A DNA stretch of 64,000 bases from Candidatus Poribacteria bacterium. GTDB taxonomy: Bacteria > Poribacteria > WGA-4E > WGA-3G. Shown here one piece after another: positions 1 through 64,000 of the stretch. Numbering within the stretch: position 1 is the first letter of the stretch; every line of letters begins with the position of its first letter. Location: contig CAXXLX010000002.1 in assembly GCA_963665235.2 (NCBI GenBank), positions 160,001 to 224,000 on the forward strand, given 5' to 3'. The notes below the pieces were generated by a model. It did no database searches, had not been told where the DNA came from, and saw nothing but the letters and a program-made list of their open reading frames with translations. Position numbers and translations under genes: made by a program.

Positions 1-37
1 TTTCTTTTGGATCGCTTTTCGCAAGTAATATTGGCAT
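1..37 (-). CDS. cas3: Cas3 N-terminus (truncated by window edge)
   Basis: ATG at 37 with GGAG upstream reads MPILLAKSDPKE, the usual LAKS start of the Cas3 HD domain; directly downstream of cas5. Confidence 0.6.
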   Translation of the reverse strand, partial: MPILLAKSDPKE

Positions 38-63
38 AGATTTTCTCTCCTACGAAATTCGGG

Positions 64-804
64 TTAAATGTCAAAAAGTTGCATCTGTTCTCCGCTCACG
101 TTCGGAATTTCATGCTCTTTGTCAATCGGTTTCTTGCTTTTCTCAATTGGAACTGTAAATTCCCCGGGGATGCGTTCGTGCAAATACACCCCCCAGTCCT
201 TTTCTGAATCGTGCAAGACCTTACCGTTGTATTTAATCGGCTCTGTTACGAGACAATAGGCTCGAATACCGCAAGGTCGACGAGGAATTTCCGCCGTAAA
301 GTGCGTAGGTAACGCTTGCACCTGTCCGTGAAGCTGCTCATCAGGAAAAGGGAGTATCGTATTTTGATAGGTTGTCTCCGCCTTATCCTCCAGTTCAATT
401 TCCTTTACAGATTTGACGGTCGCTAAATCAGAAGAACGTCCCAAAAGCAAGGCGTAACGGGGCCGTTCAAAGGCCCCCTTTAGACATATCTCCGGGGTAT
501 AGAGATAAAGTTCCGGTTGAACGAGAAATTCGCGTTTGTTGACATTAGATTTCCCTTTTAATAAATTTTTCCCTTTGTATGGAAATTCGTAAACAGTTTC
601 CAAATCAACAGACTTTCCTTTACTCTGAAAAACAAATCCAATGGCGACATCATGCGGTGTGACCCAATCACCTTTTGCAGCAGTAAGGAGGCCATAAAGT
701 GTCGACAGCGGGGGCAACGGAAGAGTCGGTTGGAATCCGCTAATAAATAGCGGATTCCGAAACGAGGCAACCCACCCGGTAATGTGAACGCGAATCACTT
801 TCAT
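64..804 (-). CDS. cas5: Type I-B Cas5 with C-terminal extension
   Basis: ASFRNP...QPTLPLPPLSTLYGLL N-terminal motif, LLLGRSSDL glycine loop, operon position. Confidence 0.92.
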   Translation of the reverse strand: MKVIRVHITGWVASFRNPLFISGFQPTLPLPPLSTLYGLLTAAKGDWVTPHDVAIGFVFQSKGKSVDLETVYEFPYKGKNLLKGKSNVNKREFLVQPELYLYTPEICLKGAFERPRYALLLGRSSDLATVKSVKEIELEDKAETTYQNTILPFPDEQLHGQVQALPTHFTAEIPRRPCGIRAYCLVTEPIKYNGKVLHDSEKDWGVYLHERIPGEFTVPIEKSKKPIDKEHEIPNVSGEQMQLFDI

Positions 805-1817
805 GGTGAATCCTCAACATGTTCCTCCAACTTTTCTGCAAGCTGGGCAATTACCTTGTTTGGCGAATCATAAACGACTTCGTTGCGGTCATCTGCCAAT
901 GCAGAAAGGTCCTCGTCTAACTCATCCATAAACCCGCTCCGCCTGCCGATGTAAATTGTGTCACAGAACCGATCTTCGTAATCATCCATAACTTCGCGGA
1001 GTGCGTCGAGGCTAAGTTGACCGCCTTCGTCTTTCTCAACAACGAGATTCATGAAAGGGTGATTCCCGCCATCAAGGACAGACAGGATGATTAATTTAGG
1101 TGTAACGTCGGTGAGATGAGATGTTAACTTTGCGCCGCCACTGAGGAGTGGGAGTGCCTCAAGCGTTTGCCGGCATCGGCGAACCCGTGTCTCTTTTGGG
1201 AGTACCCACACCGGCTTTTCACCAACTTGTGTGCCTCCTGCGTCTTGGATAGTCTGAACATAACTTGGAGTAATATTCTTATAACCTGTCCTATTAATAT
1301 CCGAGAATGTCCCAACCGCGCTAAGGTCCAAAGAAAAAATACCCTTAAGCACACATGAATAGAACTCATGTATGTGAATCGCAGGAAATTCTTCCTGTCT
1401 CGCCATTACGCCATAATCTGGAGTAGGTCGTTGGGGTTCAATTGAAATCAGCGGTGAATTTTTCAATGGTGAAACGCGGGTAACAGTTTCTTTAGGTTTT
1501 CCCTTTGGTGCTCTCATATAACCGAAGACATCATCGTCGTCATATACCGCTGGGGAAGCATCGGTGTAGACAACCTGAGTGTGCCCTTTACCACTACGCG
1601 TGATTGGAGAAACGTTCCAACTAAACTCATTTTCCAGCGTAGTTCGCCACCAATTTCGCCAAGCTTGTCCAGAGACATAAGGATAAGGGTCTTTTCCTCT
1701 TCTCAAGACTTTGACCTTAACGATGTTTTCTGCTCTTTCTGATAGATCTTCTCCTGCGTTGTTTAGCGCAGAATAAGGGGCATCAATTAGGGTTAATCCA
1801 ATAAGGTGTTTAGACAT
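801..1817 (-). CDS. cas7: Type I-B Cas7 (Cst2/DevR)
   Basis: ALNNAG, YPYVSGQAWR.WWR, DDDVFGYM, TRVSPL motifs. Confidence 0.93.
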   Translation of the reverse strand: MSKHLIGLTLIDAPYSALNNAGEDLSERAENIVKVKVLRRGKDPYPYVSGQAWRNWWRTTLENEFSWNVSPITRSGKGHTQVVYTDASPAVYDDDDVFGYMRAPKGKPKETVTRVSPLKNSPLISIEPQRPTPDYGVMARQEEFPAIHIHEFYSCVLKGIFSLDLSAVGTFSDINRTGYKNITPSYVQTIQDAGGTQVGEKPVWVLPKETRVRRCRQTLEALPLLSGGAKLTSHLTDVTPKLIILSVLDGGNHPFMNLVVEKDEGGQLSLDALREVMDDYEDRFCDTIYIGRRSGFMDELDEDLSALADDRNEVVYDSPNKVIAQLAEKLEEHVEDSP

Positions 1818-1819
1818 GA

Positions 1820-2212
1820 TTAGTCCTCCTCATTTGCTTCGGTTTCAGATACATCGTCTGCATCCGATGTATTATCTTCGTCAAAATCAACAAAACCTTT
1901 TTCTTGCAACCAATTATGGAGTCGTTCATAAACACGAAAAAGCAGCAAGTCGCGTGTCTCCCCAAACTTCGTTGCACTAGAATCTTCGCTTTCTGGGAAA
2001 AGATGTTCCATATAATCGTCAATTGAAAAAAGCGGGTTCGGTGCTCCCTGTTTAATTCTCTCCCGAATGATATATAATAGGACGTTTCGGCACGCCTCGT
2101 AACTTTTGGCACGTTCCAACCGAACAAGTCGCTTATCGCTTCCAGATTTGCGGATGCATTCTGCGATGAGATCGCCGACTTGTTTAATTTTTTCAAGTCG
2201 TGTTTGTTCCAT
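1820..2212 (-). CDS. cas11: Cas11 small subunit from an internal start in cas8 (130 aa)
   Basis: AAAGGAGG + 8 nt + in-frame ATG (MEQTRLEKIK); internal cas11 translation is established for I-B/I-C/I-D. Confidence 0.75.
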   Translation of the reverse strand: MEQTRLEKIKQVGDLIAECIRKSGSDKRLVRLERAKSYEACRNVLLYIIRERIKQGAPNPLFSIDDYMEHLFPESEDSSATKFGETRDLLLFRVYERLHNWLQEKGFVDFDEDNTSDADDVSETEANEED

Positions 2213-3226
2213 AGTTCTAACCTCCTTTAGGTAGAGGGAAAGCAATTCCCAATTTCCGCGTGGTTTTCGGATTCGCCTATTTAAAAAGTATCCAAGAATT
2301 GAGACGTCTTGCAACAGGTTTTCATACACACGGTTTGCCCGGTTCTTGTAATCTTTTTCGGATTTCACTTCATCCCAATTGACTTTCCGTAACCGCTTCG
2401 GACAATTTCCTGCCAAGCGGTTTTAAATTCGCCTTGATACACAACGCGCAAAAATCGAAACATTGGGGCAGGCATATAGAAAATTTCAAGTTCAGGGTTT
2501 GTCGTTATAATTTGTAAAGCAGTAAACCTGCATAGATATATTCTCATCAGCACGCATTTCCTGATATTGTGTCATTTCCCGAGCCATGTAGAACACACCG
2601 TTGCGTGGATTTGCGTAGCCAGGGTTAAAACATCCCGTTATGTCTTTTCGAAGGTGTTGATCGCGAATATCCTTGATACAGACCCGTCGCCCAACTCCTC
2701 AATGCCTTCCATGAATTAGAATGGAGTGTAAGAAACCTACCACCAGTTGCCATGAATACCAATGGGGATAACTGAATAGCAATAGCACATGCAGAACAGT
2801 AACCTGTCCCCTCAACGAAAGGCAGAAAAAAAGTTACGTAATCCGCCAGATCCTGTTAAAGGTATGTCTTGTTTTTAAAAGAAAAATGTTGGCATCCCGT
2901 CTACCGCATCCCATACAATCCCCAGTTTGGTCCAAATCGCAGATAGTTTCCAAATAATTTTTGCACTCCTCTTTAAGTAATTCAACACGATTTCGCTTAC
3001 TGTACGCAGGGTTAGTCAAAACACTATTTGGAAAAATACTGTGTAAATTTCCCCAACCAGCATTTGTTTGCATCATCGGCGCAACATCATTAACAACCTT
3101 CTCAAGGTCATCAGGGGTAATCTGCTCAGGTTGGACACCGCGCCCTAACCATTCACAGATTCCACAAACACCAGCATCCACAAATGGATTGCCCATCAAT
3201 TTTTCATAGATTGGCATGCTATTCAC
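1820..3226 (-). pseudogene. cas8: Cas8 (Cst1-type, CxxC-CxxC) broken by about 5 single-base frameshifts; real decay or sequencing error
   Basis: GNPFVDAG and CMGC, then after manual reframing IPLTGSGGLRNFF, YCSAC, FTNY; net +3 nt puts start and stop in the same frame. Confidence 0.85.
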
Positions 3227-3545
3227 CTCCTTTCAAAAATATTTAGTTTAGATCAGACCGAGTCTTACCCTATTTTGTCACCGCACTAGTGCTGCCATAA
3301 ACGGCCTGCTCCGATAGAGCAGCAGAAACAGCACATCGCGTTGCTAAACATATCGCTCCGATGGAGCGGAAATCACCAGAAAAGCGTATCTATCTATTGG
3401 GGTCGGTAGCATATTTAAGCGCGGTTTCAAGGCAACTCGCGTCTTGGAATTCAGGTTTTCGTACGATAAATCGCCCTTGCCAATATTAACGGGCGATAAA
3501 TCACTCTTGCCCCAAATAGGTTTCCGTATTACTCAAACCTACGTA

Positions 3546-3574
3546 ATTATACCATATAAATTAGCATTTGTCAA
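3546..3574 (-). promoter_or_regulatory. Consensus sigma70 promoter for the cas8-cas7-cas5-cas3 operon
   Basis: TTGACA-17 nt-TATAAT with extended TG. Confidence 0.8.
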
Positions 3575-3593
3575 ATTAAAATTTATTTATCGT

Positions 3594-4346
3594 TTACAAC
3601 CCCACCATTCCAAAACCGGCACTATTCTTATCCCCAAACCCGCATTCGTAGCCGACCTGAATAAGCGAAGGACTACCTGTCACCGTAAACGGACACAGCA
3701 CACCCCGAATTTTAATACCTTTAAAATCCACCAGACGCGTAACGCGGCCCCGTTTTCGTTGTATATAGGCAGTATCATAACGAAAAGTTAACGAATCATC
3801 AGCAGGCGTGCGGCCGTAAATCGCCTGATGTTTACCTATTAAGTTTTGACGAACAAGCGACGAAAACTCCGGGTCGTCTGGTAAACAGTAATGCGTTCCC
3901 TCTTTTCCATCTCGTTCCCGTACAGTAGACATAGTAATAGGAGAGAGGCATCGGAACCGCATCTCCTGTCGAAAATGGGGAACGCGCGGCACCCTTACAT
4001 CTTCGACCCGTAGCTGGTGCCTGCCGATATCTAAACTGCCCACGGTAAGCAACGTATCCGCAAAATGCGACAAAAATTGTTCTACAGGAGAAGACACAAA
4101 CCACATCAGAGTTGATTTAAAATGGATTAACTCACCGTCGATGCGTCTCCGGTCCGCCATCAGTTGTGAGAAGGTAAAAAGTTTGAAACGTTTCGCATCC
4201 GCATGGTATCCATCATCGTGTAAAAAGCTAGCGTATTCCGGATTAGACTCAGCGAGGAAACGATAGATGATACCTGTGAGTAGGTGATTATAGTTAATAG
4301 GTAGGGTTATACCGTTGCCTACATCGGCAAGGATATGAATTCGCAT
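3594..4346 (-). CDS. cas6: Cas6 endoribonuclease
   Basis: FKLFTFS motif and C-terminal GFGDKNSAGFG loop. Confidence 0.95.
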   Translation of the reverse strand: MRIHILADVGNGITLPINYNHLLTGIIYRFLAESNPEYASFLHDDGYHADAKRFKLFTFSQLMADRRRIDGELIHFKSTLMWFVSSPVEQFLSHFADTLLTVGSLDIGRHQLRVEDVRVPRVPHFRQEMRFRCLSPITMSTVRERDGKEGTHYCLPDDPEFSSLVRQNLIGKHQAIYGRTPADDSLTFRYDTAYIQRKRGRVTRLVDFKGIKIRGVLCPFTVTGSPSLIQVGYECGFGDKNSAGFGMVGL

Positions 4347-4513
4347 AGAATTACCTCCAATTTGTCGTAGGGGCGAGGTCCCCTTGTCCGCTAGGTCTCC
4401 CTATTATTTCGTTGTTGGAAACCTATGGCTGTTGGCTTCATGGCAAGAAATATAAAAGCCCTCTTCTCTTTTCTTTCTCTTGCTAATCGCCAATCGCCAA
4501 GCGCCAATTACTA

Positions 4514-5110
4514 TCATAGTCCTTGCCGAAGCGCAACCGCAGCAAGCAAAATTAACAGCGAAACAACACCCATCAGACTTGACACAACAGCCATCTGCGT
4601 CCGTAACCGTTTCACTTCAGGTGGAAGCTCTGTCAGCTCCGGGTCTAATCCCTCAATTGCCGTAGACAATCTCGGACCGAAAAACGCGCTATGCAAAAAC
4701 GTCAGCACAATCAGCACCAGAAACAGCATCAGTTTAATAAACAGCGTCCGCATAAAGGTATTGATAAATTCGGAGGAGCTGACAACGGTAGAGTCCACTG
4801 CGTCGGGGGGACCCCCAGGTGTACCCACATCCGCGACATCTACACCTTGGTAGTCTACATTGAGATAGAGGTTAAAATCTACTGCGTCGAAAATATTAGC
4901 AATACCCGTAAAAAGCAGCACCAACACACATCCCCAGACAACAGGTTGGAACCGTTTACCAATCTGCGTCAGAAGTTGTATCCGCTGAACAGGCGGTAAT
5001 TTATGCTTAAAGTAAGGCACAATCACCATTGCCAAAATCAGGTTTCCGCCAATCCATATAACAGCAGCCATAACATGTAACCATCGAATAAATAACCAGA
5101 GTATTTCCAT
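4514..5110 (-). CDS. CopD/DUF4149-like membrane protein
   Basis: WLHVMAAVIWIGG motif, four hydrophobic helices. Confidence 0.65.
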   Translation of the reverse strand: MEILWLFIRWLHVMAAVIWIGGNLILAMVIVPYFKHKLPPVQRIQLLTQIGKRFQPVVWGCVLVLLFTGIANIFDAVDFNLYLNVDYQGVDVADVGTPGGPPDAVDSTVVSSSEFINTFMRTLFIKLMLFLVLIVLTFLHSAFFGPRLSTAIEGLDPELTELPPEVKRLRTQMAVVSSLMGVVSLLILLAAVALRQGL

Positions 5111-5135
5111 TTTGTCAAATTCCTTTTCTTACACT

Positions 5136-5376
5136 AACGTGAGCTTGATAATAAATGTCCGTTTGCACTAACCTCTATAAAGATATCGTCCTTAAGAGCA
5201 GGCTGCTTGCCTGAATACTGGGACTAAGAGTTGGGGAGGAGACGGTTTTCTATAAAGATATCGTCCCTACGGGACTAAAAGTTAGGAAGTGAACGTCTTT
5301 TTCTATAAACATATCGTCCCTAAGGAGCAAGCTGGTTGCCCAAATACTAAGAGAAAACTTTTTTCAAACTCACGTT
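5136..5376. mobile_element. MITE family A copy with REP cargo
   Basis: TIR AACGTGAGCTTGA / TCAAACTCACGTT, TSD TACACT. Confidence 0.85.
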
Positions 5377-5387
5377 TACACTAAATT

Positions 5388-6986
5388 CTACAATACCGTA
5401 TCCACGTGATAGATGACCGCCTCAGCGCGAGAGATTAACGCCTGCTGTTCCTCCGTAGTCAGCGGTGCCGGTGCAAATCGAAGATAATTGCACTGCGTCA
5501 GAATATCCTCTAATTCCTGTAGAATAGGTTTTGATATACCCGCCTGCGCGCCGATGCGCTGAACTTCAGCAGTAGTACGTTGTGACAAACCCAACGTTTC
5601 CTCTAGGTATTGATACACGGTTTGAGCGAGAGCATCCCCGAACATCTTCGCGCTCCCCCCAGTTTTACTACTCGCTAGACTTTTGAGTGTCGAAAGAGCT
5701 TGTTCCCTTACGTTTGGAGGCGCGTCCCGTGTCGCCATTTCTGTTGTCGGCGTTGACTTCTTGCGATACCACACAAACCCTCCGCCTGCAAGGCCAGCGA
5801 GGAGCAGTGCTATCAGAAACAGAAATATCCCCCACTTCCACAGAGCCGGACCGCTTTCACCGTCATCAACAACGTTCGGGTTAGGCGACACATTTATCCG
5901 TATCCGCGTCGTTTCGGTCGTTTGATACGCCGGACGGTGCGGATTGAAATAGACATATTTAATCGCCGGTATCCACACTGTGCCTTCTTGCGATGGAATT
6001 AAAGCGTAGGTATAGACATGCCCCCCTATAGTTGTCTCTTCAACCTGAGACTGCGTACCTACCCGCACCCCTGGAATCGTCGGCAGCTTTGGAGGTGTCA
6101 CCGTTTGCATGTTCCCTTCACCCTCAATTTTTAGCGAGAATGAAAGTGCTCTGCCAACCTCAATTCGGTTACGGTCGATATGTGCGCTGATATTGTACTC
6201 CCCGACCGCCCCCGTAAAATTCGGTGGTCTTCCGATTTCAGGAAGCGGCTGCACAGTCAGCACCACCGTCCCCGTCTTAAGCGTCTTGGGGGCCCCTTTA
6301 ATGGGCAGAATAAGGTTAGCGGGCTGAATCACAATCTTTCCTATTTTCTGCGGATACAAACGTCTCGTCACCTCTTCCACCTGATACGTTTTACCCTCTA
6401 TCTGAACGGTCGTTTCTGTTTCAGTCGGGGGCTCTTCCGATAAAAAATCGGGCAACTCGGGAAGCACAGGAGCCGGGGATTCTTCAGTCGGCAGCACGAC
6501 TGTATAGAGGTAACGGAATCGGTATTCAATTCCCTCATTCAGGTAAGGTTTACGATTACTAACATCCGCCAGAACTTTATGAATGCCACCCGTTGATGGG
6601 CTCACGTAAGTGTCAAGTGCCCCGACAACGATTTTCCCAGGATTCGCAAAATACGGCACCCCTTGGTAAGAGAATTGAACATCCGAGAGTGCAATCTCGC
6701 CAACCTGCTTCGGGATAAGTTGATAAGCCCACGCCATGGTGACCGCCACTTTATCATCAACTAATCGGGGGGTTGTTTTCGTATGCAGCGGTACAGCGAG
6801 GAAGCCCGGCAAAAAATTGAAAGTCGGCGCACCGATATGTTTCATCAACGTCTTTCCGGAGATAGTCAGTTCCAGCGTCGCCCGCTCGTCAAATCGGATA
6901 TGCCGTGGGCTAACAACTGCAGCAACGTTGACATCTTGGCTATGCACCGCCGGCGCAACGAGGAGAAGCACCAGACAAATGCACAT
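5388..6986 (-). CDS. batD: BatD-family protein
   Basis: Signal peptide, FTGAVG and IEGEGN motifs, C-terminal TM and LRFAP tail; start reassigned to 6986. Confidence 0.75.
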   Translation of the reverse strand: MCICLVLLLVAPAVHSQDVNVAAVVSPRHIRFDERATLELTISGKTLMKHIGAPTFNFLPGFLAVPLHTKTTPRLVDDKVAVTMAWAYQLIPKQVGEIALSDVQFSYQGVPYFANPGKIVVGALDTYVSPSTGGIHKVLADVSNRKPYLNEGIEYRFRYLYTVVLPTEESPAPVLPELPDFLSEEPPTETETTVQIEGKTYQVEEVTRRLYPQKIGKIVIQPANLILPIKGAPKTLKTGTVVLTVQPLPEIGRPPNFTGAVGEYNISAHIDRNRIEVGRALSFSLKIEGEGNMQTVTPPKLPTIPGVRVGTQSQVEETTIGGHVYTYALIPSQEGTVWIPAIKYVYFNPHRPAYQTTETTRIRINVSPNPNVVDDGESGPALWKWGIFLFLIALLLAGLAGGGFVWYRKKSTPTTEMATRDAPPNVREQALSTLKSLASSKTGGSAKMFGDALAQTVYQYLEETLGLSQRTTAEVQRIGAQAGISKPILQELEDILTQCNYLRFAPAPLTTEEQQALISRAEAVIYHVDTVL

Positions 6987-7008
6987 AGCTCCCCAACCTA
7001 TCAGCCGT

Positions 7009-7632
7009 TTACCAATCTTTTTCCCGGCGCAGCCCGCGTTTAAGTTTTTCCTGACGTGTCTTTTGTCGTAATCTATTTTCATTCTTGCTAAGTTCTTCCA
7101 AAAGCCGAAGAGCGTCCGATTTAGCGATATCCTTCGGTTCCGTTTTTTCCGAGTCCTGTTTCTGCTGTGTAGTGCTATCCGCTTGAGCATTCAGCTGCTG
7201 TTTCAGCAGTTGCCGTGCCAATTTCAGGTTATACCTTGCATCCGCATCATGCGGGTTCAAACGGAGCACCTGCTCGTAAGACGAGATGGCACCGGTAAGG
7301 TCCCCCATTTTAAACTGAGCGTTTCCCAAATTATAATACGCTACCGTTTCATCTCCCAGTTTTTCTCTACTTGTCAGAGATGTCTGAAACGCCGCAGCTG
7401 CCGCTTTAAACCTACCACTTTTATAGAGAGCAGTACCGAGGTTATAATGCACGATAGGGTTATCAGGTTTTTGGCGTATAGCATCCTGAAAAGCGTTGTG
7501 TGCCTCGTCATACTTACCCAGCCAAAACGCCTCATTTCCTGCCTGCATCGTGCGCGTCCAATTTCCGAACCACCCCCCAAGCAGCAGTAACAGCAAAATT
7601 ATAAGTCCAACGTGAGCTATTGTCCTATCCAT
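7009..7632 (-). CDS. TPR protein, BatC-like
   Basis: YNLGTALY, YNLGNAQF and ARYNL TPRs, C-terminal EKDW; adjacent to batD. Confidence 0.75.
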   Translation of the reverse strand: MDRTIAHVGLIILLLLLLGGWFGNWTRTMQAGNEAFWLGKYDEAHNAFQDAIRQKPDNPIVHYNLGTALYKSGRFKAAAAAFQTSLTSREKLGDETVAYYNLGNAQFKMGDLTGAISSYEQVLRLNPHDADARYNLKLARQLLKQQLNAQADSTTQQKQDSEKTEPKDIAKSDALRLLEELSKNENRLRQKTRQEKLKRGLRREKDW

Positions 7633-7822
7633 AGTAAAATCACATCTGTAGTTTTAGAAAATTATATCACAATCCAAACTAGAATGCAAAGTTTTGAAAA
7701 AACGGATTAACCGATTTTGCTTGACAATCATCTCTCATAAATGTATACTATTAAAACGAATCGAATTTAAAAACCGGCGCGGTTTCATTTACGTGACCGG
7801 TCCTGTGAAAAGGAGAATCAAC

Positions 7823-8476
7823 ATGAAGAGCATCTCTATTTTAACAACGTTAGTCCTCATAATCGCATCGGGGTTCGCTTATGCCGCCGAAACCCCCGCT
7901 GTATCAGGCGACTATATTGAGGCACGTTCAGCCAGTGTATATGTCGGCGCGTGTCATTTCGGGGCTGAATTTGTAGAAGGCGGCACCGAAGCAACCCTTG
8001 TCTGGCACATTCAACGCGGAACTTGGAACGATGTGTCCCTCAAAGGCTTAACCGTCGTCGCTGTTATCAGTGCGAAAAACAACCTTGCAATTGACAAGAA
8101 AACCCGTAAAACCGTGTTATATGTGGATAAAAAAGCCACACCTGAACAACGTGCCGCGGTGCGTGACATGCTTGTCACAAAGCGCGCCGATGTGCTCGGG
8201 AACGTAATTTCAACACAAATCGCCCCCATAACCTTCACGAAAAAGGGAACGCGATACAACGTAGCGGTTGGCAAAGTCCTAACGCTCACAGCAAACCGCT
8301 ACCCGTGCGTCAATTGCACACAGCCACATCAAATTTGGTATGAACCGCTGACACAGATACGGAATGCCATCGTCGGCAAATCCGAAGTTTACCGTTATAA
8401 AGACACGCATCTCTCCGTAACCTGGAGCCAAGGGGATGCAGCAAACAACGTCTTTGTCGGCGACTTTTCAATGTAA
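7823..8476 (+). CDS. Secreted DUF1326-like protein
   Basis: AGGAG RBS, signal peptide, GDYIEAR.A.VY.GAC motif. Confidence 0.55.
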   Translation: MKSISILTTLVLIIASGFAYAAETPAVSGDYIEARSASVYVGACHFGAEFVEGGTEATLVWHIQRGTWNDVSLKGLTVVAVISAKNNLAIDKKTRKTVLYVDKKATPEQRAAVRDMLVTKRADVLGNVISTQIAPITFTKKGTRYNVAVGKVLTLTANRYPCVNCTQPHQIWYEPLTQIRNAIVGKSEVYRYKDTHLSVTWSQGDAANNVFVGDFSM

Positions 8477-8528
8477 AATCTAAGTGTCTGTAGTTGCCTT
8501 GCCGTAACTATAGACACTACCTCTAGGA

Positions 8529-9386
8529 ATGTTAATGCACACAAGTACACCCCCCGAGGAACGGAAATTTAGACTGACCCCCGAAGAGCAAGCCACCTGG
8601 GAGGAAAACGGATACTTTATCCGTTACGACGTTTTCACCGAACAAGAAAACGACGTGCTACGGCATATCGCTGATGACATTGCCCTCGGAAAACGAGCCT
8701 TCCCAGCCGCAAATATTAATCAAAACGCATTAGTCAGAGACGGAAAAGCCGAAGCCACCGGTATTCACGCCCTGCACAAAATTCACCATGTGAGCTGTTT
8801 CTGTCCAGAATTCCTTGCACGCGTCCGCGACCCGCGCCTAACAGACCCGATTGTTGACCTACTCGGCCCAGATATCCTGGGACTTAACAATCTTTATATC
8901 TGGAAATCCCCCAAAATTGGACTAGGCTTCCCATGGCATCAGGATAAGTGGTATTTCAACCACCAGTATAAAACTGACATGACAGTCGCAACATGGACCG
9001 CTATTGACGCAGCAGATAAAGACAACGGGTGTCTCTATGTTATCCCCGGTAGCCACAAACACGGTGTTCAAAAGCACGAAGACCTTGAAGGCTCACAACA
9101 GGACGAATTTAAGATAGTACGCGCTGCCCGGGACGAAGATGGCATCGCCCTTGAATTACCCCCTGGCGGCGTAGTTTGGTTCAACAGTCAAGTCCTTCAT
9201 AAAAGCACCGATAATCACAGTGACCGCTTCCGACGAAGCAACGTCGCCCATTATATCAGTGCAAAAGCAGAGCGTATCCCTCGGAAGAATGTAAAAAACG
9301 TACGGCCTGTCATGTGGGTTCGCGGTAAAATACACCCAGATAAAATATCTCCAGTCCATCGGGACGTTTTACCCATCCCACAATAG
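8529..9386 (+). CDS. Phytanoyl-CoA dioxygenase (PhyH) family protein
   Basis: WHQD, NGCL.VIPGSH, LHKS..N motifs. Confidence 0.9.
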   Translation: MLMHTSTPPEERKFRLTPEEQATWEENGYFIRYDVFTEQENDVLRHIADDIALGKRAFPAANINQNALVRDGKAEATGIHALHKIHHVSCFCPEFLARVRDPRLTDPIVDLLGPDILGLNNLYIWKSPKIGLGFPWHQDKWYFNHQYKTDMTVATWTAIDAADKDNGCLYVIPGSHKHGVQKHEDLEGSQQDEFKIVRAARDEDGIALELPPGGVVWFNSQVLHKSTDNHSDRFRRSNVAHYISAKAERIPRKNVKNVRPVMWVRGKIHPDKISPVHRDVLPIPQ

Positions 9387-9434
9387 GAAAATTCAGTTTT
9401 TCGCGGATAACACAGACCCACATCAGGAGGAAAC

Positions 9435-11180
9435 ATGCCTAAACACGCGTACATACTGAAAATCTTAGTCACGCTTGTGCTCCCTCTCATAATAATCGCC
9501 ACAACCGTTGCCCAAAAACCGAATTTTCCGGAACGAACACCCCTCGTTGAACGTCCCTTCTCAGACGACCCCGACAAATTCACCTTCGCCATTATCGGTG
9601 ATAAAACAGGCGGCGGCTTAGATAAATGGCCAATCTTCGACCGTGCAATAGATGAAATCAACATATTGAAACCTGACTTCGCTATCATGGTGGGCGACTT
9701 AATACAGGGGGACACAACAGACCCACAACAACTCGCCGCAGAATGGAAAGAATTTTGGGAACATCAATCCGAGCTAAGCGTGCCATTTTTAGCGTTGCCC
9801 GGTAATCATGACATCACGAATCCGGTTATGTACGCCTATTGGAAGGATAACATCGGCCGCACCTATTCAGCATTTACCTACAAAAATTGCCTCTTTTTAC
9901 TGCTCAATACAGAGGAATGGCATGCAACCCCCGATGAATGGACAAACTGGTTTGGAGACACACAGATTAAATACGTCAAATCGCAATTGGCACAGCATTC
10001 GGAGGTGCGGCATACCTTTGTCTTTCTGCACAGACCCCTCTGGCTTCAAAAGCACTCCGGGTGGGAAGAAATTGAAGCAGCACTCGGTAAGCGGCCCTAC
10101 ACTGTCTTCGCTGGACATTACCATAACCTCACACTTCACACACGCAACGACCGGCGATACTTCGTACTCGGAGCCACTGGCGGCGGATTTACACCCCAAG
10201 TAGTCCGAGAGACCGGGGCTTTCGACCATTACAGCCTCGTAACCGTTGACAGCACAGATGTTAACGTTGCTATTATAGAACCGGGTAACATTTTCCCCGC
10301 GGACCTATCAACTGCAACGTTCAAACGCAAGGTCTCAAAACTCCTTACCTTTAAGCCCTACTTCAAACGGGCCCAATCGCAGCCGATTGCCAGCGGAACC
10401 CTTGAAATAACCCTCGAAAATACACTTGAAAAACCGCTAAAGATGGAAGTTGTTTTCAAACCGAACGAGAATTGGCAGCTCACTCCGAACCAGCTCTCTT
10501 TTCAAACCAAACCGGGGCAAACCACAAAAACAACCGTCACCCTCTCCGCACCCTCAGAGACCTACCTCCCTTTTCCTGTCTACAGTTATTCCGTGCTATA
10601 TGGGGGCGAGCAATTGTTAAGCGGCACAAAGCTGTTTCACCCTATTCCCACCGAGGACATGCGTGTTCTTAAAGACTGGAGGCTTCTCGGTCCCTTTTCC
10701 CTCGGTCTGACCAGTCCGCCTCCTAGCCTAAAGGAGGTCCCGAAAAATTTTCTTGCAGTCCCGTTACCGAACCCCGATGTTGATAAAATAACCTCTCACG
10801 GAGAAGCAGGAGAAACACGCCTTTGGCGAGAATACCGGTCTGAAACGGAGCGCATTAATTTACGGGAAGTATTCGGAAACGCTGAGTTGGCTTACGGTTT
10901 CGGCATGACCCATATCAAGAGCCCCGATGCCCGACGCGTATTCGCTCAAATCGAATGGGGCAGCAATTTAGGGAGAATCTATCTGAACGGCATTGAAATC
11001 CCTGGTGCTGCTATTCCCGGTAAACATCTATTCTCTTGGTGGGCGCACTTTGAATTAACCTTAAAAGCGGGGTGGAACACCTTAATCGTCTTGTCCGGCG
11101 ATTACAATGGATGGTGGGATTATCGAATGGAGGTTGCGGACCCCCAAAATGTTCTTCAGTTTAGCCCAAACCTCCCCTAA
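9435..11180 (+). CDS. Secreted calcineurin-like metallophosphoesterase
   Basis: IGD, VGDL, PGNHD, H.P, AGHYH motifs. Confidence 0.85.
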   Translation: MPKHAYILKILVTLVLPLIIIATTVAQKPNFPERTPLVERPFSDDPDKFTFAIIGDKTGGGLDKWPIFDRAIDEINILKPDFAIMVGDLIQGDTTDPQQLAAEWKEFWEHQSELSVPFLALPGNHDITNPVMYAYWKDNIGRTYSAFTYKNCLFLLLNTEEWHATPDEWTNWFGDTQIKYVKSQLAQHSEVRHTFVFLHRPLWLQKHSGWEEIEAALGKRPYTVFAGHYHNLTLHTRNDRRYFVLGATGGGFTPQVVRETGAFDHYSLVTVDSTDVNVAIIEPGNIFPADLSTATFKRKVSKLLTFKPYFKRAQSQPIASGTLEITLENTLEKPLKMEVVFKPNENWQLTPNQLSFQTKPGQTTKTTVTLSAPSETYLPFPVYSYSVLYGGEQLLSGTKLFHPIPTEDMRVLKDWRLLGPFSLGLTSPPPSLKEVPKNFLAVPLPNPDVDKITSHGEAGETRLWREYRSETERINLREVFGNAELAYGFGMTHIKSPDARRVFAQIEWGSNLGRIYLNGIEIPGAAIPGKHLFSWWAHFELTLKAGWNTLIVLSGDYNGWWDYRMEVADPQNVLQFSPNLP

Positions 11181-11229
11181 ATTTGACAGAATAGACGTTA
11201 TCCGTTATACTTAAAAAAAGGAGAAAAAA

Positions 11230-11910
11230 ATGAGTTACGAAACGATAGAATCTAAGTTCATCGCAACACCGGAAAAGGGAGAAGTCTCCTCACTACTTAT
11301 GCGTCCGGACAATGCAAAATGGGTGTTAGTACTTGGACATGGTGCGGGTACAAACATGCGCCATTCAACACTTCAGACCATTGCCGAGAGGCTATCAGAT
11401 ATCGGCATTGCAACCTTCCGCTATCAGTTTCCGTACATGGAACGCGGTGGGGGTGGTAGAGAATCCGAGGCGGTTGCACTCCAAACGGTCCGTTCTGCAG
11501 TCGCTGCTGCCCATGAAGCAGCGAGCGATTTATCAATACTCGTCGGGGGGCACTCTTATAGTGGACGTATGTCTTCAATGTCCGCAGCCAAATCCCCAAT
11601 TGAACATGTGCATGGACTCGTTTTCTTCGCATTTCCGCTGCATCCCTCTGGCAGAGAAGGCACGGAACGCGCAGAGCATCTCAGTGATGTCACCGTGCCC
11701 ATGCTATTCCTCTCCGGCACACGTGATAAGTTAGCAAATCTTGCCCTATTAGAACCGGTCTGCGAAAAACTTGGCGACAAGGCAACCCTACACCTATTAG
11801 ATACAGCCGACCACGGGTTCAAAACCCTAAAACGTTCCCGTAAATCCGATGAGGACGTTTTCGTCGAGATGGCGAGAGTACTTCATAAATGGGCAGAAAA
11901 TCTATTATAA
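11230..11910 (+). CDS. Alpha/beta hydrolase
   Basis: HGAG, GGHSYSG nucleophile elbow, GTRD, ADHGF. Confidence 0.85.
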   Translation: MSYETIESKFIATPEKGEVSSLLMRPDNAKWVLVLGHGAGTNMRHSTLQTIAERLSDIGIATFRYQFPYMERGGGGRESEAVALQTVRSAVAAAHEAASDLSILVGGHSYSGRMSSMSAAKSPIEHVHGLVFFAFPLHPSGREGTERAEHLSDVTVPMLFLSGTRDKLANLALLEPVCEKLGDKATLHLLDTADHGFKTLKRSRKSDEDVFVEMARVLHKWAENLL

Positions 11911-11928
11911 CCTAAAGGAGATAAAACA

Positions 11929-12546
11929 ATGTTTCATAGATTCACCACACTCCTTGCCCTTGTCGGTTTTTCTATTATTACGGCAGGGTGCAGTATTTTA
12001 GTGACAAAACAGGAATGGAGCGAAAACTACGCACTCCTTGAAGGCGCACATTCCACCAGTCCCCAAATGATTGATGGCCAGCTCGAAACTATCGGTCAAA
12101 CAAGTTTTCCGAGAGGCGCGCAACGCGGCACCATCGCAACACCACCCTCCGAGGTTATTATCACCTTACCTGAAGAAAAGACCATTCGCAAAATCGTAAT
12201 CCATGCCGATAATGTCAAAAAGCTTGAAATCTTCGCAGATAAAGGCATCGGCACCATTGACGCGGATTGGAAATTGATTAAAGAGATAAGAAATGTCACA
12301 ACCAACCCCATCGAGATCCCCGTTTCTATCCTATTCTCTACGGCTAAACTGCGGGTCAGAGTATTAGAAACAACTGAAGATAGCGAATTGACGCGAAAAA
12401 GGCATGCCGCCGATGTCAATAAGCTCGTGCGAGCACAGAGAGGGGGAGCCAAATCAGGGGCAAGCCTGCAAACGCTCCGCCGCCGAGCCGCCGGTAAAAT
12501 CCGAGAAATTGAAATTTACGGCTACAAATCTGCCAATACACCTTAA
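11929..12546 (+). CDS. Hypothetical lipoprotein, possibly discoidin-like
   Basis: Lipobox ITAGC, IREIEIYG end. Confidence 0.55.
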   Translation: MFHRFTTLLALVGFSIITAGCSILVTKQEWSENYALLEGAHSTSPQMIDGQLETIGQTSFPRGAQRGTIATPPSEVIITLPEEKTIRKIVIHADNVKKLEIFADKGIGTIDADWKLIKEIRNVTTNPIEIPVSILFSTAKLRVRVLETTEDSELTRKRHAADVNKLVRAQRGGAKSGASLQTLRRRAAGKIREIEIYGYKSANTP

Positions 12547-12566
12547 AAACCACTTCAGGACACATC

Positions 12567-14453
12567 ATGAAAAACAGATTTTTGACGCTAACGCTTTTGT
12601 TTGCGCTCCTAACGGTTGCACCAAACACCTTCGCTGCAGACTACACACAATTGAGCTTACCAGAAGGCGCGAAAGCCCGATTGGGTAAAGGTATTATAAC
12701 TGATATACAGTTTTCACCAGATGGAACACGCTTAGCCGTTGGTAGTAGTATCGGAATTTGGATCTATGATGTCCAGACGGGGGAGGTGCTCAACCTATTT
12801 ACGAGATATACAGCGGGGGTCAGTAGTCTGTCGTTTAGCCCGGATGGTAACACCCTCGCCAGTGGGGGTGTGGATGGAACCATTCGTCTATGGGACACTA
12901 CAACAGGAAAAATTATCAGAACGATGCTAGGACATACGGCTCCGGTCCGTAGCTTATCGTTTAGTCCGGATGGTAACACCCTCGCCAGTGGGAGTTCGGA
13001 CAAGACTATCCGATTGTGGAATACCAACACAGGACACCTTATCAGAACACTCACAGGACATACTTCGTATGTCCATAGCGTATCGTTTAGTCCGGATGGT
13101 AACACCCTCGCCAGTGGGAGTGTGGACGAGACTATTCGGTTATGGAATACCAACACAGGACAACTTATCAGAACACTCACAGGAGATATGGGTTGGGTCA
13201 ATAGCGTGTCGTTTAGTCCGGATGGTAACACCCTCGCCAGTGGGAGTTCGGACAAGACTAAAATTCGGCTATGGGACACTACGACAGGAAAACTTATCAG
13301 AACACTCACGGGACATGAATGGTCGGTCTATAGCGTGTCATTTAGTCCGGATGGTAACACCCTCGCTAGTGGGAGTTTGGGCAAGACTATTCGGCTATGG
13401 AACACAAACACCGGACACCTTATCAGAGTGCTTACAGGACATACTTCGCATGTCAATCGCGTGTCGTTTAGTCCGGATGGTAACACCCTCGCCAGTGGAA
13501 GTGCGGACGAGACTATCCGATTGTGGAATACCGGCACGGGACACCTTATCAGAACGATGGAAGGACATACGGATGCAGTCGAAACCGTATCGTTTAGTCC
13601 AGATGGGCACGTCCTCGCCAGTGGAGGCAGGGACAGGTCTATCCACGAGGAAAAGACTATCCATCTATGGGACACAAACACTGGACACCTTATCAGAGCG
13701 ATGGTAGAACATACGGGGTCGGTCCGTAGCGTGTCTTTTAGTCCGGATGGTAACACCCTCGCCAGCGGGAGCAAGGACTATACTATTCGTCTGTGGAACA
13801 CTACAACAGGACACCTTATTACAACACTCATAGGACATACACATTGGGTCAAAAACGTGTCTTTTAGTCCAGATGGGAATATCCTCGCCAGTGGTAGTTG
13901 GGACAAGACCATTCGTCTGTGGGACACTACAACAGGAAAACTTATCACAACACTCACAGGACAGGATTCCGCAGGATATACTTCGTTTGTCCGTGGCGTG
14001 TCGTTTAGTCCGGATGGAAATACCCTCGCCAGTGGGATGGCCAGGATTATTCATCTATGGGACACTACAACAGGAAAACTTATCACAACACTCACAGGAC
14101 ATACAAATTTTGTCATTAGTGTGTCGTTTAGTCCGGATGGGAATACCCTCGCCAGTGGCAGTAGGGACAATACTATTCGTCTATGGAACACAAGTACGAG
14201 ACAACTTATTAGAGTGCTTACGGGACATACACGGTGGGTCAATAGTGTGTCGTTTAGTCCGGATGGGAATACCCTCGTTAGTGGGGGTTTGGACAATACT
14301 GTTCGTCTATGGGATATTAGGACAGGAAAACTTATCAGAACATTCACGGGACATACCGATTCGGTCGAAACCGTGTCGTTTAGTCCGGAGGGTCGCACGT
14401 TTGCCAGCGGGAGTGGGGATGGCACTATTCTCCTATGGGAACTTGAACCTTAG
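12567..14453 (+). CDS. Secreted WD40-repeat protein
   Basis: About 13 near-identical GH...VSFSPDG.TLASGS.D.TIRLW repeats; signal peptide. Confidence 0.95.
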   Translation: MKNRFLTLTLLFALLTVAPNTFAADYTQLSLPEGAKARLGKGIITDIQFSPDGTRLAVGSSIGIWIYDVQTGEVLNLFTRYTAGVSSLSFSPDGNTLASGGVDGTIRLWDTTTGKIIRTMLGHTAPVRSLSFSPDGNTLASGSSDKTIRLWNTNTGHLIRTLTGHTSYVHSVSFSPDGNTLASGSVDETIRLWNTNTGQLIRTLTGDMGWVNSVSFSPDGNTLASGSSDKTKIRLWDTTTGKLIRTLTGHEWSVYSVSFSPDGNTLASGSLGKTIRLWNTNTGHLIRVLTGHTSHVNRVSFSPDGNTLASGSADETIRLWNTGTGHLIRTMEGHTDAVETVSFSPDGHVLASGGRDRSIHEEKTIHLWDTNTGHLIRAMVEHTGSVRSVSFSPDGNTLASGSKDYTIRLWNTTTGHLITTLIGHTHWVKNVSFSPDGNILASGSWDKTIRLWDTTTGKLITTLTGQDSAGYTSFVRGVSFSPDGNTLASGMARIIHLWDTTTGKLITTLTGHTNFVISVSFSPDGNTLASGSRDNTIRLWNTSTRQLIRVLTGHTRWVNSVSFSPDGNTLVSGGLDNTVRLWDIRTGKLIRTFTGHTDSVETVSFSPEGRTFASGSGDGTILLWELEP

Positions 14454-14548
14454 TCGCGCGGCATATTGGGACAGCAAGAAGCAGGTAGGAGAATTAGTCA
14501 CAGTGGTGACTATCGGTTATAGAAGATTTCCCGCTTGGAGAGAGCACA

Positions 14549-15019
14549 ATGAAATACTTCGCCTACGGGTCTAACCTCAATATTAGACACATGCAATACA
14601 GGTGCCCCGACGCGATGCCTATCGGCACATTCGCGCTGCAGGATTACCGACTTGTTTTTCGGTACTACGCCGATATTATTCCTGCCCCCGGCCAATCTGT
14701 AACAGGCGGACTTTGGGAAATCTCCGCAGAAGACGAGAAATCCCTCGACCGATACGAAGGCTATCCCACCTTCTACGGAAAATATTACCAAGACGACATC
14801 ATGTTTTACCGCATGCGCGACACAGCAATGCCCTTAGAATTGCCGGGAGCTGAATATCTGAAAACCGTACTTGAAGGCATGAACGATTTTGGGCTTTCCC
14901 TTGAGGTATTCACGAACAATTTAGGAAATCCGCAGCCAATCGTAAATCCTGCTAAACAGGAGACACCTCTTAAGCAAGCGATGCGTCTCATTGAAACCGC
15001 GCAGGCCTCTAAAGAATAG
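14549..15019 (+). CDS. Gamma-glutamylcyclotransferase (AIG2-like)
   Basis: YFAYGSNL and LDRYEG motifs. Confidence 0.85.
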   Translation: MKYFAYGSNLNIRHMQYRCPDAMPIGTFALQDYRLVFRYYADIIPAPGQSVTGGLWEISAEDEKSLDRYEGYPTFYGKYYQDDIMFYRMRDTAMPLELPGAEYLKTVLEGMNDFGLSLEVFTNNLGNPQPIVNPAKQETPLKQAMRLIETAQASKE

Positions 15020-15971
15020 TCAATTCATCCTCTTCGCCGCTCTCCTGTAGCACCGTCTCCAATTCCGTGGCGACTACACCGAAGGCACTCGCTTGCGGCG
15101 ATTCTGGATGTCCAGCAACGATTGGCACGCCAATGTCGCCAGCCGTGCAAACTTCAGCGTCAAGTGGAATTGCTCCGAGAAAGGCTACACCGAACCGCTC
15201 ACTCATATTCTTCCCGCCATCCGCCCTAAAAATCTCTGTCTTTTCGCTGCAGTGCGGACAGACGAAGTAGCTCATATTCTCAATAATGCCCAGAATAGGC
15301 ACACCGAGACGTTCGAACATAGCAACACCGCGTCGCACGTCCGCCAATGCCACATCCTGTGGAGTCGTGACAATAATCGCCCCGGTCAGCGGAATCGCCT
15401 GTGTTAGCGAGAGAGCCACATCGCCAGTACCCGGGGGCAGGTCAATAATAAGATAATCTAGTGCCCCCCATTCAACATCGGTAAGAAATTGACGGATAGC
15501 ACTGTGTAGCATCGGACCGCGCCAAATCATCGCCTGTTCTTCAGGCACCATAAACCCGATGGACATAAGTTTGATATCGTGCCGCATGAGCGGAACCAGT
15601 TTCCGTGCTGGGCTCGTCTGTGGTTTATCCTGAATGCCCATCATCGTCGGGATACTCGGTCCATAAGCATCCGCGTCCATTAAGCCGACTGCAGCACCTG
15701 CCTGCGCCAGCGAGATTGCTAGGTTCGTCGCAACGGTGGATTTGCCAACGCCACCCTTACCGCTTGCCACAGCGATTTTGTACTGCACGTCCGGCAACGT
15801 GATATTCTGTTGCTGCGGTGTCTGCTGCTGTTGCGGTGCGGGTTGCTGTTGCGGCGATTTCTGTCCAGAGAGCTCCGCCCCACTGATAACCTTGAGCTCA
15901 GGGTGTGGTTTCCCTGCCGTATCCGATTTCGGCTGTTGCTTATCCTCTTCACCTTTTTTAAAAAACTTCAT
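15009..15971 (-). CDS. apbC: Mrp/ApbC Fe-S cluster carrier ATPase
   Basis: SGKGGVGKST, WRGPM, DLPPGTGD, ENMS.F.CP.C. Confidence 0.93.
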   Translation of the reverse strand: MKFFKKGEEDKQQPKSDTAGKPHPELKVISGAELSGQKSPQQQPAPQQQQTPQQQNITLPDVQYKIAVASGKGGVGKSTVATNLAISLAQAGAAVGLMDADAYGPSIPTMMGIQDKPQTSPARKLVPLMRHDIKLMSIGFMVPEEQAMIWRGPMLHSAIRQFLTDVEWGALDYLIIDLPPGTGDVALSLTQAIPLTGAIIVTTPQDVALADVRRGVAMFERLGVPILGIIENMSYFVCPHCSEKTEIFRADGGKNMSERFGVAFLGAIPLDAEVCTAGDIGVPIVAGHPESPQASAFGVVATELETVLQESGEEDELTIL

Positions 15972-16190
15972 GGATATATCTTCTCCTTGTGTCTATATTG
16001 CTAACAATTGGCAGTTTCCAGCGACCATACGAAAGAAGTTGATTTCATATTAATAATAATGCCATAAAACGCGTCAATTTGCCAATCTTTTTTTTGGCAA
16101 TAGCCAACAGCCAAAAAATATTGTTACCATTTTTTCGCAAAATCCTATATAATACTTGAAAAATTGCACCCTAAGCAAGGAGATATTTTT

Positions 16191-16856
16191 ATGAACATTC
16201 TCATGTTACGTCATTCTGCAGGATTCGAGCACACCTATCTTCCAAACGCCGAAGTTACGCTGAAAGAAATCGGTGCAGCAAACGGGTGGAAAGTTGCAAC
16301 AACCCATCGCTGCGACCGGATTAACGCCGATAACCTCGCCAAACAAGATATCGTCGTCTTCGCAACAACCGGCAATTTACCCTTTGACGATGCCCAGAAA
16401 GAGGCGTTGCTCAGTTTCGTCCGTGAGGGCAAAGCGTTCTTCGGCATCCATAACGCCACCGATACATTCTACGACTGGCCGGAATACGGTGAGATGCTCG
16501 GAGGCTATTTTGCGGGACATCCATGGCACCAAGAGGTTAACGTAATCGTCGAAGATACGGACCACCCGGCAACACGAATGCTCGGCACAAGTTTCAAAGT
16601 TGTCGATGAAATCTACACCTTCAAAAATTGGGCACGGGAGAACACACATGTGCTAATGCGCTTGGATAACGATTCTATTGATGTCTCCCGGGGCAACCGT
16701 GATGACAACGACTACGCACTCGGATGGTGTCACACGTACGGCAAGGGGCGCGTAATGTACACCGCCTTCGGTCACCCGGATGCCCTTTGGAGTCAACCTT
16801 GGTTCCACGAACACATCGCTGGATGTCTCAAGTGGGCAGGTGGGTTAGAAGATTAA
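16191..16856 (+). CDS. ThuA-domain protein
   Basis: GIHNATD, GGYFAGHP, DEIY, GRVMYTAFGH. Confidence 0.85.
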   Translation: MNILMLRHSAGFEHTYLPNAEVTLKEIGAANGWKVATTHRCDRINADNLAKQDIVVFATTGNLPFDDAQKEALLSFVREGKAFFGIHNATDTFYDWPEYGEMLGGYFAGHPWHQEVNVIVEDTDHPATRMLGTSFKVVDEIYTFKNWARENTHVLMRLDNDSIDVSRGNRDDNDYALGWCHTYGKGRVMYTAFGHPDALWSQPWFHEHIAGCLKWAGGLED

Positions 16857-16944
16857 CCTCACTAACGGCGGGTCTCCGTGCCCGCCCAATTTTTCTTCTT
16901 GTCCCAAACCTCAAAGCGCGCCACACCCTAAGATGAGTGTCCCA

Positions 16945-17940
16945 CTAAATAACCCCTGTTGCCCGTAAAAGCGTCTCCTGCACCAACAACTCATGTGATA
17001 CAGGCCGGTCAGGAGGTTGTGTGCCAGCAATAGTCGCCAAAAATGCGTCCAATTCCAACTCATATAACCGTTGGCGACTTTCACCTGCTGTCTCCACAGC
17101 CTGTTCACCTTGTGAATAACCATCTTTCGCCTTGTCCAAACAGAGCCGAATCGTCCGCCCCGGTTCAAAAGGCTCAACGATAATAGCACTCCCCTCGGTG
17201 CCGTAGACCTCAAACCGTCTTGCCACCGGACGCGTCTCCAAAGCAGAAATAGAGATAAACGCCATCGCCTTCTCAAATTCATAGACCGTTAGTGTGTTAT
17301 CTTTGAAAGGGTCCGCCGAACCGCCATCGTTGCGTAGGAAACCGGTGACCTTCTCCGGTCGGCCTAATATCCAAAGCACCTGATCGAGAACGTGTCCGCC
17401 TAAATCGAAGAAGATGCCACCGACGTGCTGACTTATCCGCGTGCGCGCCTCATGAGAAACATTTGTTGACATGTGTGCCCGCACCGAAAAGACATCCCCT
17501 AAAAACCCGTTGCGTCCCCAATCGGTAACCTGTTTAAACGCCGAATGATAGCGCAGCATATACCCCATCTGCACCAGTAGCGATTTCTCTTGTGCCGTCT
17601 CTATAACGCGTTGCCACTGCGGCCAGTTTTCACCAGCCGGTTTATCATACCAGACATGTTTGCCAGCACTAACGATTTCCTCTGTCTGTGCAAGACTTTC
17701 GGCATTGTTCCCCTCTGAAGCGACTGCTACAATCGTCTCATCTTCTAACATTTCCGCAGCAGTTGCGTACCAGTGAACATCCGTAAAAGCCGTCTTACCT
17801 GCTTGAAGTTGTGCCCGCCGTTCAGTATCCGGTTCAAAAACGCCTGCCACCTCTACGTCGGGATTTGTGAACATCGCCTGTAGTTTACCGCGTGCGTGTC
17901 CGTGTTTAGTTCCGTATTGTGCCATCCGTATTTTTGCCAT
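16945..17940 (-). CDS. Gfo/Idh/MocA oxidoreductase
   Basis: GKHVWYDKP and GG.FFDLGGH.LD motifs. Confidence 0.85.
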   Translation of the reverse strand: MAKIRMAQYGTKHGHARGKLQAMFTNPDVEVAGVFEPDTERRAQLQAGKTAFTDVHWYATAAEMLEDETIVAVASEGNNAESLAQTEEIVSAGKHVWYDKPAGENWPQWQRVIETAQEKSLLVQMGYMLRYHSAFKQVTDWGRNGFLGDVFSVRAHMSTNVSHEARTRISQHVGGIFFDLGGHVLDQVLWILGRPEKVTGFLRNDGGSADPFKDNTLTVYEFEKAMAFISISALETRPVARRFEVYGTEGSAIIVEPFEPGRTIRLCLDKAKDGYSQGEQAVETAGESRQRLYELELDAFLATIAGTQPPDRPVSHELLVQETLLRATGVI

Positions 17941-18131
17941 ATTTCTCCTCCACAATGTGAAAATTGTTGTGTATACCTTCATTATACGGACCGTTGGCGA
18001 AATGTCAAGCGTTGTCGCTCATGTAAAAAGTAAGTGCGGTTGCTTGTAATAAAGTCAATGGCCACGCGGGCTAAATTTTTTATTAGCACTCATTCTTTAC
18101 ATGAGCCAACCGCTTTGTCAAGTTTTCTTAA

Positions 18132-18275
18132 GAAAAACCAGAGGCATTTATCGGACTTGGGCAGCACAAACAGGTTGACATGCTAGAACTCCACTGGCCG
18201 AGTGGACATACCGAACAGTTTTTCGATGTAAAAGCAAACCAAATTCTGCACATTAAAGAGGGGCACGGCGTAATA
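18132..18275 (+). pseudogene. Orphan ASPIC/UnbV C-terminal fragment
   Basis: FIGLG...VD.LEL.WPSG..E....V.ANQIL.I.EG with no N-terminal part. Confidence 0.6.
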
Positions 18276-18601
18276 AAGTGGGGTCGTTCAGTATTCGGGC
18301 AAGCAGCCCGCTCCTCTAAGGGCAATTCATCGTCCATCGTTCGTAGGGGCGAGGGGACCTCGCCCATCGTTTCGTAAACGTTAATGGGGCGTTTTCTTAA
18401 TCGTACCCCACGTAGTTGTCAGTTTTCCAGCAACATCCACCGGTGCTGTCCCCAATCTGGACTGCTCAAGTTCATCCGCGTTCAAAGGCCGATTCCACAC
18501 CTTCACTTCATCAATTAAGCCCTTGTAAAACCGGCTCAGATGTTCGCCAATCCAAATTGACTGTCCGCTGTTGATGTCTTGTGTTTTATCATCAACTTCA
18601 T

Positions 18602-19862
18602 CAAAATCTTCGGTGTGGAAACCCCGTTGCTTTAGCACGGGGAGGAAACACCGCTCCTATAGTTGAAGTTTAAGCGTGTTAGCACGCTAAAATCAGACCG
18701 CTTCGCCCCTGTTGTTAATCGGTTTCCATCTAAACTATAGATAGAAAACAATCCTTTTGCGTTGACCCCCGCCAAGCGTGTTAATCCGTGCTTTTCGTGT
18801 TTGATAAGTGTGTTCTTGACAAGTCCATTGCCTAACACAGTGCCCCCATAGCGTGGGCGTTTCCCCCCTTTTTGAGGGTTTTGTCGGTGCAGTCCACGCC
18901 TGCATACAGGTATAGGGGCTATGCAGAAAATATCAATGTTGTCAGGCGTGCTATCGCCACCGAGCGTGTGATATGCAAGACACCAACTATCTACACAATG
19001 TGCGTCAAAAGTTTCGGATAGTTTCTTTGATGCCTTTTTAAGACCTAACCTATCGCGTATCTCTTTTGTTTCCCACCCTTGAAGTGTTAGCAACTGCCAC
19101 CGCTTTTGAATCTCGGTATAGAACCATTGCTTGCCAACCTCAAGCGGACTAAAGGTTTGATTCCATTTTCTTTGATATTGCTTAGTTCTTGCCTTAATGT
19201 CTTCAACTGTCACGTGTGTAATCGGATAAAGTTTAGAAAACCACTCCAATATACGAAGTTTCCAATCCCAACGTGCACGCGTGCCTGCGGGGATAAGTTC
19301 CGTGTTGGCGCGGTGATTTGTCCTATTCTTTCTATTTGGACATTTTCGGCTGCGCCTTCCCCGCCGTAGTTCACGTCTTTTTTCTACTTTCTTGCCAACC
19401 TTGTTATGTGCATCCGCTTGCACATTCAGATAGGTGTGAGACGCAGACTTCACCGTGAAACCTTCTCTTTTAGAACCAGGATCCACGCCAACTACTATGT
19501 CTTGAAGTTCTCTGGCTGAGGGGGCTACGTTTAACCTAACGCAGAATATACCGTTAGACCAAAAGGGGGTTGCTTTCCCTGCTTGTATCCAACGCCTTGC
19601 CCGTGAGGGTTTAGTAGGCATCAGAGGTTGTTGGTTTTTATCTACCACGGGAACTAACATGCGTAAACCTCCGAAGAGTGTATATTGCCCCATCCAGATC
19701 ACAACACAGAGTGGAATCAGACTTGGGGAGCATCCGAAACATCTTTTGACGTACCAATAGTCTGTGCTGCGATATATTACTGTAGTCAACGGTTTAACTT
19801 GTGAAGAGGTGCTTGGTAGGCACATTGCACAAGCCCCCAGGCTTTAGCGGGGGGTTATTGAC
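18602..19862 (-). mobile_element. Non-autonomous IS200/IS605-type isrB (OMEGA) element
   Basis: Subterminal hairpins at both ends, no TSD, cleavage sites TCAT| and TGAC| match guide tetramers GAAA and CAAG. Confidence 0.88.
18632..19660 (-). CDS. isrB: IsrB RNA-guided nickase (342 aa)
   Basis: PLMP, RARR, GVDPG, Arg-rich bridge helix, VEDI, DAHCVD; no HNH; GGAGG RBS. Confidence 0.88.
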   Translation of the reverse strand: MLVPVVDKNQQPLMPTKPSRARRWIQAGKATPFWSNGIFCVRLNVAPSARELQDIVVGVDPGSKREGFTVKSASHTYLNVQADAHNKVGKKVEKRRELRRGRRSRKCPNRKNRTNHRANTELIPAGTRARWDWKLRILEWFSKLYPITHVTVEDIKARTKQYQRKWNQTFSPLEVGKQWFYTEIQKRWQLLTLQGWETKEIRDRLGLKKASKKLSETFDAHCVDSWCLAYHTLGGDSTPDNIDIFCIAPIPVCRRGLHRQNPQKGGKRPRYGGTVLGNGLVKNTLIKHEKHGLTRLAGVNAKGLFSIYSLDGNRLTTGAKRSDFSVLTRLNFNYRSGVSSPC

Positions 19863-19882
19863 TAATCAACTTACCATCTACG
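19661..19882 (-). ncRNA. Predicted omegaRNA of isrB (scaffold 19862-19661, 5' guide from flank)
   Basis: GTCAATAACCCC...GGGGCTTG...GTTGAC HEARO-like start, about 200 nt upstream of isrB. Confidence 0.75.
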
Positions 19883-20655
19883 TAGAACCGGACCTTTTTT
19901 GCGTCCTGGTCTCGAACACCAGCGAGGACATGCCATTCGTTATCGTTCAGAAAATCTGCTGAGCTGACCCCGGCACTGTTGGCGCGTCCCTTATCCCGAA
20001 GATTAAACCCCATTCTGCCGCGCGCTGCCGCATTGTCACCGCTGACCGAGAGCATCCATAACGCATCGGTGCCCTGACGATAGTTGCCGACAATTCCATC
20101 GTTCTTTGTCGGCTGATCATCTGTTTTTACCCATGCCTGCACTGTCAATGAATCCCCCGTAGAAAAGGTGATAGAATTTGCCAACGGCACCTCAACAAAG
20201 TCATCTTGACCATCAAACTCCAACGCTTCGCCGTACTTTCCCGGGACAGTCTTTGCGTTGCCGTTAATCGTTCCATCATTGCCCTTTCCAGATTGGTCTT
20301 TCGCGGTATTACCTTGAATAGTGTTCCTGTCGAAACTCAGATATAATACCAATCCATTTGTTGGGTTGGCATCACTCTGCGGTGTGAAGCTAATGGACAT
20401 AGCGATTACTGCGAAAATCACAAATACTCTTTTTATCATAAGAAACTCCTTATCAAATGCTACTGTGGCAGATAGAAAATCTTTCCAGCGGCGCACATTT
20501 TAGTTTGTTTTGATGATAACAGATTTGGGCGAAACTGTCAAGAAAAAAGAAGCACACAATGCCATTGCTCTTAGCCCCATCCAGGCGATATGTTTATAGA
20601 AGAACAACACCCTTTGTACTTATGTCTCACTTTATCGTGTAGGCAGCCCAACACA

Positions 20656-21331
20656 TTACCACTCTATATCCTCCATGGATTGCACCTCTAACGCCTGTGT
20701 GTGGATTGAATCTAGACGTTGGAGACTGTGCATTCTGCCGATTTTACGGGTGAGGGTATCCGGAACATCGCCAAAACGGAAATGTAGCTCATTGGCGATT
20801 AGCAAATGGCGATTAGCAATTAGCAAGAGGTTTGTGATTCTAAGAACATATCCGAAGCGTGTCAGAGACCTCTTTCTCTTGCCAACAGCCAACAGCCAAC
20901 AGCCATAAGCCAATTTAGCAAATGGCAATTAGCGATTAGCAATTAGCAAGAGGTTTATGATTCTAAACACATATCTGAAGCGCGTCAGAGACCTCTTTCT
21001 CTTGCCAATAGCCATAAGCCAATAGCCATAAGCCAATAACCATAAGAATATGGATTATGACTTCATCGGTTTTATCTGCTGTTTGAAAAGGCGCGCGATA
21101 CAAAATATCCGCTTCGCGTTCCCGTAAGTCTCTCGGAATGAAGCTCGTGCTAAGCCGCTCAAGCCCGCTAAAGTTGATACGTGGGGCAAGGTCGGGGGCA
21201 GCAATCTCTACCAACCCCTGGACGTTTTCCGGTCTTTGAAACAACAGACGCAGGCTTCTGTCTGAAAAGTGTGCAACCTTTCCGCCAAGTAAATCATTGA
21301 GACCGTTCGTCTCTTTCGTTTCCTCTGCCAT
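20656..21331 (-). pseudogene. Rpn/YhgA-like nuclease, middle deleted and replaced by two repeat elements
   Basis: N-terminal DRSLR...SFIP.DLREREADILY; C-terminal RFGDVP tail; repeats at about 20790-21043. Confidence 0.75.
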
Positions 21332-21535
21332 TTTCCTTCTCAGTTCTTTTGGAATTAAACAGTATCGTCAAGTAAAACAGACAAGTTTAGTATAACACAA
21401 TTTGGCGATTAGCAATTAGCAAGAGGTTTGTGATTCTAAACACATATCTGAAGCGCGGCAGAGGCCTCTTTCTCTGGTTTCCAATAGTTTCCAATAGCTA
21501 ACAGCCATCTTCGGATTTTACGCCGTTCAATCTAA

Positions 21536-21647
21536 TACCATTTTTATTAATTATTCTACCATTACCAGTTGTTAGAAATGAAACGGAGAACGGCACAAAC
21601 TGGAAGTTTATGCTACAAGAAAGAGACATTTTCAATTAGAAATGGTA
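21536..21647. mobile_element. MITE family B copy (one REP)
   Basis: TACCATT...AATGGTA ends, TAA on both flanks. Confidence 0.8.
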
Positions 21648-22029
21648 TAACATACAAGCACAGTGCGTTAAAACAGACAAGTTTAGTATAACACAATTTG
21701 GCGATTAGCGATTGGCAAATAGCAATTAGCAAGAGGTTTATGATTCTAAGCACATATCTCACGCGCGTCAGAGCTCTCTAGCCAATAACCAACAGCAATT
21801 GTCGGATTGGACTCCGTTCAATCCGACATACAAGGACAGCTAGGTAGCACAGTGCGTTAAAACAGACAAGTTTAGTATAACACAATTTGACAACACATGG
21901 CAAACTTTTTTTGCTGAGTGCTTGCGAAAATTTTTACTTGACTGCCATTGCAAAATTATGCTAAACTTTAATCAAGAAGATACCTCACAGTTTTTCAACC
22001 GAAATCCAACTTAGCGGAGCCGCTCTATT

Positions 22030-22970
22030 ATGCCCACACTTGACTTCAAAGGAAAACAGCACATCTACGCGCATCACCTCACCGTCCCCTACCGGCCCCT
22101 CGAACCTGACGAAACCCGTTCCTGCAACCCGACCGATACAGACGATAACCTTATCATTCACGGTGACAATCTACATGCGCTCAAAGCATTACTCCCGCGT
22201 TATGCAAACCGTATTAAGTGCATCTACATCGACCCACCCTATAACACCGGCAACGAGGGATGGGTCTATAATGACAACGTCAACAGCCCACTGATGCAGC
22301 AATGGCTTACGGAGAACGCACCCGTTGACAACGAAGACATGGAACGGCATGAAAAATGGCTTTGCATAGTGAAGTGGAACAGCAGGCAGAACGGGTCTTT
22401 CGGAGAAAACTGGAGCAGGGGGTAATCCGTTTCGACTTAGAAACGCAGGAACCTAACTACCAGATGGTAGACAGCTATGAGATACAGGTGCATCCCAATG
22501 ACAGACAACTCGAAAGGTATGGAAACCCCGTACAGCTTAGTCTGTTTGAGAAGGTATTTGACCAACAATTTGATAACGAATTGGAAAAGAAATTTGCGTA
22601 CTATCTTGATGAGGAGAAAGCATTGCAATGGTGGTATCGGGTCGCCGCGCGTCAACGTGGTGAGTACTACGTGCAGGGATGGAAACAGGGACGTATTTAT
22701 CCCGACTTCGTTGCAATGACGCGAGAGATTGTTGGCACAACGCGCGTCCTGATTTTTGAAACGAAAGGAGAACATCTCGGCGGCAACCCTGATACTGAGT
22801 ACAAGCAGAAAGTGTTGGAAACCCTTGAGGGCGCGTTTAATACCGCCGGGAGGATGGTAATCCGGGACGGACCTAGACGGCAAGGCATCTTTGAACTAGT
22901 ATTCAACGAGCAGCAATTTCTAGAAATCTCTGCCCGGTTGAATGCAGATGGCTACTCTGTGGAAGGTTAG
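22030..22970 (+). pseudogene. Type III R-M remnant: mod 5' end fused out of frame to res 3' end
   Basis: HGDNL..LKAL, IYIDPPYNTG, HEKWLC, then Res motifs YPDF and ETKG. Confidence 0.85.
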
Positions 22971-23151
22971 CGTTCAGCACCGTTTTCTGCCCAAGGAAAT
23001 GTCCAAGACACAAAATCATTTTCCGTGTCCTCTGTGTCCTCCGTGCCTTCCGCGATTTGCGGCGTACTCGCCCAAATGCGACGTGCATTCTGACAACACA
23101 CGCGAAATCCACTCTTCCACTCTTCCATCCTTCCCGCTATCATAGTACAAA

Positions 23152-23305
23152 AACGTGAGCTTGATAATAAATATCCGTTTGCTCTAAACCTTTTTCATCG
23201 CGAAAAAAGCGGAATAATTGTAGCATAAACTTCCTAGTTTGTGCAGTTTTTTGCTAAAACTACCAGAGAACGCTCTAGGTCAAAACTTTTTTTCAAACTC
23301 GCGTT
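23152..23305. mobile_element. MITE family A copy inserted in a family D end
   Basis: Same TIRs, ACAAA duplicated. Confidence 0.8.
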
Positions 23306-23433
23306 ACAAAAACTTTACGCACCCTATTGACAACAACGTTCAAATAGAGTATCATGAGAGTAATACAAATTTCTGAAACAGCGAAAAACGCTTAGACGTT
23401 TTTCGTACCTATTGAAAGCGAAAGGATACACCC

Positions 23434-24264
23434 ATGGCTATTACGGATGCAATGCCGGAACTCAAGCGTAAACTTCAATTCTTCCCGGTTCAAAACGAAA
23501 ATCCTGCAACGTTAACGTCTGCACAAATCCAACACTTCAACGAGAACGGTTTTATCTGTCCCTTAGATGTCTTTTCTGAAACCGAAATCTCGGAACACCG
23601 CGCCTATTTCGACCAGCTCATGGAGAAAGCGATGGCAGCCGGATGGAACAGTTATTCCATCAACGGATGGCAAACCCACTGCACCGGCATCTACGCCCTC
23701 ATTCACGAAGATAGGATATTGGATTACGTGCAAGACCTGCTCGGCGAAACCCTTATCTGCTGGGCAACCCATTACTTCTGCAAACTCCCCGGTGAGGAAC
23801 AGCAGGTCAGCTGGCATCAGGATGCCTCTTACTGGCCCCTCTCACCGAGCAAAACCGTCACCGTCTGGCTTGCAATTGATGACGCATCGGTTGAAAACGG
23901 GGCGATGACCGTTATTCCCAAATCACATCTGCACGGGCAGATAGCATTTGAACGCAGCACTGCCGAAGAAAAGAACGTGCTAAGCCAGACAGTTCACACC
24001 CCAGAACAGTATGGGGATACCCCTGTCCCGTTCGAAATGAAAGCCGGTCAAATCTCTCTACACTCCGACCTGTTATTGCACGGGTCAGAACCGAATACCT
24101 CCGATCGGCGACGATGTGGATTGACGATGCGATTTGTACCACCAGATGTCCGAGCCGCCAATAGTTGGAATCAACGCGCTATTATTCCAAGAGGCAGCGA
24201 CCCAGATGAACATTGGGTTCACGTCCCACGTCCCGCTGAGGATACCATACCCGAAAGGCGTTGA
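23434..24264 (+). CDS. PhyH family dioxygenase
   Basis: WHQDASYW and LHGS.PN.S.RRR motifs. Confidence 0.9.
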   Translation: MAITDAMPELKRKLQFFPVQNENPATLTSAQIQHFNENGFICPLDVFSETEISEHRAYFDQLMEKAMAAGWNSYSINGWQTHCTGIYALIHEDRILDYVQDLLGETLICWATHYFCKLPGEEQQVSWHQDASYWPLSPSKTVTVWLAIDDASVENGAMTVIPKSHLHGQIAFERSTAEEKNVLSQTVHTPEQYGDTPVPFEMKAGQISLHSDLLLHGSEPNTSDRRRCGLTMRFVPPDVRAANSWNQRAIIPRGSDPDEHWVHVPRPAEDTIPERR

Positions 24265-24333
24265 CAACCCGTAGAAAAATAACCGGTACCCTTTACGGAA
24301 TGCCGCTCTCTACAGAAAAGCGAGCACTTTTTC

Positions 24334-25557
24334 ATGTTTCCAAGACGTATCATTTTCGCCGCCATTGCAATCTCCGCCGCCGCAAGTTGTCTGCTGTGCG
24401 GTTACGAGTTCATCCGGGCTGTCTCCAATTCTATATTCATTACGTACTACACCTCGGAGAATCTGCCACGCGTTATGGTAGCAGTCCCCCCGGGCGTTCT
24501 TTTGATTCTCTATATTTACGGTCGTCTACTTTCGCGGGTAGGAGCGACACGGACCCTCGTAATCACCTCTATCCTATCCGCTGTGTTAATCTTTGTGTGC
24601 TATTTGGGACTTTCAAGGGGTCTGCGTTTCGCTGCTGCAATTATTTATGTTTTTCGTGAGGCGTATATTGTGCTGATTCTTGAACAATTTTGGTCGTTCG
24701 TCAATAGCACGCTCACATCTCGGCAGGCAAAAACCATTAACGGTCCCTTTTGTGCGGTTGCCTCGGTCGGTTCGGTTGTAGGCGGTCTACTTGTTAGCAG
24801 ATGGGCGGAACCCTTAGGCACTCAAACTCTACTGTTGTTCACAGCAGGCTCCTTAATACCCGCAGCATTTTTTGGCGTTATCGCTTACAACCTCGCTGGC
24901 GAACCGAAACCGTCTGCCGCTGAAGAAGGAGGAAAACTTGGACATCTCGGTCTCAAAACCTTTTTCCGTTCCAGATATCTTCTTTTTATCGCACTGCTTA
25001 TCTTAAGCACCCAAGCCATGTCAACTGTCCTGGATCTTCGATTCAATGGGCTGGTCGAAGGGCAAATAGCTGAAGAAGACACGCGGACCGCGTATTACGG
25101 TAATTTTTATGCGGCACTCGGTGCAATCTCCGCTATTCTGCAACTCATTGTTGTGCCGCTCGCGCTTCGATTTATCTCCATACGAATTATACATATCGGG
25201 ATACCGGTAGTCCATCTGCTCAGTGGACTTTTTCTCACACTTAAGCCTTCGCTCCGTGCTGGCGCGTCCGCGTATCTAACGTTCAAAGCCCTTGACTATT
25301 CGCTCTTTCGTGCGGCAAAAGAATTATTTTACATGCCGCTTTCCTACGATGAAAGATACCGGGCAAAACAGATTATCGATTCGTTCGTATACCGATTCGC
25401 CAAAGGCGGCAGTGCAGGGGTCATTGTATTGATAAAGCTAGGCGTAAAAACAGTTCCCGGCGCAGCGTTCTCCATTACAGCAATGGTGCTAGCAGGTTTA
25501 TGGGGCGGAATCGTTTCCAATCTAACATCACGTTATCAAAAATTGGAAAAAAACTAA
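24334..25557 (+). CDS. MFS transporter, TLC/Npt (ADP/ATP carrier)-like
   Basis: About 12 TMs; QFWSF and KALDYSLFRAAKELFYMPL..ERYRAK.IID motifs. Confidence 0.7.
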   Translation: MFPRRIIFAAIAISAAASCLLCGYEFIRAVSNSIFITYYTSENLPRVMVAVPPGVLLILYIYGRLLSRVGATRTLVITSILSAVLIFVCYLGLSRGLRFAAAIIYVFREAYIVLILEQFWSFVNSTLTSRQAKTINGPFCAVASVGSVVGGLLVSRWAEPLGTQTLLLFTAGSLIPAAFFGVIAYNLAGEPKPSAAEEGGKLGHLGLKTFFRSRYLLFIALLILSTQAMSTVLDLRFNGLVEGQIAEEDTRTAYYGNFYAALGAISAILQLIVVPLALRFISIRIIHIGIPVVHLLSGLFLTLKPSLRAGASAYLTFKALDYSLFRAAKELFYMPLSYDERYRAKQIIDSFVYRFAKGGSAGVIVLIKLGVKTVPGAAFSITAMVLAGLWGGIVSNLTSRYQKLEKN

Positions 25558-25704
25558 AAAAACACTTGACAATAACGTTTGTTTTGTGTAAAATATAATT
25601 AGTAAGAGCTTCTGATGCATTTCAGAGATATAATTAGAATCACAAATTCTTGCCAATTGCCAATTGCTAATAGAGAATTCACGGTGAAAAGGAGGGCGAA
25701 GTTA

Positions 25705-26475
25705 ATGACATATCAAATTTTGACAAACGGACAAACGAAATACGCCTGCTTTGGCATACTCATCTTAATCAGTGCCTTGGTAGCAGGGTGTGCAATCACC
25801 CCGCGGCCCTCTGTGGAAATCTACATAGCACCGATTGAAGGGCACCCGAATGCCAAGGTGAATGCTGAAACAGGGGCTGTAACTGTCCAACAGAAGGGCG
25901 TTGCCGTTACCCTTGAACCCCTCGATGAGGTAGAGCTATTCGCGCTCACCGATAACCCGCGCATGAACCCCTATCTTTTTGTCAGGGGAAATGGGGCTGT
26001 TGAGCCTATCTACACCGTTTTTGAAGTGACAGTCCATAATTTGGACACCCCACGGGTCTTAGCCGATGATGCCGCGGTGCTCATCGATGCGAACGGGGCA
26101 CAATACGGAAACCTACCGTACGATTACTTCGAAGCCCTCTACGATAATCTAGAATCCCCTCAGCACCCTTCCACTACAATAGCACCTTATCCGAATTACT
26201 ATCCTACCTTCCAAAGATATTATCCTTACTATCAAACGTACCTGGATGTCGCAGCTTTGGAGGTAGGCCGGGACGTAGTGCAAGCGAGTCTCTTTACGAG
26301 TGGGAAGTTGTTCCCGGGGGCAAAACGGCGGGGGCTCTTAATCTTCGACCGGCTTAACATGGACGCGACGGAGCTCAAGGTTATTTTACCCGAAATCCGC
26401 ATCGTCCGTTCAAATGGGAAGCAAGATAAATTGACGTTTAAATTTGACTTTAGGCAAGTCATTGTTGAAAAATAG
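25705..26475 (+). CDS. Hypothetical lipoprotein
   Basis: AGGAGG RBS, lipobox VAGC. Confidence 0.65.
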   Translation: MTYQILTNGQTKYACFGILILISALVAGCAITPRPSVEIYIAPIEGHPNAKVNAETGAVTVQQKGVAVTLEPLDEVELFALTDNPRMNPYLFVRGNGAVEPIYTVFEVTVHNLDTPRVLADDAAVLIDANGAQYGNLPYDYFEALYDNLESPQHPSTTIAPYPNYYPTFQRYYPYYQTYLDVAALEVGRDVVQASLFTSGKLFPGAKRRGLLIFDRLNMDATELKVILPEIRIVRSNGKQDKLTFKFDFRQVIVEK

Positions 26476-26510
26476 TGCGAACCTTAGATAATAAAGGGAG
26501 GATGTGTAAA

Positions 26511-27668
26511 ATGAGAAATGGGTTTATAGGATTGTTGCTAATATTAATAGGGTTTTTACCCATATTGGGATGTCAGCAAGAGTTAAAAGTTGCTGTCGCG
26601 GGCCCCTTTACCGGCAATTCCGCTGCATTCGGAGAGATGATTCAGCGCGGTGCCGAGCTAAAGGCGAAAGAGATTAATGCCGCTGGCGGGATTCAGGGAA
26701 TAAAACTAGAACTTGTCTTTAAAGATGACGAAGGCAGGTCCACGGTGGCTGGCAATGTTGCAACTGACATCGCCACTAATCCTCAATTCCTTGCCGTTGT
26801 CGGGCATTTTAACAGTGCATGCTCTTTGGCGGGTAAACCAATTTATATGCGGAACGGTATTGTCGAATTATCCCCAGGCTCAACAAATGTGACCGTCTGT
26901 GAAGGAAGTGATTGGACATTCCGGAATTTGTACCGAGACGATTTTCAGGGGCAATTTATTGCCAGATATCTCAAAAAGTTTTTTCCAGACAAACAAAACG
27001 TCGCTGTTCTGTTCGAAAACGATGATTACGGCAGAGGACTCAAAAACTCGTTTACTGCCGAAGCGGAAGCAATAGGACTCAACATGGTTGCCTCCAAGGC
27101 TTATGACCGCGATAATACCGATTTTAAAACACAACTCACCAGCATTAAGGGGGAAAACCCCGATGTTATCTTTATCTCAGGCCTCTATAGCCAAGCAGCA
27201 TTAATCGTTAAGCAGGCTCGGGAGGTTGGTATTAAAGCGATGTTTTTCGGAGCAGATGGCGTAGACTCAGAAGATTTTATCAAAAATGCAGAGGGGGCCG
27301 CAGAGGGAACTTACATCACAACGCCTTTCACCTTCGGTGCCGGTGGAGAAGAGGCACAGAAAGTTGCACAGGCTTTTGAAGCCGAATACGGAAGAGCTCC
27401 CGACACCTGGGCCGCCCTCTCTTACGATGCTGTTGGCATGATTGCCGAAGCTCTTGAAAAGACATACAACCAAGACGCAACGACCGCCGAAAATAGAGAA
27501 GCCATCAGAGACCATCTCGCATCCCTCGACACGCCTGAAGAAGGATACCAAGGTATTACGGGATTAACCTATTTTGACAGAAACGGGGATACTGTTGACA
27601 AACCCGCCTACGTCAAAATTGTCAAGGATGGCAAATTTACGGCCGCACCGCAGCAATACGGTGAATAA
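26511..27668 (+). CDS. livK: Branched-chain amino acid ABC substrate-binding protein
   Basis: GPFTG, EINAAGG, VVGHFNS, YDA motifs. Confidence 0.88.
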   Translation: MRNGFIGLLLILIGFLPILGCQQELKVAVAGPFTGNSAAFGEMIQRGAELKAKEINAAGGIQGIKLELVFKDDEGRSTVAGNVATDIATNPQFLAVVGHFNSACSLAGKPIYMRNGIVELSPGSTNVTVCEGSDWTFRNLYRDDFQGQFIARYLKKFFPDKQNVAVLFENDDYGRGLKNSFTAEAEAIGLNMVASKAYDRDNTDFKTQLTSIKGENPDVIFISGLYSQAALIVKQAREVGIKAMFFGADGVDSEDFIKNAEGAAEGTYITTPFTFGAGGEEAQKVAQAFEAEYGRAPDTWAALSYDAVGMIAEALEKTYNQDATTAENREAIRDHLASLDTPEEGYQGITGLTYFDRNGDTVDKPAYVKIVKDGKFTAAPQQYGE

Positions 27669-27731
27669 CTGGGGACGTGCCAAACTACGGAAATAGCATA
27701 TCGGTCACCCCGGCTACGATATGCTATTTTC

Positions 27732-28378
27732 ACCTAAGTTGCCACCTTTGTAGCATAATCTTCCAGATTGTGCACATAGTAGCATAATCTTCATGAAGAT
27801 TAATTTATTAATTCGGTAATAATCCGACATAGCGTAGCAATGCTTGTGAGCCGCCTCTAAACTGTGTCATAAAGTCAAGCACCTTGTCTTTGAGGGTCTC
27901 CCAGATTGTGCATAACATGCACTATTTCAATCGGGAGTTTTGTACCGATTTTCTCGGAAAGTTTTCCGGTCCAATTCGGCGGGGTCATAATCTTCCAGAT
28001 TGTGCACATAGTAGCATAATCTTCCAGATTGTGCACATAGTAGCATAATCTTCCAGATTGTGCACATAGTAGCATAATCTCGCTTCTTTAGCAGCCCTTT
28101 CTTTGTGTGGAGAAGTTTCGAAGATAAGCGGGTTCCCCTGTATCGCGGAGTTCAATCAGTCTTTGGCGTTCATCTTTACTGAGTTCAAGATTGTGCACAT
28201 AGTAGCATAATCTTCCAGATTGTGCACATAGTAGCATAATCTTCCAGATTGTGCACATAGTAGCATAATCTTCCAGATTGTGCACATAGTAGCATAATCT
28301 TCCAGATTGTGCATATTTGTGTGCAAACCGGAAGGGAACGGGACAAAGTCTAAAAACTTATAAGTAGCAAATTGGGTT
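27732..28378 (-). mobile_element. IS630-like fossil: three transposase fragments joined by 29-bp REP arrays
   Basis: Imperfect TIRs (12/16); collinear fragments LELSKDERQRL..YLR, TPPNW..LPIEIV, WETLK..LLRYVGLLPN*. Confidence 0.72.
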
Positions 28379-28542
28379 ATGTAGCATAATCTGCCAGAAT
28401 TAGCATAAGGTGATTAGCAAATAGCAAGACAAAGAAAGATAAGACGCGCGTCAAAGATATTGTCCGCGTCAGAGACTTCTGGTCTCCAACAGTTTCCAAC
28501 GGTTTCCAATAGCCAACAACCATTGAAGGATAAGCGTGAATT

Positions 28543-29442
28543 ATGGGGTCAGAACTTTTAGAACAAATTATTAACGGGTTAGTGCAGGGGGGCATTTATG
28601 CCCTTATCGCTGTCGGTTACACGATGGTCTACGGGATTATCCAGTTGATTAATTTCGCCCATGGTGAAATCTTCATGCTCGGTGCCTACTTTGCACTAAT
28701 CCTTGTGACGTTTTTCGCTCTTCCTTTTTGGGTGGCCATACCGGTTAGCATGACTTTATGTGCCGGAATCGGTATATTAATGGATGTTATTGCCTATCGA
28801 CCGCTACGGAATGCCCCCCGATTGTCCGCCCTAATTACGGCTATAGGGCTGTCAATCGGAATGCAGAACCTCGTGCGGATGATAGGGACCGCGAGGCATC
28901 GGACCTTTCCGCGGGAATCCCTCCCCTCTATTTTTTTGAGTGAAAACGCCCTTTCCCTTCCAGGGGGCGCCGACTTACCTTACCGTGATGTCGTTATCAT
29001 TCTGCTCGCTATTCTACTCATGGTCGGTTTAAACCTGCTGGTTCACTTCACTAAAACAGGGAAAGCGATGCGTGCTTGTGCACAAAACAAAGTCGCTTCC
29101 AATCTCATGGGTATCAAGACGAATCAGGTCATAGCCGTAACGTTTGCAATCGGGTCCGCGCTAGGCGCGGTGGCTGGTATAATGGTGGGACTACGCGAGA
29201 CTATCGAACCGATGATGGGGTACTATAAGGGGGTTGCCGCATTTGCTGCGGCGGTCCTCGGTGGAATTGGAAGTATCACAGGCGCAATCCTCGGCGGTGT
29301 CTTGATAGGACTTGCTGAAGCACTCGGCGCAGGTTATATATCTTCGGGATACCGGATAGCTATCGCCTATATCATCATGATAGTTGTCATTTTGATACGT
29401 CCCTCAGGAATAATCGGAAAATCAACCGCATCTCGTGCCTAG
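28543..29442 (+). CDS. livH: BCAA ABC permease
   Basis: YALIAVGYTMVYG..INFAHG, G.AMRA, VLGGIGS. Confidence 0.92.
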   Translation: MGSELLEQIINGLVQGGIYALIAVGYTMVYGIIQLINFAHGEIFMLGAYFALILVTFFALPFWVAIPVSMTLCAGIGILMDVIAYRPLRNAPRLSALITAIGLSIGMQNLVRMIGTARHRTFPRESLPSIFLSENALSLPGGADLPYRDVVIILLAILLMVGLNLLVHFTKTGKAMRACAQNKVASNLMGIKTNQVIAVTFAIGSALGAVAGIMVGLRETIEPMMGYYKGVAAFAAAVLGGIGSITGAILGGVLIGLAEALGAGYISSGYRIAIAYIIMIVVILIRPSGIIGKSTASRA

Positions 29443-29459
29443 TCTGTTCAGGTGTTCTT

Positions 29460-30485
29460 ATGTTAAAAAGAATGGTTCAAGAAAATTTGACCACCAAAAA
29501 CCTCACGCTCTTTTTAATTATACTGCTCTTCCCACTACTGATGGTCGGTCTAGACGCCATTGCTAAGATGTTGTTAAGTACTTATCGTGTTTCCCTGCCG
29601 GTCAGTGGTGGCTTGCTGCTCCGCATCGCTGTGCTTGTATGGCTTTCTATTCTGCTTTCTATCGGCTTGAACATCGTTTGCGGATTTACCGGGCTGTTAG
29701 ACCTCGGATATGTTGGGTTTTACCTCGTCGGGGGATACACCGCAGGGATTTTAATGACACGGTTCGGTTGGAGCTATTGGTTTGTCCTCCCACTTGCTAC
29801 GCTGAACGGTGCCTTGTGGGGGTTATTACGAGGTGTCCCAACCTTACGGCTCACCGGCGATTATTTTGCTATTGTAACCTTCGGGTTTGCAGAGCTCCTT
29901 TTTCGCTTCGTCAAAAACGAAGAATGGTTATTACCTGCAGGTAGAGTTAACGGACAAATTAACGATGTCCCCGCGCCAACGCTTTTCGGTATAAATCTCG
30001 ATCAGATGTGGCACCACTACTATCATATTTTGATTTTGGTTGGCTTAGTGACGTTTGTGACGTATCGCTTACTCCATTCGCGTGTCGGAAGAGCCTGGGT
30101 CGCTATCCGCGAAGATGAACAAGCCGCTGAAAGTATGGGAATTAATGTGAGTCGATATAAATCGTTGGCGTTCGCTGTCAGTGCAGCTATTGGCGCGCTC
30201 GCCGGGGCATTTTTTGCGCCCTTCCAGGTCAGTTTTGACGCAAATGCTTTTGAATTCTGGCAATCTATTCTCATTCTGTGTATGGTCGTACTCGGCGGTA
30301 TGGGGAGTATAAAAGGCGCGATTATAGGCGGGGCTGTCCTCGGCTCTTTAGGTGAAGTTCTGCGCGCAATTCTTTCGGCCTTGTCCTTGTACTTCTTAGC
30401 GGATGCACGCTACCTCATCTTCGGTATTATCCTAGTTTTGCTGATGCGTTTCCGTCCCGGTGGGCTGATTTACAAGAAGGCTTGA
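29460..30485 (+). CDS. livM: BCAA ABC permease
   Basis: GLLDLG, LRL.GDY.AIVT, GRAW.AIREDE.AA. Confidence 0.92.
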   Translation: MLKRMVQENLTTKNLTLFLIILLFPLLMVGLDAIAKMLLSTYRVSLPVSGGLLLRIAVLVWLSILLSIGLNIVCGFTGLLDLGYVGFYLVGGYTAGILMTRFGWSYWFVLPLATLNGALWGLLRGVPTLRLTGDYFAIVTFGFAELLFRFVKNEEWLLPAGRVNGQINDVPAPTLFGINLDQMWHHYYHILILVGLVTFVTYRLLHSRVGRAWVAIREDEQAAESMGINVSRYKSLAFAVSAAIGALAGAFFAPFQVSFDANAFEFWQSILILCMVVLGGMGSIKGAIIGGAVLGSLGEVLRAILSALSLYFLADARYLIFGIILVLLMRFRPGGLIYKKA

Positions 30486-30602
30486 ATTCGGCATCTCACT
30501 TCTATCTTCCTATCTTCTGTAGGAGCGTGCTGTGCACGCGACCTCTTCTGTAGGACCGTGCTGCTTATCCCAATACCGAAAAAACGTTATAACCCGGCAC
30601 GC

Positions 30603-31625
30603 CTACCCGCTCTGCCGATTCAACCATCTCTGAAGCAGCAATTCCCCCACCAGTAAAATGAGTGCTGCCCCGACAAACCACTGAAACCTCTCCTTATACG
30701 CACCATCCGCCCGAATTCTGAATTTCTGTTTTTCAAGCCGTGATAGTGCTGTCGTCAGCTCAGCAATTCCCTCGTTCGCATGATAATAGGCACCATCTCC
30801 CGCCTTAGCAATGTCCTGCAAACGTGTCTCGTCCAACGTCGTCAGCACCACCTGCCCATTGACATTCCGCTTATATCCTGAACTTTCGCCTATAAGCGGA
30901 ATAGGGGCTGGCAACCCAGGGGTTCCAACACCGACACAATAGATATAGACACCTTCCCGATGTGCAGCTTTTGCCGCTTCGACCGCCTCCTCCCCGTGGT
31001 CCTCACCATCTGTCCAAAGAATTAACGCCTTCTGCCCGCCCAGATTACTGGCACTCCCTGTTGACAACTGGTCCCGGGGCGTAATGAGCCGCGCCGTTGC
31101 GGTTTCAATTGCATGACCGATGCGGGTACCGCTGTGACTGAGCGTTTCCGCTGTTGTTGCCTCCAAAAATTCTTTGAGTGTTGCCGTATCTGTCGTCAAG
31201 GGGCACACCACGAAGCTCGCCTCCGCAAAATGAAGCAATCCGATTCGGTCCCCCTGCAGCCTTTCTATCAACGAGTTCATGGCAGTTTTAGCAACGTGTA
31301 ACCGATTCGGTTTCATATCTGCTGCCAGCATACTCGTTGAAATATCAAGTGCAAGTATGATATCCAATCTTTCCACAGCCGGTTCCGGTTTCATCCCAAA
31401 CTGCGGCCGCGCGATAGCCAGCGTGACGAAAAGAGTGCTCAATATCAGTAAACCGGCTTGAACTTGGTGCAGACGTAGATGCAAAGGGTTGGGATTGCTG
31501 TGGAATTGGAGCAGTGCTTTCCATTTCTGGCGCACCCCAAACAGCAGCAGCAGAATGAGAAGCAGCAGCCCTATCGTTAAAAAAAAGAGAAATTCCGGAT
31601 GCTCAAAACGAAATTTTTGAATCAT
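30603..31625 (-). CDS. batB: VWA domain protein, BatB-like
   Basis: ARPQFG, DISTSM MIDAS, PLTTD, TDGEDH. Confidence 0.82.
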   Translation of the reverse strand: MIQKFRFEHPEFLFFLTIGLLLLILLLLFGVRQKWKALLQFHSNPNPLHLRLHQVQAGLLILSTLFVTLAIARPQFGMKPEPAVERLDIILALDISTSMLAADMKPNRLHVAKTAMNSLIERLQGDRIGLLHFAEASFVVCPLTTDTATLKEFLEATTAETLSHSGTRIGHAIETATARLITPRDQLSTGSASNLGGQKALILWTDGEDHGEEAVEAAKAAHREGVYIYCVGVGTPGLPAPIPLIGESSGYKRNVNGQVVLTTLDETRLQDIAKAGDGAYYHANEGIAELTTALSRLEKQKFRIRADGAYKERFQWFVGAALILLVGELLLQRWLNRQSG

Positions 31626-31640
31626 TAGTTTAGTAATTAT

Positions 31641-31888
31641 AACGTGAGCTTGATAATAAATGTCCGCTTGCACTAACCTCTATAAATATATCGTCCCTAC
31701 GGGACTAAGACCCCGCGGAAACCGATGCTTCTATAAATATATCGTCCCTATGGAACTAACCAGTATTCGGGCAAGCAGGCTGGTCAGCATTACCCAGCAG
31801 CGTCATCGGATTTTCCTATGGGACTAACCAGTATTCGGGCAAGCAGCCCGCTCTTCATACTAGGGAAAACTTTTTTCAAACTCACGTT
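31641..31888. mobile_element. MITE family A copy
   Basis: TIRs plus TSD AATTAT. Confidence 0.85.
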
Positions 31889-31949
31889 AATTATAGATAT
31901 CACTATATTTCTTGCTAATTGCCAATCGCCAATCGCCAATTGCCAATGA

Positions 31950-32939
31950 CTACGACAAAATAGAGTTCCGGACGCGTTCGAAAATTTCAAAGGCGTAATC
32001 TAGGTGTGCCTTAGTCGCAATATTAAAAGAGAGTCCGAAATTCTTGACTGTCACGTTAGGTAAATTCGCCCGGCACTCCACGATATGAAGCGGTGTAAAG
32101 TCACCGTGGACATCAACCCTGAAATGTGTTGCCTTTTTTGAGGGATAGAGGTCAAGCCACCAGTGGCCGCCTATGGTCATTCGGAGTTTTGCGATGCGTG
32201 GACGAAGCGTCGCACCACACATATCAACGTACGCAATAAATTCGTGGGCGACTTTTAGAAGCTCCTCGTTAGCTTGGAGTGGCTCAATAAACAGCTCAAG
32301 CGTCATAAACTGCTGTGCGGTTTCACGATAACTCCTATTTTCCTCCTTGACGAAGGGGCCGCCTAAAACGGTTTCGGTTGCAACCAAGATTTCATCAGGG
32401 GCGTGGTAGGAGAAGTAAGAGATATATGTCAAATCGAGCCCTAGACTCCGCAGGTATTCAGCAACCTCTAGGACTTGGGTGTCTACGCCCTCGGAGATAA
32501 GGACTAACCGCTGCCGCCGATTGAATGCGGATTGCGGAATATCGCCCGCTTCATAATCAAAGAATTCACTGTGGTGTGCCGAAAGTGACGCAAAATATGT
32601 GCCCTTCTGTTGTGCCCAGCGATACGCCAGCCGTTCCAATTCTATGTAAGAAAGTTTTGCAACCCCCGCCGCGTATTCTAAAATCTGTGTGATAGCTGTC
32701 CGAGACGGTTTACCCCGTTTTAGCTCTATAATCACACTATTTCCCTGCCGATCCAGGGCAAGAAGGTCAATCTTCCGTTTTGACGTGCTCAAAGGCGGTT
32801 GTCTGCTAATCACACACACCGGTTCACCCAGAACGAGGGTTGCATCCTGTTCAAGCAAATCCTCGAAGTCACGTTCTGTGCCAAAACGTAAGGGCTGTAA
32901 TTTTCCAAATTTCTGATCTTCCCACCGGTAAACTTCCAT
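31950..32939 (-). CDS. NucS-like PD-(D/E)XK endonuclease domain protein
   Basis: E..FED, IDLLALD..G..VIIELKR, Q..EY motifs. Confidence 0.75.
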   Translation of the reverse strand: MEVYRWEDQKFGKLQPLRFGTERDFEDLLEQDATLVLGEPVCVISRQPPLSTSKRKIDLLALDRQGNSVIIELKRGKPSRTAITQILEYAAGVAKLSYIELERLAYRWAQQKGTYFASLSAHHSEFFDYEAGDIPQSAFNRRQRLVLISEGVDTQVLEVAEYLRSLGLDLTYISYFSYHAPDEILVATETVLGGPFVKEENRSYRETAQQFMTLELFIEPLQANEELLKVAHEFIAYVDMCGATLRPRIAKLRMTIGGHWWLDLYPSKKATHFRVDVHGDFTPLHIVECRANLPNVTVKNFGLSFNIATKAHLDYAFEIFERVRNSILS

Positions 32940-33083
32940 AATAGTTATCATTGGCAATTGGCAATTAGCAATTAGCAATTAGCAAGATGTTGTGATTCTA
33001 AGAAGAACTCTGAAGCGCGTCAGAGGCTTCGCCTCTTTGTTTCTTTCTCTTGCTAACAACCATAAGCCAATTGCCAATCGCTG

Positions 33084-34805
33084 CTAAATATTAACATTGA
33101 GCCACTGAATGCGTTCGCGATATGCCTCAACCTCCGCTGCGATTCTGTCTCGGTTCCAATTGTTTCGTTCTCCGATAAATTGCGCGATTTGCGGGGCTAT
33201 ATCTAACCCTTGGCCTCGTGTCCATCCGATTCGGGTGCGTCGCCAGAGCAGGTCCTCCAACGTCATTGCCATTTCACCCCATAAGGCGTACAGCAGCTCC
33301 GCTTTCACAAAGGGTAACAAAGGGGTTATAGGCTCAGCAAGTGCCGCTTCCTGTGCAATAAACTTTTGAATCACCTGATACCCGTTGTTTCCGTAGCGTT
33401 GAATCAGCCGGTCTCTATGATAAGTCAACGTTGGGTTTTCGGGAGTTTTCGGACATAACGGTTCCACAGACAGGGCTCCGCAATCGCTAGGTTCATCGGC
33501 TGTTGCATGTGGCAGCGGATGGCTAGCAGTTTTACAGTGGCGTGGAAGGTTTAGCGACTCGGTGAGGTAGTCTACTGTTTCCTCCGCCATCTGTCGGTGT
33601 GTAGTGAGTTTTCCGCCATAGATATACATGATACCGCTCGGGCTCTCCGTGACGCGATGTTCCCTTGAAGCCAAATCGCTTCGTTCCGCTCCATGCCAGT
33701 GTCGCTCAGGGGCGATGAGGGGACGAATTCCGGCATAAGTCGCAATAATATCGTTGCGGTGTAACGCGCGTCCCGGAAAAATTCGATGCGTTTCTGAAAG
33801 CAGATAGGCAACCTCTTTTGCGGAGGGACGCACCGCCTCCGGTTCACCCTCCGGAGTCGTCTCTGTTGTGCCAACGATAGAGGTCTCATGCTCACCGGGC
33901 AAGACAAAAACCGGGCGCGACCTCCGATTATGCAACCGCTCCGATTGTGCGAAGGTTACCAAACCGTATAGCACCGAGGTATTGCCCGTAGCACAACGCG
34001 GCAAAAGCAGATGAATCCCTTTCGCATTTTCCGTCAACAATCGGGGAGTCCCATCGTAACTCGGGTCTTTGCACCATATCCGGTCGGTCCACGGCCCCGT
34101 TGTTGAAACAATTTTCCGTGCTGTAATTGGAAAACGTTGTCCAGAAATAGTATCTTCAACCGTGACACTATATATCGGGTCGGATTTTACCGGCTGCCGC
34201 ACAAAATCGAGGAACCGAACGTAGTTTGCAATGACCGCCCCATGCCGATGTGCATCCTTGAGGGTTGCCAACGTCAACCTAGCATCATCAACAGTACTAT
34301 CCCATAAGATAACGCAGCCTTTTAGTTTATCGGTTGCAATAGGTCCAACTAGCGTTTGTATTTTTTCCGTGTTCCGAAGCACAACTGAGCGTTCAGCTTT
34401 AGCCGTTTTAGAGAGGCAGTTGTAATAACGTGCTGCGAGGTGAATCCCGGTAAGCGGATACGGGTCGCCTTTGTATCGAAGGATTGCAAGCGGTATCGGT
34501 TTCACAAGGGTAGGTGCAATATGACGCAGAATTTCGCGTTCCCTGCGCGCCTGTTTTACGAGGTTGAAGTCGCCTTTAACCAGATAGCGGAACCCGCCAT
34601 GGATAAGTTGTGAGGAGGCACTGCTAGTGCCGTTTGCGAAGTCGGCTTGGTCAATTAAACCGGCTTTGATGCCACCGTTTAGCGCGAGGTCCCGAATCAA
34701 ACCTGCCCCAACAATGCCCCCGCCGATAACCAAAACGTCCAACCGGGTGGTCTTGAGCGTTCTAATATTCTGGGTGCGGGTTCGTGCCGAAAATTCCATT
34801 GACAT
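33084..34805 (-). CDS. glpD: Glycerol-3-phosphate dehydrogenase/oxidase
   Basis: IGGGIVG, GTSS.SS.LIHGG.RY, DDARL, GGKLTT.R.MAE. Confidence 0.88.
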   Translation of the reverse strand: MSMEFSARTRTQNIRTLKTTRLDVLVIGGGIVGAGLIRDLALNGGIKAGLIDQADFANGTSSASSQLIHGGFRYLVKGDFNLVKQARREREILRHIAPTLVKPIPLAILRYKGDPYPLTGIHLAARYYNCLSKTAKAERSVVLRNTEKIQTLVGPIATDKLKGCVILWDSTVDDARLTLATLKDAHRHGAVIANYVRFLDFVRQPVKSDPIYSVTVEDTISGQRFPITARKIVSTTGPWTDRIWCKDPSYDGTPRLLTENAKGIHLLLPRCATGNTSVLYGLVTFAQSERLHNRRSRPVFVLPGEHETSIVGTTETTPEGEPEAVRPSAKEVAYLLSETHRIFPGRALHRNDIIATYAGIRPLIAPERHWHGAERSDLASREHRVTESPSGIMYIYGGKLTTHRQMAEETVDYLTESLNLPRHCKTASHPLPHATADEPSDCGALSVEPLCPKTPENPTLTYHRDRLIQRYGNNGYQVIQKFIAQEAALAEPITPLLPFVKAELLYALWGEMAMTLEDLLWRRTRIGWTRGQGLDIAPQIAQFIGERNNWNRDRIAAEVEAYRERIQWLNVNI

Positions 34806-34896
34806 TTTTGAATCTTCCTTGCGGTTTGGTAAGGATAAACTAGGCTCTAGGACATCTCCGCTGTCCGTGTACACCTCCGATTTAGCTCACAAGGCA

Positions 34897-36342
34897 CTAG
34901 CTCGTTTCATCCGCCATATTTTTAACTAACAGTGCCGCGTGCTGCGATACTTTACGAATGGCGGTCAAGATTCGGGCTGCTGCCCCGGGCACCGGCTCCG
35001 TCAACAGGGGTAGAAATATCAATCGCGAACAGGTCCGCTCAGTGACAGGCAAATCCCCCGGGGCATATCCGACATAATCGCCGCCCTTATCAGCGGTACA
35101 GAGCGGACCGCGGCCATCCATGTAAATATCTAGGCCGTGTGTAAACAGCGGTAGGGTGTGGAGAAGCGGGTACGGATTACTATTCGTTGGAAGACTCCCG
35201 GAGAAAACAGGCACGTTGTCTCCGACTAGGAGCGGATACGGGTTGTTATTCGCCAGAACGCCCTCTTGGCGGAGGGCATCCGCAAACACTGGCGCAGGCA
35301 AACCGTGAAGCTCCTCCTCATGGTAATGGATAGGAAATCCGAAGAATCCCGCGGGCATCGCCCCTGGATACGTTTCAACAGCCTGCACCCCCGCAATATC
35401 TTCTAACCCGTTCCTAATCTCTTGGATATAGGCGCGGCGGCCTGCATTCAGCGCATCCAATTTCTTCATCTGCACAGAAGCGATGCCTATAGCTAACGGA
35501 TGTGCCCGAAATTTGACACCGAGCCCCATCGGCGGAAGATGTTTATACCGCAGCGCTGCACCCTCCAAGGCTGCATCCCCTATACTCCCAGGCACGCGAT
35601 TGACCTGCCCAAGTAAACATGCACGTTCAAAAACCGTCACATCGTTCGTTGCAAGCATACCCCCCTCGCCTGCACTCACCGATTTACTGCCTTGCAAACT
35701 CCAAGCCCCAACATGGCCGATGCTACCACACGGCACCCCTTTATAAGATGCACCATGTGCATGAGAGCAATCCTCTATCACCGGGACACCTGTTTCCTCG
35801 CTCAGTGCCATGAGGGCATCCATATCGCACACGTTACCCCACAGATGGACCGCGACGATTGCCTTCGTCCGTGATGTAATGCGTCGGCGAACGTCCGCTA
35901 CATCCAGCAGCAACGTCTTCGAATCAACCTCACAGAAAACCGGGCGTGCCATCAACGCAAGCGCAGGTGTAATAGACCCCATCCACGTGTATGTCGGGCA
36001 GATAACCTCATCCCCCGGGCCAACACCGAGCCCGAACATTGCACTATGAATCGCCGCGGTACCGTTGATAAGACTCATCGCAAATTGCGTTTGATGCCGT
36101 TCACGCCACATGCGTTCAAATTCCTGAACGACGGGGGATGTTCCTGATAACTCGTTCCGCAATGTCATCTCAAATGCGAGCTGCGCCTCCTCTTCAGTTA
36201 TTTGGGACCACTGCTCCAGTCTCGGATACGGTGCCTCCGGTGTTTTTTCAAAAACCGGTGTTCCTCCCAAGGCTGCAGGAAGATTCTTCGCCTCAAACCC
36301 AGGGCTAGAAGATGTCGCTTTGTTGTTATGATTTACTGTCAT
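34897..36342 (-). CDS. DegT/DnrJ PLP aminotransferase
   Basis: NGTAA, GPGDEVI, IEDCSHAHG, SLQGSK...GEGG. Confidence 0.9.
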   Translation of the reverse strand: MTVNHNNKATSSSPGFEAKNLPAALGGTPVFEKTPEAPYPRLEQWSQITEEEAQLAFEMTLRNELSGTSPVVQEFERMWRERHQTQFAMSLINGTAAIHSAMFGLGVGPGDEVICPTYTWMGSITPALALMARPVFCEVDSKTLLLDVADVRRRITSRTKAIVAVHLWGNVCDMDALMALSEETGVPVIEDCSHAHGASYKGVPCGSIGHVGAWSLQGSKSVSAGEGGMLATNDVTVFERACLLGQVNRVPGSIGDAALEGAALRYKHLPPMGLGVKFRAHPLAIGIASVQMKKLDALNAGRRAYIQEIRNGLEDIAGVQAVETYPGAMPAGFFGFPIHYHEEELHGLPAPVFADALRQEGVLANNNPYPLLVGDNVPVFSGSLPTNSNPYPLLHTLPLFTHGLDIYMDGRGPLCTADKGGDYVGYAPGDLPVTERTCSRLIFLPLLTEPVPGAAARILTAIRKVSQHAALLVKNMADETS

Positions 36343-36441
36343 GTTTTTCCACTTCCAATTTGAAAACTGAATGTCTCTACCATAATGCATAATAGCACGT
36401 TTTCGTTTTTTCGGTCAAACATAATTTGCGGAATTGCGGAA

Positions 36442-37371
36442 TTACAGCTTGAAAAGGGGTTCTTGGCCTTCGTCATTTTTCGGGCGATATTTACCCCTAT
36501 TCTTACCCTTTAATTTCCGTTCCTCGGCAGTTGTTTGCACGTTATGCAACGCGAGCTCCTCTTCGATTTTAGGCATTTCACTCTCCGTATTCTCTAATCT
36601 GTTGCACGTCATTTTCAGGTATGTCTCGCTGCTGTCAATACCGATATATTTATGCCCTAAAAGTTTTGCAGCAACAGCAGTCGTACCGCTGCCGATGTAA
36701 GGGTCCAGCACGATGCCTTGTGTCTCTTTTCCCAAGATGGATATAATCACACGGGCAGGCAGCCAGAGCGGAAACGGGGCAGGATGCGGATTTTTTTTAC
36801 CATTTTCGGGGACTCCACGCCAAATAGAGGTCAACTTTGCATCACAAGATTTCAATTCCTTACCAATTAAATAATCCCCTATCGGTTTATACAGCCAATA
36901 AATGCGTTCCTCTACCTGCCAAAACCGCCAGCCTCGTATATTTGCCGCAATTACCCTATCCCAAATGATTTCCTGTTTTACCGTCCACGCCGTTTTACGT
37001 AACCAATCCATAGGATGGTACATGTTGCCTCTATGCCATCGTATTTTGTGATTGTAAAAAAACGAACCGCCCGGTGCGGTTACACGGTAAATCTCATTGA
37101 GTACATCGACCTGATTCTGCTGATATTCGGGTTCAGGCAAGGCATCTCTGTAAGTATCATACACCACATTTTTAACAAGCCAACCCTTCTGCTTTTCCTG
37201 CTTATTATATGGCGGTGAAGTGACACCGACATTGATAACATCATCATCTATTTTACTCAGAACGTTGAGGGTGTCCCCTTGAATGAGTTTGCCCTCCTCA
37301 AGCGTGTCCGCCTTAATTTGCTTATGCTCTAACAGGTCGTCCTTAAGGAGGTGTTGGTTCGTGATACTCAT
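36442..37371 (-). CDS. Orphan beta-class N4C/N6A DNA methyltransferase
   Basis: TSPPY precedes HPAPFP and LDPY.GSGTT. Confidence 0.88.
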   Translation of the reverse strand: MSITNQHLLKDDLLEHKQIKADTLEEGKLIQGDTLNVLSKIDDDVINVGVTSPPYNKQEKQKGWLVKNVVYDTYRDALPEPEYQQNQVDVLNEIYRVTAPGGSFFYNHKIRWHRGNMYHPMDWLRKTAWTVKQEIIWDRVIAANIRGWRFWQVEERIYWLYKPIGDYLIGKELKSCDAKLTSIWRGVPENGKKNPHPAPFPLWLPARVIISILGKETQGIVLDPYIGSGTTAVAAKLLGHKYIGIDSSETYLKMTCNRLENTESEMPKIEEELALHNVQTTAEERKLKGKNRGKYRPKNDEGQEPLFKL

Positions 37372-37446
37372 CGTGCTATTTTCTCCAAATGTTCAAACAC
37401 GTCCCTTTTATGCCATAATTATACCACAAAACTATAGTTTGTCAAG

Positions 37447-37812
37447 GGGTGTGTAAAGTTTTTGTCTAAGGGAATTCTGTCTCTGATGGAACGCTAGACA
37501 TCGCTATAAAAAACGACAAAACATCGCGTGCACAGCACGCTCCTACATAGGAGGTCGCGTGCACAGCACGCTCCTACATAGGAGGTCGCGTGCACAGCAC
37601 GCTCCTACATAGGAGGTCGCGTGTTCATGTCACAGCACGCTCCTACTGAAGGAAAGGATTGTTCGCACCGGACAATCCACGTCCCCTGTGTCCTTCGCGC
37701 GTAATCCGTGATTCTGACAACACACGCCAAATCCACTCTTCCACCCTTCCACTCTTCCCCCTTCCACTCTTCCACCCTTCCATCTATCCGCGTGACAAAA
37801 ACTTTACGTACC
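37447..37812. mobile_element. MITE family D copy with 31-bp REP tandem (about 37524-37647)
   Basis: TIR GGGTGTGTAAAGTTTTTGT / ACAAAAACTTTACGTACC. Confidence 0.7.
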
Positions 37813-37830
37813 AAGTTTCCGTTCCTATTC

Positions 37831-38343
37831 TTAAAAATAGGCGTGTATGCCGGCACTCATGTAAACGCCTGCAAGTTTTTGAGAGTGCGATTCAGCTTTT
37901 TCCGTGCCAAATCCTTGACCGATACTCACGTTCAAACCGAACGGAATGCCGCCAATTGAAAAGACAAGTTCACTGCCAAAAGCGAGCCCCCCTGCAAGCG
38001 TCGTCGTCAGCTGCTCCTTTTCCATCTTATATCGCCAACCCCCCTCTAAGGTGAAATAGAGGCGAGCTATGCTCAACTTACTTTGATGCTCAAATATAGC
38101 GTAAGAAATACCTGCCCCTAACATGTGGTCGCTATCCCGCTCGTTCAGAACGAGCCGTCCCACCGTTTGAAGATAGACCGGGGCTAATCCGTTATAGCGA
38201 AAACTCAACCCACCAAAGGCAGGCGTAGCCCCCTGAAGTCCAATACCGAAATTTTTAGTGAGGTCAGCCTGTTGCGCATGCGTTGAGAGACTGAAGACTG
38301 CCACAAAAAAGATACAAGTTAAGCAAAAAATTAAGTGTTTCAC
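37831..38343 (-). CDS. Secreted protein, possibly small outer-membrane beta-barrel
   Basis: Signal peptide, amphipathic strands, terminal AYF. Confidence 0.55.
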   Translation of the reverse strand: MKHLIFCLTCIFFVAVFSLSTHAQQADLTKNFGIGLQGATPAFGGLSFRYNGLAPVYLQTVGRLVLNERDSDHMLGAGISYAIFEHQSKLSIARLYFTLEGGWRYKMEKEQLTTTLAGGLAFGSELVFSIGGIPFGLNVSIGQGFGTEKAESHSQKLAGVYMSAGIHAYF

Positions 38344-38394
38344 TGTTTTTCTCCTTCGCTACGGCACACCGTAGCGGATTTTCCACTACTTCGC

Positions 38395-40008
38395 TTATCG
38401 AGCAATCAGCAGCGTCACCCGATGCGGTTCAGTAGTAGATGTGTGGGACATAAGAATATCCTGTTTTTTGTCTGCGTTGAGAGCCACCAGCCAAGTCCAT
38501 TCATCGTAAGTAGGCATGGTGACTGCCACCTTTTGAGATTTTCTCGTAAATATAGATGCCTCTGGCACCCCAACAAAGACGTTGAGGTTTTTGCCACTCC
38601 TTCCCACCAGAAGGTCCAAACGTTCATCCGCATTGACATTTCCGAGCAGGACAGGCGGGAACGCCGTTCGACCGCCCGTTGCGTCAGACGTGTGAGATTT
38701 AACCTTGCGCCTCTCGGTAGGTTTGTCGGGATAGGCATCGTCTTTCATGCAGTAGAATTCAAGGTCCATAGATACGGAATGCGTCAGAAGCGAGTCGATG
38801 AGCATGCCGATAGCCTTGAAAATACGCGGTTTGATAGTGAGAAAAGCGATGTCGAGCTGGCTGTCTCCATTGAAGTCGTGTTGCATGAGGCCGAACGGGA
38901 TGCCCTCCGATGCAATCCGGGTGCTGACTTCGGGTGAAAAGGTGATACCCCCCGCTGGTGTCGGTATACCGAAATGCACCTCATAGCTGGCGTGCATACG
39001 CCACAAGCTTCCGCCTTTCAGCGAAAAGATGCCGATGTCAGCAATTCCATCACCGTTCATGTCGGTAAATGCATGGAGCACCCGTCCTGTCATGTTCCCG
39101 GCGGGCTGATGGTCCTTAGGCCTGCGGCGCACACCGTAAGGTGCAACAAGCACGGCGAGCGTGTCGGAGTCAAACGGTACATCAATTGTGAAGGTCGCAG
39201 CCTCCGGGGTAAATAACCTCTGCTCGTTCTGGTAATGAACAGCGAAGTGTTCTCCGTTCCAAAATAATAGGTCGCTGCGTCCATCTCGGTTGTAATCCAC
39301 CGTGTGGATACCGCTTTGGGCCCAAGGGGTGTATCGATATCCCTCCGCGTTGTAGAGTCTATATGTTTCGATGGCACGTCCGATTTTTACCGGGTTCGCG
39401 AACGTCCCATCGCGCTTCTGAACAAGTACCCAAAAACCGTCAATATCTGGGACTACCAGCTCGTCGAGCCCATCGCCGTTCAGGTCGTCCGTGATGTCAA
39501 CATGTGGTGTCTCTTCCATGATGTCGTAATTAGCAATAACCGCCACCAACCGATGTTCGGTTGCTGATTCAGGGTCGAACCAATTCAGGCGACCCCGTTC
39601 ATAAGTGAGCAACCGGTCGTGTCCCCCGATATGTGCAACATCGACGAAGAGGACTTCGGGCCGCAACGGCACATTGAGTTTCGGTACCCAGGTATCACCG
39701 TTGAACGTATAGATACATAAATGCCGGTCGCTGTTTTCATCAACGTTCAGGACAACGAGTTCGGCGCGCGGGTTTCCGAGTAAAAATCCTGTCAAAACGG
39801 TCTGGTGTTTCGCGACACCGGTGATGACCTCGTATGCGTCGAAAGTAAACGGAGGCGGAATAGGCTCTATAGCATTGACCGCTTCGTTTGACACCCCCGA
39901 GCAGCTCAATAGGCATACACTAAAAACGAATATGAAGCACAAGCCTCGTTGATGCGCGGACATCGAAAGAAAACGTTTAAGGGATGGATTCCGTTTTTTC
40001 ACTGTCAT
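38395..40008 (-). CDS. FG-GAP/VCBS repeat protein
   Basis: Repeated DxNGDG..D motifs. Confidence 0.85.
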   Translation of the reverse strand: MTVKKRNPSLKRFLSMSAHQRGLCFIFVFSVCLLSCSGVSNEAVNAIEPIPPPFTFDAYEVITGVAKHQTVLTGFLLGNPRAELVVLNVDENSDRHLCIYTFNGDTWVPKLNVPLRPEVLFVDVAHIGGHDRLLTYERGRLNWFDPESATEHRLVAVIANYDIMEETPHVDITDDLNGDGLDELVVPDIDGFWVLVQKRDGTFANPVKIGRAIETYRLYNAEGYRYTPWAQSGIHTVDYNRDGRSDLLFWNGEHFAVHYQNEQRLFTPEAATFTIDVPFDSDTLAVLVAPYGVRRRPKDHQPAGNMTGRVLHAFTDMNGDGIADIGIFSLKGGSLWRMHASYEVHFGIPTPAGGITFSPEVSTRIASEGIPFGLMQHDFNGDSQLDIAFLTIKPRIFKAIGMLIDSLLTHSVSMDLEFYCMKDDAYPDKPTERRKVKSHTSDATGGRTAFPPVLLGNVNADERLDLLVGRSGKNLNVFVGVPEASIFTRKSQKVAVTMPTYDEWTWLVALNADKKQDILMSHTSTTEPHRVTLLIAR

Positions 40009-40094
40009 TCTCCTTTTACGTGTTTTATAAGTTAACATAGATAAGTAAATGAACAGTGTTAACTTATAAACCAAAAAAATATAGGCGACCTAAC

Positions 40095-40700
40095 CTACGC
40101 CTTCAACCCCTCAATAGTTGTCTGAATTACCGTATCAATCAGTTTGTCTTTTTCAGCCCAAGGGAAATCGGGAAAATCTATCAGGAGCAGCGTGACACCG
40201 TGAACGGCTGCCCACAACACCTGCCCGGTAGTTTCGACATCCATTTGGCGGAATATCTTCTGTTGCATGCATTCAGAGACCGTGGTTCGCAAATAGTCAA
40301 ACACCTTTTCGCCGACGGAGCCCTCTTGCAGTCCTAATCCTTTCTGGAATTGCGGTCGGATAACAAAAGTGAGCTTGTAATCCTGCGGATATTTTAGTCC
40401 GAACTCAATATAGGCGCGTCCGCTTTTTCGTAGGGTCTCGACGGGGTCGCCTTTATCCTCCTTTAGTTGCTCAAGCGTGTTCAACAGATGCAGGAGTGTT
40501 TCCTTGCAAACAGAATCTAACAGGTCTGCCTTATCTTTGAAATAAAGGTAGATTGTTGTCGGTGAGTATTCGATTTTGTCGGCAATCTTTCGCATGGAGA
40601 CGTTCTCATACCCTTCATTGACAAACAATTCTCGTGCTGCTAAAAGAATTTTCTGCCGCAACTCCTCTTTCTGCCTCGCTCTGCGCTCTTTAACACCCAT
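40095..40700 (-). CDS. TetR family regulator
   Basis: GYE.VSMRKIA..IEYSPTTIY.YF.DK HTH. Confidence 0.93.
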   Translation of the reverse strand: MGVKERRARQKEELRQKILLAARELFVNEGYENVSMRKIADKIEYSPTTIYLYFKDKADLLDSVCKETLLHLLNTLEQLKEDKGDPVETLRKSGRAYIEFGLKYPQDYKLTFVIRPQFQKGLGLQEGSVGEKVFDYLRTTVSECMQQKIFRQMDVETTGQVLWAAVHGVTLLLIDFPDFPWAEKDKLIDTVIQTTIEGLKA

Positions 40701-40911
40701 TGCGTCACCTTGATTTACATAGTTATTTATCTTAACACTGTTAATTATACTACATATTTTCCTGTTTGTCAAGAAAAAATTGCATTCGTAGAATGTTGGC
40801 GATTAGCAATTTTGGCAATTGGCACTTAGCAAGATGTTGTGCTTCTAAGCAGGTTTGTGACGTGCTTCAAAGTTCTCTTCTTCTTGCTATAGGTTTCCAT
40901 AATGCTATAAA

Positions 40912-41260
40912 CACGCGAGCTTGATAATAAATATCCGTTTTCTCTAAACATTTTTGAGGTTCTCCGAAAAAAGCGGAATGAGTGGAGCAGAAACCGCTGC
41001 TTCTATAAATATATCGTCCTTGAGGAGCGGGAAACCGTTTGCCCGAATACTGGGGCTAAGATTTGGGCGTTAGCGGTTTTCTATAAATATATCGTCCTTG
41101 ACTGTTTGCCCGAATACTGGGGCTAAGATTTGGGCGTTAGCGGTTTTCTATAAATATATCGTCCTTGAGGAGCGGGAAACCGTTTGCCCGAATACTGGGG
41201 CTAAGATTTGGGCGTTAGCGGTTTTCTATAAATATATCGTCCCTACGGGACTAAGACCCG
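40912..41260. repeat. Family A left end followed by about 80-bp tandem REP units; no right TIR
   Basis: ACGCGAGCTTGATAATAAAT then three CTATAAATATATCGTCC...GGGGCTAAG units and a final plain unit. Confidence 0.75.
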
Positions 41261-41303
41261 TACATTAACCAAACCGAGGCAGATAACCGCCTGCGTATTC
41301 TGA

Positions 41304-43661
41304 CTATCCTAAGGTGTCCTCCTCCGCTAGCTCATAATAACTGGTGTGGCGGCTGTAGTAACCGTAAGATTTGGCATGCTTCGGGTTTATCATGTTACAA
41401 AGTACGCCAATTCCTTTCTTGGGCAAGCCTTGAGTGAGATGCCGGACACCTGCTAAGACATCAGTCCGCCGGGTTTTCGTGATGTCAAACACATAGACGA
41501 TAGCATCGACGTTAGGTGCCAAAATCATCGGGTCAGCGACAGCTCGGACAGGGGGGGAGTCAATGACGATTACATCATATTCAGATTTCGCCAGTTCCAG
41601 CCACTGTGTCATCATCTCCGAGTTGAGCAGCTGAATCGGGTTTGGCGGTACGGCCCCGCCCGATATGAGCTGCAAATTCGGAATATCGGTCGGTTTGACG
41701 GTTGCGTGCAAAACGTCTTCTGCGTTTTCGGTGTTTATATGGATGAGGGCTTCGCTCAATCCCGGTTTGCGAGCTGCACCGCTTGCTACTACCAAGGCTT
41801 CAGAGGCAGTCTCATCTTCTGTAGGAACATCCTGAATCGGTTGTGCTGTTGCAAAAATTTTGTGTTGCGAAGGTCTCCGCATATCCGCATCTATGAGCAG
41901 CACGTTATCCCCGTTTTGGGCGAGTGCTGCCGCTAGGTTGGCAGAGATAGTGCTTTTTCCCTCTCCGCGGGTTGCACTCGTGACAAGAATAGTTCTCACT
42001 TCGCCGCTGGGGTTAAGGAACGGTAATTTCGCTTGGAGAGCCCGAAATGCCTCGGCGGTTTTTGAACGCGGGGCATCGTGAACGATAAGCGGAAGCCGAT
42101 ACGCACGTCTCTTCTTCATTGATGGAATTACGCCTAAAAAACTGGGGGGCTCCGGTAGCGCGTCCAATTGCTCAACAGCCTCCTCTAATCGTAAATAGGT
42201 GTCTTTAAAGTAATTTTTGGCGACAGCGTACGTAAATCCGAGGAGCGCGCCGAGCATCGCTCCTAGAAGGAGATTTAGCTTTTTCTGCGGTTTAACCGGT
42301 TCTTCAGGGAGTCGGGCTTTATCTAAAAAGCTGACACTTTCTGTAAGGGACTGGGCGGTGACCTCCGATTCCATCATCCTTGTTTTCAGGGTGACCACTT
42401 GTGTGCCGAAAATTTCAACGTCGCGTTTGAGTCGAAATAACTCTATTTGCGTCGCTGACCAGCTGCCTAATTTTTCAAGATTCGCTGCAATTTGAGCGGC
42501 GACCTCCGCTTTCTGCTCCTCAAGCCCAATAATGATTGCTTGCCCCTCATTAATTTTTTCTGTAATGACTTGATGTAAAGGGTTGTAAGCGGAGGTTGTG
42601 CTTTTTAGGTCCGGTTCTTCCTCATCGAGACGGGCCCGTGTCTCCTTAATTTTTTCATCGAGGGCGGTAATTTCAGGATGGGCTGTGTCGCCATATTTAC
42701 CGATAAGTGCTTTCCGCTCAATTTCATACTCATTCAGGTTATCTTTGAGTTTGGAATAGGATGGATTTTTTGTGACCGTTTCTGAAATGAGATTTTCCTC
42801 GATATTCTCCAGCTCTTTTTTATAGACATCAATCTTCAATTTAGCCCCTACCAATTGACTTACCAATTCGTTTTCGCTCAATTGGAGTGCCAAAATGCGT
42901 TGTGCTTGTATACTTCCGTCAGCATTTATGGTAATTTCTGGGTTGCGCTTCTGAAATTGTGCGAGCTTCTCTTCAGCAGTTTTCAAGTTGTTTTCGGTTT
43001 CATTCAACATCTGCTGGGGGGCTTCCTTTTCCCACCATCGCATATTTCGGGCTGTTTCGGTTTCGATAGTATCAATAAACACATTCGCAATTCTGTTAGC
43101 TAACTGCTGGGCGCGTTCGGGGGTCCGTTGAAGCAGTGTAATCGTAATGACATTTCCATCTGGGGATTCTTCAACCTTAAGTTGTTCATCAATAAGGGTT
43201 TTAATGAAAAAGTCTTCCCACTCCTGTGGGGTCAGTTCTCCCTGTTCCGTAGTGTCTGTGAGTTTAACATTCAGTCGATTTGCTAGCCACGGGAGCAGCT
43301 GTCCACGGTGAATAGGTTCCGGTTCCAAAATTCCCTCTGCTCGCAGCTGCTGAACAGCGGGGGTAATAATGGTGTCTCGGGATTGTAGCAGCGCGGCGTA
43401 GACCCCGCCAGATTTGCCGCCGAGGAACCCGGATAGCGGTAGCTGCGATAGGAGCGAAGTTGCTTGTTGGTTATCGAGGAGGCGAAGGGTTGTTTCTGAT
43501 TTGTAAACTGGCGCGGTGAGGTCTGTTACGACAAACGCCGCGAAAACGGTGAACAAAAAAATAAAAAGAACACTCCACTTATTCCGAAAGAGAATCCAAA
43601 AATAGTTTGATAATCGAATTTCTGTAATTTCTTCAAGTTGCTTGTCTGTTGTTTCTGACAT
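41304..43661 (-). CDS. wzc: Wzc-like polysaccharide co-polymerase/tyrosine kinase
   Basis: Wzz N-terminus, coiled coil, GEGKST, IDADMRRP, DSPP, Tyr-rich tail. Confidence 0.9.
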   Translation of the reverse strand: MSETTDKQLEEITEIRLSNYFWILFRNKWSVLFIFLFTVFAAFVVTDLTAPVYKSETTLRLLDNQQATSLLSQLPLSGFLGGKSGGVYAALLQSRDTIITPAVQQLRAEGILEPEPIHRGQLLPWLANRLNVKLTDTTEQGELTPQEWEDFFIKTLIDEQLKVEESPDGNVITITLLQRTPERAQQLANRIANVFIDTIETETARNMRWWEKEAPQQMLNETENNLKTAEEKLAQFQKRNPEITINADGSIQAQRILALQLSENELVSQLVGAKLKIDVYKKELENIEENLISETVTKNPSYSKLKDNLNEYEIERKALIGKYGDTAHPEITALDEKIKETRARLDEEEPDLKSTTSAYNPLHQVITEKINEGQAIIIGLEEQKAEVAAQIAANLEKLGSWSATQIELFRLKRDVEIFGTQVVTLKTRMMESEVTAQSLTESVSFLDKARLPEEPVKPQKKLNLLLGAMLGALLGFTYAVAKNYFKDTYLRLEEAVEQLDALPEPPSFLGVIPSMKKRRAYRLPLIVHDAPRSKTAEAFRALQAKLPFLNPSGEVRTILVTSATRGEGKSTISANLAAALAQNGDNVLLIDADMRRPSQHKIFATAQPIQDVPTEDETASEALVVASGAARKPGLSEALIHINTENAEDVLHATVKPTDIPNLQLISGGAVPPNPIQLLNSEMMTQWLELAKSEYDVIVIDSPPVRAVADPMILAPNVDAIVYVFDITKTRRTDVLAGVRHLTQGLPKKGIGVLCNMINPKHAKSYGYYSRHTSYYELAEEDTLG

Positions 43662-43734
43662 AATTAACCTCATGTTCTCGATGAACGCACCAGTGTGTAC
43701 GTAAAAAATGGAAGAAAGAAGAGATGTCTTTCCG

Positions 43735-44958
43735 CTATCTATATCTCAGCCAAACACTCACAACAAGGTTTGTCAACGAGGCAGCGAAAGATAGCACACG
43801 CCAGTCGATACGTGTCCGTTCCAAGATTCGGAGCTGATCATTTGGATTCAGGTAAATCTCGGATTGTACTATGTTGTAGTTAAGCTCCTCTTGGGTCCCA
43901 TCAGCACGTGTAAGGATACATTTTTTAGGGTTGGCTTTCTCTTCGTTCAATCCACCCGCCATTGCGACAGCATCTCTTAAAAGCGTTGGTTCTGTGATGA
44001 CATATTGCCCGGGCCTATCCACGGCACCAACAACGCCTATTTTTGCTTCCGCCAACGGAACATATAAGGTATCCCCTGGTCCCAACTTAGCTTCCGAGTC
44101 TGTTCCTGTCAAATCGACCGGTTTATGTCCAGTGTTAGTGACAATTTCTGCCTTCTTCAAATCGGCGAAGTCTGCTCTGGACCCGCCTGCAAGTTTTAAG
44201 GCGCGCGTTGCGGTAATCTGCTGCGTTGCTAACGGAATCGGGTAGAGGCCAGGGGCGGTTACTGCGCCTATCACACGAATTCGTCTTTGGGCGTAAACAG
44301 ATGGGACGATGACAATATCGTAATCTTTTAGGGGAATATCGCCTTTGCCGGTCTCAAGCAGCTCCAAAAAATTTACCTCTTTGTGCCGTTCTCCGTCACG
44401 CCAGACAGTAATTTTCGTCAGGTCGGCGATTTCATAGTTGATACCCGCGGATGCTAAGGCGTGCATCAGATACACCTGCCCCGCACTAAAAACATGCAAA
44501 TTGCCCCGTGGTCGCAATTCAACTGCGCCGAACACCAAAATGTTCCGCCTGGGTTGCATAAGCGTTACAAAGACACGGACACTCGGCAGTTTTGCGGAGA
44601 AGGCACGTTGCATTTCTGCTTCCAGCTCAGAAACCGTTAAACCGATTGCCTTGATAAGTCCAATTAGCGGATAGGAAATATAACCATCCGGTTGAACCGG
44701 AACAGCCGTTCGCTCTTTGCTATATTCGGGATACCCTTCCACTGTAACGACGATGCTGTCCCCAACCTGCAATTTATAAGTGGATACCCCCGGTACTTCT
44801 CCGCTGCTAATGACAATGTTCTCGGCATCGGCATCTATCTCGGAAACCTCTGTGCTGTTAGCAGCAACGTCCTTGACATCGGCATCCACCGCCGTAAAGT
44901 TCGGCAGTGCCAAAATTAGCAGGATAAGTCCTAAGCGTAAGTATAAAAACGTATTCAT
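43735..44958 (-). CDS. wza: Polysaccharide export protein with SLBB domains
   Basis: Y.L..GD, VQPDGYISYPLIG, repeated GAV..PG. Confidence 0.85.
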   Translation of the reverse strand: MNTFLYLRLGLILLILALPNFTAVDADVKDVAANSTEVSEIDADAENIVISSGEVPGVSTYKLQVGDSIVVTVEGYPEYSKERTAVPVQPDGYISYPLIGLIKAIGLTVSELEAEMQRAFSAKLPSVRVFVTLMQPRRNILVFGAVELRPRGNLHVFSAGQVYLMHALASAGINYEIADLTKITVWRDGERHKEVNFLELLETGKGDIPLKDYDIVIVPSVYAQRRIRVIGAVTAPGLYPIPLATQQITATRALKLAGGSRADFADLKKAEIVTNTGHKPVDLTGTDSEAKLGPGDTLYVPLAEAKIGVVGAVDRPGQYVITEPTLLRDAVAMAGGLNEEKANPKKCILTRADGTQEELNYNIVQSEIYLNPNDQLRILERTRIDWRVLSFAASLTNLVVSVWLRYR

Positions 44959-45110
44959 TAAATTTAAATCAACCTTTTTCGGTTGCGCGTCTCGCGCGCG
45001 GTTCTATACGTAAAATTTATCTGTTTGTTACTTTGTTGCTGTTTGGATGCAAATTCTTCAAATTATTTTAGCAAATCTCTATCAAAAATGCAAGTGAAAA
45101 GCATTTGCAG

Positions 45111-45610
45111 AGGTGTGTAAAGTTTTTGGACAAAACCGGTGGAAATGTTACACTTTTGACACAAAGTGTAACATTTGGTTCTCGGTTCTGAATGTGTCTG
45201 AACGCACGCCACGTCTATGTTTATAGGCGATTTACCCCTATATTTTTCGCAACACAAAAAAAACGCGTTGTGCCATTTTGGCTGCCGGTTTTCGGTTATC
45301 ACTCCTGCCTACTTTTGTGTGCTGTTCTGGTGTAAATGTTACACTTTTGACACAAAGTGTGACATTCGGTTCTCGGTGGTGGATGTTCCTGAACGCCTGC
45401 CCCGTCTATGTTCGTAAGCGGTTTTGACCCACCTTGGACGATTTCAAAAAAATGAAATGTCACACTTTCGCTATCGGTGGCTAATCAGGTGAGTTGCAAA
45501 CCGTGCCGCTTTCCTCCGAAAAATGTTTTGGTTCTCTGTTATGTTAGTTGCGAACTGTTTGATTTTTCTTCATAAAAAATATCGCAGCCGTACAAAAACT
45601 TTACACACCC
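45111..45610. mobile_element. MITE family D copy with an internal duplicated palindrome
   Basis: TIRs; AATGTTACACTTT-TGACAC-AAAGTGTRACATT at about 45144 and 45335. Confidence 0.65.
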
Positions 45611-45618
45611 GTCTGATT

Positions 45619-46237
45619 GGGTGCGTAAAATTTTTGTACTTAACGCGAGCTTGATAATAAATGTCCGTTTGTGCTAACCTCTATAAAGATATCGTCCTTG
45701 AGGAGCGGGAAACCGTTTGCCCGAATACTGGGACTAAGAAGCGTTGGGAAAACGGTTATCTATAAAGATATCGTCCTTGAGGAGCGGGAAACCGTTTGCC
45801 CGAATACTGGGACTAAAGAAACTTTTTTTCAAACTCACGTTGTACTTAACGTGTTATGTAGGAGCGTGCTGGGCACGCGATACCTTTCTAGATAGGCGGA
45901 CATCTCTTAAACTCCGCGTCTTCCGCGTTCTCCGCGATAATCCGCGATTTGTGGCGTACTCGCCCAAATGCGACGTGCATTCAGACAAAAAAACCCTAAA
46001 ACTATAATCACAAAACTTGGATTGTTACGCATCGGACACTCCGCGAAATCCGTGTTCTCCGTGTCATCTGCGATTCAGACAGCACAAGCGAAATCCACTC
46101 TTCCACTCTTCCTCTTCCACTCTTCCATCCTTCCATCTTTCCACCCTTCCATCTTTCCATCCTTCCACTCTTCCATCCTTCCACTCTTCCACCCTTCCAC
46201 CCTTCCCACTATCATAGTACAAAAACTTTACACACTC
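45619..46237. mobile_element. MITE family D copy containing family A MITE 45642-45841 (TSD GTACTT)
   Basis: Nested TIR pairs; CTTCCAYY octamer run. Confidence 0.75.
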
Positions 46238-46288
46238 CTGTTAAAAATGATTGTTGCTTTAAGATGTGAATTATGCTAATATAATTTT

Positions 46289-47350
46289 GTGAACTTAAAA
46301 GCTGTTTTTGCACAACTTCAAGGTAAACAGGTGATGGTTATCGGTGATATTATCCTGGACGAGTATATTTGGGGAGATGTGAACCGAATTTCGCCTGAAG
46401 CCCCCGTACCCGTGTTTGACATGACCGCGAAGGAGACTGGCTGTGGAGGCGCAGCGAACGTCGCTCAGAATATTGCCAAGTTGGGAGGCAAGGCAGAACT
46501 GGTCGGTGTTATCGGGAAAGACAGGGAGGGCGAAAAGCTGCACCAGATGGTTACCGCTATGGATATAGGTACCACCGGTATCTGTATGGATATCCAGCGT
46601 CCGACGAGTACGAAAACGCGTGTGATTGCTTACGCGGATACTCCGAGTCGTTCGCGGTCGCGCGGGAATTCATCGTTGCCTCCGGGGCATCATCTGCTCC
46701 GTATTGACAGAGAGTCGAAGCAGGAGGCTTCTGCTGTCCTGCGGGAGCGGCTGTTAGCGGCTGTTCTTGCAAAATTACCGGAGAGCGATGCGGTTATTTT
46801 TTCGGACTACGATAAGGGTGTTGTGAGTCCGGCACTTATTGGGGCAGTTGTAGCGCGGGCGCAGCCTGAAGATATACCGATAATCGTAGACCCGAAGCGG
46901 AATAACTTCTGGGACTATGAAGGCGTAACTGCGCTTACGCCAAATCATAAGGAGGCAGGCGCGGCGGTTGGGGAAGAAATCGCGGATGTGTCGCACCTCG
47001 TTGCTGTTGGTGAGAAAATTTTAGCCCGGTTATCCCTCAAAACGTTGTTAATTACGCGTGATGCGGAGGGAATGTCCCTATTTCAGCGTGATGCAGCGGG
47101 GGCATTACAGGTGGAACATCTGCCGCCACACGTTCTCAGAGTGACAGACGTGACAGGGGCGGGGGATACCGTTGCTGCTGTCTTCACGCTTGCGCTTGCA
47201 GCTCACGTTGATTTCCGCAGTGCGGCCCTGTTGTCAAACCTTGCGGCGGGTATTGTCGTTGGAAAAATGGGATGCGCCGCTGTTACGCCTGAAGAGCTGC
47301 TGCATGCAATTGAAACGTTGAAAAGCAGCGATATGGAGACCGCACTATGA
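46289..47350 (+). CDS. rfaE1: D-glycero-D-manno-heptose-7-phosphate kinase (RfaE domain I)
   Basis: RISPEAPVPV, GGAANVA, SDYDKG, DVTGAGD. Confidence 0.92.
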   Translation: MNLKAVFAQLQGKQVMVIGDIILDEYIWGDVNRISPEAPVPVFDMTAKETGCGGAANVAQNIAKLGGKAELVGVIGKDREGEKLHQMVTAMDIGTTGICMDIQRPTSTKTRVIAYADTPSRSRSRGNSSLPPGHHLLRIDRESKQEASAVLRERLLAAVLAKLPESDAVIFSDYDKGVVSPALIGAVVARAQPEDIPIIVDPKRNNFWDYEGVTALTPNHKEAGAAVGEEIADVSHLVAVGEKILARLSLKTLLITRDAEGMSLFQRDAAGALQVEHLPPHVLRVTDVTGAGDTVAAVFTLALAAHVDFRSAALLSNLAAGIVVGKMGCAAVTPEELLHAIETLKSSDMETAL

Positions 47351-47907
47351 GAACGGTTTTTCTTGACCGGGATGGCGTTATCAATGTGAGTCTACCCAAT
47401 AAAGGCTATGTCCGGAGCTGGGCAGACTTTACGTTTATCCGGAATGCCAAGGAAGCAATCCGCACCTTGACCGAAAGCGGTTTTCGGATTATTGTGATAA
47501 CCAATCAATCCGGCATCGGGAGAGGGTTTTTCACCGAGCCTCAGCTAATAGACATTCATCAGCAGATGTCTGCCGAAATCACAACGGCAGGGGGTCAGCT
47601 TCATGCTATCTATTACTGTCCACACACCCCTGAAGTCGGATGCCCCTGTAGAAAACCGAAGCCGGGTATGCTAATACGCGCAGCACAGGAACATGATATA
47701 GACCTGTCAAAAGCATACTTCATTGGCGACTTTATTACTGATATTGAGGCGGGGAGAAGTGCTGGCGTATCGCCTCTATTGGTTTTAACAGGACACGGCC
47801 GGAATACGTACCGGCGTTATATATCTAACACACAACCCCCTAAAACGCGGACACCCGACAAAATTTTCCAGGACCTTTACGCAGCAGCACACTGGTTAAC
47901 GCAATAG
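47347..47907 (+). CDS. gmhB: Heptose 1,7-bisphosphate phosphatase
   Basis: FLDRDGVIN, TNQSG, CPH..C.CRKP. Confidence 0.93.
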   Translation: MRTVFLDRDGVINVSLPNKGYVRSWADFTFIRNAKEAIRTLTESGFRIIVITNQSGIGRGFFTEPQLIDIHQQMSAEITTAGGQLHAIYYCPHTPEVGCPCRKPKPGMLIRAAQEHDIDLSKAYFIGDFITDIEAGRSAGVSPLLVLTGHGRNTYRRYISNTQPPKTRTPDKIFQDLYAAAHWLTQ

Positions 47908-47978
47908 CTAGCGGGTTGTTTTCGGGACGTTATTATTCGAAAACAACGTTTTCGTGAACTGCTGTCAATTAATTAATT

Positions 47979-48546
47979 CTAAACTTTGGACAATTTTAGG
48001 GGGCGTAACTTTATTGTCAAAGGGATAGGTGGAAGAATGGAAGGGTGGAAGGGTGGAAGGGTGGAAGGGTGGAGTTTGCTTTTTTTGTCTGAATCACGGA
48101 AGGCACAGAGGCCGCAGAGGACGCGGAAAGAAGAGGGGTTTGGCTAAAATCTATAAAGATACCGCCCCGCTGGGGCTAGTTTGTGGTGTGGTTGTGTTTT
48201 CTATAAAGATACCGCCCCGCTGGGGCTAGTTTGTGGTGTGGTTGTGTTTTCTATAAAGATACCGCCCCGCTGGGGCTAGTTTGTGGTGTGGTTGTGTTTT
48301 CTATAAAGATACCGCCCCGCTGGGGCTAGTTTGTGGTGTGGTTGTGTTTTCTATAAAGATACCGCCCCGCTGGGGCTAGTTTGTGGTGTGGTTGTGTTTT
48401 CTATAAAGATACCGCCCCGCTGGGGCTGCGCTTCCGAGCATTCGAGTCTATTTTCTACAAGTTGCCCGTGTGTGAGCAACTTTGAGAAAAATCAGAAATG
48501 CTTTGAAAATCGGGGATCCACCGGACAGATATTGTCCAAACTATAG
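47979..48546. mobile_element. MITE family E copy 1 with 50-bp tandem REP array (48151-48427)
   Basis: TIR CTAAACTTTGGACAAT / ATTGTCCAAACTATAG, TSD TAATTAATT. Confidence 0.82.
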
Positions 48547-48646
48547 TAATTAATTGTTGACACAAGTTTGTGTATGTTATATCATTATTACCTATAGGGC
48601 TTGCATGCAGTGCAATCAGCGCGCGGCGACAAGAATGGTAACGTTA

Positions 48647-48922
48647 CTGAACTTTGGACAATTTTAGGGAGGCACAACGTTTTTGTCAAACGGATAGGTG
48701 GAAGAATGGAAGGGTGGAAGAGGGGAAGAGGGGAAGCGGGTTTTGACGCGCAGCAGAGATAGGCTTAGCATCACAACCCTCTTACTAACGGTTTCCAACG
48801 GTTTCCAACATTCTATAAACATTCCGCTTTCTACGAGTTGGACTTGTGTGAGGAACTTAGAGAAAAATCAGAAATGCTTTGTGCATCGGGTATCAACCGG
48901 ACAGATATTGTCCAAAATAGAG
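48647..48922. mobile_element. MITE family E copy 2
   Basis: Same TIRs and subterminal blocks, TSD TAACGTTA. Confidence 0.8.
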
Positions 48923-48969
48923 TAACGTTAGAGAACAATTAGAAATTTTCAAAAATTTGGAGGGCACTT

Positions 48970-50553
48970 ATGGCAAAACCTGAGCTAAAATCGCAGATAC
49001 GCCGGGAACAGCTTATCTGGTTTCTTGCCACTCTTTTAAATGAACGCGAAATTTGTGAGTTGTTAATGCACACCGATTTAATCACCGATCCGGACCGGTT
49101 GTATTCCTGTTCGAAACAACAACTGCTGGGCAGTTTAACCAACGCGTTTTTCAGGCAATCGCGTATTGACGAGGTAGTGACAGAGCACTTATCGCAAAAG
49201 GCGGAGGCAGCAATTGAGCGAGTCGGCTATATGGTTGTCGAAGAGATACATAAATTTTTCAGGTCTCCGGATGTCCTGATTGAGGCGGGTGAGTTCGGTG
49301 AAGTGGTATGGGCCCTTATAGCCGATCCACGCGAGGCTGTGTATGCACACGGGTATCACCTCCTGACGACTGCCTACGGGGCACACAACGCATCATCGGT
49401 TGCTGTGTCTCCACCGCCAGAAGCCGTATCTATAGAAACGCACGCCGTGCAGCCTATAGAAGCGGCGGTTGAAAAAATACGGACAAAATATGAGCAGGAT
49501 TTGGAAACCCACCGAGGTGAAATAGATGAACGTGATGGCGAGATTGAACGTCTTGAACGTACACTTACACACCTAAAAGGGCAGTCTACCGTTGTTGAAA
49601 AAAGAAACAAGCGGCTTGAACAGCACTGCCAATTCCTCGTTGAAGAAAACGAGGCGTTGAAGGCAAAAGAAAACGCGTATCAAGAAAGCGAAAAACGCAT
49701 CAATACTTTACAACAAGAAAATCTGCAACTTCAGGAAAAAGCGGCACAGGATGCTAAGGCGAATGAAAGACTCGGGCAATTGGAGTCTGAACATCAGGAA
49801 TTGTTGGCTGAAAAAGAGCGTCTCACAGCACAGTTCCAGGAAGTTGAACAAATCAAAGCAGTGAAAGAGACCTTCACCGTCGAGCTGAAACTCGTTGAGG
49901 AAGCCGTTTACAAAGAATACCAAGCCTTAGACCAACTCAAAACCGATTTACTGGGGCACTTCGACATCGTTGAAAAATCGTACGAAGCCTCTCGAACTGC
50001 CCTCAATCAGATTCGTCAAACCGTGAACACTTTGGATGAGCCGCAATTTACTCAGGTAGAGGACAATGTGGATACGCCAACGCAACCGCGCGTTGGTGTT
50101 TTCGTCGATGTGCAAAACATGTTCTATGCTGCGAAAGATAGGTTTGAACGTCGCGTTGATTACATCAAACTGCTAGATCTGATAGTCGGTCCCCGCCAAC
50201 TTATAGCCGCTTACGCTTACATCGTCCAGATTCCAGAAATTGACCAATCCAATTTCTTCTCGCTGCTAGAGCATAACGGTTACACAATTCGTAGCAAAGA
50301 TTTACGGCTACGAGGCGATGGCTCAGCAAAAGGAGATTGGGATGTCGGAATTGCTGTGGATGTGGTTTCTATGCTCGGAACTTTAGATGTTGTAATTTTA
50401 GCGAGCGGTGATGGGGATTTCTGTCCACTCGCTGAACTGATTAAACAGCAACATAAACGGATAGAGGTAGTTGCGTTTGAGCACAACACCTCCATGGATT
50501 TGCAAGCAGTTGCCGACCAATTTTTCCCAATCGGCGAGGAATTGCTGATGTAG
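48970..50553 (+). CDS. Coiled-coil protein with C-terminal NYN (LabA/DUF88) domain
   Basis: FVDVQN, KGDWDV, SGDGDF, AD.F motifs. Confidence 0.87.
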   Translation: MAKPELKSQIRREQLIWFLATLLNEREICELLMHTDLITDPDRLYSCSKQQLLGSLTNAFFRQSRIDEVVTEHLSQKAEAAIERVGYMVVEEIHKFFRSPDVLIEAGEFGEVVWALIADPREAVYAHGYHLLTTAYGAHNASSVAVSPPPEAVSIETHAVQPIEAAVEKIRTKYEQDLETHRGEIDERDGEIERLERTLTHLKGQSTVVEKRNKRLEQHCQFLVEENEALKAKENAYQESEKRINTLQQENLQLQEKAAQDAKANERLGQLESEHQELLAEKERLTAQFQEVEQIKAVKETFTVELKLVEEAVYKEYQALDQLKTDLLGHFDIVEKSYEASRTALNQIRQTVNTLDEPQFTQVEDNVDTPTQPRVGVFVDVQNMFYAAKDRFERRVDYIKLLDLIVGPRQLIAAYAYIVQIPEIDQSNFFSLLEHNGYTIRSKDLRLRGDGSAKGDWDVGIAVDVVSMLGTLDVVILASGDGDFCPLAELIKQQHKRIEVVAFEHNTSMDLQAVADQFFPIGEELLM

Positions 50554-50589
50554 CTGTCTTAATTTAACTATTGCGGAGGAAAATTTGTA

Positions 50590-52035
50590 ATGTTGAGACA
50601 TCGTACCCGTGCATTACGGAACGGTTTTGGGGAGAAGTGCTGGTCTGTTTTTCGCGGCGGTCTTTTTTTTACGTTCTGCTTCTTCATCAGTTTTACCTCT
50701 GCTCAACCTGAGTGGGTGCCGGAGGTAAATCTGCCAATATGTACCGCTGAAAATGCACAACATTTTCCGCAGCTAACCTCTGATGGTGCGGATGGCGTTA
50801 TTGTTACGTGGCGCGACGCACGCAACGGAAATCAGGATATTTATGCCCAACGTGTTAATAGTAAAGGCGAGATAGTCTGGACACCTGACGGTATCGCTAT
50901 TTGTAAACACCCGGCTTTTCAAAGCGACCCTACGATTGTCGAGGACAGGAGGGGTGGGGCAATCGTTGTCTGGGGAGATATGCGTAACGGTAAGCACGAC
51001 AGTTTTGCACAACGTATCAATGCGGATGGTGAGAAATTGTGGGCTCCTGAAGGCGCGCCGGTCTGTACAGAGCCGGCCTTACAAAACGATTTTACAGCTA
51101 TCGCAGATGGAAACGGCGGGGTGATTGTTGTCTGGGAAGATTGGCGCGCTGGTAATCAAGATATCTATGCCCAAAAAATATCGGCTGATGGACAAGCGGT
51201 CTGGAAACAGGACGGTATTGCTGTCCATCGCGGAGAAGGTCACCAATATGACCCCGCTTTAATCAGTGATGGCGCAGGTGGGGCAATTTTCGTCTGGTGG
51301 GACATCAGCCCCCCGGATTGGAACGTCTTTGCACAGCGGATTGATAGTAGTGGCAATGTTGTGTGGAATTTACCGACACCTGTCTGCACAGCCCCCGGTA
51401 ACCAGGGCGCACCTACTATTGTTTCCAATGGAAATGGGGGTGCATTCTGTGTGTGGTTAGACTATAGAAACGATCCGAATTCTTACACGATTGCCAAACT
51501 CTATGTACAACACATAGCAGCGGATGGGTCTACCTTATGGCAGAAGGATGGTATCCCGATTTGCGACCCCGGTTCCAATCAACAGCAACCTAGCTGCATC
51601 AGCGATGGCGAAGGGGGATTTATCGTCGCGTGGTGGGACGACCGAGATGTCTTCTCCGACATTTATGCCCAACGTGTCAACCCATCAGGTAAGATGCTGT
51701 GGAAGGCTACAGGCGTGCCGGTTTGCACTGCCGGGGGCGTTCAACAGGTTCCGCAGCTTGTTTCTGATGGTGCAGGCGGGGCAATCGCTTACTGGCTTGA
51801 CTATCGGGAAGATTTCGGAAATACCACGGAGGATGCTATCTATGCACAACGGATTAATGCTGCCGGTAAACCGCTTTGGAAAAAGGACGGTGTGCCTGTC
51901 TGCACCGCAAAGGGAGAGCAGATTTCCCCGAAGGCTGTTTCAATCGGGATTGGTGGTGCAATTGTCGTTTGGAGCGATGCCCGCGGAGGTAATGGCAAGA
52001 ACGATATCTATATGCAGCTGGCGATTGGCAATTAG
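50590..52035 (+). CDS. Secreted repeat protein, probable beta-propeller
   Basis: About 7 SDG.GG.I..W.D.R...DIYAQR repeats. Confidence 0.8.
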   Translation: MLRHRTRALRNGFGEKCWSVFRGGLFFTFCFFISFTSAQPEWVPEVNLPICTAENAQHFPQLTSDGADGVIVTWRDARNGNQDIYAQRVNSKGEIVWTPDGIAICKHPAFQSDPTIVEDRRGGAIVVWGDMRNGKHDSFAQRINADGEKLWAPEGAPVCTEPALQNDFTAIADGNGGVIVVWEDWRAGNQDIYAQKISADGQAVWKQDGIAVHRGEGHQYDPALISDGAGGAIFVWWDISPPDWNVFAQRIDSSGNVVWNLPTPVCTAPGNQGAPTIVSNGNGGAFCVWLDYRNDPNSYTIAKLYVQHIAADGSTLWQKDGIPICDPGSNQQQPSCISDGEGGFIVAWWDDRDVFSDIYAQRVNPSGKMLWKATGVPVCTAGGVQQVPQLVSDGAGGAIAYWLDYREDFGNTTEDAIYAQRINAAGKPLWKKDGVPVCTAKGEQISPKAVSIGIGGAIVVWSDARGGNGKNDIYMQLAIGN

Positions 52036-52344
52036 CGATTGGCAGAAAGGAGAAATAGATGAAAATCTGCGATTTTCATTATTTTCTCTCCTGGCAAGAG
52101 GTTTGTGATTCTAATAACATATCTGAAGCGCGTCAGAGACCTCTTTCTCTTGCTAACAGCCATAAGTAGTTGCAGGGCCATTTAGTTTTAAAGATTCACT
52201 TCACGCCTGTGTATATTTCTTATGTGGGAGCGTGCTTCGCACGCGATACATTACATCACATACGCCCACATACAAAACAGATGGTGCACAATATAGGAAA
52301 CCCATTACCACCAATATTTGGGAAACCATCGGACCGCTACGTAA

Positions 52345-52580
52345 TACCATTTTTATTAATTATTCTATCATTACCGGTTGTTAGAAATGAAACGGAGAAC
52401 GGAAGACCCAAACTAAAAGTTTATGCTACTACAAAGCACAAACTGGAAGTTTATGCTACTACAAAGCACAAACTGGAAGTTTATGCTACTACAAAGCACA
52501 AACTGGAAGTTTATGCTACTACAAAGCACAAACTGGAAGTTTATGCTACTACAAAGAGACATTTTCAATTAGGAATGGTA
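52345..52580. mobile_element. MITE family B copy with 30-bp REP tandem
   Basis: TACCATT/AATGGTA ends, TAA flanks, repeated GCACAAACTGGAAGTTTATGCTAC. Confidence 0.82.
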
Positions 52581-52745
52581 TAATATCGCGTGCACAGCAC
52601 GCTCCTACAGAAGAGGTTTTTTGAACAACCGGCGAAAAATATCGAGAACTAAATGGCCCTGTAAGTAGTTGAGATTTTTCTTGACTTTTTCACCAAAATG
52701 TTATATACTTTATTTTCTATAGAATGCCTTAAAGGAGGTTTCGTT

Positions 52746-54653
52746 GTGCAGGCTCAAGTTAAAACCGGTTTTCTGTTTTACACATTTATACTGTTGATGT
52801 GTGTCAGTTACTTTTTTGTAAGGGATACTGCGGCACAAGGCACACCTCAACCCGTTGCCGCAACTGACACCCCCACCTTTACTTTTGAGACGATTGATGT
52901 GCCAGCTGTGGATTTTTTAGCGGTGACTTCAAGTAGCGATTTCGAGGATTATGGGGGCTACACGAAACGCGCGGATGATGGAAAAATAGTCGCTTTTACC
53001 ATCATTGATGGCGTGTTTATGACCTACGATTTCCCTGGCGCATCGGAAACACGTTTCTATGCACTTGGGAATAATGGGCAAGCGGCCGGCTACTATGTGG
53101 ATAGTGAAGGTAAGCACCAGGGTGTCGTCTTGACAACAGCGGGTGAGCTGCAACAGTACGATTTTCCGGGGTCTGTCGAAACAGAAATCTTCGGGATTAG
53201 CGATTCAACGGGTAACCTTACAGGTAATTTTATAGATGCTGAAGATGGTAAGCGACGCGGATTTACAGGCACAGTCACAGGGATAGAAATCATTGAATTC
53301 CCCGGAGCATTGGAAACTTATGCCGATTTTATTAACTCACATGGGGGTATGGTCGGCAGCTACGTAGATGCTGAAGGTGTATACTATCCTTATGTGCGTA
53401 CCCCGGATGGCCGGTTTGTATCTCTCGCCCTTCCACAAATAGCAAAACTGGAATACTTTTTTGTGCACGGTATCAACGATGCACAGACCATCGTTGCCCG
53501 AACCAAAGCGGCGGGGGGTGTTCCGCTCACATACGTCGGGACATTCCGAGGCGGGCTCAAACCATTTAAGGTGCCGGATAGTGTTAGCACAGAGGGTTAT
53601 AATATTAATCAGGACGGCTCTATCGTCGGACACTATGACACAACGGATGGACGCAGGCACGGTTTTATCGCTAGACCCGTTTCCGAGGCAGTGAGCGAGC
53701 GGTTTGGCAACGCCTACAACGTTACACTCTCTAAGGGTTTGAACATGCTTTCTGTGCCGTTAGCATCCCCCACACCGATGACTGCCAAGAGCCTTGTCGC
53801 TACCACAGGTGCAACGACTGTCATCACGCTTGATGCAGCAACCCAGCGTTTCGTCGCGTGGACTCCAAGTGCCCCCGATGACGGGTTTGCAATAGAGGGT
53901 GGCAAAGGGTATATCGTCAATGTCCGAGAGGCTCGGCAGTTTGCCTTTGTCGGCGCACGATGGACAAATCAAGCGGACAGTGCTGCTGCCCCTGCCGTAT
54001 CCACGGAGATGCCCCAGGACGTATGGGCGTTCGTTATCAGTGGTAGGATTGGGAAACCTGAAGAAACACCCAAGCAAAAACTCCCCTACGAAGGGAAATC
54101 CGCCTTTGATGGATACACGGTCAGCGTTCGCAATCTGCGGACAAACAAGACGATAACCACATCGGTGGTAGGCGACTATTTTGCAGCGGCAAGTGCTGAC
54201 CTGTCACAGCGCAGCGTTGTTAAAGTCGGAGACGTGGTCGAAGTACGCGTCATCGGACCCGATGGAAACATTGAATCGCAAACCCGTAGTTTTAAAGTGA
54301 CACCTGAACATCTCGCAAATGCTGTTTTGTCGGTTAACCTTGATAATATCGGGCAGCCGATGCAGAGTCAGTTGCTGCAGAATTATCCGAACCCGTTTAA
54401 CCCGGAGACATGGATTCCGTATCAACTCTCGGAAGACAGTACGGTCTCTATATCAATTTATGATACCACCGGTCAGTTGGTGCGGACGCTGTTGGTAGGG
54501 CATCAATCCGCAGGCTTCTATAATAGTCAAGCACGCGCGGCTTATTGGGATGGACGCAATGCCCTCGGCGAAAGCGTGGCGAGTGGTGTCTATTTTTACC
54601 AGTTGATAACACCCGAGTTCCAGCAAACAAAGCGGATGCTCATTCTAAAGTAG
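52746..54653 (+). CDS. Secreted repeat protein paralog 1 (one module plus FlgD/T9SS-like tail)
   Basis: AAGGAGG RBS, GTG start, signal peptide, QNYPNPFNPETW...SGVYFYQL. Confidence 0.85.
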   Translation: MQAQVKTGFLFYTFILLMCVSYFFVRDTAAQGTPQPVAATDTPTFTFETIDVPAVDFLAVTSSSDFEDYGGYTKRADDGKIVAFTIIDGVFMTYDFPGASETRFYALGNNGQAAGYYVDSEGKHQGVVLTTAGELQQYDFPGSVETEIFGISDSTGNLTGNFIDAEDGKRRGFTGTVTGIEIIEFPGALETYADFINSHGGMVGSYVDAEGVYYPYVRTPDGRFVSLALPQIAKLEYFFVHGINDAQTIVARTKAAGGVPLTYVGTFRGGLKPFKVPDSVSTEGYNINQDGSIVGHYDTTDGRRHGFIARPVSEAVSERFGNAYNVTLSKGLNMLSVPLASPTPMTAKSLVATTGATTVITLDAATQRFVAWTPSAPDDGFAIEGGKGYIVNVREARQFAFVGARWTNQADSAAAPAVSTEMPQDVWAFVISGRIGKPEETPKQKLPYEGKSAFDGYTVSVRNLRTNKTITTSVVGDYFAAASADLSQRSVVKVGDVVEVRVIGPDGNIESQTRSFKVTPEHLANAVLSVNLDNIGQPMQSQLLQNYPNPFNPETWIPYQLSEDSTVSISIYDTTGQLVRTLLVGHQSAGFYNSQARAAYWDGRNALGESVASGVYFYQLITPEFQQTKRMLILK

Positions 54654-54690
54654 CGATTGGCAATTGGAAACCAGAGGGTTGTGATTCTAA

Positions 54691-54917
54691 TACCATTTTT
54701 ATTAATTATTCTATCATTACCGGTTGTTAGAAATGAAACGGAGAACGGAAGACCCAAACTGGAAGTTTATGCTACAAGCACGGCACAAACTGGAAGTTTA
54801 GGCTACAATAAAGAGCACAAACTGGAAGTTTATGCTACTGGAAGTTTATGCTACAAGCACGGCACAAACTGGAAGTTTATGCTACAAGCACGGCACAAAC
54901 TGGAAGTTTATGCTACA
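54691..54917. repeat. Family B left end plus degenerate REP tandem
   Basis: Matches the 52345 left end; no right TIR. Confidence 0.75.
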
Positions 54918-55039
54918 GCCAGCGAAACCATAAACCAACAGGCTACAGGATGGACGCAGCAAGTTGATAAACACTTAACTTAGGAATAAACAACATAGCA
55001 CAGCTTGAAAACGCAAGCATCAACTTTAAGGAAATAATT

Positions 55040-57738
55040 ATGAATACTCGGATTAAAACAGGTTTTTTGTTTTACACGTTTACACTATTGATGTGTGTCA
55101 GTTCCTTTTTTGTAGGGGATACTGCTGCACAAGGCACGCCTCAATTCGTTGCCGCAACTGACACCCCCACCTATACTTTTGAGACGATTGATGTGCCGGG
55201 TGTGGATTATTTAGCGGTGACAGCGAGTAGCGACTTCGAGGATTATGCCGGCAACACCCGCAGTCCCGATGGTGAAAAGATAATCGGTTGGACGCTGATT
55301 GATGGCATTTTTACGACCTACGATTTCCCGGATTCGAAGAACACTTATTTCTATGCTCTTGATAATAACGGGAAAGCCGCTGGGTACTACGAGGATAGCG
55401 AGGGGTTACACCATGGGGTCATCTTAGAAGATGGCGAACTGCGCCAATACAATTTCCAAGGGGGTGTCCAAACCGAGATATACGGTATTAGTGATGCAAC
55501 AGGGGCGATGACAGGCAATTATATCGATGCTTCTGGCGTTCGCCGTGGGTTTTCAGGAGAGTTAATCCTTGAGCCGCCCGGTGCAACGGAAACTTATGCG
55601 GATTTCGCAAGCCCGACTGGCGTTGTCGGGGGTAGTTACATAGATGCTGACGGTATATATCATCCTTATGTACGTATCCCGACTGGTGATTTTATCATTA
55701 CTGAGATTCCGGGAATAGCAAATCGGGAATACTTTTTTGTACATGGTCTCACTGCGACAGCGGTTATCGTTGCCCGCTCCAAAGCTGTGGGGGATGTCCC
55801 GCGTACTTATGTCGGGGCATTCGGTGCACTCCATGAAGTACAGTTTCCGGGTGCTGTGAGTACGGAGGGATGGAATATCAATCAGGACGGCTCCGTCGTT
55901 GGATACTACGACACAGCGGATGGTCGCCGACACGGATTTGTCGCTAAACCAGTAACGGACGGTGCTCCCCCCGAGGACAGCCCTGAGCTATTGTTCGCCT
56001 TTCATACCTTTGAGAGTATTGATGTGCCGGGTGTGGATTATTTAGCGGTGACAGCGAGTAGCGATTTTGACGATTACGCAGGTAATACGAAAAGTCCCGA
56101 TGGTGAAAAAATGGTCGGTTTTACGCTGATTGATGGCGTGTTTACGACCTACGATTTCCCGGGTTCGAAGAATACCTATTTCTATGCCCTTGATAATAAC
56201 GGGAAAGCCGCAGGACACTATGAGGATAGCGAGGGGCTTTACCATGGGGTCATATTAGAAAATGGCGAGCTGCGCCAATACGATTATCCGGGGGCCGTCC
56301 AAACGTTCTTACGGGGGATTAGCGACGCGACAGGAAAACTAACCGGGGATTTCATAGATGAATCTGGGGTTCGTCGTGGGTTCTCAGGGGATTTAATAAT
56401 TGAGGTCCCCGGGGCCCCGGAAACTTATGCCGATTTTGTGCACGCCCAAGGCGTAATCGCGGGCAGCTACGTAGATGCTGATGGTGTATACCATGCTTAT
56501 GTGCGTCTCCCAAACGGCAATTTTGCAGCTCTGGACCTTCCAGGTGCCCCAGATTTGGAGTACTTTCATTACCACGGTATCAACGATGCGGGTTTCTGGT
56601 TGGCAGAGCCAAAGCGGTAGGGGATGTGCCACGCACCTATTCCGGTCCATTCGGTTCCCTAGATGAAGTGTCCTTTCCAGGGAGCGTTAGCACAGAGGGG
56701 TGGAATATCAATCAGGACGGCTCTATCGTTGGACACTATGAATCAGCAGATGGCCGCGTACACGGATTCATCGCAAGACCTGCTGGCAAGGCAATGAGCG
56801 ATTATTTTGCTAACGCTTACACTGTTAAGCTGTCTAAAGGTTTGAACATGCTGTCCGTGCCTTTGGCACAACCAGTGCCAATGAATGCAAGAGCACTTGC
56901 GGGAATCGCTGGGGCGACGACCGTGATAACACTTGATGCCGAAAAACAGCGGTTTGTGGCGTGGACTCCAGATGCACCCGATGCCGGTTTCTCAATTGAA
57001 GGCGGAAAAGGGTATATCGTCAATGTTCCACAACCTCGAAACTTTGCCTTTGCGGGAGCCCCCTGGACAGATTCAACTGAGGCTGCCACGGCACCCGCTA
57101 TATCCACATCGTCGCGACCCCAAGAAGCCTGGGCGTTTGTCGTCAGTGGTAGGATTGGGAAACCCAATCCCTACGAAGGAAAATCCGCGTTTGATGGCTA
57201 TCAGGTAAGCGTCCGTAATATGAGAACGAACAGCACGATAACCGCCTCCGTGATAGGCGATTACTTCGCTGCTGCTACCGCAGACTTAGCGGAGCGGAGC
57301 GTCGTCCAAGTTGGCGATGTTGTTGAGGTGCACGTCCTCGGCCCCGATGGAAATGTTGAATCACAGACCCGCAGTTTTAAAGTGACACCTGAACACTTAG
57401 CAAACGCGGTTTTGTCGGTTAACCTTGATAACGTCGGGCAACCGATGCAGAATCAGTTGTTGCAAAACTATCCCAACCCGTTTAACCCGGAGACATGGAT
57501 ACCGTATCAACTCTCGGAAGACAGTACGGTCTCCATATCAATTTACGATACAACGGGTCAGTTGATACGCACGCTTTCACTCGGTTTCCAATCTGCGGGT
57601 TTCTATAATAGTCGTGTGCAGGCAGCGTATTGGGATGGACGGAACGTCCTCGGCGAACGCGTGGCGAGTGGTGTCTATTTTTACCAATTGACAACACCCG
57701 AGTTCCAGCAAACACGGCGGATGCTCATTGTGAAGTAG
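55040..57738 (+). pseudogene. Paralog 2 (two modules plus tail) with a -1 frameshift near 56590-56596
   Basis: Adding one base at GGGTTTC restores GFLVGRAKAVGDVPRTY as in the paralogs; could be sequencing error. Confidence 0.8.
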
Positions 57739-57745
57739 GGTTTAT

Positions 57746-59154
57746 CAAATCTTCCGCTACAAAACCCCCATGCTTTAGCTGGGGGATGTAGTAGCGGTGC
57801 ATGAGTTGAAATTTTAATTTGACTTTTCCTCAAAAATGGGGTATACTCTATTTAATGCCTTAGCGGAGAATCTATAGACTTCTCCGCCCCTTTTTAGAGG
57901 TAGGTAGCAACTTTTCAAGGCAGGATACCCTTAGATGTATACCACAAAATACAAACTTTTTCGTGCCCCGCGTAATCGTAATCTCAAGCGTTTAACGTGG
58001 GTGGCCCATGATGTTTGGAACTATTTTTTAGGTTGGCAGCGGACGCGCTATTCTCTTGGTCTTGCGTATATGTCGCTTCCTGAGATGTCGCGTGCCTTTA
58101 CCGTCCTTAGGAACTCACATCCTGAAGTGTTTTCGCATTGGCGTGAGTTAGACTCTTGGGCGGCGCGTGATATACTGCGGCGTTTAGACACCGGGTATCA
58201 GCGTTTTTTTAAGTGTATTGCGAAGCGTCCGCCTAAGTTTCGTTCATGGCGCAAACCGTATTCATTCACAATGTCCCCCTCTGGCTATAGTTTCTATGGT
58301 GATAGGGTCCGTATAATGGAAAAACAATATCGGTTTAATCTAAGCCGCGAGATAGTAGGTAATATTAAGACAGTCACTATCAAAGCAGATAGTGTTGGTG
58401 ACTTCTATATGTGTGTTGTAACAGATGACACCGTATCTGAAATCCTACCTAAGACGGGTAGTGCTGCAGGGTATGATTTCGGTATCAAAACGATGTTCAC
58501 TTGTTCCGATGGCACAGAATATGAGTCTCCTGAGTTCTATAAAACCTCTATGGCGGAACTGTCTGTAGCCCAACGTGTGCATGCTAAGAAAGTAAAGGGT
58601 AGCAACAACTGTGAGCGTTCCCGCTTAGATGTGGCGCGCAAACACCGTAAAATCAAAAGACAACGTGAGGATCATCATTGGAAACTCGCGAAGCGTTTTG
58701 TGCATGAACAGGATCACCTCTGTTTTGAGACGTTGACTTTTGAGGGTATGAAACGGTTGTGGGGGCGTCCAGTTTCTGATATTGCGCCCTACGCCTTCCA
58801 TGAAAAGTTGCGCCATCAAGCGGTCAAACACGGTAAAGAGGTTCACTATATTGACCGTTTTGAACCGACTTCTAAGACTTGTAGCAACTGTGGACAGCGA
58901 AAACAGCAGCTGGATTTGTCAGTTCGTCAATGGTGTTGTTCTACTTGCGCGCAGAAACATCATCGTGACGTTAACGCTGCGATAAATATTTTAAAGGTTG
59001 GGGCATCAACCTTTGGATTAGAGGATGTCAGCCTTGCTATTGCGAGCAGCCCTCGCAGACTTCACCCGAAGTCTATACCCCACAATCCGCACCAGAGAGC
59101 ATGGGATTCACTTTCAAAAGAATCCCCCTTGCTTTAGCTGGGGGAGTATGTCAA
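57746..59154 (+). mobile_element. Non-autonomous IS605-type tnpB element
   Basis: TTTAT| left junction, TCAA| right end, subterminal hairpins, no tnpA. Confidence 0.88.
57935..59137 (+). CDS. tnpB: TnpB RNA-guided nuclease
   Basis: GYDFG (D), FETL (E), CSNC..CSTC zinc finger, RDVNAAINI (D). Confidence 0.93.
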   Translation: MYTTKYKLFRAPRNRNLKRLTWVAHDVWNYFLGWQRTRYSLGLAYMSLPEMSRAFTVLRNSHPEVFSHWRELDSWAARDILRRLDTGYQRFFKCIAKRPPKFRSWRKPYSFTMSPSGYSFYGDRVRIMEKQYRFNLSREIVGNIKTVTIKADSVGDFYMCVVTDDTVSEILPKTGSAAGYDFGIKTMFTCSDGTEYESPEFYKTSMAELSVAQRVHAKKVKGSNNCERSRLDVARKHRKIKRQREDHHWKLAKRFVHEQDHLCFETLTFEGMKRLWGRPVSDIAPYAFHEKLRHQAVKHGKEVHYIDRFEPTSKTCSNCGQRKQQLDLSVRQWCCSTCAQKHHRDVNAAINILKVGASTFGLEDVSLAIASSPRRLHPKSIPHNPHQRAWDSLSKESPLL

Positions 59155-59174
59155 TGTTCACACTACGCAATCTA
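58990..59174 (+). ncRNA. Predicted TnpB omegaRNA (reRNA), guide 59155-59174; 5' boundary uncertain
   Basis: Established architecture: overlaps the tnpB 3' end and right end. Confidence 0.55.
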
Positions 59175-59283
59175 TTAAGTTGCACCGTGATACACACAAT
59201 TAGCAGATTCTGCTACAAATTAACAATATAACACGGCTTGAAAACTCAAGCATTAACTTTAAATTTTAGATAAGGAGATAATT

Positions 59284-61986
59284 ATGAATACTCAGATTAA
59301 AACCGGTTTTTTGTTTTACACGTTTACGCTGTTTATGTGTCTCAGTTCCTTTTTTGTAAGGGATACTGCTGCACAAGGCATCCCTCAACTCATTTCCGAA
59401 ACTGACACCCCCAGCTTTACTTTTGAGACAATTGATGTTCCAGGGGTAGACTTTTTAGCGGTGACTTCAAGCAGCGATTTCGAGGATTATGGGGGCTACA
59501 CGAAACGCGCGGATGATAACAAAATAGTCGCCTTTACTATCATTGATGGCGTGTTTATGACCTACGATTTCCCGGACGCATCGGAAACGCGTTTCTATGC
59601 ACTCGGGAATAACGGACAAGCGGCGGGTTACTACGTAGATAGCGAGGGTCGCCACCGGGGTGTCGTTTTGACAACAGAGGGTGAGCTGCAAGCGTACGAT
59701 TTTCCAGGCTCTGTCGAAACCGAGATATGGGGCATTAGTGATTCAACGGGTAACCTTACAGGTAATTTTATAGATGCTGAAGATGGTAAGCGACGCGGAT
59801 TTACAGGCACAGTCACAGGGATAGAAATCATTGAATTCCCCGGAGCATTGGAAACTTATGCCGATTTTATTAACTCACAAGGAGGCATGGTCGGCAGCTT
59901 CATAGCCGCTGACGGTCTATACTATCCTTATGTGCGCAGCCCGAGTGGCCGGTTTGTATCTCTCGACTTGCCACGAGCAGCATTTCTGGAATACTTTTTT
60001 GTGCACGGTATCAACGATGCCCAGACTATCGTTGCACGAACCAAGGCGGTGGATGGTGTTCCGGTCACATACACCGGCACATTCCAGAGAGGGCTCGAGC
60101 CGTTTAAGGTGCCGAATAGCGTTAGCACGGAGGGGTATAATATTAATCAGGACGGCTCTATCGTCGGACACTATGACACAGCGGATGGAAGTAGACACGG
60201 ATTTATCGCTAGACCCGCAACGGACACAGGTGAACCTCTTGAACCCGTTGTCCCCGCCACTTATGGCACCTATACGTTTGAGACGATTGATGTGCCGGGG
60301 GCGGAAATTTTAGTGTTGACAGCGAGTAGCGACTTTGAGGATTACGCAGGAAACGCGCGGAGTGCTGATGGCAAAGAAATCGCCTTTACGCTCATTGATG
60401 GGGTGTTCACGACTTACGATTTCCCCGGCTCACAGAAAACGAATTTCTACGCGCTGGGTAATAACGGGAACGCTGCCGGATACTACGAGGATAGCGAGGG
60501 GCTGCACCACGGTGTTGTCTTAGAAAATGGCGAATTGCGGCAGTACGATTTTCCGAATTCTATTGAAACGGAGATATACGGCATTAGCGATGCAACCGGG
60601 GTAATGACAGGGAATTTTATAGGGACTGATGGCATTCGCCGGGGATTCTCAGGCGAAACAACTGTTGAGTTCTCCGGGGCACTGGAAACTTTTGCCGATT
60701 TTGTGAACGCGGAAGGCACTATCGTAGGCAGCTACATAGATGCTGATGGCATATATCGTCCATACTACAAACGTCCTGATGGCAGGTTTACAACTGCTGA
60801 CTTTGGAGCAGGAGCCGAGCGGGAATATATGTTTGTGCACGGCATCAACGACGCGGGAATTTCGATTGCCCGACTTAAAAAGCAGGGTGATGTCCCACGC
60901 ACCTACGTGGGTAGAATCCGGGAGGGGACTGTAGAGGTGCGGTTCCCGGGCGCTGTTAGCACGGAGGGCTGGAATATCAATCAGGACGGTTCCATCGTTG
61001 GGAACTATAAATCAGCAGATGGGCGGGTGCACGGTTTTATCGCCAGACCCGTTGACCAAGCAGTGAGCGATCTTTTTGGCAACGTCTATGAGGTCACACT
61101 CTCTAAAGGGTTGAATATGCTCTCGGTGCCCTTGGTATCGCCAACACCGATGAGTGCCAAGAGCCTTGTCGCTATCACAGGTGCGACAACTGTCATCAGG
61201 CTTGATACAGCAAACCAACGGTTCGTGGCGTGGACCCCAAGTGCCCCCGACGACGGGTTTGCAATAGAGGGTGGCAAAGGGTATATCGTCAATGTACCAG
61301 CGGCGCGTCAGTTTGCCTTCGTTGGAGCACAATGGACAAATCAAACGGACGGTGCTGCTGCACCTTCCATATCCACGGAGATGCCCCAGGAGGCATGGGC
61401 GTTCGTTGTCGCCGGACACTTGAAAGGGAAATCCGCCTTTGATGGATACCAAGTAGACGTTCGGAACTTGAGAACGAACAGCACGATAACCGCCTCAGTG
61501 GTAGACGATTACTTCGCAGCGGCAACCGCAGACTTAGCGGAGCGCAGCGTCGTCAAACTCGGAGACGTGATTGAAGTGCGCGTCATCGGCTCGGATGGAA
61601 ACGTTGAATCGCAAACCCATAGTTTCAAAGTGACACCTGAGCACTTAGCAAACGCGGTGCTGTCGGTCAACCTTGATAACGTCGGTCAACCGATGCAGAA
61701 TCAGTTGCTGCAGAACTACCCGAACCCGTTTAACCCGGAGACGTGGATACCGTATCAACTCTCCGAAGACAGTACGGTCTCTATATCAATTTATGATACC
61801 ACCGGTAAGTTGGTTCGGACGCTGTTGCTGGGGCATCAAGCCGCTGGTTTCTATAATAGTCCGGAACGCGCGGCGTATTGGGATGGACGGAACGCCCTCG
61901 GCGAACGCGTGGCGAGTGGTGTCTATTTTTACCAGTTGACGACACCTGAGTTCCGGCAGACAAATCGGCTCGTCATTGTGAAATAG
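59284..61986 (+). CDS. Secreted repeat protein paralog 3 (two modules plus tail)
   Basis: Intact 900-aa ORF homologous to neighbours. Confidence 0.88.
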   Translation: MNTQIKTGFLFYTFTLFMCLSSFFVRDTAAQGIPQLISETDTPSFTFETIDVPGVDFLAVTSSSDFEDYGGYTKRADDNKIVAFTIIDGVFMTYDFPDASETRFYALGNNGQAAGYYVDSEGRHRGVVLTTEGELQAYDFPGSVETEIWGISDSTGNLTGNFIDAEDGKRRGFTGTVTGIEIIEFPGALETYADFINSQGGMVGSFIAADGLYYPYVRSPSGRFVSLDLPRAAFLEYFFVHGINDAQTIVARTKAVDGVPVTYTGTFQRGLEPFKVPNSVSTEGYNINQDGSIVGHYDTADGSRHGFIARPATDTGEPLEPVVPATYGTYTFETIDVPGAEILVLTASSDFEDYAGNARSADGKEIAFTLIDGVFTTYDFPGSQKTNFYALGNNGNAAGYYEDSEGLHHGVVLENGELRQYDFPNSIETEIYGISDATGVMTGNFIGTDGIRRGFSGETTVEFSGALETFADFVNAEGTIVGSYIDADGIYRPYYKRPDGRFTTADFGAGAEREYMFVHGINDAGISIARLKKQGDVPRTYVGRIREGTVEVRFPGAVSTEGWNINQDGSIVGNYKSADGRVHGFIARPVDQAVSDLFGNVYEVTLSKGLNMLSVPLVSPTPMSAKSLVAITGATTVIRLDTANQRFVAWTPSAPDDGFAIEGGKGYIVNVPAARQFAFVGAQWTNQTDGAAAPSISTEMPQEAWAFVVAGHLKGKSAFDGYQVDVRNLRTNSTITASVVDDYFAAATADLAERSVVKLGDVIEVRVIGSDGNVESQTHSFKVTPEHLANAVLSVNLDNVGQPMQNQLLQNYPNPFNPETWIPYQLSEDSTVSISIYDTTGKLVRTLLLGHQAAGFYNSPERAAYWDGRNALGERVASGVYFYQLTTPEFRQTNRLVIVK

Positions 61987-62155
61987 CGATTGGCGATTGG
62001 CGATTGGCAAGAGAAGAAAGAGAGGGCCCTTCTATTTCTTGCCATAAGCCAACAGCCAAATAAAAGGGAGACATAGCGGGCGAGGAGACCTCGCCCCTAC
62101 GAGACTATTGGTTTGTGATAGGGTTGCCTCGCCCTATTGGCGGTAATGCTTATTA

Positions 62156-62421
62156 TACCATTTCTAATTGAAAATGTCTCTTTCTTGTAGCATAAACTTC
62201 CAGTTTGTGCCTCCTTGTAGCATAAACTTCCAGTTTGTGCCTCCTTGTAGCATAAACTTCCAGTTTGTGCCTCCTTGTAGCATAAACTTCCAGTTTGTGC
62301 CTCCTTGTAGCATAAACTTCCAGTTTGTGCCTCCTTGTAGCATAAACTTTTAGTTTGGGTCTTCCGTTCTCCGTTTCATTTCTAACAACCGGTAATGATA
62401 GAATAATTAATAAAAATGGTA
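62156..62421. mobile_element. MITE family B copy (reverse) with five 30-bp REP units
   Basis: TIRs, TTA flanks. Confidence 0.82.
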
Positions 62422-62520
62422 TTACATCCCCGTGTGCTCAATTTGCGTAAGTCCTGATTTAAACATAGCACGGCTTGAAAACTCAAGCATCAACTTTAAA
62501 TCTTAAATGAGGTTTTTATT

Positions 62521-64000
62521 ATGAATACTCGTATTAGAACTAGTTTTTTGTTTTTCATGTTTACGTTTTTGATGTGCGTCAGTTCGTTTTTCCTAACAGA
62601 CACCGAGGCACAAGTCGGCATTGCACCGGTTGCCGCCACACAGGTCAACATTACCCCGGTTGATGCACCCGATGACTCCACCTATACTTTTGAAAGCATT
62701 GAAGTTGAGGGTGTGGATTTTTTAGCGGTGACAGCGAGTAGCGATTTTGGCGATTACGCCGGCTACACGAAAAATGCTGATGGTAAAGAGATTGCCTTTA
62801 CTATCATTGATGGCGTGTTTACGACTTACGATTTCCCCGACGCACAGAAAACCCGTTTCTATGCACTTGGGAATAACGGACAAGCGGCCGGCTACTACGT
62901 GGATAGCGAGGGTCGCCACCGGGGGGTCGTTTTGACGACAGCCGGTGAGTTGCAAGAGTATGATTTTCCAGGCTCTGTCGAAACCGAGATATGGGGCATT
63001 AGTGATTCAACGGGGAACCTGACAGGTAATTTCAAAGATGCATCTGGGGTGCGCCGTGGGTTCTCGGGTAACCAAATAATCGAGCCCCCCGGGGCAACGG
63101 AAACTTATGCAGATTTCGCAAACTTGCTAGGCGTTGTCGCGGGCAGCTACGTGGATGCTGAAGGGGTATACCGTCCCTATGGACTTCTCCCGACCGGCGA
63201 TTTTGTAAGTCCTGAGCCTCTTATAAGTCCTGAGCCTCCAGCCCCAATAAATTGGGAGTATTTTTTTGTGCACGGCCTCACCGATGCGATTGTTATTGTG
63301 GCTCGAGGGAAGGCCGTGGGGGATGTTCCGCGCACTTATGTCGGCACATTAGGAGTACTCCATGAAGTCCAGTTCCCGGGTGCCGTTAGCACGGAGGGCT
63401 GGAATATCAATCAGGACAACTCCATCGTGGGATACTATGATTTAGCAGATGGCCGCAGACACGGATTCATCGCAAAACCTGTCCGGGATGATGGTGTTCC
63501 CGATGACGCGCCTACTGAATTAAACTATACCTTTGAGAGTATTGATGTGCCGGGTGTAGACTTTTTAGAGTTGACAGCGAGTTCCGATTTTGAGGATTAC
63601 GCCGGTAACACGAAAAGTGCGGATGGTCAAAAAACAGTCGGTTTTACGCTCATCAATGGTGTCTTTAAAACCTACGATTTCCCGGGTGCAAAGAATACTT
63701 ATTTCTATGCCCTTGGGAATAATGGGAATGCTGCCGGACACTACGAGGATAGCGAAGGTAAGCACCACGGTATCGTCTTAGAAAATGGCGAATTGCGGCA
63801 ATACGATTTTCCAGAATCTGTTGAAACGGAGATATACGGGATTAGCGATGCGACCGGTGCACTGACAGGGAATTTTATAGGGACTGATGGCATTCGCCGC
63901 GGATTCTCAGGGGAAATAGTCGTTGAGGTCCCCGGGGTACCAGAAACTTTTGCGGATTTCATAAACGCGGAAGGCGTTATGGTCGGCAGTTACGTAGATG
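62521..64000 (+). CDS. Secreted repeat protein paralog 4 (runs off window)
   Basis: MNTRIRTSFLF start, same modules; absent from the ORF track because no stop falls in the window. Confidence 0.85.
   Translation, partial: MNTRIRTSFLFFMFTFLMCVSSFFLTDTEAQVGIAPVAATQVNITPVDAPDDSTYTFESIEVEGVDFLAVTASSDFGDYAGYTKNADGKEIAFTIIDGVFTTYDFPDAQKTRFYALGNNGQAAGYYVDSEGRHRGVVLTTAGELQEYDFPGSVETEIWGISDSTGNLTGNFKDASGVRRGFSGNQIIEPPGATETYADFANLLGVVAGSYVDAEGVYRPYGLLPTGDFVSPEPLISPEPPAPINWEYFFVHGLTDAIVIVARGKAVGDVPRTYVGTLGVLHEVQFPGAVSTEGWNINQDNSIVGYYDLADGRRHGFIAKPVRDDGVPDDAPTELNYTFESIDVPGVDFLELTASSDFEDYAGNTKSADGQKTVGFTLINGVFKTYDFPGAKNTYFYALGNNGNAAGHYEDSEGKHHGIVLENGELRQYDFPESVETEIYGISDATGALTGNFIGTDGIRRGFSGEIVVEVPGVPETFADFINAEGVMVGSYVD

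Follow-up and report, generated by a model that had tools for sequence, protein, structure and literature searches.

An IS630 transposase remnant within a hairpin-repeat array and a MITE in a Poribacteria genome

By what route does a transposase gene come to lie in collinear pieces, with copies of one and the same hairpin repeat standing where its largest parts are missing? The question is raised by an intergenic locus of Candidatus Poribacteria, uncultured sponge symbionts, in a 64-kb stretch of DNA that was analysed over its whole length and is called the window here. A preliminary description of the locus proposed a system in which a GTAG hairpin repeat (REP) and a RAYT nuclease drive the deletion of transposon sequence and its replacement by REP units. 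Our analysis leaves such a dedicated REP/RAYT shredding system unsupported. The best-supported description is that of an unusually legible IS630 remnant with a REP array around it and a MITE outermost, and its condition looks like the result of a one-off copying accident at hairpin DNA rather than of an anti-transposon system.

Three nested layers at one locus

The REP/IS630 remnant occupies an 874-bp gap separating transporter genes. An ABC substrate-binding protein gene (26475-27668, plus strand) forms one flank, and livH- and livM-like permease genes (28543-30485, plus strand) form the other. The layers are nested in a fixed sense: a type C MITE encloses a REP array, which in turn encloses the IS630 remnant. 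Every feature listed in the preliminary description was found where it had been placed, and its 29-bp units were confirmed as TRF arrays. With the terminal inverted repeats abbreviated as TIRs and P0002 denoting an intact relative of the broken transposase, the parts are the following.

27732-27749, minus strand: right TIR of the type C host MITE, GGTGGCAACTTAGGT on the minus strand; the same terminus occurs in 13 loci and the window, usually TA-flanked.
Beside 27732: flanking TA at the right MITE end, degenerate here (GA), as judged from the usual TA flank.
27750-27778, plus strand: complete REP unit (GTAG with 9-bp stem and 3-nt loop, plus a 5-nt linker).
27779-27792, plus strand: 5' part of a REP unit (GTAG and 5' arm), ending in the loop where the IS end starts; same junction in L039, L014, L024 and L057.
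27793-27820, plus strand: 28-nt terminal inverted repeat of the IS630 element, the "type E" end, ATGAAGATTAA...TTAATTCGGTAAT, which matches the consensus of 22 aligned MITE ends.
27808-27903, minus strand: transposase C fragment, P0002 aa 354-384 and stop (tblastn E 6e-16); TGG at 27901-27903 is common to the REP loop.
27901-27913, plus strand: 3' part of a REP unit, 13 nt (loop and 3' arm), the "half unit" separating the C and middle fragments.
27908-27922, no strand: new perfect palindrome GTGCAT-AAC-ATGCAC at the junction of half unit and middle fragment, replacing P0002 codons Q322-L323.
27918-27985, minus strand: transposase middle fragment, P0002 aa 298-321 with a 6-nt deletion (aa 312-313; tblastn E 2e-6), within the window's own ORF P0123.
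27986-28080, plus strand: internal REP array of 3.3 units in place of aa 59-297, i.e. most of the DDE domain (TRF 100% match).
28077-28189, minus strand: transposase N fragment (tblastn), consisting of aa 7-30, a deletion of ~35 nt, aa 43-47, an 8-nt deletion and aa 51-58.
28188-28312, plus strand: REP array, a 13-nt 3' part and 4 full units, the final one (28289-28312) being the native inverted REP of the type C MITE.
28313-28377, minus strand: left part of the type C host MITE, collinear with complete MITEs of L023, L011, L014 and L015.
Within that left part: 8-nt spacer with the "ATG" (28313-28320), degenerate REP of opposite orientation (28321-28344) and left TIR (28363-28377).
28378-28379, no strand: TA dinucleotide beside the MITE; T before and A after the element in 14/14 copies.
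28381-28404, plus strand: solitary diverged REP-like unit outside the MITE.

The outer inverted repeats of the locus (27732 and 28377; 11/15 matching) had been taken for the ends of the IS. They belong to the type C MITE, since identical termini delimit 13 further elements (90-456 bp) at 13 loci. Including the window, the family numbers 14 copies, which measure 90-648 bp, have conserved termini and are preceded by T and followed by A. Read on the minus strand, 28380-28284 can be aligned over its full length with complete type C copies, which share the order left terminus, degenerate REP, 8-nt spacer and inverted REP adjoining the right terminus. The ATG at 28314, proposed as the transposase start codon, falls within this type C spacer/REP and does not have that role; the window copy starts at about codon 7 of P0002. 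Type C elements are short, non-coding, bounded by TIRs and flanked by target-site nucleotides, and they are dispersed in multiple copies, as befits MITEs; no parent IS was found for them.

The middle layer is built of the 29-bp unit, which occurs seven times at no more than one mismatch in the remnant region, against none expected from 100 shuffles. TRF delimits two arrays, one of 4.5 copies (28184-28313, 99% match) and one of 3.3 copies (27986-28080, 100%), and an additional 1.5 units lie at 27750-27792. All units of the remnant have one orientation, and those of the internal array are 100% identical to the flanking ones. As DNA, the GTAG strand of the unit forms a hairpin of -5.3 kcal/mol (z -3.9), with nine base pairs in the stem and three nucleotides in the loop. 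For the complementary strand the value is -4.0 kcal/mol; the GTAG strand folds better because a conserved T.G wobble turns into a C.A mismatch on the complement. In a sister unit of the window, one stem pair has changed from T-A to A-T in a compensatory manner. Covariation was assessed in 40 distinct variants from other genomes, which were gathered partly by sequence distance and partly by a hairpin filter, so that the paired percentage is biased towards structure: 91.7% of the stem cells are paired versus 84.3% after shuffling, with 0 of 500 shuffles as high. Both sides of a pair have changed in 25 cells versus 6.6 in shuffled data, affecting 4 of the 9 pairs, and slid controls gave only 19-43% pairing.

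REPs begin with a 5' GTAG or GTGG, to which an imperfect palindrome of ~20-35 nt is joined. The unit, with its GTAG and hairpin, agrees in form with the REPs that are listed with RAYT transposases in the available part of the source (Nunvar 2010, PMC2817692, Table 1). It is also abundant. The window contains 24 matches versus 0 expected, and at least 73 loci in genome contigs match a 24-letter pattern that covers both variants, 68 of the 73 being Poribacteria MAGs. The repeat is intergenic, in that no ORF of at least 110 aa spans it in 71 of the 73 loci listed. Several other GTAG-hairpin families are present in the REP loci and the window. Direct arrays were detected by TRF in 10 of the 73 loci listed and at 5 places in the window, with a maximum of 15.8 copies (L028). 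Their periods are 28-34 nt, apart from a single 67-nt period in which a MITE end is included, and the linkers are array-specific.

Two sequences from other genomes (P0124 and P0125) bear on the REP-driven process of the preliminary description. Their ORFs run through REP arrays into the type C right terminus, as judged by eye, and contain no IS630 part. The formation of arrays is a general habit of the repeat and does not need an IS, which argues against the proposed system. As a lead, these observations point to a GTAG hairpin repeat conserved phylum-wide in Poribacteria, riding in several MITE families and forming direct tandem arrays. Among the publications listed on Poribacteria transposases and repeats, judged by title, none dealt with REPs or MITEs.

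Neither the whole window (gathering score) nor 27400-28700 (E<=1) matched an Rfam family, and a promoter scan gave no promoter-like sites. The terminator scan gave two terminator-like sites versus 0.8 expected, both of them REP hairpins, and is not informative. An effect on the operon, e.g. through REP hairpins in the binding-protein/permease mRNA, is a matter of speculation.

The transposase gene and its losses

The preliminary description had assigned the innermost layer to IS630 by its motifs, and this assignment is borne out. A protein search with the N-fragment ORF found the intact relative P0002 (384 aa), as well as a frameshifted copy (P0001). P0002 scores 175.5 bits on NCBIfam NF033545, the IS630 family transposase (cut-off 100), and Pfam recognises DDE_3 at aa 187-357 (1e-20) and four HTH domains (HTH_32, HTH_29, HTH_28 and HTH_23). 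Against the PDB, the P0002 sequence gave nothing beyond a chance-level match (E 0.004). The four short fragment translations had no Pfam or NCBIfam match because they are too short, and their identity is established through P0002 only. When P0002 was compared with the window by tblastn, all three fragments fell on it in order and on one strand, in agreement with the collinearity claimed earlier.

28187-28118, minus strand: P0002 aa 7-30 (25/26 identical in the aligned stretch, E 7e-10).
28116-28102, minus strand: P0002 aa 43-47.
28100-28077, minus strand: P0002 aa 51-58, in a different frame.
27985-27918, minus strand: P0002 aa 298-321 without 312-313 (E 2e-6).
27903-27808, minus strand: P0002 aa 354-384 and stop (31/31 identical, E 6e-16).

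The unfilled jump suspected within the N fragment consists of two deletions, one of ~35 nt (aa 31-42) and one of 8 nt (aa 48-50). The fragment called "middle" is a real piece of the same gene, but at aa 298-321 it lies near the C-terminus; this position also ruled out our candidate assignment of the piece to the N-terminal DNA-binding region. P0002 starts with MSKRHE, and the window copy begins only after these residues. Altogether the window copy has lost aa 1-6, 31-42, 48-50, 59-297, 312-313 and 322-353, or ~77% of the transposase gene. Most of the DDE_3 domain is absent and the copy is therefore dead; the remnant is inert.

REP sequence had been said to fill most of the deletions. It does fill the large missing parts, but by number only two of the five internal deletions are filled: aa 59-297 by 3.3 units and aa 322-353 by the 13-nt half unit. 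The other three (aa 31-42, 48-50 and 312-313), all small, contain no filler. A sixth loss, from the 5' end to about codon 6, adjoins a REP half. Outside the junctions, the ~80 retained codons show no amino-acid differences from P0002, to be set against the six losses. It follows that the losses were probably quick, and possibly a single event. Other copies of the fragments or of P0002 were not found by tblastn in the 73 loci or the window.

The IS end and insertion into hairpin loops

One end of the IS carries its terminal repeat; the other is deleted in the window. The retained end matches the terminal repeat found in the 22 aligned ends of small MITEs of ~100-320 bp, here called type E, and includes the transposase stop codon (27808-27810) together with the last codons, which are conserved among relatives, e.g. 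P0051. Because the shared end overlaps these conserved C-terminal codons and the stop, the type E MITEs can be tied to P0002-type elements.

This link gives a meaning to the outermost right junction of the remnant. At 27792|27793 the IS end adjoins the loop of a REP, and type E MITEs show the same junction in L014, L024 (twice), L039 and L057. The junction is simply the natural insertion junction, a normal IS end at a REP loop, and as such it counts against a REP-driven origin. Among 161 REP 5' parts in the loci and the window, 6 continue from the loop into a type E or IS end. In L014 an interrupted and an uninterrupted type C copy lie side by side, with one nucleotide different at the site. 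The flanks of two-ended type E MITEs pair over 8-10 bp, starting 2 nt off the junction, in 5 of 16 cases. One of these five hairpin insertions is in an unrelated GC-rich hairpin (L042), which suggests that structure is recognised.

Duplication of a TA target is usual for IS630. In the 16 two-ended type E MITEs, relatives that are linked to the IS by their shared end, TA duplication was not found under several definitions of the ends; in 11 of them the nucleotides on either side of the element are identical. The insertions thus differ from those usual for IS630 in their position at the apex of a 3-nt loop, in a single identical flanking nucleotide and in the absence of TA duplication. From these sequence comparisons, the apex of the REP loop appears to be a preferred landing site of an IS630-family element.

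Insertion sequences that target REP hairpins are known. Those described in the available part of the source include IS1397 and ISKpn1 (IS3), IS621, ISPpu9/10 and ISPa11 (IS110), and ISRm22 (IS4) (Tobes & Pareja 2006, PMC1525189). Like them, as far as that part extends, the present IS and its MITE derivatives occur inside REP palindromes far more often than elsewhere; unlike them, they are of the IS630 family. The families with known REP-targeting members are IS3, IS110, IS4, IS256 and IS5, and IS630 is absent from the same part of PMC1525189. No IS630 case was found in literature on REP-targeting insertion sequences judged by title or the start of the abstract. An IS630-type transposase that chooses hairpin loops without TA duplication would represent a new mode of target choice for the family, and could be tested with ordinary transposition assays. 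We consider this by-product of the analysis, in a phylum whose REP repertoire is undescribed, more interesting than the remnant itself.

Junctions and the origin of the remnant

The remaining junctions tell how the IS pieces and the REP units were joined. One of them joins the REP to codon 298 (27986|27985); at the other four, microhomology was read from the window DNA and the P0002 protein. Between the REP arm and codon 7, CT is common to both sides (28188-28189), and the REP-coded CAC-AAT-CT resembles His5-Glu6-Leu7. Between codon 58 and the REP, AGAT is shared (28077-28080; codons 57-58), and between the half unit and codon 354 it is TGG (27901-27903), the Trp354 codon. Three junctions therefore have microhomology of 2-4 nt, and at the fourth, between codon 321 and the half unit, a fold-back palindrome (GTGCAT-AAC-ATGCAC) has newly formed. 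Microhomology and a new palindrome together indicate copying errors. A simpler origin of the left junction, by deletion between a TGAA in the lost IS end and the TGAA of codons 7-8, was tried and does not fit the sequence.

As had been noticed, the junctions cluster at the hairpin loop or at the stem ends. The five non-natural breakpoints on the REP side take five different positions in the unit, each of them within the loop or where the stem ends; the chance that all five would fall in these zones is ~0.01 by a post hoc estimate. The N fragment stands exactly where one REP unit would have its three loop nucleotides, and a second split unit encloses the C fragment.

We give about even credence to an origin in which mobile elements became nested and the hairpins then provoked template switching or abortive repair, the order of events and the switching mechanism being what we infer from the junctions. 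According to this reading a TA-flanked type C MITE carrying two mutually inverted GTAG REPs would have come to lie in the spacer between the binding-protein and livH-like permease genes, and one of its REPs would have been amplified into a direct tandem array. A P0002-type IS630 element would have inserted into the loop of one unit, the habitual target of its small non-autonomous relatives. DNA synthesis stalling at the hairpins would then have hopped between the IS and neighbouring REP units at microhomologies of 2-4 nt, either at a replication fork or as the cell closed a gap that a transposase-made excision attempt had left. The outcome would be IS pieces in collinear order, linked by REP sequence that was copied from the array alongside, with ~77% of the gene probably lost within a short time, possibly in one complex event. 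This reading has its weaknesses. Insertion followed by random switches does not predict that the N and C fragments sit in split REP units with the phase preserved, and an extra assumption is needed, namely a preference of the switches for loops and stem ends. Moreover, it concerns a single case and a mechanism beyond statistical test, and a structure-specific nuclease could also have acted, the RAYT search having been small.

The two split units would also be accounted for if several IS copies, independent insertions or duplicates from unequal exchange, had each been trimmed by microhomology deletions anchored at the REP loop, with collinearity arising by accident. The N and C fragments each lie within their own split unit, REP loops are a preferred target, arrays expand readily, and several type E MITEs often occupy one neighbourhood (L018, L024, L057 and L060). 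Still, we regard this origin as unlikely. At least five separate deletions would be needed, each ending 1-3 nt from an IS/REP boundary, and three independent copies would show the same orientation and collinear order with a chance of ~1/24. The N and middle pieces lack any IS end, and the window holds no full-length or one-ended copy.

The single orientation of the units in the remnant, which deletion between direct repeats requires, would also suit another course of events, in which REP units, moving on their own as very small dispersed repeats, invaded the IS at several points and were amplified, after which REP-REP recombination deleted IS segments. In favour of such mobility, the identical 24-nt REP occurs in at least 4 unrelated MITE backbones, type C copies exist both with and without it, and in three window arrays the amplified units are canonical and the unit adjacent to the MITE body is degenerate. 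Recombination between whole units, however, would leave whole units, and the IS pieces are bounded by partial ones. Furthermore, REP-coded peptide was present in none of the best 120 of 811 short P0002 relatives, apart from one chance 4-mer. We therefore judge this course clearly unlikely.

There remains the explanation first offered, that a RAYT-type HUH nuclease or another hairpin-specific enzyme cuts the REP and drives deletion of the transposon and its replacement by REP, so that transposons are disabled. The REP has the shape of RAYT substrates, a 5' GTAG and then a hairpin, as given in the available part of PMC2817692. The same genomes contain several further GTAG-hairpin families, the better-folding GTAG strand (-5.3 vs -4.0 kcal/mol) fits a single-stranded substrate, and the breakpoints are at the loop or stem ends. 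Nevertheless, we hold this explanation to be quite improbable, for three reasons. First, a site-specific HUH nuclease would cut at one position of the unit, and the breakpoints fall at five; three of the five internal deletions are unfilled, and the junctions bear microhomology and a fold-back palindrome. Secondly, a Y1/RAYT transposase turned up neither in the 52 window ORFs (NCBIfam, E<=1e-10) nor, at the 73 loci, in 99 ORFs (Pfam, E<=1e-5) out of the 134 that lie closest to a REP copy; both samples are small. Thirdly, no second REP/IS630 chimera was found among the 120 fragment proteins, the 22 array ORFs or the 73 loci listed. The 22 proteins, which were those matching the REP-array ORF among 1.84 billion representatives, included none that was P0002-like (best E 0.2), and the only one of the 161 REP 5' parts to continue into IS coding DNA was the window's own. 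These tests of recurrence should be interpreted with some caution, since their power is limited by the lack of other P0002-like DNA in the 73 loci.

A unique structure with perfect 29-bp tandem repeats, which are hard for short-read assemblers, in a metagenome-type genome also calls to mind an artefact, i.e. that repeat and IS reads from different places were misjoined. This we consider very improbable. The window's own ORF lies on a contig of 898,819 bp, which speaks for good assembly, similar arrays occur in many independent assemblies, and the orderly microhomology at the junctions and the collinearity of the parts are unlike chimeric joins.

Abortive gap repair with "filler" DNA is known to yield internally deleted elements from maize Ac/Ds and Drosophila P elements. 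By analogy, the remnant would have much in common with these: collinear remnants of a cut-and-paste element, microhomologies, filler copied from nearby and a small palindrome. It differs from Ac/Ds and P elements in that the filler is the tandem hairpin repeat of the insertion site, not the element itself, and in that the element is a bacterial IS630. The remnant may also be likened to the products of microhomology-mediated or quasipalindrome template switching, as presented in the available parts of PMC7202029 and PMC8794818. With hairpin-provoked template switching or abortive repair as the origin, the locus would be a clean natural example of a bacterial cut-and-paste IS reduced in few steps to a MITE-like remnant, one that keeps a readable record in its microhomology, its templated filler and its fold-back palindrome.

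The very small dispersed repeats that Elhai reportedly described from cyanobacteria in 2008 are comparable insofar as tiny hairpin repeats are nested in other repeats. Correia and RUP elements, named in PMC2817692 as IS630-derived bacterial MITEs, offer a second parallel as short TIR-bounded derivatives of IS630-type elements, as far as the available part of that source describes them. Unlike both, the present locus has three nested layers and a remnant with recognisable coding pieces.

Comparison with REP, BIME and REPIN sequences, limited to the available parts of PMC2817692, PMC3116915 and PMC3333891, reveals shared traits: a 5' GTAG with an imperfect palindrome of ~20 nt in many intergenic copies, and also higher-order arrays. 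Inverted pairs with a short spacer are REPIN-like (L004, L032, L048 and the type C MITEs). In contrast to BIMEs, which in these sources alternate in orientation, the Poribacteria arrays are direct and head-to-tail. With respect to the REP/RAYT systems in the same parts of these papers, the Poribacteria repeat differs in its A/T-rich stem, in lying inside TIR-bounded MITEs and in a 24-mer that is identical across many species-level Poribacteria genomes, and no RAYT was found in the ORFs searched.

A further idea, which we count as quite a long shot, is that the REP may be the substrate of an activity that breaks and joins DNA at the hairpin apex, exerted by a RAYT-like protein or by the IS630 transposase taking the REP for its own abutted ends. 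If so, this one activity would guide ISs and MITEs to REP loops, where they would insert with duplication of 1 nt; REP units would be amplified into direct arrays, and inserted elements would be chewed back from the loop and filled with REP. In this way intergenic REP arrays would trap transposons and subsequently erase them. The outer 8 nt of the IS end are the same as the loop-proximal part of the REP.

Hairpin loops as insertion sites

Small MITEs, as well as an IS630 end in the window, were found at the apex of hairpin loops, in the window and in fetched loci carrying REP copies (numbers with the prefix L), as follows:

L014:758-859, small MITE
L024:42-156, small MITE
L039:3043-3342, small MITE
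L042:1865-1969, small MITE; the target is another, GC-rich hairpin
L057:4747-4873, small MITE
Window 27779-27820, IS630 end, its 28-nt terminus common to the small MITEs

These apex insertions display an apparent 1-nt duplication and no TA. Since the insertions occupy loop apices, and since the hairpin used in L042 is a different, GC-rich one, our results suggest that target choice by an IS630-family transposase is directed by structure. One more insertion into the REP hairpin is another small element, starting GAAATCAACGGTATGAATGCC, which splits an inverted REP within its 3' arm (at approximately 3030-3080 in each of L033, L044, L052 and L073).

Distribution of the REP core and arrays of the sister REP

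The 24-nt REP core is identical in many species-level Poribacteria genomes, and among the 73 loci listed, five carry other titles, one of them Desulfobacterales (L071). Across these loci (L001-L073) the core is housed in at least four different MITE backbones, and the REP-bearing backbones include REPIN-like inverted pairs (L004, L032 and L048). A second MITE, with ends TAxTACCATTT, contains the sister REP (the variant with a compensatory stem change) either singly or in arrays of 3-6 units, and is present in four copies in the window:

21540-21650
52360-52590
54700-54930
62150-62420

The units amplified in its arrays have the canonical REP sequence, whereas the unit adjoining the MITE body is degenerate (TT loop, GGGTC arm); consequently, the arrays did not arise simply by copying of the resident unit. 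Other GTAG-hairpin repeat families occur at window 37524-37623, and also at 4367, 18343, 57151 and 62077. One of them is a perfect 31-bp x3.2 array, the unit of which closely resembles classical RAYT-associated REPs (GTAGGAGCG...CGCGA type), and several hairpins are of the GTAGGGGCGAGG type.

Gene context and other features of the window

The REP array at window 27669-28542 lies on the transcribed strand, with a binding-protein gene on one side and permease genes on the other, and mRNA across it would therefore carry about ten hairpins containing G.U. Such an arrangement recalls E. coli malE-malF, where REPs stabilize the upstream mRNA. The remaining arrays in the window are found in either orientation relative to neighboring genes. 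Further features of the window were:

64-4346 (-), type I-B CRISPR-associated genes (NCBIfam): Cas5b, Cas7/Cst2, part of Cas8b1 (match to the model's C-terminal part only) and Cas6
18635-19825 (-), IscB-like ORF (90 bits, under the 175-bit cut-off)
57935-59134 (+), TnpB-family ORF (NF040570, 219.7 bits)
48150-48427, 41001-41242, 20793-21046 and 32950-32985, additional tandem repeats

An Rfam search of the entire window returned no guide-RNA family. The additional tandem repeats are a perfect 50-bp x5.6 array and a 78-bp x3.2 array, as well as runs of repeated 7-nt units (ATTAGCA, GCCAACA and AATCGCC) surrounding short conserved blocks.
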